From the NCBI GenBank assembly GCA_964571065.1, contig CAZNBI010000003.1, forward strand, positions 4,707-40,724: a stretch of DNA of 36,018 bases, given 5' to 3'. Under the pieces are notes generated by a model. The model worked only from the letters and a program-made list of their open reading frames with translations, ran no database searches and had not been told where the DNA came from. Source of the stretch: an uncultured Rhodobacterales bacterium. Its GTDB lineage: Bacteria > Pseudomonadota > Alphaproteobacteria > Puniceispirillales > GCA-002684695. How positions within the stretch are numbered: the first letter of the stretch is position 1; every line of letters begins with the position of its first letter. The position numbers and the translations under genes are program-made. Below, in pieces: positions 1-36,018 of this stretch.

Positions 1-710
1 CCCATTAATTCAGATTGTTTTTTTATTTGTTTAAACTTTTTACCTCTTGCGATGACACCGCCCATCATTACATCACTATGTCCAGTAACATACTTTGTGT
101 ATGATTCAATGACAGCATCCACGCCTAAATCCAGAGGATTTTGCCCTAAAATTGTTGCCCATGTATTGTCTGTAATCGTTGTAACATTAAATGATTTTGC
201 AACTTTAGTTAATGAGGGTAGATCTTGAAGTTCAAAGGTATGTGAACCAGGGCTTTCAAAATATATTAGGGATGTACTATTTTTTATAAGTTTTTTAAAG
301 TTTTGGGATTTAATTCTTGGTTCATAAAATTCTACTTCTACTCCAATTGATGGTAAAAATTTTGTAATAAAATTTCTAGTGCTTCCGTATGCACTGTCGG
401 ATACTAGAATATGATTTCCACTTTTTACAAAAGAGAGTATTCCAACTACTGCTGCTGCTAAGCCAGAAGGAGCTATAATGGATCCGTCTGCATTATAAAG
501 CTCAGCCATGGTGTCACAAAATGCTTGAGATGTAGGAGTGCCCGTCCTCCCATATTGAAATTTTACTTTTTTATTTCGACGTGATTTTGAATCTGGATAT
601 AAAATAGTTGAAGCATGATAAACTGGTGGATTTGGTATACCAAAATTAGTTTTTGGTTTCAGACCTGTATGTGTAATTTTAGTGGAAGATATAGTGTTTT
701 TTTTACTCAT
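1..710 (-). CDS. metC: Cystathionine beta-lyase-like Cys/Met-metabolism PLP enzyme. Only the N-terminal ~236 codons are present; the gene continues past the left window edge.
   Basis: Hand translation of the reverse strand from ATG (710-708) gives MSKKNTISSTKITHTGLKPKTNFGIPNPPVYHASTILYP... and stays open to position 1. It contains ...DAVIESYTKYVTGHSDVMMGGVIARGK, the PLP-lysine motif of the Cys/Met PLP family. It is absent from the ORF track because the window truncates it. Confidence 0.75.
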   Translation of the reverse strand, partial: MSKKNTISSTKITHTGLKPKTNFGIPNPPVYHASTILYPDSKSRRNKKVKFQYGRTGTPTSQAFCDTMAELYNADGSIIAPSGLAAAVVGILSFVKSGNHILVSDSAYGSTRNFITKFLPSIGVEVEFYEPRIKSQNFKKLIKNSTSLIYFESPGSHTFELQDLPSLTKVAKSFNVTTITDNTWATILGQNPLDLGVDAVIESYTKYVTGHSDVMMGGVIARGKKFKQIKKQSELM

Positions 711-884
711 TTAATCTCATATATTAATATTTGTTTTGATAAAGCCTAAAACTAATAATTTATTTTAAATCAATAATATGTATGTTACTATTACATAATA
801 AAAAATTTTAACTTCCAGTTATATCTTGAAAGATATATAAGGTGGTTATATTTAAATTATAAATAACAAAATGAGGAAAAAATA

Positions 885-1907
885 ATGTTTAAAAAATTTT
901 TTACAATTTTTGGACTTGTTGGAAGTTTGTTTGCAAGTAATGCGTTTGCAGATGGTCACGCTACTTTAGAGCAAGTTCAAGCCAAAGGTCATTTACAATG
1001 CGGAGTAAGTCAGGGACTTTTTGGATTTTCAAACCCAGATGATGCAGGAAATTGGACTGGTTTAGATGTTGATTTCTGTAGAGCAATGGCTGCTGCTATT
1101 TTTAATGATCCACAAGCAGTAAAATTCACACCACTTTCTTCTAAGCAGCGTTTTACAGCTTTATCATCAGGTGAAATTGATGTTCTTGCAAGAAATACCA
1201 CTTGGACAATGACTAGAGATGCATCTCTTGGATTAAATTTCTCAGTTGTAAACTACTATGATGGGCAAGGAATGATGGTACCTAAATCACTTGGAGTTAC
1301 AAGTGGAACTGAATTAGATGGTGCAAATGTATGTACACAGACTGGAACTACAACTGAGTTAAATATTACTGACTATTTCAGAATGAATAACATGTCCATA
1401 AATATTGTTGCTTACGAAGATGCAGCAGACGTTATCGCGGCATACGGTGAGGGAAGATGTGATGTTTATACAACTGATAAATCAGGTGTTGCAGCACAAA
1501 GATTAAGATTATCAAACCCTGATGATCATATGTTACTTCCAGAAGTGATTTCTAAAGAACCACTAGGTCCTGTTGTAAGACAAGGTGACGATCAGTGGTT
1601 AAATATTGTAAAGTGGACACATTTTGCAATGCTTAATGCTGAAGAAATGGGTGTAACTCAAGCAAATATTGATAGCCACATGAATTCAACAGATCCTGCT
1701 ATGCTTAGATTATTAGGTAAAGAGGGTACTTTTGGTGAGTATATCGGCTTATCTAATGATTGGGCAGTAAGAATAATCAAAGCTGTTGGAAACTACTCTG
1801 AGAGTTATGAGAGAAATGTAGGCCCAAATACTCCATTACAACTTGACAGAGGTGTAAACGCACTTTGGACTAATGGTGGTTTACAATATGGTCCACCAAT
1901 TAGATAA
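885..1907 (+). CDS. aapJ: General L-amino-acid ABC transporter, periplasmic substrate-binding protein (AapJ/YhdW type)
   Basis: The N-terminus is a signal peptide (MFKKFFTIFGLVGSLFASNAFA). The mature part has family-3 SBP motifs (LQCGVSQGLFGFS, GLDVDFCRAMAAAIF, EIDVLARNTTWT). GAGGA lies 8-12 nt upstream of the ATG. The matching permease and ATPase genes are at 9834-13237. Confidence 0.9.
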   Translation: MFKKFFTIFGLVGSLFASNAFADGHATLEQVQAKGHLQCGVSQGLFGFSNPDDAGNWTGLDVDFCRAMAAAIFNDPQAVKFTPLSSKQRFTALSSGEIDVLARNTTWTMTRDASLGLNFSVVNYYDGQGMMVPKSLGVTSGTELDGANVCTQTGTTTELNITDYFRMNNMSINIVAYEDAADVIAAYGEGRCDVYTTDKSGVAAQRLRLSNPDDHMLLPEVISKEPLGPVVRQGDDQWLNIVKWTHFAMLNAEEMGVTQANIDSHMNSTDPAMLRLLGKEGTFGEYIGLSNDWAVRIIKAVGNYSESYERNVGPNTPLQLDRGVNALWTNGGLQYGPPIR

Positions 1908-1930
1908 TACAAAATAATAAAATTTTAAAA

Positions 1931-1959
1931 AGCCCACTTTCGAGTGGGCTTTTTTTTTA
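1931..1959 (+). terminator. Rho-independent terminator after aapJ
   Basis: The stem AGCCCACT (1931-1938) / AGTGGGCT (1943-1950) is a perfect 8 bp, GC-rich for this genome, with a TTCG loop. A T9 run follows directly (1951-1959). Confidence 0.85.
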
Positions 1960-1982
1960 TTTTTTGTTAATAATTTATTAAC

Positions 1983-2801
1983 ATGGAATTTAAAAATAAA
2001 AATGTTGTAATTACTGGTGCTTCAAGAGGTATAGGTCTTGGCATCGCAAAAAAATTAGCTTCAGAAGGAGCAAATATTGCTGTTCTTGCAAAAACAGATA
2101 CACCCCACCCAAAATTACCAGGTACAATTCATTCTGCCGTTGAAGAAATTAAGGAATTTGGGACCGAGGCATTAGCAATTAAGACTGATATTAGATTTGA
2201 AGATCAAATCGAAAATGCTATTCAAAATGTGGCAGATAAATTTGGTTCAATTGACATTTTGATAAATAATGCGAGTGCTATTGGTTTGTTTAATAGTGAA
2301 ACTCTTCCAACAAAACAATTTGATCTTATGAATGATATCAATTTAAGAGGTACATACCTTTGTTCAAAAATTTGTTTACAATATCTCAAAAAGTCTAATA
2401 ATCCGCATATTTTAAATATGAGCCCACCTATAAGTCTTAAACCTAAATGGTTTGAAAATTTTACAGCATATACAATCGCTAAGTTTGGAATGAGTATGTG
2501 TGTTATAGGAATGTCAGCGGAATATAAGAAATACAATATTGCTGTAAATGCACTATGGCCAAAAACTGCTATTGATACAGCAGCTATTAGGATGCTTGGA
2601 GGTGTAGTTAGGCCAGAACAATGCCGCAAAGTAGATATTTTGGCTGATGCATCATTTTTTATTTTAAGAAGAGATAGTAATAACTTTACTGGAAAATTTT
2701 ATCTTGATGAAGAAGTGCTTGCTGAAGAGGGAATTACAGATTTAGAAAAGTATAGTGTAAAAAAAGGTGAAAAATTATTTACAGACTTATATTTAGATTA
2801 A
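1983..2801 (+). CDS. SDR-family oxidoreductase, HSDL2-like
   Basis: The Rossmann motif TGASRGIGLGIA and the YxxxK catalytic motif (YTIAK) are present. The segment KTDTPHPKLPGTIHSAVEEI is typical of the HSDL2-like SDR subgroup. Confidence 0.85.
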   Translation: MEFKNKNVVITGASRGIGLGIAKKLASEGANIAVLAKTDTPHPKLPGTIHSAVEEIKEFGTEALAIKTDIRFEDQIENAIQNVADKFGSIDILINNASAIGLFNSETLPTKQFDLMNDINLRGTYLCSKICLQYLKKSNNPHILNMSPPISLKPKWFENFTAYTIAKFGMSMCVIGMSAEYKKYNIAVNALWPKTAIDTAAIRMLGGVVRPEQCRKVDILADASFFILRRDSNNFTGKFYLDEEVLAEEGITDLEKYSVKKGEKLFTDLYLD

Positions 2802-2823
2802 TCATAATTAAAGGGAGAGAAAA

Positions 2824-4488
2824 TTGGAAAAGGTTTGGTTAAAAAGCTATCCGAAGGGAGTTCCTTCAGAAATCAATTTAGATGAATTTCAATCATTAGT
2901 CGATTTGTTTAATCAAACATGTGATCGATTTAATGATCAGCCCGCTTTTACTAATTTTGGAGTGGAAGTTAGTTTTAGAGAGTTAAAATCACATTCTGAA
3001 AATCTTTCTTCTTTTTTATTGAATGAGTTCAATCTAAAAAAAGGGGATAGGGTTTCAATCATGATGCCCAATATTTTACAATATCCAATTTCAACTTTTG
3101 GAATTTTAAAATCAGGACTTGTTATAGATAATATAAATCCTTTATTTACGCATCGTGAATTGAAGGCACAGTTAAATGATTCAGGATCTGAGACAATTAT
3201 TATAGCTGAAAATTTCGCATCAAATTTACAATCAATACTAAAAGAAACATCAATTAAAAATGTTTTAATTACCTCTGTTGGTGAATTTTTAGGATTAAAA
3301 GGAATTTTGATTAATTTTGTTTTAAGGAAAATTAGGAAAATGGTTCCAAAATACTCTTTGCCCAACGCTGTAAATTTTAAAGATGCAATTAACATTGGAG
3401 CAAAACATAAATTTAAAGAGCAAAAAATTGATAAAGAAGATATTGCATTTCTTCAGTATACGGGAGGAACAACAGGTGGAGTTAAAGCTGCAATCTTGTC
3501 CCATAGAAATGTTTTAGCTAATGCTATTCAGGTAAGGGAATGGTTAGGTGAAAATTTAAAATTTGGTGAAGATCTAGCTATTTGTGCACTACCACTTTAC
3601 CATATATTTGCATTGACTTGTAATTCAGTAGTCTATTTTTACTTTGGCGCAAATAATATTCTAATAACAAATCCAAGGGACATTCCAGGTTTTATTAAAA
3701 TTTTGAAAAAATACAAGTTTACGTTCATTAGTGGTGTAAACACTTTATTTAATAAGCTATTGGAGGATAAAAATTTTCAGGATTGTGACTTTTCAAAACT
3801 CAATATTACAATTGCAGGTGGAATGCCTGTACAAAAATCTGTTGGTGATCGTTGGCAAAAAACCACTGGTTGCTTAATGGTAGTTGGTTATGGTCTCTCT
3901 GAAACTGCACCAGCGGCGTCTATAGATCCAATTGATGGGGAAACTTTTAGTGACACTATAGGGCTGCCTTTACCATCAACTGAAATGTCTATTCAAGATG
4001 ATAAAGGAAAAATTCTATCAGCTGAGAAAGAGGGTGAAATATGTATTAGAGGTCCTCAAGTCATGAGAGGTTACTGGAACAATGAAAAAGACACCAAAAA
4101 TGTTTTAACAAAAGATGGTTGGTTTAAAACTGGTGATATAGGAAAAATGAGAAAGGATGGATACTTTCAAATTGTTGATAGAAAAAAAGATATGATAATT
4201 GTTTCTGGATTTAATGTGTATCCAAGTGATATTGAGGAAGTTGCAATGCAGCATCAAAAAATCTTAGAGGCTGGCTGTATCGGAGTTTCTGGAAAAAATG
4301 GGCAGGAGCTAGTAAAATTGTTTGTATCTGTAGTAGAGGGTGAAACTATTACTGAAGATGAAATTTTAGAACATTGTAGAAATAATCTTACAGCTTATAA
4401 GGTTCCAAAATTACTTGAAATTGTTGATGAAATACCTAAATCGAATGTAGGCAAAATATTAAGAAGAGAATTAAGGGAGAAAAAATAA
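2824..4488 (+). CDS. fadD: Long-chain fatty-acid--CoA ligase
   Basis: The start is TTG, preceded by AGGGAGAG. The N-terminus MEKVWLKSYPKGVPSEI is FadD-like. The AMP-binding motif YTGGTTGGVKAA is present, along with C-terminal GWFKTGDIG and PKSNVGKILRREL. Confidence 0.9.
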   Translation: MEKVWLKSYPKGVPSEINLDEFQSLVDLFNQTCDRFNDQPAFTNFGVEVSFRELKSHSENLSSFLLNEFNLKKGDRVSIMMPNILQYPISTFGILKSGLVIDNINPLFTHRELKAQLNDSGSETIIIAENFASNLQSILKETSIKNVLITSVGEFLGLKGILINFVLRKIRKMVPKYSLPNAVNFKDAINIGAKHKFKEQKIDKEDIAFLQYTGGTTGGVKAAILSHRNVLANAIQVREWLGENLKFGEDLAICALPLYHIFALTCNSVVYFYFGANNILITNPRDIPGFIKILKKYKFTFISGVNTLFNKLLEDKNFQDCDFSKLNITIAGGMPVQKSVGDRWQKTTGCLMVVGYGLSETAPAASIDPIDGETFSDTIGLPLPSTEMSIQDDKGKILSAEKEGEICIRGPQVMRGYWNNEKDTKNVLTKDGWFKTGDIGKMRKDGYFQIVDRKKDMIIVSGFNVYPSDIEEVAMQHQKILEAGCIGVSGKNGQELVKLFVSVVEGETITEDEILEHCRNNLTAYKVPKLLEIVDEIPKSNVGKILRRELREKK

Positions 4489-4489
4489 A

Positions 4490-5626
4490 ATGCATAATGC
4501 TGTTATTGCTGGTTATTCTAGATCGCCTTTTACAATTTCATATAAAGGTGAGCTTAAGTCATTAAGACCAGAGGATATATTAGCTCAAGTTATTAATAAA
4601 TTAATTTCTCCTTCAAATTTAAATAAAGATGATATTGAAGATGTGATTGTAGGTTGTGCATTTCCAGAGGGTGAGCAGGGTTTCAATATTGGTAAAGTTG
4701 TCACTTTCATGTGTGATCTACCAAGAAGTGTTGCTGGCATGACTGTAAACAGGTGGTGTGGTTCATCAATGCAAGCCATCCACAACGCAGCTGGTTCGAT
4801 TTCCATGGGATCTGGAAAGGTATTTATTTGTGCTGGTGTTGAAAGTATGACAAGAGTTCCTATGCTAGGATTTAATCCAATGCCACATCCTCAGTTATTA
4901 GAAGACAACCCTAATGTATATCTGTCAATGGGAATTACTGCAGAAAATGTAGCAAAAAAATATAATATTGATAGAAAAGAACAGCAAGAGTTTGCAATTT
5001 CAAGCCACGAGAAAGCATCAAATGCACAGAGTAAGGGAAATTTAAAAGATGAAATCACATCTATAAAAAATGATACAATTGATGTTATTAAAGATGGTGG
5101 CATCAGACCTGGAACTTCTCAAGAAATTCTTGACGGATTAAAATTAGCATTTGATCAAAATGGTACAGTTACAGCTGGAACTTCATCTCCATTAACAGAT
5201 GGTGCAGCCGCAACTTTGATTTGTGAAGAAAATTACGCAAAAGAAAATGGTTTAGATATTTTAGCCAGAATTAAGTCTTGTGCTGTTAATGGATGCGATC
5301 CCGAGGTTATGGGATTAGGACCAATTGGAGCATCACGAAAAGCTATGGATAGAGCTGGAATAAACTCAGCTGATTTGGGAGTTGTTGAATTAAATGAAGC
5401 TTTTGCTTCGCAAAGTTTAGCTTGTGTTAAAGATTTAGAATTAGATAAAAAAATTGTCAATTTAGATGGTGGTGCAATTGCATTAGGTCATCCCCTTGGA
5501 GCTACAGGTGCGAGAATTACTGGTAAAGCTGCACAGCTACTCCAACGTGAAGGCAAAAAATATGCTCTCGCTACACAATGTATAGGTTTAGGGCAAGGTA
5601 TAGCCACAGTTCTTGAAGCAATTTAA
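4490..5626 (+). CDS. fadA: Acetyl-CoA C-acyltransferase (3-ketoacyl-CoA thiolase)
   Basis: The thiolase catalytic motifs are present: VNRWCGSSMQA (nucleophilic Cys), NEAFASQ, GGAIALGHPLGATGAR and CIGLGQG. The start is 1 nt after the fadD stop. Confidence 0.9.
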   Translation: MHNAVIAGYSRSPFTISYKGELKSLRPEDILAQVINKLISPSNLNKDDIEDVIVGCAFPEGEQGFNIGKVVTFMCDLPRSVAGMTVNRWCGSSMQAIHNAAGSISMGSGKVFICAGVESMTRVPMLGFNPMPHPQLLEDNPNVYLSMGITAENVAKKYNIDRKEQQEFAISSHEKASNAQSKGNLKDEITSIKNDTIDVIKDGGIRPGTSQEILDGLKLAFDQNGTVTAGTSSPLTDGAAATLICEENYAKENGLDILARIKSCAVNGCDPEVMGLGPIGASRKAMDRAGINSADLGVVELNEAFASQSLACVKDLELDKKIVNLDGGAIALGHPLGATGARITGKAAQLLQREGKKYALATQCIGLGQGIATVLEAI

Positions 5627-5627
5627 T

Positions 5628-7952
5628 ATGATAAAAAATGTAACAGTAATTGGTGCTGGATTAATGGGTGCAGGTATTGCAGCCCATTTAACAAATGCAG
5701 GAACTAGTGTAACTCTTCTAGATATACCTGATGATTCATCTAGGAATAAGAACAATCTTGCTGATCAGGCTGTAAGTAAATTAATAAAAATAAAACCAGC
5801 AGCTTTAACTTTATCAAAAAATGCCAAGTTAATTAAAACTGGAAACATTGATGATCATCTTCATTTAATTAATAAGTCTGACTGGGTAATAGAAGTAATC
5901 ATAGAAGATTTAAAAATTAAAAAAAATCTTTATGAAAAAATTGAAAAAATCATGAAGGACAATTTAATAATTTCCTCTAACACATCAACAATACCTCTAA
6001 GCAAACTTACTGAAGGCAGAGATAAAAAATTCAAGTCAAATTTTTTTATAACTCATTTTTTTAATCCTCCCAGGTATTTAAGATTACTAGAAATTGTTGG
6101 ATCCAATAATAGTAATCCTAAATTTAAAAAAGATTTAACTGAATTTTGTGATCATAAGTTGGGAAAGTCAGTTATTGATTGTAAAGACACTCCGGGTTTC
6201 ATCGGAAATAGAATAGGTGTTTTTTGGATGATGGTTGCTGCTGAAAAAGCAATAAAAATGGGGTTAACTGTTGAAGAGGCTGATGTTGTAATATCTTCAG
6301 TATTTGGTGCGCCTAAAACAGGGATCTTCGGACTTCTTGATTTGGTAGGTTTAGACTTAATGCCTCACGTAATGTCATCAATGACTGAAAATCTTGACAA
6401 AAACGATGAATATCATCTTTATTCAAAGCCACCTGAAATTTTCGACTATATGCTTGAAAATAAACTTATTGGTAGAAAAGGAATTGGTGGTTTTTACAAA
6501 TTAGAAAATGTAAATGGAAAAAAAGTTAAAAAATCAATAAATTTGATAACAAGAGAATTTTCAGAAAGTAAAAAACCTTCAATCCAGAGTACTAAGCTGG
6601 CGAAAAAAAATCTTAATAATTTTTTAGAAATTAAAGATAAATACTCAAAATATGCTTTATCAGTTTTTTTAGAATTTATCTTATACACATTAAATCATGC
6701 TGAAGAAATTGCAAATGATTTACTTTCAATTGATAATGCTATGAAGAACGGCTTCGGTCTAGCATCTGGTCCTTTTGAATTAATGGATAAACTTGGCAAG
6801 ACATTAATCAAAGAAAAATTTTTAGAATCAAATTTAGAATTGCCTAAAATTTTAAACAATCTCCCAGAAGAAAAGTTTTACAAAGTTGAAGATAAAAAAT
6901 TGAAATACTTTGATTTTATTTCGAATAAGTTTGTTAATTTAGATAGACCAAATGGAATTATTCTACTCTCAGATATTAAAAAAATTAGAGAGCCAATCCA
7001 AAAAATTAGTACTGCAAGTTTATGGGATTTAGGTGATGGCGTCACTGTTTTTGAAATTCATAGCAGGGGAAACTCTATTGATATGAATACTATGCAATTT
7101 TTAGATAAATCAATCGATGTAGTTAGTAATTCATACAAAGCTATGGTGATTTATAATGAGGGCTCGATGTTTTCCGCAGGTGCAAATGTTGGAGAGGCAC
7201 TTTTTCTAGGCAACATTGGTTTAGAAACTGAATTAGTGGATAAAATTGTAGAATATGGACAAAAAGTTTACCAAAAATTAAAATACTCGAATTTTCCTGT
7301 TATTTCTGCTCCTTCAGGCATGGCATTAGGAGGAGGTTGTGAATTACTGCTGCATTCTAATTTTGTCCAAGCTCATGTTGAAAGTTATATAGGCTTGACT
7401 GAAGCTGCTTTAGGTATTTGCCCTGCATGGGGTGGTTGTAAAGAATTATTATCAAGGTTTGAACACAATGAAAATATCCCAAATGGACCTATGCCAGCAA
7501 TTATGAAGGCATTTCAAACAATTGGATTAGCTAAAACTTCAACATCTGCTCCTGAAGCTCGTGAAATTGGTTTTTTAAGGTCCGAAGATGGAATAACAAT
7601 GAATAGGGATAGGCTTTTGCACGATGCTAAATTAGCAGCAATTAATTTAATAGCAAATTACGTAAAACCAGAAAAACTATCCTACAGGCTACCTGGTAGA
7701 ACCGCATTTGCAGCATTAGAACTTGGTTTAAAAGGAATGATTGATAATGGTCAAATATCGGAACATGATAAATTTATTGGTCAGCAAATAGCTACAATTT
7801 TGTCTGGTGGGGAAACTGATATGCTAAATGAAGTTGATGAAGAACATATTCTAAAATTAGAATCTAATTCTATACAAACTCTCTTTAAACAGCCAAAGTC
7901 CCAAGAGAGAATAGAAAAGTTATTGGAAACAGGAAAGATAATCAGGAATTAA
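5628..7952 (+). CDS. fadN: Fused 3-hydroxyacyl-CoA dehydrogenase (N-terminal) / enoyl-CoA hydratase (C-terminal), FadN-type domain order
   Basis: The N-terminal NAD-binding motif is VTVIGAGLMGAGIAAHL and the C-terminal crotonase-fold motifs are FSAGANVGE and GMALGGGCELLLH. The ORF track starts at TTG 5613, overlapping the thiolase by 14 nt. The ATG at 5628, 1 nt after the thiolase stop, is the more likely start. Confidence 0.85.
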   Translation: MIKNVTVIGAGLMGAGIAAHLTNAGTSVTLLDIPDDSSRNKNNLADQAVSKLIKIKPAALTLSKNAKLIKTGNIDDHLHLINKSDWVIEVIIEDLKIKKNLYEKIEKIMKDNLIISSNTSTIPLSKLTEGRDKKFKSNFFITHFFNPPRYLRLLEIVGSNNSNPKFKKDLTEFCDHKLGKSVIDCKDTPGFIGNRIGVFWMMVAAEKAIKMGLTVEEADVVISSVFGAPKTGIFGLLDLVGLDLMPHVMSSMTENLDKNDEYHLYSKPPEIFDYMLENKLIGRKGIGGFYKLENVNGKKVKKSINLITREFSESKKPSIQSTKLAKKNLNNFLEIKDKYSKYALSVFLEFILYTLNHAEEIANDLLSIDNAMKNGFGLASGPFELMDKLGKTLIKEKFLESNLELPKILNNLPEEKFYKVEDKKLKYFDFISNKFVNLDRPNGIILLSDIKKIREPIQKISTASLWDLGDGVTVFEIHSRGNSIDMNTMQFLDKSIDVVSNSYKAMVIYNEGSMFSAGANVGEALFLGNIGLETELVDKIVEYGQKVYQKLKYSNFPVISAPSGMALGGGCELLLHSNFVQAHVESYIGLTEAALGICPAWGGCKELLSRFEHNENIPNGPMPAIMKAFQTIGLAKTSTSAPEAREIGFLRSEDGITMNRDRLLHDAKLAAINLIANYVKPEKLSYRLPGRTAFAALELGLKGMIDNGQISEHDKFIGQQIATILSGGETDMLNEVDEEHILKLESNSIQTLFKQPKSQERIEKLLETGKIIRN

Positions 7953-7966
7953 ATTAGGAGAACGTT

Positions 7967-9766
7967 ATGCAATCTTATAGTGCCCCATTGAATGACATGA
8001 AATTTATTATAGAAGATTTTTTAAATTCTGGAGCAGCAGACACACTATTCAAACAAAATGATATTGATATAGAAGACTTTAATTTTATTCTTGATGAGTC
8101 TTCAAAATTTTGTGAAGAGATACTATTGCCACTGAATCAATCAGGTGACAAAGAGGGTTGCACTTATGAAAATGGGAAAGTGAAAACTCCTAAGGGATTT
8201 AAAGATGCTTATAAACAATTTGTTGAGAGTGGATGGCAAGGTGCTGCTTTAGACCAAAAGTATGGGGGTCAAGGATTACCATATATATTTAATGTTTTTT
8301 TTGATGAAATGATTACTTCTTCAAATATGGGCTTTGGAAATTATCCAGGTTTAACGGGTAATGCATTTGAAGCAATTAAAAAAAGTGCATCTGAAGATTT
8401 AAAAGATTTATACCTTCCAAAGTTAGCTACGGGTGAGTGGTCCGGAACAATGAATTTAACCGAGCCTCAATGTGGTACGGATTTAGGTCTTAGTAAAGCA
8501 ATGGCAACCCCTCAGGAGGATGGGTCTTATAAATTAACTGGTACTAAAATTTTTATTACGGGCGGTGAACAAGATCTCAGTAAAAATATTATTCACCTTG
8601 TTTTAGCAAGAACTCCTGATGCTCCCAAAGGCATAAAAGGCATAAGTCTTTTTTTAGTTCCAAAAATAATCCCTAATAAAGATGGTTCTCTTGGAGAAGA
8701 GAATAGCCTTAGCTGCGGTTCCATTGAGGATAAAATGGGTATTAAATCAAGTTCTACATGTGTGATGCATTATAATGACGCAAAGGCATGGTTAGTGGGT
8801 GATCTTAATAAAGGCATGAAAGCAATGTTTATAATGATGAATGGTGCAAGGTTAATGGTTGGTGTTCAAGGTTTAGGCATGTCTGAAGTATCCTATCAAT
8901 CTGCTTTATATTATGCAAAAGAACGTCTTCAAGGCAGATCACTTAAGGGAGCAAAAAAGCCAGAAATGTCTGCAGATCCTATAATTGTTCACCCTGATGT
9001 TAGAAAAACACTTTTAAAGATGAAGTCTTTAAATGAAGGAATTAGGGGTCTTATTGCATTTACAGCACTTCAAGTTGATGTGGCAAAATATGAAAAAGAT
9101 AAATTTAAAAAACAAAGAGCTGATGATTGGGTTGCATTAATGACACCTATAATAAAAGCTTATGCAACCGATATTGGTTCAGAGTCTGCAAATCTTGCGG
9201 TTCAAATGTATGGTGGGCATGGATTTATAAAAGACCATGGCGTCGAGCAATTTGTTAGAGATGCTCGAATTGCACAGCTTTATGAGGGAACCAATGGTAT
9301 TCAGGCATTGGATCTTGTAGGAAGAAAATTACCAATGCATAACGGAAGACTATTAAGAAGTTTCTTTCATGAAGTAAAAGAATTTATTGAAGAAAATGCA
9401 TTTAATTATAATCTGAAGGAAATAATGCCACATTTGATGAAATCTTTTGGAAGATTGCAGCAAGCAACAGCTTTTATTGCTTCAAAGGGTTTGTCTGATC
9501 CAGAAGAGGGGGCCGGCCCTGCTACTGATTATTTAAGAATGTTTGCTTTGACTTCTTTGGCATATGTTTGGGTAAAATATATTGATATTTCAAATAGAAA
9601 AATGAATGATGATCCCAAAGGTTTCTATAAAGCAAAAATTGCAACTGGTACATTTTTTCTAAACAAGGTCTTGCCAGAAACAGGTGCATTAATGTCTAGT
9701 ATAATGTCTGGTGCGTCATCATATACAAAGTATGAAGATGATTTTTTTGAGAGCAGTTTTTCATAG
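7967..9766 (+). CDS. Large (about 600 aa) acyl-CoA dehydrogenase
   Basis: ACAD motifs are present: LTEPQCGTDLG, FITGGEQD and YEGTNGIQALDLVGRK. It has the long N- and C-terminal extensions typical of the FadE-like ~600-aa class. AGGAG lies upstream of the ATG. Confidence 0.9.
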   Translation: MQSYSAPLNDMKFIIEDFLNSGAADTLFKQNDIDIEDFNFILDESSKFCEEILLPLNQSGDKEGCTYENGKVKTPKGFKDAYKQFVESGWQGAALDQKYGGQGLPYIFNVFFDEMITSSNMGFGNYPGLTGNAFEAIKKSASEDLKDLYLPKLATGEWSGTMNLTEPQCGTDLGLSKAMATPQEDGSYKLTGTKIFITGGEQDLSKNIIHLVLARTPDAPKGIKGISLFLVPKIIPNKDGSLGEENSLSCGSIEDKMGIKSSSTCVMHYNDAKAWLVGDLNKGMKAMFIMMNGARLMVGVQGLGMSEVSYQSALYYAKERLQGRSLKGAKKPEMSADPIIVHPDVRKTLLKMKSLNEGIRGLIAFTALQVDVAKYEKDKFKKQRADDWVALMTPIIKAYATDIGSESANLAVQMYGGHGFIKDHGVEQFVRDARIAQLYEGTNGIQALDLVGRKLPMHNGRLLRSFFHEVKEFIEENAFNYNLKEIMPHLMKSFGRLQQATAFIASKGLSDPEEGAGPATDYLRMFALTSLAYVWVKYIDISNRKMNDDPKGFYKAKIATGTFFLNKVLPETGALMSSIMSGASSYTKYEDDFFESSFS

Positions 9767-9833
9767 GTTGCTAGATTTAACAATTATGTTATAAAAAATA
9801 ATTGTTTTAATTTAATAGAAGATTATTTGTCTG

Positions 9834-11045
9834 ATGCTGCAAAACTTAATTTTTGATAAAAGGTTTAGATCAATATCATTTCAGATATTTCTCTTTCTTT
9901 TTGTAATATTCCTATTTTATTGGTTTGCTCAAAATGCATCAAATAATATCACTGCAAGAGGTGATAAATTTGGTTTTGATTTTCTAAATAACTCTTCAGG
10001 TTTTAGTATTTTACCTACATTAGGCACTTGGGTAATGGATTATGAGGTTGGAAAGTCAACCTACTTAGATGTTTATTTTATAGGTATTATAAATACACTT
10101 GTAATAGCTTTTACAGGTATAATTGCTACTACTTTGCTTGGTTTTATAATCGGTATTTTTAGATTGTCTAATAATATTGTTTTAAAATTCTTCTCATCTG
10201 TTTATGTTGAAATGTTTAGAAATATACCTTTGTTAATACATTTATTTTTTTGGTATTTTGCAGTCCTTAGGGCAGTGCCTGGCAAAAGAGAAAAAATAGA
10301 TGTTTTAGGTTCATATGCAGGTATAAATGTTACTGGGCTTTATATTCCCAAACCACTTTTTTTTGATGGCTCTACAATATTTTTATTTTCAATTTTAATT
10401 TCGATTGCTTTAGCTTTTTCTATGAGCTCATATACTAATAAGTTAAGAAAAGAAACTGGACAACAGCTTCCATTATTTCAAATAAATATAGGAATTATTT
10501 TCCTTATCCCAACCTTTGTATTCTTGTTTTTAACTTATCAGTCTGGGGCACCTGTTGAATTTCAAATTCCAGAATTTAAAACTGATGGGCCTAAATTAAA
10601 ACAAGGATTTGTTAAAGGCGTAGGAATGAGTGTTCATCCAGAAATGATTGCTCTTTGGCTGGCGTTGGTTTTGTATACAGCTGCATTTATAGCTGAAATA
10701 GTTAGGGCAGGAATAACAGCTATACATAAAGGGCAAACAGAAGCTTCATTGGCAACAGGAATGACAAAGAGTAATACATTGCGTCTTATTATAATTCCCC
10801 AAGCTTTAAGAGTTATAGTACCTCCTTTGACTTCACAATATTTGAATCTAACTAAAAATTCATCTTTGGCCGTAGCTATTGCTTATCCAGAATTGGTATC
10901 AGTTTTTGCAGGAACAGCTCTTAATCAAGTAGGTCGTGAAGTAGAAATGATTTTTATGATGGCTTTAGTTTACCTAACCTTCAGCTTGATAACATCTTTA
11001 TTTATGAATTGGTTTAACCATAGAATAAAATTGGTTGAGAAATAA
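9834..11045 (+). CDS. aapQ: General amino-acid ABC transporter permease (AapQ/YhdX type)
   Basis: This is a polytopic membrane protein with a HisM/GlnP-type permease core (EIVRAGITAIHKGQTEAS..GMTKSNTLRLIIIPQALRVIVPPLTSQYLNLTKNSSLA). Confidence 0.85.
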   Translation: MLQNLIFDKRFRSISFQIFLFLFVIFLFYWFAQNASNNITARGDKFGFDFLNNSSGFSILPTLGTWVMDYEVGKSTYLDVYFIGIINTLVIAFTGIIATTLLGFIIGIFRLSNNIVLKFFSSVYVEMFRNIPLLIHLFFWYFAVLRAVPGKREKIDVLGSYAGINVTGLYIPKPLFFDGSTIFLFSILISIALAFSMSSYTNKLRKETGQQLPLFQINIGIIFLIPTFVFLFLTYQSGAPVEFQIPEFKTDGPKLKQGFVKGVGMSVHPEMIALWLALVLYTAAFIAEIVRAGITAIHKGQTEASLATGMTKSNTLRLIIIPQALRVIVPPLTSQYLNLTKNSSLAVAIAYPELVSVFAGTALNQVGREVEMIFMMALVYLTFSLITSLFMNWFNHRIKLVEK

Positions 11046-12427
11046 TGGAAACTAAATATTCATTTGTCAGAAAAGATATTGTATCTGAACAACCACCCCC
11101 TTTAACACAGGTTGGCATCACTGGATGGTTATGGAGAAATCTATTTTCTTCAATGTCAAATTTTACTACTGTTACTTCCTCTGTTCAGTCAATTCTGATG
11201 ATACTTCTTACGATTTGGTTAATATATTTCTGTGGTGGGCAACTTATTTCTATAATTGATTTTGCTATACTGTCTGCAGTTTGGTCAGATCCTGATGGTT
11301 TAAAGAGGAAAGTTTGTGCAACAGTTAAGCAAGGTGGTGAACTTCCAGCTGACTGGTATGGTGCTTGTTGGCCATTTATTTTTGCTAAGAAGAAATTCCT
11401 TATTTATGGGAGAATACCAGATGAAGAATTATGGAGAGCAAATTTAGTTTACGCAGGTCTCTTTGTAGGAATGGGTTATATAATATGGGAAAAAGGGCAA
11501 GGCAGAAAATGGGTTGGTTTAGGAATGCTTACATTATTTCCTGTCATTTCACTTATATTGTTAACAGGAGCTAATTTTGATATTAGTTTTAATTTAATGT
11601 TATGGACAGGGATCCTTTTAATAATTTCATATTTAGTGGGTTACTTTTCAAGCCGAAATTATTTTGGTGAAATTTTTGAACAATTTTCGATTTTATTTAA
11701 TTTTATTGCACTGATCTTATTTTTATTTTTAGCATTGCTAATATTATTTTTTATAGATTATGGTCTTGCTCCTATTGATACATTAGATTGGGGCGGGTTA
11801 CTTCTTACATTGCTTATTGCTATTACAGGAATTGTTGCATCTCTTCCAATTGGTATTGTTTTAGCTTTAGGTAGAAGATCAAATATGCCTATTGCAAGAG
11901 TTCTATGCACCATGTTTATAGAATTTTGGAGAGGTATTCCTTTGATTACGGTTCTCTTTGCTGCTTCAGTTTTAATACCGCTTTTTTTGCCATCAGGCGC
12001 AGATGTTGACAAACTTTTAAGGGCTGTTATTGGAATAATACTATTTTCATCAGCCTATATGGCTGAAGTTATAAGAGGTGGTCTGCAAGCAATTCCAAGG
12101 GGACAATATGAGAGTGCGGCAGCTGTAGGTTTGTCTTACTCTCAATCAATGAGATTTATAATTTTACCACAAGCTTTAACACATGTGCTCCCAGGTATAG
12201 TAAATACATTTATAGGTTTATTTAAAGATACAACATTAGTTTCCATAATAGGCATCTTTGAAGTTATGGGTATATTCAGAGCTGCATCTCAAGATGCAAA
12301 TTGGGGCTCTCATGTTCAACATGCAACAAGTTACCTAGTAGCAGCGATAGTTTTCTTTGTATTTTGTTTTGGTATGTCAAGGTATTCAATATATATCGAA
12401 AATAAATTAAGTAGAGATAATAAATAA
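11045..12427 (+). CDS. aapM: General amino-acid ABC transporter permease (AapM/YhdY type)
   Basis: Its start overlaps the aapQ stop (TAATG). The permease core reads FIEFWRGIPLITVLF...EVIRGGLQAIPRGQYESAAAVGLSYSQSMRFIILPQAL. At 460 aa it is longer than the ~370-385 aa I recall for AapM/YhdY. Confidence 0.85.
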   Translation: METKYSFVRKDIVSEQPPPLTQVGITGWLWRNLFSSMSNFTTVTSSVQSILMILLTIWLIYFCGGQLISIIDFAILSAVWSDPDGLKRKVCATVKQGGELPADWYGACWPFIFAKKKFLIYGRIPDEELWRANLVYAGLFVGMGYIIWEKGQGRKWVGLGMLTLFPVISLILLTGANFDISFNLMLWTGILLIISYLVGYFSSRNYFGEIFEQFSILFNFIALILFLFLALLILFFIDYGLAPIDTLDWGGLLLTLLIAITGIVASLPIGIVLALGRRSNMPIARVLCTMFIEFWRGIPLITVLFAASVLIPLFLPSGADVDKLLRAVIGIILFSSAYMAEVIRGGLQAIPRGQYESAAAVGLSYSQSMRFIILPQALTHVLPGIVNTFIGLFKDTTLVSIIGIFEVMGIFRAASQDANWGSHVQHATSYLVAAIVFFVFCFGMSRYSIYIENKLSRDNK

Positions 12428-12445
12428 ATTTAGAGGAAATAACCA

Positions 12446-13237
12446 ATGAATGCATCACCAGTAAGAAAGACAAATACCCAATCTAAAATGACGGTTTCTG
12501 ATGAGGTTGTAATTGAAATCTCAAAGATGAATAAATGGTTTGGCCACTTTCACGTCCTGCGTGATATTGATTTGATTGTAAATAAAGGTGAAAGAATTGT
12601 TATATGTGGTCCTTCTGGATCTGGAAAATCTACTTTAATAAGATGTATTAATCGTCTTGAAGAACATCAAAAGGGCATAATTAAAGTTGACGGAGTAGAG
12701 TTGAATGATGATGTGAAAAAAATCGATAAAATTAGAAGTGAAGTAGGGATGGTTTTTCAGTCATTCAATTTGTTTCCACATCTTACAGCTCTTGAAAATT
12801 GTACTTTAGCGCCTGTTTGGGTTCGTAAACTCCCTAAAAAAGATGCAGATGAAATTGCTATGAAATATTTGGAAATTGTTAAAATCCCTGAGCAAGCTCT
12901 TAAATATCCTGGGCAACTTTCAGGTGGACAGCAGCAAAGAGTTGCAATCGCTAGGGCTCTTTGTATGGAGCCAAAAATAATGCTTTTTGATGAGCCTACA
13001 TCTGCTCTTGATCCTGAAATGATTAAAGAGGTTCTTGATACAATGATAGAACTTGCAGAAGATGGAATGACAATGATTGTTGTAACTCACGAAATGGGAT
13101 TTGCTAGTAAAGTAGCTAATAGAGTAATATTTATGGATGAAGGCCAAATCATTGAGCAAAATTCACCAAAAGAATTTTTTAACAACCCTAAGTCTGATCG
13201 TACTAAACTATTTTTAAGCCAAATTATTGATCATTAA
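12446..13237 (+). CDS. aapP: General amino-acid ABC transporter ATP-binding protein
   Basis: It has Walker [10 protein letters not shown], the signature [15 protein letters not shown], Walker [13 protein letters not shown] and the H-loop [14 protein letters not shown] lies upstream. Confidence 0.92.
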
Positions 13238-14082
13238 ACTTCAATAGGTGTATCTTTGTTGCTACCCCATTCACTCCAACTGCCATCATAAACCTTTACA
13301 TTTTCAAATCCTATCAAATGTGCAGCAATTTTTAATCCGCATGCTGTAACCCCTGATCCACAGGTCATTACAAGCTCAGATTTTTTATTATCAATACCTA
13401 GTTCGTTAAAAATTTTTTTTATTTCAAATGTAGGTTTTAAGCAGTTTGTTTTTTCATCAATTAAAGATGTTATTGGTATATTAAATGAAGATGGTATATG
13501 GCCAGACCTTACACCTGGTCTCGGTTCTTTAATTTGACCGTAAAATCTATCAGCACCTCTTGCGTCAATAATAACTCTATTTGAATTTTTGCCTAGATTG
13601 TTACTTATGTTTTCAAGTGTTTCATACAAACTGTAATCTATTTTTTTAGAAATATAATTTGTTGTATTATACTCTGATTTTTGGTGACTTATTGGCCCTT
13701 TATAATTTAACCAAGATTTTAATCCACCATCAATTATTCTTATTTTTTCATGACCAAATATTTTAAACATCCACCAAGCTCTAGCAGAAGAGAAGAAAAC
13801 ACTATTATCATATAATACAACGGTATCTTCGTTTTTAATGCCTATTTCACTTACCATAGATGAGAATTCATTCTCATTTGGAAGCATGTGTGGAAATTTT
13901 GAATGTTTATTTGAAATTTTATCTATATCAAAAAAACGCGAATTTGGAATATGCTCCTTATTAAATTCATCTAATGCATTTCTTCTAGAATTTGGCAAAT
14001 GAAAAGTTGCGTCAAGGAATATAGTATTTGGTTTTGAAAATAAGTTTTCTAAAGCAAACTTTGCTGAAATTAGATCTTGCAT
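13234..14082 (-). CDS. sseA: 3-mercaptopyruvate sulfurtransferase (tandem rhodanese domains)
   Basis: The active-site loop CGSGVTA is the MST-type CG[ST]GVT, not the rhodanese [17 protein letters not shown] and GSWSEWG are also present. The size (282 aa) fits SseA. Confidence 0.85.
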
Positions 14083-14171
14083 TTGACTCTCTGAAAATAA
14101 TTTGCTGGTAAATTTTAGTTTTTTAAATAAGATAAATCAGACAACTTAATAAGCAAGATATTTTATTTAAA

Positions 14172-15365
14172 ATGTTACGTAAATTTTTTTTAGTTCTGAT
14201 ATTTTTTGTATTTTCAAATCAAACCTATGCAGAGAAATTTATTGATCTTGGGCCTAGTTTAAAATTAAGTTACAAAACTGGAAATATTGACACAAATACA
14301 TTCAATGGTTTTGCATCTGATATTTCATTTTTTGATAAATTTAATAATAACGAACTCATTGGAAATGCGAAAACACTTAAAATCGAAAGCCAAAAAAATA
14401 AAGATGGGCAAGTTATTATCAATTTATTTTCATTAAGTGAAATATTTGCATATGATGATGAATTTGGATTTGAAATTGTAATTGATAAGATATCTATAAG
14501 AGACTTCAATTCAGCTATTTTAAAAGACGATTTTGCAGAAGATGGTGCAAACTACGATTTGCTAAAGCATAAAAACTTTAGTTTTAATATATCAGGAGTT
14601 AATTTTAAAAATAACGAATTTGATTTAGGAATTAAAAAAATAAGTCTTCCAAAAATTAAATATGGAAAACTATCATCAGGTGAAGAATTTGCCCAAGAGA
14701 CCTCTTTTGAAATTAAAGAAATAAGCTTTACTGCAAATCCAAGTAATATTGATTTGCTGCCACTGAATGTCATTCTAGCTTCAATTGGTCAGCAATCGCT
14801 AACCGTAGACTTAAATACTTATAGCGAAGTATTTGATAAGGGATTAATGCTGAAAATTATTTCGAAATTAGGACTAAATATTATCGGGGGAGCAGCATTG
14901 AATTTAGAATTAGATTACTCTGTGCCAATTGAAACATTTAGTTACTTTTCAAATAATCAATCTCTAATAGATGAATTACAAACCCAGAATTTTGAAAACT
15001 TAGATAATTTTAATAATGAAATACTAATGGAACTAGGTAAGATCCAAATAAATAAAGTTATCTTTCAAATTGAAGATTTAGGTGTAAGAAAACCTCTAAT
15101 TATAATGGCTGCATCTAATATGGGAATGTCAGAAGAAGATGTTATTAATATGTCAAATGAAATGATACAATCAGTTCTTTTCCCTTTTATTCCAGTTAAT
15201 GCAGAAAAATTTGCTGACAGTATATCAAAATTTGTTGAGCTAGGAGGTAAACTTACATTTAGCATCAACCCTCAAAATCCTTTGCCTATTATCTCCTCAA
15301 TGGGGTTACTCGTAATGCCTGATTTGGCTATTGAGTCATTGGGTATCAAATTGTTAGCAGAATAA
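14172..15365 (+). CDS. Hypothetical exported protein (397 aa), no family recognised
   Basis: This is a long ORF with an N-terminal signal peptide (MLRKFFLVLIFFVFSNQTYA|EK). The rest is hydrophilic with no catalytic motif I can name. Codon usage and composition match the neighbouring genes. Confidence 0.6.
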   Translation: MLRKFFLVLIFFVFSNQTYAEKFIDLGPSLKLSYKTGNIDTNTFNGFASDISFFDKFNNNELIGNAKTLKIESQKNKDGQVIINLFSLSEIFAYDDEFGFEIVIDKISIRDFNSAILKDDFAEDGANYDLLKHKNFSFNISGVNFKNNEFDLGIKKISLPKIKYGKLSSGEEFAQETSFEIKEISFTANPSNIDLLPLNVILASIGQQSLTVDLNTYSEVFDKGLMLKIISKLGLNIIGGAALNLELDYSVPIETFSYFSNNQSLIDELQTQNFENLDNFNNEILMELGKIQINKVIFQIEDLGVRKPLIIMAASNMGMSEEDVINMSNEMIQSVLFPFIPVNAEKFADSISKFVELGGKLTFSINPQNPLPIISSMGLLVMPDLAIESLGIKLLAE

Positions 15366-15366
15366 C

Positions 15367-16575
15367 TTAGTTTGAGTTTCTATGGTAATTACAGGCATCT
15401 TCTTGCATTTCCAAGTGTAATTTATCGCCAGAATATTTATTTTCACTCGCCAAATCTTCATTAAATTCAATTCCTAATCCTGGTTTGGTAGGTGAGAGAA
15501 TAAATCCATTTTCCCATTTAATAGAATTGTTGATTAATTTTAAATGGAACTCACCACCAGTAAGAATTGTTTCAGCCATTAAAATATTTGGAATATTTGT
15601 AGCAAGTTGTATATTTGCAGCCCATTCAATCGGACCAGCGTAAAGGTGAGGCGCAATTTGTGCATTAAAAACCTCAGCAATTGCGCTTATCTTTTTAGCC
15701 TCTAATATACCACCGGCGCGCCCTAATGCGGGTTGAAGAATGCTAACATTTCCTAATTTAAGTAATGCAGCAAATTCAGACTTGGTTGTGTGTCTTTCTC
15801 CAGTTGCAATTGGAATATTAACTTGTGTGGCAACTTTTTTAAATTCATCAATATTATCAGGTGGTATCGGCTCCTCAAACCACAAAAGATTAAACTCTTC
15901 TAATGCTTTGCCTAACCTGATTGCCCCTGAAGTAGTGAATTGACCATGAGTTCCAAAAAGTAAATCAGCTTTGTTTCCAACTGTTTGTCTTAAAGCTTTA
16001 CAGAATTCAATTGATAAGTTTATATCAAACATGGACGGTTGATGGCCACCACGAATAGTGTATGGACCCGCAGGATCAAATTTTATTGCAGTAAAGCCTA
16101 ACTTTAGCATTTCTTGGGCACTTTCAACTGCCATATCGGGACTAGACCAGAATTTTTTATGATCATGATGAGGTAATGGATAAAGGTATGTGTATGACCT
16201 AATTCTTTTTTGCATTGCCCCACCTAATAGTGAATAAATCGGTTTATCGCAAGACTTGCCTAAAATATCCCAGCACGCTATTTCTAAACCTGAGAATGCA
16301 CCAATAATTGTTGGGTCTGGTCTTTGAGTAAATCCACTAGAATAAACTCTTCTAAACATAAGTTCAATATTCTCAGGATTTTCTCCTTTCATATGTCTTT
16401 CAAAAATATCTTCAATAACATAAGTCATTTTTTCAGGAGAAATTGATGCTGAGTATACTTCACCATACCCAACCAAACCATTATTCGTTGTCAGCTTAAC
16501 AAAAACAAAATACTTTCCACCCCATCCAGGATGTTTGTTACCAACAATAAAAACTTTTAATTCTTTTAATTCCAT
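15367..16575 (-). CDS. Enolase-superfamily enzyme (mandelate racemase/muconate lactonizing family; sugar-acid dehydratase-like)
   Basis: The N-terminal capping domain reads MELKELKVFIVG...VFVKLTTNNGLVGYGEVY. The barrel domain carries MR/MLE signatures (AIKFDPAG, LLWFEEPIPPDN, PIATGERHTT, ILQPALGRAGGI, APH). The substrate cannot be assigned from sequence. Confidence 0.85.
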   Translation of the reverse strand: MELKELKVFIVGNKHPGWGGKYFVFVKLTTNNGLVGYGEVYSASISPEKMTYVIEDIFERHMKGENPENIELMFRRVYSSGFTQRPDPTIIGAFSGLEIACWDILGKSCDKPIYSLLGGAMQKRIRSYTYLYPLPHHDHKKFWSSPDMAVESAQEMLKLGFTAIKFDPAGPYTIRGGHQPSMFDINLSIEFCKALRQTVGNKADLLFGTHGQFTTSGAIRLGKALEEFNLLWFEEPIPPDNIDEFKKVATQVNIPIATGERHTTKSEFAALLKLGNVSILQPALGRAGGILEAKKISAIAEVFNAQIAPHLYAGPIEWAANIQLATNIPNILMAETILTGGEFHLKLINNSIKWENGFILSPTKPGLGIEFNEDLASENKYSGDKLHLEMQEDACNYHRNSN

Positions 16576-16595
16576 AAGTTAAGTAATTAAAGTTT

Positions 16596-16634
16596 ATAAA
16601 ACTTCACATTACCATTGAAGTTATATTTTTTTTT
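16596..16634 (+). other. Terminator-like hairpin plus T9 run in a divergent intergenic region; function unknown
   Basis: The stem AACTTCA (16600-16606) / TGAAGTT (16616-16622) has a 9-nt loop and can be extended by 3 AT pairs across one mismatch. A T9 run follows at 16626-16634. No plus-strand gene ends upstream of it. Confidence 0.3.
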
Positions 16635-16666
16635 ATAATATATTATTGATATAGTTTGGAAAAAAA

Positions 16667-17494
16667 ATGAATGAAAATAATATATTTTTGCCTGCAAAAC
16701 TTCCAAGTAATGAAAGTAGACGTCTAGAGGCTGTCAGAAGAACAGGTGAGTTAGATGTAGATAATAAAGATTTGTTTATTGTATTTAATGAACTGGCAAA
16801 ACAAATTTCAAATATGCCTGTCAGTTATACTGGACTTATGGATCAAGACAGACAGTTTTTTTTATGTCATATTGGTATGCCAGATGATCTCCCAGATAGT
16901 ATTCCAAGAGAATCAACATTTTGTCAATTTGCATTAGGAAGCACAAAACCTTTAATTGTTAACGATTGTAAAAATGATGAAAGATTTAAAAATCATCCAA
17001 TTGTGTGTGGTCCTCCATATGTTACTTTTTATGGAGGTTTCCCAATTATTAATGAGGCAGGATATATTTTAGGAACATTATGTGTAACAGACACAAAACA
17101 AGATGCAAATTTATCTATTAGCCAAATTGAATTACTAACAAAGTTAACTGGCCGTCTTGCGCATCAATTAGATATTCAAACACAACAAAGAGAATTTACC
17201 GCTTCAAAAACTATTGATTTATTAAATAAATCTATAAAGCATTTACCTCAATTCAATATTTCAAATCTTATCGGTTTTTTAACTGTTATAAGTGGTGGTC
17301 AAGTTGACAGAGAAACAGTTAATTTTTTAACTATGAATAAACTTTTAGATAAAAATGGTTTTTTAACTCCACTTGCAAGAAAAATACAAAAAGACCTTGG
17401 GTTTGATACAAGTGTTCATAAAAAAATTATGTTTAATAATGATGAAATATCTTCGAATTTAGATAACATGATCAGTGAACTAGAGAATTTATAA
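16667..17494 (+). CDS. Standalone GAF-domain protein with an uncharacterised ~110-aa C-terminal region
   Basis: The N-terminal ~165 aa match the GAF pattern usually seen in front of signalling output domains (ESRRLEAVRRTGELD..., FCQFAL...PLIVNDCKNDERFKNHPIV...YVTFYGGFPIINEAGYILGTLCVTD). No kinase, GGDEF or classic HTH motif follows. Confidence 0.75.
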   Translation: MNENNIFLPAKLPSNESRRLEAVRRTGELDVDNKDLFIVFNELAKQISNMPVSYTGLMDQDRQFFLCHIGMPDDLPDSIPRESTFCQFALGSTKPLIVNDCKNDERFKNHPIVCGPPYVTFYGGFPIINEAGYILGTLCVTDTKQDANLSISQIELLTKLTGRLAHQLDIQTQQREFTASKTIDLLNKSIKHLPQFNISNLIGFLTVISGGQVDRETVNFLTMNKLLDKNGFLTPLARKIQKDLGFDTSVHKKIMFNNDEISSNLDNMISELENL

Positions 17495-17838
17495 TGTATG
17501 CAGTAGTCTATCAATTTAAATTCCCGAGTATCAGTGAAGCTAAAGTCGCAGCTGGATTTTGTTCTGAATCCTTAGGCGGAAAAATTTCAGAATATGACTT
17601 TTTAGGTCTAAATATCTTAATAAGTAAAAATGGTGACTTAAATATTAATGTGAAATTTGAGGATACAAATTCTTTGAAAAAATTTGAAAATGATACAAAT
17701 AAATTATTTAATGACCTACGAAATAGTTTTGTTTTTAAGGAGACTAAATTTGCAGGTGTTTATGCTTATTCATTCGAAAAAGAAGCTGTTTCAACTGAAA
17801 TTCAGCTAACTGGACCTGCATATATTAAAAATAACTAA
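17494..17838 (+). CDS. Hypothetical small protein (114 aa), possibly a ferredoxin-like/ABM-like alpha+beta fold
   Basis: The start is translationally coupled to the GAF gene (TAATG at 17492-17496). The residue pattern resembles the 101-aa ORF at 18288-18593 (see findings). The fold assignment is a guess from the strand/helix pattern only. Confidence 0.55.
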   Translation: MYAVVYQFKFPSISEAKVAAGFCSESLGGKISEYDFLGLNILISKNGDLNINVKFEDTNSLKKFENDTNKLFNDLRNSFVFKETKFAGVYAYSFEKEAVSTEIQLTGPAYIKNN

Positions 17839-18018
17839 CTATTAAATCTTTAATTTCTTTAGCCGTAATATATATATATTTTAATAAATACATAGTATTT
17901 GTTGACATTATGATAAAATAATTCAAATGTATCTATGCAAAGACGTAAAATTGATTGCATTAAATTAAAAATTGGAATGGTCTCGTCTTCATTCTAATGA
18001 AATTGGAGACATAAATAA
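17839..18018 (+). promoter_or_regulatory. Promoter region plus long 5' leader of cspA, with competing stem options
   Basis: This 180-nt spacer is long for this window. AAGACG (17940-17945) can pair with CGTCTT (17984-17989), or GAATG (17975-17979) can pair with CATTC (17990-17994). The direct repeat AAATTGGA occurs at 17969-17976 and 18000-18007, and the second copy contains the SD GGAG. Confidence 0.4.
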
Positions 18019-18228
18019 ATGGCAACAGGCACTGTTAAATGGTTTAATCCACGTAAAGGCTATGGTTTTATTGAACCTGAAGGTGGTGATAATGACGTGT
18101 TTGTACATATTTCCGCTGTTCAGAATTCAGGATTGGATCTTCTAAAAGAAGGTCAAAAGGTTGAATTTACGCTAGAAGAACAGAAAAATGGAAAAAGTGC
18201 GGCTGAAAATTTAAAAATCGTTGAATAA
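18019..18228 (+). CDS. cspA: Cold-shock-domain protein (CspA family)
   Basis: The sequence [34 protein letters not shown] carries the RNP1 (KGYGFI) and RNP2 (VFVHI) motifs. It is 69 aa, with the SD GGAG 8 nt upstream. Confidence 0.95.
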
Positions 18229-18287
18229 ACTTTTCATTTTATAATAAATTATATTTAATAACCCATACAAACAATTTTTATGGGTAA

Positions 18288-18593
18288 CTATGATTGTTTT
18301 ACGTGAGTATCTGATAAAAGCTTTCCTCTAACCGAAGTCATTTTATGTGTAAAAGCATTTTTATGAATTTCGGTGTAGTTTTTTAGTGCGTCTATAACTT
18401 TTTTTTGAATTGTTTCCTCATTATATTCAAAAACAATCAATCTTGTTACTTCTCCTGATAAATAGCACCTAACACGATCGCACCCATTATCTAAAGCTAT
18501 TTTTTCCATCATATTTTCAGCTAGGGCTTGCGAAGCTATAGCCTCAGATGAATTAATATATGTAACTGTTATTATGCTGACATATTTTGACAT
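18288..18593 (-). CDS. Hypothetical small protein (101 aa), probable paralogue of the 17494-17838 product
   Basis: This ORF is convergent with cspA. It has the same length class as the 114-aa ORF and shares pattern elements with it (early S-SEA, central hydrophobic strand ..I.V.F/E.., late F..K.T...G). Confidence 0.55.
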   Translation of the reverse strand: MSKYVSIITVTYINSSEAIASQALAENMMEKIALDNGCDRVRCYLSGEVTRLIVFEYNEETIQKKVIDALKNYTEIHKNAFTHKMTSVRGKLLSDTHVKQS

Positions 18594-18625
18594 AATATAA
18601 TTTATATAAAATTTTAGAAAAAATA

Positions 18626-19048
18626 CTAATGCTTTTTAAAATATGAAACGTAAAGGGATAAGGTTCCCAGGATAAAAAAGGTTATAAAAACTGGCCAGAA
18701 AATTACATTTTTGTCAAAAATCATCTGTTTCAGTTGGATTATTATAAGGATATAAAATCCTATTGATGTTCCAAATAAGATTCTTTTTGCAGCACTTGTT
18801 ACATTTCTATGTGCTAGTATAAGGAGAATACCTATAAATAAACTACCACCTCCCATCAATTCACGGTGTATAGTCGCTATTCTAATTTCCTTCTCACTAG
18901 CTTGAGGAAAAATTTTAATGCTAATAAAATCAGGAAAAAATAAAAATGTTAATCCTAAAATTAACATAGTTAAACTAGATAAAAATAGTATTCCTCTAAC
19001 AGTCATAATTCTACCTATTTTTAAGTATTCTTTACGACCCAATTTCAA
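18626..19048 (-). CDS. Small integral membrane protein (about 4 TM helices), unknown function
   Basis: Four hydrophobic segments are visible: GILFLSSLTMLILGLTFLFF, GGGSLFIGILLILA, ILFGTSIGFYILIIIQL and IFWPVFITFFILGTLSLYV. The true start may be the internal Met at MTVRGILF. Confidence 0.6.
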   Translation of the reverse strand: MKLGRKEYLKIGRIMTVRGILFLSSLTMLILGLTFLFFPDFISIKIFPQASEKEIRIATIHRELMGGGSLFIGILLILAHRNVTSAAKRILFGTSIGFYILIIIQLKQMIFDKNVIFWPVFITFFILGTLSLYVSYFKKH

Positions 19049-19115
19049 TCTTTTTTATTTTATTTAGTTAATTATCTATATATATTGACGTAAAAAATAA
19101 TAAAAATCAAAAAAC

Positions 19116-19280
19116 ATGTATTTAAACAATTCTTATTTAATGTTATTAGGCTTTCTTAAATATTGCTACCAAAAAATTTTTAAGCCTAAATCATTAAAGG
19201 ATAATATAATAGGAAGTTTTGTAGGAATTTGTATAGTATTCTCATTAATAGTTTTATATTTAAGATTTTTTGACTTATGA
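19116..19280 (+). CDS. Candidate small membrane protein (54 aa), below the ORF-track cutoff
   Basis: Hand translation gives MYLNNSYLMLLGFLKYCYQKIFKPKSLKDNIIGSFVGICIVFSLIVLYLRFFDL*, with a C-terminal TM-like segment. It fills most of an unusually long 249-nt spacer. There is no clear SD and no recognised family, and AT-rich DNA easily yields such ORFs. Confidence 0.2.
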   Translation: MYLNNSYLMLLGFLKYCYQKIFKPKSLKDNIIGSFVGICIVFSLIVLYLRFFDL

Positions 19281-19297
19281 AAATTAAATAAATTTAT

Positions 19298-20305
19298 ATG
19301 AAACAAAAAGAAAACATTTCAATACACGAATTAACTCAATTAATTAAATCAGCTTTTATAAACTCAAAAGTTAGTCCTTCAAATGCTGCTATTGTAGCTA
19401 ATGCTCTAGTAAAGGCTGAAATAGATGGTAAGACTGGGCATGGTATTTCGAGGGTGGTAAGTTATGCATCTCAATCACAAGTAGGAAAAGTAGATGGATT
19501 TGCAAAACCAGTAGAGAAAAAGTTGAAGCCTAGTGTTGTTTCTATTAATGCGTGTAATGGTTTTGCATATCCAGCATTAGATAAATTATTACATACGCTC
19601 CCAAAAGTTGCAGCATCACAAGGAATTGCTTTGGGTGGTGTTTTTAAATCTCATCATTTTGGAGTTGCTGGTCATATCGCTGAAAAAGCTGCAGAACATG
19701 GTATGATATCTATAGTATTAGGGAATACCCCTTCTGCAATAGCCCCATGGAATGGAAATAAAGCACTTTTTGGAACTAATCCATTAGCATTCGGCTCGCC
19801 AACTGATGATGGCAATCATTTCATAATTGATTTGGCAGTTTCTGAAGTAGCAAGAGGTAAAATTCTTAATGCTTCTCTGAAAAATGAAAAGATACCATAC
19901 GGTTGGGCTACAGATAAAGAGGGTAAACAAACAGATAATCCTCATGAAGCTTTAAAAGGAACTATGCTTCCATTTGGTGGTGCAAAAGGGGCAGCCATTG
20001 CATTAATGATAGAGTTATTATCATCTGCCTTGATAGGGGCTAATTTTGCTTTTGAAGCTGATTCATTTTTAGATGCAAATGGAAATCCTCCTAATGTTGG
20101 GCAAATTTTAATAATGATAGATCCTGCTTCTTTTGTAACAAAACCTTCATACTTAAATAGAGTTGGTGAAATGATGAGAGCTATTAATGATCAAGATAAT
20201 ACTTATATCCCTGGCTCAAATAGATTTTTCCTAAGAGAGAAGGCAAAAAAAGGCGGCTTAAGTGTTAATTCTAAGATAATTAAAGAAATTACAAAATTAT
20301 GTTAA
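19298..20305 (+). CDS. Ldh_2-family (malate/L-lactate/sulfolactate dehydrogenase-like) NAD(P)H oxidoreductase
   Basis: Motifs typical of the Ldh_2 family are present: GKTGHGISRV, HHFGVAGH, LGNTPSAIAPWNG..ALFGTNPLAFG, IDLAVSEVARGKI and PFGGAKGAAIALMIELL. The substrate is not assignable. Confidence 0.85.
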   Translation: MKQKENISIHELTQLIKSAFINSKVSPSNAAIVANALVKAEIDGKTGHGISRVVSYASQSQVGKVDGFAKPVEKKLKPSVVSINACNGFAYPALDKLLHTLPKVAASQGIALGGVFKSHHFGVAGHIAEKAAEHGMISIVLGNTPSAIAPWNGNKALFGTNPLAFGSPTDDGNHFIIDLAVSEVARGKILNASLKNEKIPYGWATDKEGKQTDNPHEALKGTMLPFGGAKGAAIALMIELLSSALIGANFAFEADSFLDANGNPPNVGQILIMIDPASFVTKPSYLNRVGEMMRAINDQDNTYIPGSNRFFLREKAKKGGLSVNSKIIKEITKLC

Positions 20306-20514
20306 ATTAAATCCTCTTCGATTATCGACATTTCAAGATGAAAAGTTGTTTCTCCTTCTTCAGTATCCTTAAAAACTATTCCAAAGAATTCATTGTTTAT
20401 ATGAAATTCTGCTGAATCTTCAGCTTTATCAGCTCTTGGTATTATTGAAATATTATTATTTTTAAATGTATTTCTTAAGTATATTTGCAATTTATTAATC
20501 TCTTCTCTATTCAT
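20302..20514 (-). CDS. DUF3126-like small protein (alphaproteobacterial conserved hypothetical)
   Basis: The 70-aa sequence (EINKLQIYLRNTFKNNNISIIPRADKAEDSAEFHINNEFFGIVFKDTEEGETTFHLEMSIIEEDL) matches my recollection of the DUF3126 pattern (..LQAYLR..F.N..I.....K..DS.EVY.G.EF.GV...D.EDGE.S....M.ILEEDL). Confidence 0.7.
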   Translation of the reverse strand: MNREEINKLQIYLRNTFKNNNISIIPRADKAEDSAEFHINNEFFGIVFKDTEEGETTFHLEMSIIEEDLI

Positions 20515-20537
20515 AATAGATCCTTCTTAATTTTTAT

Positions 20538-20882
20538 CTAATTAATTATTTTTGGGATTTTTTCAGTTTGTAATAAGACTTTTGACAAATCTTTGGAAGT
20601 ATAAATCAATTTTTTATTTTTTATTATTGAATACTCAAATCCATTTGAAACTTTTTTTTTATGAATTTCTAACACTGCTCTTTCAAAAGAACTTTTGTAG
20701 ATAGAAAATATTGCCGAATTATGGTTGCAATCAAGAGCATAATCTTTCCATATACCCTTAGAAACATTTCTAGAGTAAATATTTAAGATTGAAGCAAGTT
20801 CAATTTTTAAAAAATAAACCTTTTTAAAGTTCAGTTTATTGTACTTAAAATCATTAATTTTCTTTATTTTAATAATAGTCAT
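20538..20882 (-). CDS. DUF2794-like small protein (alphaproteobacterial conserved hypothetical)
   Basis: The 114-aa sequence has the core ELASILNIYSRNVSKGIWKDYALDCNHNSAIFSIYKSSFERAVLEI. This resembles the DUF2794 signature as I recall it (EL..IL..YGR.VA.GEWRDYAID......AVFS.FRR.SE.PLY.I). Confidence 0.65.
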   Translation of the reverse strand: MTIIKIKKINDFKYNKLNFKKVYFLKIELASILNIYSRNVSKGIWKDYALDCNHNSAIFSIYKSSFERAVLEIHKKKVSNGFEYSIIKNKKLIYTSKDLSKVLLQTEKIPKIIN

Positions 20883-21034
20883 ATTGCTCTTTAATTTTTC
20901 AATTAATATATAAATAGTATTTATATATAGATAATTAGGTCAACTTAAATTTATACTATAAAAGCAAGAATTTGATTTTCTAAATCTTAAAGAGTATTAA
21001 TTACAAATATATTTTCATTTATTTAGGTTATTTT

Positions 21035-21670
21035 ATGTCTGAAGAGATAATTTCTGAAATTGAAGAAGACCTTCAAAAAGAGAGATTTAAGAAATACTGG
21101 AAAAATTATGGTAAATATATTTCTTTATTGATTGTATTTATTATTGTTTCTGTTGGAGGTTGGCAAATATATGAGTTTATTGAAAAAAGAAGAAATATTG
21201 AAGCATCAAATATTTTTTTAAATATTCTTGATGTTTCAAAAGAAGATACTGAAAAGGCTATTGAAGAAATAGATAAAATTAAAAACTTACCTAATGGATA
21301 TGAACTTTTAATTAAGTTTCAAAAGGCAAATTTATTTATAAAAAACAACCAAATAACTGATGCTGTACTTTTATTCAACCAGATCCATCAAGATAAATCA
21401 ATTGACAAAAACTATAGAGATATTGCTGTCCTTCTAAGTATAATGCACCAGTATAAACAACAAAATTCTATAGTAAAACTTGATAACATAATTAGTACAA
21501 ATGAACACTTTGCAATGCTAGCTAAAGAATTGAAAGCATATATTTTGTATGATGATGGTAAGATTAAAGGAGCACAAAATATCTTAGAAGAAATATTAAA
21601 TTCACCAAACATCAGTCAACGCTCTAATGAGAGAATTTCAAATATTTTAAAAACCTTTGAAAAAAAATAG
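21035..21670 (+). CDS. YfgM-like membrane-anchored TPR-like protein (conserved partner upstream of bamB-der)
   Basis: It has an acidic N-terminus, a single TM (YISLLIVFIIVSVGGWQIY) and then a helical repeat region. Its position immediately upstream of bamB and der mirrors the yfgM-bamB-der arrangement. Confidence 0.65.
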   Translation: MSEEIISEIEEDLQKERFKKYWKNYGKYISLLIVFIIVSVGGWQIYEFIEKRRNIEASNIFLNILDVSKEDTEKAIEEIDKIKNLPNGYELLIKFQKANLFIKNNQITDAVLLFNQIHQDKSIDKNYRDIAVLLSIMHQYKQQNSIVKLDNIISTNEHFAMLAKELKAYILYDDGKIKGAQNILEEILNSPNISQRSNERISNILKTFEKK

Positions 21671-21671
21671 T

Positions 21672-22979
21672 ATGATCAATATTTTTTTTAAAATATTTGT
21701 TATATTTTTACTCTACGCTTGTACAGATAAATCATTGATAATTTCTGAAGATAGAGATGAGGTTTTTCCAGAAAATCAGCCATTAATAATCAATGAAAAG
21801 GCTGCGAGTGAAAATTTTGACCTAGGTCCTGAAATATCTAATACCACCTATACACATTTAGGATTTAATAAAAGCCGTAGTGGAGGGCATCTCTCTGGTC
21901 CAAAAAGTAACTTAAAAACAGTTTGGTCAAAAGACATAGGCAAGGGTACAAATAAGAATTCACCTTCAATGCCAAATTTAATTGGTGAAAATGATTTAAT
22001 TTATGCAATGGATACCACAGGTAAACTTACCTCTCTAAATGCTAAAAGTGGTAGGGTAGAATGGAGTATAAAAATTTCTGATAGAGAAAACTCTTATACA
22101 GCTAGCTCAGGTGGGTTATCTATATATAATAACAATCTATATGCTCACTTAGGAGGTTTAAATCTCATTGCTTTAAATTCACTTACTGGGGAAATATTAT
22201 GGGAGAAAAATTTTAATGTTCCAATTATAAGTGGTCCTACTTCGAATAGTAAAGGAGTATTTATTACTTTAATTGATGGAACTCTTAAATTCTTATTCAA
22301 GGAGAATGGGGAATTAATATGGGAAAGAAAAGTCATTTCTAATATTGATGATGTCATGAGCACTGCGTCAGTATCAGTTAATGAAGATACAGTTGTAGTT
22401 CCTGATTTTGGTGGTGGTATTTCAGTACTAGCACTTGAGGATGGTTCATATTTGTGGGAAGATAATTTAGCTTTATTAGCACCCAAAACTGCAATTGAAC
22501 AATTATCAACTATTAAAGCGGAACCATCAATTTTTGAAGGAAAAATTTTTGTTGTTGCTCAGAATGGGAGATTAGCTTCGTATGACTTAAATAACAGTAA
22601 AATGGTGTGGGAGCAAAGTATAAGTGGCAACCAAGTAATTTGGATAGCTGGAAGTTCAATATTTGCTATTTCTGATAAAGCTGAATTAATTTGCTTGAGA
22701 AAAGTTGATGGAAGTATCAGGTGGATAACAAAGTTACCTAGTAAAATTGATCAAAATTTAATGCGTTATCAAAAATTTATACCTCATTTTGGACCTGTGG
22801 TCGGATCAAATAAGGTTTATGTTGCAGGTTCAGATAAAAAACTTAGAGTTTTTAATTATAAAGATGGAAAATTAATTCAAGAAAAAAAATTTTCCAATAG
22901 TTTTTCAACTCCTCCTATTTTAATCAACTCTACTCTATATATTTTAGACGATAATGCTAAATTATTTGCATTTGAATAA
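21672..22979 (+). CDS. bamB: Outer-membrane protein assembly factor BamB (PQQ-like beta-propeller lipoprotein)
   Basis: It has a lipoprotein signal with the lipobox LLYA|C (MINIFFKIFVIFLLYAC). Repeated propeller blades show W motifs (VEWSIK, ILWEKN, LIWERK, YLWEDN, MVWEQS, IRWITK). The ORF track begins at TTG 21657. The ATG at 21672, 1 nt after the upstream stop, is the more likely start. Confidence 0.8.
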   Translation: MINIFFKIFVIFLLYACTDKSLIISEDRDEVFPENQPLIINEKAASENFDLGPEISNTTYTHLGFNKSRSGGHLSGPKSNLKTVWSKDIGKGTNKNSPSMPNLIGENDLIYAMDTTGKLTSLNAKSGRVEWSIKISDRENSYTASSGGLSIYNNNLYAHLGGLNLIALNSLTGEILWEKNFNVPIISGPTSNSKGVFITLIDGTLKFLFKENGELIWERKVISNIDDVMSTASVSVNEDTVVVPDFGGGISVLALEDGSYLWEDNLALLAPKTAIEQLSTIKAEPSIFEGKIFVVAQNGRLASYDLNNSKMVWEQSISGNQVIWIAGSSIFAISDKAELICLRKVDGSIRWITKLPSKIDQNLMRYQKFIPHFGPVVGSNKVYVAGSDKKLRVFNYKDGKLIQEKKFSNSFSTPPILINSTLYILDDNAKLFAFE

Positions 22980-22987
22980 ATTAAATA

Positions 22988-24334
22988 ATGATGAATATTG
23001 TAATTGTTGGAAGGCCAAATGTAGGTAAATCTACACTATTTAATAGGCTGATAAATAAAAAATTATCTATCGTATCAGAAATTCAAGGCACTACCAGAGA
23101 TTATAAGGAATTTGAAACTTCAATTGCAGACTTAAAGTTTAAAATAACTGATTTGGCTGGTTTTGAATTTGATTTTAAAGATGAGTTAATCAAAAGCATA
23201 AATAATATGATTTATGATCAGATCAAAAAAGCAAATTTGATTATAATGATGTTTGATGCAAATATTGGCATAACCTCAGAAGATATCAGAATTTCTAAGT
23301 TTTTAAAAAAATACAATAAAATAGTTATTTTATTAGGTAACAAGTCAGAAAAGTTAAATTCAAAATATAATGTTTCAGAGGGTTGGTCGCTTGGTTTTGG
23401 AGAACCTATACCTTTTTCTGCTGTTCATGGGATTGGTATTGATGAATTATATGAAAGAATAAAAAAAGAAGTTAAAAGGCCTATATTAAATTCAGATGAA
23501 AAAATTGAAAGTAATAATTCTAGTAAACAATCTTCAATTAAAATTACTTTCATTGGAAAACCTAACACTGGCAAATCAACTTTAATTAATAAGTTACTTG
23601 GATACAATAGAATGATTACTTCTTCATTGAGTGGTACTACTCATGATTCCATAGAAATGGATTTTGTTTGGAAGAATTATGAATTTACAATTGTTGATAC
23701 AGCTGGAATGAGAAAAAAGTCTAAGATTAAAGAAGAGCTTGAATACAGATTTGTTGGCTCTTCTCTTCGAGCTATAAAACTTACAAATATAGCTGTGCTT
23801 GTTCTTGATAGTAGTGAAGAACTAAATAAACAAGACTTATCAATTGCACGCTGGGTAACAGAAGAGGGCAGAGCGCTTATTTTATGCCTTAACAAATGGG
23901 ACTTAATTCAAGAAAAACAAAAAACTTTTAATAAACTGTTATCGCGATTAAACAGGTCATTACCTAACATGACCCATTCTAAAATAGTAAAAACAAGTGG
24001 CAAATTCGGTTTGGGAATAGATAATATTTTTGAAGTTGCAATAGAAGTCTATAATAAATGGAATAGAAGATTACAAACTAGCGATCTAAATAATTGGTTT
24101 GGTAAAGTTCTAGAAGAACATCCACCACCAATGTCAGGTGGGAAAAGAATAAAATTACAGTATATATCTCAAGTTAAATCTAGACCACCTACATTTATAA
24201 TTTTTTGTAATAAACCTGATGGGTTGCCAGACTCATATATTAGGTATTTAACATCAAAACTTAGAGAAAATTTCAATTTTGAAGGTGTGCCTTTGAGAAT
24301 TAATTTAAGAAAAAAGAAAAACCCCTACGTTTAA
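22988..24334 (+). CDS. der: Ribosome-biogenesis GTPase Der (EngA)
   Basis: There are two tandem G domains, GRPNVGKSTLFNRL/DLAG/NKSE and GKPNTGKSTLINKL/DTAGMRKK/NKWD. The KH-like C-terminus reads IKLQYISQVKSRPPTFIIFCN. Confidence 0.95.
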   Translation: MMNIVIVGRPNVGKSTLFNRLINKKLSIVSEIQGTTRDYKEFETSIADLKFKITDLAGFEFDFKDELIKSINNMIYDQIKKANLIIMMFDANIGITSEDIRISKFLKKYNKIVILLGNKSEKLNSKYNVSEGWSLGFGEPIPFSAVHGIGIDELYERIKKEVKRPILNSDEKIESNNSSKQSSIKITFIGKPNTGKSTLINKLLGYNRMITSSLSGTTHDSIEMDFVWKNYEFTIVDTAGMRKKSKIKEELEYRFVGSSLRAIKLTNIAVLVLDSSEELNKQDLSIARWVTEEGRALILCLNKWDLIQEKQKTFNKLLSRLNRSLPNMTHSKIVKTSGKFGLGIDNIFEVAIEVYNKWNRRLQTSDLNNWFGKVLEEHPPPMSGGKRIKLQYISQVKSRPPTFIIFCNKPDGLPDSYIRYLTSKLRENFNFEGVPLRINLRKKKNPYV

Positions 24335-24337
24335 CAT

Positions 24338-25045
24338 CTAAAAATTAGGATATTTTAATCTTTCGCCATTATTATTAAAACCTTCCTCACAGATTTTAAG
24401 TATTTCTTCACCTACTTTACTAGGATGTTTTAGAGTATCTGGGTTTTCACCTGGATATGCCTTTTCACGCATTTGTGTCTTTGTTGCACCTGGGTCATAT
24501 AAATTAATTTTTAATTTGGTTTCTTTCATCTCAGATGACCAAGCTCTTACCATGCTATCAAGGCCAGCTTTACTTATTGCATATGCCCCCCAAAAAGGCC
24601 TAAAACCTTCAGATGCACCAGAGGTTATGAAAATAGCTTTACCATTTTCACTTTCCAGGAGCAGTTTTTCGAAATGTTTTATTAACAACCAATTAGCTGA
24701 TAAATTTACATTTATACTGATTTGCCAATCTTTATCTGACAAATGGGATAAGGGTGTAAGGTTATGTAAGTAAGCAGCATTAGAAATTAAGATATCAAGT
24801 TTGCCCCACCTTTCTTTTATTTCTTGTGAAAGATCATAAATTTTATTTAAATCACTTAAATCAAATTGGACACATGTGGCATTACCACCACTCAAATGAA
24901 TTTTGTCACTTATTTCTTCAAGTGCTCCAATTGTTCTACCTAAAAGAATTACGTGAATATCTTCCTTTGCTAAGGCTAGAGATATTTCCTTGCCAATGCC
25001 TCTAGTAGCTCCTGTAATTAATGCAATTCTTTTGTTTTTAGCCAT
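24338..25045 (-). CDS. SDR-family oxidoreductase (235 aa)
   Basis: TGATRGIGKEISLALA, NAA and YAISK motifs are present. It is convergent with der, separated by a 3-nt gap. Confidence 0.85.
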   Translation of the reverse strand: MAKNKRIALITGATRGIGKEISLALAKEDIHVILLGRTIGALEEISDKIHLSGGNATCVQFDLSDLNKIYDLSQEIKERWGKLDILISNAAYLHNLTPLSHLSDKDWQISINVNLSANWLLIKHFEKLLLESENGKAIFITSGASEGFRPFWGAYAISKAGLDSMVRAWSSEMKETKLKINLYDPGATKTQMREKAYPGENPDTLKHPSKVGEEILKICEEGFNNNGERLKYPNF

Positions 25046-25054
25046 AATGAAATC

Positions 25055-25264
25055 TTAAAATCTATATTGGATAATCCCCAGTAAAACAGTTATCAGTAAA
25101 TTGTGGTACATTATAGTCTCTTTTTTTGAATACTAAAGCTTTATATGTTCCTTCAAGGGAAATCTGTGTTGTAAAGAATGCAAGCCTAATTGAGTTAGTA
25201 CTGCAACATCTTTATGGTTAAAAATTCCAAAAACACCACACTCTTCATTTAGTTTGTCATTCAT
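25055..25264 (-). pseudogene. purF: Relic of purF (glutamine phosphoribosylpyrophosphate amidotransferase). The first ~34 codons are recognisable; after that come frame loss, a premature stop, and loss of roughly 400 codons.
   Basis: The reverse strand from ATG 25264 reads [34 protein letters not shown], then FPLKEHIKL and TAG (25135-25133). This is the PurF propeptide plus catalytic-Cys motif (EECGVFGI) followed by GLHSLQHR. The expected GQEG continues only in another frame (..[10 protein letters not shown]..). The relic sits directly downstream of cvpA, the classic cvpA-purF position. Confidence 0.75.
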
Positions 25265-25291
25265 ATTTTAAACTTATAGACCTAAACTATT

Positions 25292-25798
25292 TTATTCGTT
25301 CTTAAATATTTCATAAGGTATATTTGGGGAAATTATCTTTGATAAGGAATTACTTAATTCTACTGTATATGAGTTTTTTATATTTAATGGGAATTTATTG
25401 ATGTCCTCGATTAAATAAATTGTAAATATAAAAATTAAATAAATTAAAAGCAAACCTCTAATCAAACCAAAAAAAGAGCCCAAAAAATGGTCAATAAAAT
25501 TTGAGTATTTAAGAACCAAAGGATATATTAAAATCTTATTCAAAATAGATAAAAATATTACAAAAACAATAAATGGTATAATCCAACTAATCAAATAAGC
25601 TAAAAGCTCAATTTGGACAAAACTTTTCGAATATTTAAAAACATTTAGAAATAAGGCATTTGATAAAAAATAAGCAATTATCCATATGATAACAGTTAAA
25701 GACTCTTTAATAAATCCACGCCAGGTCGATGCCAAAACTGAGAGTAATATCACTAGAAGTGAAATAAGATCAATAATTTTAATGTTACTAAAAATCAT
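25292..25798 (-). CDS. cvpA: CvpA-family inner-membrane protein (colicin V production protein homologue)
   Basis: Its four TM helices and two motif segments align with E. coli CvpA as I recall it. DLISLLVILLSVLASTWRGFIKESLTVIIWIIAYFLS matches D.A....I.....L.RGF.RE.L.L..W, and IDHFLGSFFGLIRGLLLIYLIF matches DR.LG..FG.LRG.L. The start overlaps the mlaF stop (TAATG). Confidence 0.85.
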   Translation of the reverse strand: MIFSNIKIIDLISLLVILLSVLASTWRGFIKESLTVIIWIIAYFLSNALFLNVFKYSKSFVQIELLAYLISWIIPFIVFVIFLSILNKILIYPLVLKYSNFIDHFLGSFFGLIRGLLLIYLIFIFTIYLIEDINKFPLNIKNSYTVELSNSLSKIISPNIPYEIFKNE

Positions 25799-26553
25799 TA
25801 AGTTTTATTTCGTGCATCACTATCAATATTAATAAATTCATTTAAAGTTTTATTTTTACTTTTCTGTAGATCTTGTTTTTCTCCATGCCATATTATTTTT
25901 CCTTCATTAATCATGGCAACTTTATTTGCAATTTTATTTAAGCTACTTAAATCATGAGTTATTGTAATTGAAGTGCTGCCAAGTCTTTTTACATTATCAA
26001 TAATTAAACTATTTATTTTGTTTCCTGTAACTGGATCTAAGCCAGAGGTTGGTTCATCAAAAATAAGTATTTCTGGCTCATCAATAATAGCCCTTGCAAT
26101 TGCAACTCTTTTTTGCATTCCTCCTGATAGTTGTGATGGAAATTGGTACATTATGGAATTCGAAAGTCCAACCTGATTTAATGAAAATTCAACTTTCTCC
26201 TTTAATTGACTAAACTTGAAAAAATTATTTTGACTTAATTTAAAAGATATATTTTCCCAAATCCTCATAGAGTCAAAAAGTGCGTTCCCTTGGAATGTCA
26301 CTCCTATGCTTTTCAAAATTAAATCTTGTTCGTCTCTTTTGATAGAAAAAAAATTTTTATTTTTAATAAGTATTTCTCCTTGACTAGGTTTTAAAATACC
26401 AAGTACACATTTCATTAACAGAGATTTTCCTGATCCTGATTTTCCAATAATTACTAGGGATTCCCCTTTAGTAATTTTTAAATTTATTTTTTTTAGAATA
26501 TTTTTATTATCAAAGTTTTTTGATAAATTGAAAATTTCTATTATGCTCTTCAT
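25798..26553 (-). CDS. mlaF: MlaF-like ABC transporter ATP-binding protein
   Basis: It has Walker A GKSGSGKS, the signature LSGGMQKRVAIARA, Walker B ILIFDEPTSGLD and the H-loop ITITHD. The ORF track starts at TTG 26565, an 11-nt overlap with mlaE. The ATG at 26553, 1 nt after the mlaE stop, is preferred. Confidence 0.85.
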   Translation of the reverse strand: MKSIIEIFNLSKNFDNKNILKKINLKITKGESLVIIGKSGSGKSLLMKCVLGILKPSQGEILIKNKNFFSIKRDEQDLILKSIGVTFQGNALFDSMRIWENISFKLSQNNFFKFSQLKEKVEFSLNQVGLSNSIMYQFPSQLSGGMQKRVAIARAIIDEPEILIFDEPTSGLDPVTGNKINSLIIDNVKRLGSTSITITHDLSSLNKIANKVAMINEGKIIWHGEKQDLQKSKNKTLNEFINIDSDARNKT

Positions 26554-26554
26554 T

Positions 26555-27331
26555 TTAGTTACCAAAGAAAATTGTAGTAATAAAATAATTTGAAATCAGA
26601 ATTAAAATAGATGATATAACAACAGCATTTGTTGTAGCCTTTCCAACACCTCGAGCGCCTTGGCCACAGTTAAATCCTTGGAAACATCCAATTAATGTAA
26701 TTATGAAACCAAAAACTGTGGCTTTTACTAGTCCTTGAAAAACATCAATTAATTCTAAATACTCAAGTGTTCTATCAATATAAATATAAGAATTAAAACC
26801 TAATTGATATACTCCTATTATCCAGCCACCCATAATACCAATTATGTCTCCTATTAAAACTAAAACTGGTAAGCAAATAATACCTGCTAAAATTCTTGGT
26901 ATTACCAAAAATTGAATTGGTCTTGTAGACATAACATATAACGCGTCTATTTGTTCAGATACTTTCATTGTTCCAATCTCTGCTGCAATTGAAGCACCTA
27001 CCCTGCCTGCAACCATAAGTCCTGCTAATACTGGACCTAATTCTCTTGTTACTGATAGAACAACTACTGTTGCAACTGCATCCTCTGCCCCTAACCTTGC
27101 AAAGCCAGTGTATGATTGAATGGCTAATACCATTCCAGAAAAAATAGCTGTTAAGCCAACAACAGGTAATGACAAATAGCCAATTTCAAAAATCTGTCTA
27201 AATAATTGATTGCCAAAAAAAGGTTTTCTAAATATCCAATAAAAAAATTCACTAGCAAAGAATATTAATCTACCAATATTTGATAATGAAATTAAAGTAT
27301 ATTTACCCAAATTTTGAATAAGATTTGTCAC
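26555..27331 (-). CDS. mlaE: MlaE-family ABC transporter permease
   Basis: The 258-aa sequence has the MlaE pattern: FYWIFRKPF, ELGPVLAGLMVAGRVGASIAAEIGTMKVSEQIDAL and the C-terminal GARGVGKATTNAVV. Confidence 0.9.
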   Translation of the reverse strand: MTNLIQNLGKYTLISLSNIGRLIFFASEFFYWIFRKPFFGNQLFRQIFEIGYLSLPVVGLTAIFSGMVLAIQSYTGFARLGAEDAVATVVVLSVTRELGPVLAGLMVAGRVGASIAAEIGTMKVSEQIDALYVMSTRPIQFLVIPRILAGIICLPVLVLIGDIIGIMGGWIIGVYQLGFNSYIYIDRTLEYLELIDVFQGLVKATVFGFIITLIGCFQGFNCGQGARGVGKATTNAVVISSILILISNYFITTIFFGN

Positions 27332-27352
27332 TTTTTAAAATTTTAGCATTGT

Positions 27353-28438
27353 TTATTTTATATAAACTTTTTTTAATCTTTTGCCAAATGAGGTCATAAT
27401 CTCATAAGGTATAGTTGAACAATCTTTTGCCATATTTTTTATGCTATACTTATTATCTATCAGAGGGATATGGTTGATCTCATCAAGTAATTTATTTGGA
27501 ATTAGTGAGAGATCTACAACAATAGTATCCATAGAAACTCGTCCAAGTATAGGTATACTAAATTCTCCAACTTTAAGTTTTTTCCTTTTATTAATACACC
27601 TTTTTAAACCATCAGCATATCCCACCCCTAATACACCAAGTTTAGTTTTTTTTGTGATTTTATAAATTGCATCATATCCAACTGTCTCACCTATATTTGG
27701 ATATCTTATCTGTAAAATAGGAGCATACAAATTAATTGTATCATCTAAATTAATTTTATCATCATTAACATATCCATATAGTGCTATACCAGGTCTAGAG
27801 ACTTCATCTTTTAATTTATTTTTAAGAAATATACCATGAGAATTTGATAGGCTTCTAGTTATTTTAGGGTAATATTCATTAAAACTCCTAAAAGAGTTTA
27901 ATTGAAGATCATTGAGTTTTGAATTTTTGTTATCAGAACAAGCAAAATGAGATAAAATTAAAATTAGTTTTTTAAAATTTAGTTTACTACTTTCAAAAAG
28001 AATTTTAGCTTCCTTACAAGATAAACCAAGTCGGTTCATACCTGTATCAACATGTAGCATAAATGGAATATTATCTTTTGAAGCATTTAAAACCTGATCA
28101 ACAGTATTGCAGACTGGTACTAAATTATTTTTTTTCCATAGAGAATTTGTTGGATTTAAATATCCATCAAATATAGCAATAGTTTTTGAATTGGGTAAGT
28201 ATTTTCTTAACTCTAAACCTTCTTCAAATTTTGCTACAAAAAAAAAATTACATCCAGATTTGGATAGTATTGGACAAACCTCTTTTACACCGCAACCATA
28301 AGCATCAGCCTTTACAACTGCTGCTGTAAAACCTGGTTTGTTAAATTTAGATAAAAAAAGATAATTTTTAGTTATTTTTTTTAGATTGATTTCAAGAATT
28401 GCATTGCCCTTCTTAAAATCTTTATTGTAAAGATTCAA
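27353..28438 (-). CDS. alr: Alanine racemase
   Basis: The PLP-lysine motif AVVKADAYGCG is present, along with VDTGMNRLG, SHFACSD, RPGIALYG, GYADG and GRVSMD. The start is ambiguous. ATGs at 28501 and 28465 overlap dnaB by 62 and 26 nt. The TTG at 28438 lies 1 nt after the dnaB stop, has AAGGA upstream, and gives a normal-length N-terminus. Confidence 0.85.
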   Translation of the reverse strand: MNLYNKDFKKGNAILEINLKKITKNYLFLSKFNKPGFTAAVVKADAYGCGVKEVCPILSKSGCNFFFVAKFEEGLELRKYLPNSKTIAIFDGYLNPTNSLWKKNNLVPVCNTVDQVLNASKDNIPFMLHVDTGMNRLGLSCKEAKILFESSKLNFKKLILILSHFACSDNKNSKLNDLQLNSFRSFNEYYPKITRSLSNSHGIFLKNKLKDEVSRPGIALYGYVNDDKINLDDTINLYAPILQIRYPNIGETVGYDAIYKITKKTKLGVLGVGYADGLKRCINKRKKLKVGEFSIPILGRVSMDTIVVDLSLIPNKLLDEINHIPLIDNKYSIKNMAKDCSTIPYEIMTSFGKRLKKVYIK

Positions 28439-28439
28439 A

Positions 28440-29936
28440 TTAAAATCCTTCAGGAATATTGTCATTGCGTATAAAATTTCCAAATTTTGTAAATCTATCA
28501 TTAAAAGATAAATTTATAGTTCCTATTGGTCCGTGGCGTTGTTTAGCAATTATTATTTGAGCCTGACCTTTGATTTTTTCATAATAAGATTTCCAATTTT
28601 CATATCTTTCGTTAAGCTGCTCTTCTGTTTCACCACCTTTTCTTATTGGCTCCATCTTTTCATGATAATAATCTTCCCTAAATACAAACATAACAACATC
28701 AGCATCTTGTTCAATAGAACCACTTTCCCTTAAATCAGCAAGATTAGGTCTTTTATCCTCTCTTTGTTCAACAGCACGACTTAATTGAGATAATGCAACT
28801 ACTGGTATATTTAATTCTTTTGCAATAGCTTTTAGTCCTCTTGTAATGGTTGATAATTCTTGAACTCTATTTTCATTATTTTTATTAAGTCCCATGATTA
28901 ACTGGATATAGTCTATAACTATTAGACCTAAGTTACCATTAAGTTGTCTCTTTAGTCTTCTAGACCGGCTTGCAATTTGCGCAATAGATATTGCTGGGGT
29001 TTCATCAATATAAAAAGGGGCCTCATAAATACTAGTATTTGCTTTAATTAATTTATTATAAGCATTTTCATTTAAATTTTTTCCCGTTCTTAAATGCTCT
29101 GAGTCAATGTTTGATCTTTCAGATAGTATTCTTGTAGCAAGTTGCACTGAAGACATTTCTAAAGAAAAAAATAAAACAGGTCTGGGAGCCACTTTGTTAT
29201 TTGGTGATGCAACATGAAAAGCAATATTTGTAGCTAAAGCGGTTTTCCCCATCCCAGGTCTCCCGGCAATTATAAGGAGATCTGAAGCATGCAATCCACC
29301 AAGTTTTGAATTAAGATCAATAAGGCCAGTATCTAATCCTGAGAGATTGCCGTCATGTTTCAGTGTTGTGTCTATTTGTTTTATAGTATCAGTCAGCACT
29401 ATATCAAAATTTTTAGGCCCTTGCTCTAAAAGGCCATTTTCAGCGAGTCCATAAAGTTTACTTTCAGCTTGTTCAATTTGTTTTTCTGAAATATCCTCAA
29501 TTTTAAGATCAGATGCATCATTTATCATTTCAGAGCCTATTCGAATTAACTCTCTTCTAAAGAAGCACTCTTTAATTTCCAGCGCATAGTCTTTAATCGC
29601 TGAAAAATTTCCAACACCGTCAATTAGGTTTTGCAAATAATTCCTATTGCTTTCAATTTCAGGAAAATTTATCTCATCTTCTGAAAAAAATGCCTTTAAA
29701 GTTATTGGGCTTGCCAATTGCCCTCTATTTATGAGTTTACTGCAAGAACTAAATATCTTTTTATGCAAAGGGTCATAAAAGTGATTTTCTTTAATGCTTT
29801 CTGAAATTTTATCAAATGATTCATTATCATATAATATTGATCCTAAAACATTTTGTTCAGCCTCGATATTTTGAGGCAACTCTCTATTACTTTGGAAATT
29901 TTTTCCAATTTCATTTTTTTGAATTTCTGAAGACAT
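28440..29936 (-). CDS. dnaB: Replicative DNA helicase DnaB
   Basis: The N-terminal domain reads PQNIEAEQNVLGSIL. It has Walker A GRPGMGKTALATNIA, Walker B LIVIDYIQL and the motifs SQLSRAVEQR and IAKQRHGP. The ORF track starts at TTG 29954; the ATG at 29936 (MSSEIQ...) is preferred. Confidence 0.95.
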   Translation of the reverse strand: MSSEIQKNEIGKNFQSNRELPQNIEAEQNVLGSILYDNESFDKISESIKENHFYDPLHKKIFSSCSKLINRGQLASPITLKAFFSEDEINFPEIESNRNYLQNLIDGVGNFSAIKDYALEIKECFFRRELIRIGSEMINDASDLKIEDISEKQIEQAESKLYGLAENGLLEQGPKNFDIVLTDTIKQIDTTLKHDGNLSGLDTGLIDLNSKLGGLHASDLLIIAGRPGMGKTALATNIAFHVASPNNKVAPRPVLFFSLEMSSVQLATRILSERSNIDSEHLRTGKNLNENAYNKLIKANTSIYEAPFYIDETPAISIAQIASRSRRLKRQLNGNLGLIVIDYIQLIMGLNKNNENRVQELSTITRGLKAIAKELNIPVVALSQLSRAVEQREDKRPNLADLRESGSIEQDADVVMFVFREDYYHEKMEPIRKGGETEEQLNERYENWKSYYEKIKGQAQIIIAKQRHGPIGTINLSFNDRFTKFGNFIRNDNIPEGF

Positions 29937-30000
29937 GCTATTAAGATATAGCAAATTAAATTTATAAAATAGATAAAATTTCTTAAATTTAACTGTTAAT

Positions 30001-30018
30001 AATGGTAATAATGGTAAT
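30001..30018. repeat. Tandem 9-mer AATGGTAAT x2 (plus a partial preceding copy, TAAT) in the rplI-dnaB spacer
   Basis: Read directly: 29997-30020 is TAAT AATGGTAAT AATGGTAAT TA. Confidence 0.5.
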
Positions 30019-30036
30019 TAATATGAAATTTATTTT

Positions 30037-30663
30037 TTAACTTTTTGGTGATTTATCATTTGGGTCATTACCACTTGATGTTTCAATTAATGCTTCATCC
30101 CCATCTAACTTATCAATGCTAATTTCATCAATAGTTTTTGGGTCAATGCTATCATCATTATTTTCTTCAACACTTTCAACAACCGCTTTGCCAGTTTTTT
30201 CTTGAATTAAGGCCTCTTCTTCTGTTCTTGCCACATTAAGTTTAATGTTTTTACCAACTTCAGGGTGTAGTTTAATTTCAACTTCATATATACCCAAATC
30301 TTTTATAGTTTTTTCTAAAACTATTTGCTTATGTGTTATTGAGTGATTTTTTTCTTTAAGGAGTTTTGAAATATCCCTAGTACTTACTGAACCATATAGC
30401 AGACCTGTCTCAGACGCTGGCCTTAATATTATTAAAGAAATATCCTTTAATTCTTTGGACAGCTTTTCAGCCTCACTTTTGCTTTTATTATTTTCTTCTT
30501 CTCTGACTGACCTCTCTTTTTCAAAAATCTCAATATTTTCTTTAGTTGCTCTAATAGCTTTTTTTTGTGGTAGTAGATAATTTCTAGCGTAACCCGGTTT
30601 TACCTGTACAATATCTCCTAATTTACCTAGGTTATTGACTTTTTCTGTAAGTATAATATTCAT
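30037..30663 (-). CDS. rplI: 50S ribosomal protein L9 with an acidic C-terminal tail
   Basis: The N-terminus is MNIILTEKVNNLGKLGDIVQVKPGYARNYLLPQKKA. It sits in the rpsF-rpsR-rplI context. Confidence 0.92.
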   Translation of the reverse strand: MNIILTEKVNNLGKLGDIVQVKPGYARNYLLPQKKAIRATKENIEIFEKERSVREEENNKSKSEAEKLSKELKDISLIILRPASETGLLYGSVSTRDISKLLKEKNHSITHKQIVLEKTIKDLGIYEVEIKLHPEVGKNIKLNVARTEEEALIQEKTGKAVVESVEENNDDSIDPKTIDEISIDKLDGDEALIETSSGNDPNDKSPKS

Positions 30664-30692
30664 GAATTTACTCTTTAAATAATTAGTTTTGT

Positions 30693-30947
30693 TTATAAAG
30701 ATACATAAGGCATAAGAGCTAAGAATCTTGCACGTTTTATAGCTTTTGATAATTCTCTTTGTTTAATCGTTGATATTGATGAAATTCTGCTTGGAATGAT
30801 TTTGCCTCTTTCAGTAACATATCGAGATAGTAATTTGACATCTTTGTAGTCAATTACAGGTGCATTTGGTCCAGAAAATGGACAAGATTTTTTTCTTTTA
30901 AAAAAAGGTTTTTTTGATGAATCATTTTTGAAGCTTAAATCATTCAT
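30693..30947 (-). CDS. rpsR: 30S ribosomal protein S18
   Basis: The sequence CPFSG....[50 protein letters not shown] is the canonical S18 core. Confidence 0.92.
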
Positions 30948-31351
30948 TATTTTTCTCCACTATTACTATGATTATTCTGAGAAATATCGTTTTCGTTTGT
31001 TTTAGTATTATATTCTTCCGTTGGCTTACTGTTTTCATTGCTTAAGATTGATGGTTTTTCATCAATCTTATCAATCTTAATTGTTAAAAACCTAATAATA
31101 TCTTCATTAATTCTCATTTGTCTTTCGTATTCAAAAATTGTATTAGGAGCTGAGTCAAGATTAAGCATAAAATAATGCCCTTTCTTGTTTTTATTAATTT
31201 TATAAGCAAAACTTCTTAAACCCCATTGTTCTTTTTTTACAACTTTACCTTCGTCTTTTGTTATAATATCAGAAAGATTGTTGATAAGATTATCAATTTG
31301 AGTTTCAGTAAGTTCAGGACGTGCTATTACAACACTCTCATAGAAAGCCAT
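30947..31351 (-). CDS. rpsF: 30S ribosomal protein S6
   Basis: [22 protein letters not shown]...[25 protein letters not shown] is the S6 signature. Its stop overlaps the rpsR start (TAATG). The SD AAGGAG lies 5 nt upstream of the ATG. Confidence 0.92.
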
Positions 31352-31412
31352 ATTTTCTCCTTTTGGCTATTTAGACGTTTAAAACGTCCTAACCGGATAA
31401 ACCGGCAAGGAG
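31352..31412 (-). promoter_or_regulatory. Structured 5' leader of rpsF-rpsR-rplI with an SD-sequestering helix; candidate S6:S18 autoregulatory leader
   Basis: The minus strand reads CTCCTT GCCGGTTTATCCGGT TAG GACGTTTTAAACGTC TAAATAGCCAA AAGGAG AAAAT ATG. CTCCTT (31412-31407) is complementary to the SD AAGGAG (31362-31357). The pairing encloses two GC-containing hairpins, CCGG/CCGG and GACGTT/AACGTC, in otherwise AT-rich DNA. Confidence 0.5.
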
Positions 31413-31482
31413 CAATTTTGTAGTGGCAATTATATTTATTTTATGGGAAAGTTCAAGTATTTAAATCAATATGGTTTTATAA

Positions 31483-32436
31483 ATGACAATTTTAGCTGTA
31501 TTTCCAGGACAAGGATCCCAAAAAGTAGGAATGGGCTTGGAATTATGTAACAATTTCAAATCTGCACAAATGGTATTTGATGAAGTTGATGAAGCTCTCT
31601 CATTTAAGCTTTCTAAAGTTATGAAAGAAGGCGATGATGAAACGTTAAAACTTACTGAAAATGCTCAACCTGCTCTAATGGCAACTGGAATTGCAGTTGT
31701 GAGAGTTATAGAAGAGTTAACTGGAAAAACTTTAAGTAAAATAGTTAGCCATGCCGCAGGTCATTCATTAGGTGAATATACTTCATTAGTAAGTGCTGGA
31801 AGTCTAACGATTTATGAAGCAGCGCGACTTTTGAAAATAAGAGGAATGGCTATGCAAAATGCAGTTCCAGTAGGACAAGGTTCAATGGCAGCTATTCTTG
31901 GCGCTTCTATTGAAGATATTGAACATTTTATAGCCTTAGTAGATAGTTCTAATGGGATAGTTGAGATAGCAAATGATAATGCTCCAGGTCAAGTGGTTGT
32001 AAGTGGCAATGTAGCAGCTCTAAACATATTAATTCAGCTTGCAAAAGATAGTGGAATAAGAAAGATCATTCCACTATCTGTCAGCGCTCCATTCCATTGT
32101 TCATTGATGGAACCAGCTGCTGAAAATATGGAAATTGCTTTAAAAAAAATTAAACTAGTTGAGCCAGATTTTCCTATTATATGTAATGTTTCTTCAATAC
32201 CTGAAACTTCCACACAAATAATAAAAAACAACTTAATTTTGCAAATAACTCATAGAGTAAGATGGAGGGAAACTATGGAATCTCTCTCAAGATTAGGCAT
32301 TAATCAAATAGTTGAGATGGGAACAGGGAAAGTATTAACAGGCCTTGCCAAAAGAGGTGCCCCTGAGCTTAATTCTTTAAATCTTCAGAACTCAGAAGAA
32401 ATTTTGCAATGGATTAAAACAGAAAAGTTAGTATGA
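31483..32436 (+). CDS. fabD: Malonyl-CoA:ACP transacylase
   Basis: FPGQGSQKVGMG, the active site GHSLGEYTSL and the motifs NAPGQVVVSG and SAPFHCSLM are present. Confidence 0.95.
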   Translation: MTILAVFPGQGSQKVGMGLELCNNFKSAQMVFDEVDEALSFKLSKVMKEGDDETLKLTENAQPALMATGIAVVRVIEELTGKTLSKIVSHAAGHSLGEYTSLVSAGSLTIYEAARLLKIRGMAMQNAVPVGQGSMAAILGASIEDIEHFIALVDSSNGIVEIANDNAPGQVVVSGNVAALNILIQLAKDSGIRKIIPLSVSAPFHCSLMEPAAENMEIALKKIKLVEPDFPIICNVSSIPETSTQIIKNNLILQITHRVRWRETMESLSRLGINQIVEMGTGKVLTGLAKRGAPELNSLNLQNSEEILQWIKTEKLV

Positions 32437-32445
32437 GGATATAAA

Positions 32446-33174
32446 ATGAGTATTTTCAAAAATAGAGTAGCTTTAATTACTGGTGCCTCAGGTGAAATTG
32501 GTAAAGAGCTTGCTATTGAACTAAATAAAAAAGGAGCATCTATAATTTTAGCAGGAAGAAGGAGAGAAGTTTTAAATAATATTGGAAAAAATTTAGAAGG
32601 GGATGTTAAAATCATAGATGAAAGTATTGATAATTTCTCAAACTTTGAAAAAGCACTTCTATCTACTGATGCTAAAATAGATATTCTAGTAAATAATGCT
32701 GGTATTACAAAAGATAATCTTCTTATTAGAATGAGTGAGAATGATATTGATGATGTAATAAATGTTAATTTAAATTCACTTATTAAAATTACAAAATTTG
32801 CTTTAAAAAATATGATGAAAAATAAATTTGGAAGAATAATTTCAATTTCGTCCGTTGTTGGATTTACAGGAAACCCAGGTCAGGCAAACTATTGCGCTTC
32901 AAAGTCAGGTATTATTGGTTTTACAAAATCCTTAGCTTTAGAGGTTGCTTCAAGAGGCATCACTGTAAATGCCATTGCACCTGGTTTTATTTCATCTGCC
33001 ATGACAGACAAACTGACAGAAGACCAAAGAGAAAAAATAATATCTAACATACCTGTAAATAGGCTAGGCACTCCAAAAGATGTTGCCAATGCAGTAATTT
33101 TTTTAGCAAAAGAAGATTCTTCCTATATAACTGGAAATACTATCCATGTTAATGGAGGATTGGCAATGGTTTAA
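32446..33174 (+). CDS. fabG: 3-oxoacyl-ACP reductase
   Basis: TGASGEIGKELA, NNAGITKDNL, the catalytic YCASKSG and the ending IHVNGGLAM are present. It sits between fabD and acpP. Confidence 0.95.
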   Translation: MSIFKNRVALITGASGEIGKELAIELNKKGASIILAGRRREVLNNIGKNLEGDVKIIDESIDNFSNFEKALLSTDAKIDILVNNAGITKDNLLIRMSENDIDDVINVNLNSLIKITKFALKNMMKNKFGRIISISSVVGFTGNPGQANYCASKSGIIGFTKSLALEVASRGITVNAIAPGFISSAMTDKLTEDQREKIISNIPVNRLGTPKDVANAVIFLAKEDSSYITGNTIHVNGGLAMV

Positions 33175-33268
33175 TTATTTTTAAGAATTTTGAAAATAGT
33201 TCTAGTTTTTATTAATAATATATGTTAATTGCCACGCGATTTATATTAAATTTTTAAATGAGGATAAA

Positions 33269-33499
33269 ATGAGCGATACTTCAGATAGAGTAAAAAAAAT
33301 TGTAGTAGAACATCTTGGTGTAGATGAAAGTAAGGTTAATGATGCAGCATCATTTATTGATGATTTAGGCGCAGATAGCTTAGATACTGTTGAATTGGTT
33401 ATGGCCTTTGAAGAGGAGTTTGAAATAGAAATTCCTGATGATGCAGCAGAAAAAATTCAGACTATAAAAGATGCTATAGATTTTATAGAAGCTGCATAA
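33269..33499 (+). CDS. acpP: Acyl carrier protein
   Basis: The phosphopantetheine attachment motif [20 protein letters not shown] is present in a 76-aa protein, with the SD GAGGA upstream. Confidence 0.97.
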
Positions 33500-33505
33500 C
33501 TTAAT

Positions 33506-34774
33506 ATGTTTAATAGGCGCGTTGTAGTCACGGGTATTGGTATTGTTTCGCCACTTGGTTTAGGTCAAAAAAATAATTGGAAGAGGCTTATTTCAGGTCA
33601 AAGTGGGATAGATACCATAAAGTCTTTTGAAGCCTCGGAACTTACGTGTAAAATTGGAGGCGAAATTCCTTTTGGTTCTTTTGAAGAAGGAAACCTAGAT
33701 TTAAATGAATGGTTTGACATCAAAGATCAAAGAAAATTAGATAGATTTATTATGTTAGGATTAATAGCTGCCGAAGAAGCTATAAAAGATTCTAACATTG
33801 ATCTTTCAAATGAACAAATTTTAGAAAAATCGGGAGTAATTGTTGGTTCTGGGATTGGGGGATTAAAAACAATTTCGGAGACTTCTATTTTATTAGAGCA
33901 AAAAGGTCCAAGAAGGATCTCTCCTTTTTTTATTCCTTCATCTTTAATAAATTTAATATCTGGTCAGATATCGATTAAATATGGCTTTAAAGGTCCAAAT
34001 CATTCTGTAGTAACTGCTTGTTCTACTGGCAGCCATGCTATTGGAGATGCTTCAAGAATAATTTCAGATGGAGATGCAGATATTATGATTGCAGGAGGAG
34101 CAGAGGCAGCTATATGTAAATTAGGTGTTGCTGGGTTTGCTGCAGCTAGAGCACTTTCAACCTCATTTAACGATAGTCCAAAAAAGGCCTCTAGACCTTG
34201 GGATAAAGATAGAGATGGGTTTGTGATGGGTGAGGGAGCTGGAATACTTATTCTTGAAGAATATGAGCATGCGAAAAAAAGAGACGCGAATATATATGCA
34301 GAAGTTATTGGGTATGGCATGTCAGGTGACGCATATCATATTACAGCTCCTGAGCCAACAGGATTAGGGGCTTTAAAATCAATGCAAAATGCACTAAAAC
34401 GTGCTTGTATAGACCCATCAGATTTAGATTATATTAATGCACATGGAACATCGACGCCGCTTGGAGATATAATTGAACTCCAAGCTGTTACCAAATTAAT
34501 GAAAGGCAAACTTGACCAACTTGTTATGTCAAGTACTAAATCTTCTATAGGTCACCTTTTGGGTGCTGCTGGTGCTGTTGAAGCTATTTTTTCAATTTTA
34601 GCAATGAAAAATAAAATAATACCTCCTACTATCAATCTTGACACCAAGGCAGATGAAGCGAGTCATTTTAATTTAGCTCCAAACTTTTCTCTAGAGAAAA
34701 AAATTAGTTATTGTTTATCTAATTCTTTTGGCTTCGGGGGGACAAATGCATCTTTGGTTTTCAAACACTTGTAA
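33506..34774 (+). CDS. fabF: Beta-ketoacyl-ACP synthase II
   Basis: RRVVVTGIGIVSPLG, the active-site ACSTGSHAIGDA, and HGTSTPLGD, KSSIGHLLGAAG and NSFGFGGTNASLVF are present. Confidence 0.95.
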   Translation: MFNRRVVVTGIGIVSPLGLGQKNNWKRLISGQSGIDTIKSFEASELTCKIGGEIPFGSFEEGNLDLNEWFDIKDQRKLDRFIMLGLIAAEEAIKDSNIDLSNEQILEKSGVIVGSGIGGLKTISETSILLEQKGPRRISPFFIPSSLINLISGQISIKYGFKGPNHSVVTACSTGSHAIGDASRIISDGDADIMIAGGAEAAICKLGVAGFAAARALSTSFNDSPKKASRPWDKDRDGFVMGEGAGILILEEYEHAKKRDANIYAEVIGYGMSGDAYHITAPEPTGLGALKSMQNALKRACIDPSDLDYINAHGTSTPLGDIIELQAVTKLMKGKLDQLVMSSTKSSIGHLLGAAGAVEAIFSILAMKNKIIPPTINLDTKADEASHFNLAPNFSLEKKISYCLSNSFGFGGTNASLVFKHL

Positions 34775-34786
34775 TTTTTTTTCTGA

Positions 34787-35842
34787 ATGAATTTAAACAA
34801 AGTTTTTGTAACAATAATTTATATATTTTTGTTTATTATTGTTTTAAGTGTAATTTTATTATCATTCTTAAACAAAGAAATACATAAGCCTTTAGAAGTT
34901 TCTGATGATTTTGTTTTAGAAGTTAAAAAAGGCGCTAATTCAGAGCAAATTTTTCAGCTATTAAAAAAATACAATTTAGTCCACAGTCGTATAAAATATA
35001 ACTATTTAGTATACGCTAAAGGAAGTGAATATCTTCCAAAATATGGTCAATATTTAATTCCAAAAAATTCAAGCCTTAATTCAATTTTAGATATTTTTAA
35101 CTCAGGTGAATCAATTGAATATAAGATTACCATTCCTGAAGGATTAACAACTAGGAAAATTTTAGAAATTGTATCTAAAAATGAAATTTTAAAAGGTTTG
35201 ATTAATCAGAATTATTTAGACAAAGAGGGTGATTTTTTACCTGAAACCTACTTTTTTACATATGGATATTCAAGAAATTCTCTTTTAGAAAGAATGAAAA
35301 AAAAATTAATTTATGTTATCGATGATGAATGGAATAAAAGAGATACCTCTTTGCCATATAAAAATAAAAATGAGGCACTGGTGATAGCAAGTTTAATAGA
35401 AAGTGAAGCTTCCTTAGATCAAGAGAGAAAGTTGATTGCTTCAGTTTTTATAAATAGGTTAAGAAAAAATATGAGACTTCAATCTGATCCAACTGTCAAA
35501 TATGGGTTAGAAAAATTACATAAATTAAAAATAAAAACTATTAAGAAGTCTCATTTAAAAATTGATCATCCATGGAATACTTATACTAGAAATGGGTTGC
35601 CAATTACACCGATTTGCAATCCAGGAAAAAGCTCGATCATTGCAGCATTAAATCCTTTACAAACAGATTATTTGTATTTTGTTGCAGATAAAAAAGGGGG
35701 GCATTTTTTTGCTAAAAATCTGAAAGATCATAATAAAAATATCAACTATACTAAAAAGAATACTCTATCTAAACTGAATGATAATAGTTCTATATTTTTT
35801 TCTGATAATGATTTACCATTAAGCAAACCTAGAAATAAATAA
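34787..35842 (+). CDS. mltG: Endolytic murein transglycosylase MltG (YceG-like)
   Basis: It has an N-terminal TM anchor, the IPEGLT motif, the catalytic-region LASLIESEA, and FINRLRKNMRLQSDPTV and YNTY...GLPITPICNPG. The position after fabF is conserved. Confidence 0.85.
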   Translation: MNLNKVFVTIIYIFLFIIVLSVILLSFLNKEIHKPLEVSDDFVLEVKKGANSEQIFQLLKKYNLVHSRIKYNYLVYAKGSEYLPKYGQYLIPKNSSLNSILDIFNSGESIEYKITIPEGLTTRKILEIVSKNEILKGLINQNYLDKEGDFLPETYFFTYGYSRNSLLERMKKKLIYVIDDEWNKRDTSLPYKNKNEALVIASLIESEASLDQERKLIASVFINRLRKNMRLQSDPTVKYGLEKLHKLKIKTIKKSHLKIDHPWNTYTRNGLPITPICNPGKSSIIAALNPLQTDYLYFVADKKGGHFFAKNLKDHNKNINYTKKNTLSKLNDNSSIFFSDNDLPLSKPRNK

Positions 35843-35854
35843 TTATTACTTGAA

Positions 35855-36018
35855 ATGGATAAATTAAAGCGCCGAGGTATTCTTTTTGTTTTATCCTCAC
35901 CATCAGGAGCAGGAAAAACAAGTATTGCTAGATACATTTTAGATAAAGAAAAAAATATTAAACTAAGTGTTTCTTTAACAACAAGAAAAAAAAGAAAAAA
36001 CGAAAAAGCTGGTATTGA
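35855..36018 (+). CDS. gmk: Guanylate kinase. Only the N-terminal 54 codons are present; the gene continues past the right window edge.
   Basis: Hand translation from ATG 35855 gives MDKLKRRGILFVLSSPSGAGKTSIARYILDKEKNIKLSVSLTTRKKRKNEKAGI.. It contains the P-loop SSPSGAGKT and the S.TTR..R..E..G motif. Confidence 0.85.
   Translation, partial: MDKLKRRGILFVLSSPSGAGKTSIARYILDKEKNIKLSVSLTTRKKRKNEKAGI

Follow-up and report, generated by a model that had tools for sequence, protein, structure and literature searches.

In E. coli, cvpA and purF form an operon, and in Alphaproteobacteria the gene order is cvpA-purF-SDR. The stretch of 36,018 nucleotides analysed here (the window) shares this order and orientation, but its middle gene is cut to a stub of 203 nt, located at 25264..25062 on the minus strand. 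What this stub is, how it arose, and whether its host still carries out the committed step of de novo purine synthesis are the questions that the locus raises. Upstream of the stub is cvpA (25292..25798, minus strand), encoding a protein of 168 amino acids (Pfam Colicin_V, 1.7e-19). Downstream is a conserved neighbour, a YciK-like SDR gene (24338..25045, minus strand; NCBIfam NF006509, 8.7e-52; Pfam adh_short, 7.4e-46). The initial annotation of the window described the 246-nt spacer between the two genes (25046..25291) as holding a decayed relic of purF in its syntenic slot, and this description is borne out by relatives that carry a full purF of 456-465 amino acids exactly there. We put the probability that 25264..25062 is a non-functional pseudogene remnant of purF, made by one internal deletion, at about 0.93.

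The initial annotation took the genome to be of SAR11 type. The best SDR matches among species-representative genomes are AG-891-F06 (L001, 96% identity), AG-899-J15 (L003, 97%) and LRMED-246 (L002, 74%), the first two being single-cell genomes and the third a MAG; these matches and the record titles place the window instead in low-GC SAR116/Puniceispirillales. Judged by its sequence, the host is a low-GC SAR116 bacterium, and the GC content of the window, 30.8%, fits the Low-GC (LGC) subclade, an uncultured group with a GC content of about 30.5% and spacers below 22 bp (PMC8547437). In addition to the genes named above, the window encodes an amino-acid ABC transporter, fadD/A/B, an acyl-CoA dehydrogenase, a sulfurtransferase, an MR/MLE enzyme, a GAF protein, an Ldh_2 protein, BamB, Der, MlaF/E, Alr, DnaB, ribosomal proteins L9/S18/S6, FabD/G/F and MltG. 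NCBIfam and Pfam annotation revealed no further pur gene and no salvage gene within the window. ORFs at 14172..15365 (plus), 17494..17838 (plus), 18288..18593 (minus) and 18626..19048 (minus), encoding 101-397 amino acids, have no Pfam match at E<=1e-5, and the segments 17839..18287 and 19049..19297, which contain no ORF of 90 or more amino acids, are long considering how short the spacers of this genome are. The alr and dnaB ORFs of the mechanical listing overlap by 62 nt (28440..28501); because the same overlap recurs in the gene calls of all related loci, the true alr start is probably further downstream than listed.

The reading frame reported in the initial annotation was confirmed on the sequence: an ATG at 25264 within the 246-nt spacer opens a 43-codon ORF (25133..25264, minus strand) that stops at TAG 25135..25133 and consists of 34 purF codons followed by 9 out-of-frame codons, FPLKEHIKL*. 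The first 34 codons (25163..25264, minus strand) form the purF 5' fragment, which encodes an 8-residue propeptide, the catalytic Cys9 and the stretch ending in GLHSLQHR. The proposal that this peptide is a PurF N-terminus held up. BLASTP against the intact PurF of L001 gave 32/34 identities over residues 1-34 (E=1e-20), and among 18,950 NCBIfam models the peptide matched TIGR01134 (purF) only, at profile positions 1-26 (E=1e-3). The TIGR01134 score of the stub, 18.4-18.6 bits, compares with a curated cut-off of 350 bits, and a Pfam scan detected no domain in the stub. The purF 3' fragment (25062..25162, minus strand) comprises most of codon 424 to codon 456 and the stop TAG at 25064..25062, and is out of frame with the 5' fragment. 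This second minus-strand frame carries the PurF C-terminus (…SLEGTYKAL…CFTGDYPI*), with 28/33 identities to residues 424-456 of L001 PurF (BLASTP, E=4e-19). The same frame had been described as a 'GQEG-like' continuation of the N-terminal part; it is genuine C-terminus, so that what the gene has lost is its interior and not its 3' end. A further string, GIIQYRF, does lie in the first frame just before TAA 25057..25055 as had been noted, but it is C-terminal DNA read in the wrong frame and not a trace of IGHVRY.

To place the remnants on a known enzyme we used the intact sister PurF, which matches the B. subtilis PurF structures 1GPH/1AO0 with E=1.6e-134; since it maps onto them, the stub can be seen to keep mature residues 1-26 and about 416-447. 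The propeptide and the catalytic Cys are kept (MNDKLNEE-C9-GVFGI), Cys9 aligning to mature B. subtilis Cys1 via the sister protein. The stub thus shares with B. subtilis-type PurF (1GPH/1AO0; TIGR01134) the propeptide and Cys nucleophile motif (EECGVFGI…GLHSLQHR) and the C-terminal CFTG.YP, but just 34 + 33 of the 456 codons are left, in two frames. Unlike that enzyme, it has no oxyanion and glutamine-binding segments and no PRTase domain (…DDSIVRGTT…). A complete glutaminase domain (RGQEGAGI…, HNGN oxyanion segment) is absent, codons 35-423 being deleted, and the PRTase domain with its PRPP-binding loop (DDSIVRGTT) lies wholly inside the missing DNA. With this domain content the stub cannot be an enzyme.

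A purF gene of 456-465 amino acids lies between cvpA and SDR in L001, L002, L018, L019, L027, L035, L037 and L038-L047, whose SDR proteins are 72-98% identical to that of the window (62% in L035); in L001 and L002 the gene, encoding 456 and 463 amino acids respectively, is exactly in the cvpA-SDR slot. Gaps between cvpA, purF and SDR in intact relatives are 10-16 nt. In blastn the window aligns to L001 in two co-linear blocks (95.4% identity), between which 1,168 bp of L001 have no counterpart, the cvpA and SDR flanks being about 95% identical at the DNA level. Inspection of the junction located it at 25162..25163 (minus strand), where CAACACAGA abuts TTTCCCTTGAAGG. Microhomology at the junction amounts to 0 bp in comparison with L001; a GAAGG 5-mer is found near both breakpoints and at neither. 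Codons 35-423 and one further base were lost, corresponding to residues 27-415 in mature B. subtilis numbering; the earlier estimate of roughly 400 absent codons was right, the exact count being 389. The deletion removes most of the Ntn glutaminase domain and all of the PRPP-binding domain. Because 1,168 = 3x389+1, the fusion of codon 34 to codon ~424 shifts the reading frame, and translation from the old start therefore ends after 43 codons.

The sequences on both sides of the stub can also be followed in the relatives. Between the stub and SDR lie the original 16 nt that separated purF from SDR, with the ribosome-binding region of SDR (25046..25061, minus strand); they are co-linear with intact relatives. 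On the other side, the purF ribosome-binding region (25265..25273, minus strand) has decayed, with AAGG changed to AAGT, a 1-nt deletion and a C to T change relative to intact relatives; the 1-nt deletion is the sole 1-nt gap of the window-L001 blastn alignment. Next to it, at 25274..25291 (minus strand), alignment with L001, L018 and L039 identified the former 3' tail of cvpA (NSLGL and the old stop codon), which is now non-coding. In the deletion clade an AAA to TAA nonsense change at 25294..25292 (minus strand) has taken away the 6 last cvpA codons, leaving 168 amino acids vs the 174-amino-acid CvpA ending in ...EKNSLGL* that all purF-intact close relatives keep. This trim may be hitch-hiking decay, or it may have an effect on CvpA.

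A gap of this kind might be the product of an assembly collapse, a concern that the initial annotation had raised, or of a chimera formed during single-cell amplification, in a genome that in fact has a full-length purF. Single-cell amplification produces chimeric junctions, and the close relatives of the window are known mostly as single-cell amplified genomes. Against this, the same fusion ORF and breakpoint occur on at least 36 contigs, drawn from many independent, unamplified metagenome assemblies that different assemblers produced. The exact 43-amino-acid fusion ORF was found on 23 contigs and nine variants with one or two substitutions on 13 more, bringing the total to ten variants on 36 independent contigs from metagenome assemblies, with ENA, TARA, JGI, Logan and NCBI among the sources. 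All ten contigs that were fetched (L008-L017) show cvpA (168 amino acids), the ORF and SDR at identical spacing. The exact 22-nt junction string is present in 8/10 of them, and L010 and L016 share the breakpoint but differ by a single C to A change just after it; the signature CAACACAGATTTCC[C/A]TTGAAGG is usable as a genotype marker. In addition, the topology of the SDR tree groups the deletion contigs in a single clade, and these contigs have linked derived changes in common, namely SDR MAKNK vs MAMKK/MAMNK, the cvpA nonsense change and the decay of the ribosome-binding site. Because these fixed differences are linked, a common error in every assembly is implausible, and the artefact explanation, to which we assign a negligible chance, is refuted.

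Deletion-bearing contigs are known from short-read data only, at lengths of up to 40.7 kb, and the sub-lineage that they represent is present in many ocean metagenomes, including TARA Oceans. Very close relatives with an intact purF are L018, L019, L020, L024 and L027, and all ten long contigs of the species (L038-L047, 0.2-1.2 Mb), which were found via ribosomal protein S18, are purF-intact. In these long-read contigs of nearly chromosomal size (ENA ERZ285480xx) many genes are split, among them purF in L038, L043 and L045; the splits look like long-read indel error and not like extra pseudogenes. Examination of the related cvpA-SDR intervals, a check proposed with the initial annotation, revealed intact purF at the slot and a dS between deletion and intact lineages of 0.07-0.15. 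The dS values are 0.06-0.15 among intact relatives and 0.02-0.06 within the deletion clade. Since the divergence between deletion and intact lineages is no greater than that among intact relatives, the deletion marks a diversified sub-lineage of one species-level population. The 203-nt stub has acquired 7 fixed substitutions on the deletion branch (3.5%), which is roughly comparable to half the pairwise dS; this similarity suggests that the lesion occurred early in the history of that branch. The deletion arose once, in the ancestor of this sub-lineage of a low-GC SAR116 species-level population.

The substitutions in the stub carry the mark of relaxed constraint. Read in the old purF frame, the fixed changes are 6 non-synonymous and 1 synonymous, compared with 2:9 at the same codons in intact relatives (Fisher p=0.013, from small counts). 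All seven are changes to A or T, and they include a conserved His to Asn change in TDHCFTGDYP. Variants of the ORF include G10S, which adjoins the catalytic Cys, and H33N, and the density of amino-acid polymorphism in the ORF, measured on contigs chosen via the ORF sequence itself, is 0.050 vs 0.008-0.015 in cvpA, SDR and der (3-6 times denser). One ORF variant, P0129, keeps the ancestral Tyr2, and Y2N must on this account have come after the deletion. By these substitution patterns the stub is evolving neutrally, its constraint having been relaxed after the lesion.

Alternatively, the stub could be kept by selection, either because it encodes a new 43-amino-acid micro-protein or because, once transcribed, it serves the downstream SDR gene as a leader or regulatory element. 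About 200 nt have survived a divergence on the order of the branch dS, although spacers in this genome mostly measure less than 22 bp (PMC8547437); in other lineages, by contrast, this spacer is down to 62-132 nt. All ORF variants (10/10) keep the 43-codon length; this constancy is explained by the variant cluster, which can hold only ORFs of similar length. No variation was seen among 11 contigs in the 87 nt that follow the ORF, but the same holds for 43% of the 87-nt windows along the locus, and we rejected zero polymorphism in this segment as a sign of selection. Both the decay of the ribosome-binding site and the 3-6-fold excess of amino-acid polymorphism over the neighbouring genes speak against a retained product. 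An Rfam scan of the whole window returned no family match, and a scan of 24300-26700 for promoter and terminator motifs found no more than in shuffles. We consider selective retention very improbable. The course of events is that of a neutrally decaying purF remnant: a one-step internal deletion without microhomology occurred in purF, once, in the ancestor of the low-GC SAR116 sub-lineage. The catalytic domains were lost and the frame was shifted, after which the sub-lineage diversified while the stub drifted neutrally, taking on AT-biased and mostly non-synonymous changes, a decayed ribosome-binding site and, nearby, the cvpA nonsense trim.

We also surveyed the slot in other lineages, sampling SDR orthologue clusters and their genomic contexts. 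The purF gene is present in L027 (SDR 90% identical to that of the window), L037 (73%), L002, L021, L022 and L029 (72-75%), L035 (62%), L048 and L049. It is absent from L028 (SDR 80%, cluster of 64 sequences), where the spacer is 218 nt (130..347), from L023 (SDR 72%; 132 nt, 2005..2136), from L030 (SDR 70%, on a 74.7-kb contig; 65 nt, 3936..4000) and from L031-L034 (SDR 68%, 9 contigs; 62 nt, 3939..4000 in L031). A neighbour-joining tree of SDR and Der, used for its topology only, scatters the purF-minus lineages among purF-plus ones, and purF is present in the outgroup L035. Because empty and intact slots interleave on this tree, four or more independent losses from the slot would be needed under parsimony; at least three low-GC SAR116 lineages besides that of the window have no purF there. 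L049 (ENA ERZ907897, a 2.3-kb contig of 27% GC) encodes a 469-amino-acid PurF that is 72% identical to SAR116 PurF (cluster of 243) and shows the purF-SDR order; its SDR is 44% identical to that of the window, and it looks like a different low-GC marine lineage.

Traces of purF remain in some of the empty slots. In L023, the last 100 nt before the SDR start align at 62% identity to the 3' end of L022 purF (z=4.2, 0/1000 dinucleotide shuffles), and this 3' trace scores +5, the best of 110 control segments reaching -6. An unanchored local alignment of the L023 spacer with whole purF genes was not significant, since AT-rich DNA aligns easily by chance, and was replaced by the position-anchored tests. 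L030 and L031 have a weak KEE[C/S]G-like 5' trace (p about 0.009 vs one of five targets, before correction), which in L030 is co-linear with a retained ATG. In the L028 spacer no consistent purF trace was detected, the anchored 5' and 3' tests giving z from -0.9 to 3.3 depending on target and anchor, and a relic claim for this spacer was dropped for their inconsistency.

An empty slot would mean auxotrophy only where purF function is not kept elsewhere in the genome, be it by a translocated copy, a paralogue or a horizontally acquired gene. Redundancy of this kind has in its favour that about 36-40 kb of any deletion-bearing genome has been read, and that hundreds of 71-72% identical PurF clusters (473-474 amino acids) of other marine Alphaproteobacteria are possible donors. 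Yet every purF examined in low-GC SAR116 and neighbouring groups sits in the cvpA-purF-SDR slot and none elsewhere, and these streamlined genomes have few paralogues (PMC8547437). A search of 5.8 billion proteins with the intact PurF as query returned a single cluster, of 306 sequences, that reaches 90% identity or more, and the matches that follow it are at 76% or below. We calibrated PurF against Der identity: a Der identity of 90% corresponds to 97% in PurF, and 68% to 75%. For the L028 lineage, with Der at 79%, the expected PurF identity is about 86%, and no PurF was found in the 77-98% band. Because that band is empty although the SDR of this lineage is well sampled (64 cluster members), the indirect evidence suggests that at least the L028 lineage has no vertically inherited purF anywhere. 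For the window clade the band is uninformative, since a copy that had moved elsewhere would share ~98% identity with the sister allele. An estimate of the purF-minus frequency from cluster sizes was dropped as uninformative; PurF has 306 members and the neighbouring genes from 247 (DnaB) to 750 (SDR).

We regard retention of purF function elsewhere as possible but rather unlikely, and we lean towards loss of function: the window clade would probably be unable to make phosphoribosylamine enzymatically and would depend on purine salvage. In the same vein, it seems somewhat likely that the window lineage no longer carries out the committed step of de novo purine synthesis and relies on salvage for its purines, and that such loss has recurred in other low-GC SAR116 lineages. 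That loss of the committed step is a recurrent and still-segregating trait of low-GC SAR116, with at least four losses and with spacers of 246, 218, 132 and 62-65 nt as stages of erosion, we put forward tentatively. Dependence on purine salvage is ecologically plausible because purines are released by Prochlorococcus and genes for purine use occur in about 49% of SAR116 genomes (PMC11698098).

A literature search found no earlier report of purine auxotrophy in SAR116 or bacterioplankton. Among host-associated or reduced bacteria, for example Mollicutes, Borrelia, CPR and DPANN, the loss of pur genes has led to dependence on external purines. As in those organisms, loss of the committed step would force salvage, but they are symbionts or parasites under drift, whereas the SAR116 lineage is free-living and planktonic, under strong purifying selection (PMC8547437). 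Comparative genomics papers on SAR116 (PMC8547437, PMC12262181) make no mention of purine or purF, and the ocean purine cross-feeding paper (PMC11698098) makes none of purF or auxotrophy. Adaptive gene loss in streamlined marine plankton is the subject of the Black Queen hypothesis (PMC3315703), and auxotrophies for vitamins and amino acids exist in SAR11 and are predicted in SAR116 (PMC12262181). The present case resembles Black Queen cases in that a costly biosynthetic function is putatively lost from an abundant free-living oligotroph whose neighbours leak the product, and in that the purF loss is polymorphic among close relatives. It differs from the known Black Queen auxotrophies in that de novo purine synthesis is affected, a pseudogene intermediate is preserved and the case is known from the purF slot alone.

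A pseudogene in itself is a known kind of object; a cleanly documented loss in progress at the committed step of a core pathway is rare. To our knowledge, pseudogenes are rare in streamlined plankton genomes. For this reason the stub, with intact and deleted alleles ~0.1 dS apart, catches gene loss in progress. The junction sequence provides a concrete marker with which to track the purF-minus genotype in metagenomes. If purF is missing genome-wide, a globally distributed SAR116 lineage, and probably several others, would be unable to begin making purines and must import them, and for some taxa the purine cross-feeding network (PMC11698098) would shift from an optional source of nutrients and energy to an obligate dependency. 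If the loss is indeed recurrent, sizeable populations of a free-living heterotroph that ranks among the most abundant in the ocean would have to scavenge purines and would be bound to neighbours that exude them, such as Prochlorococcus. This would help to explain why the low-GC SAR116 subclade stays uncultured, and we suggest the addition of purines to the medium as an aid to its isolation.
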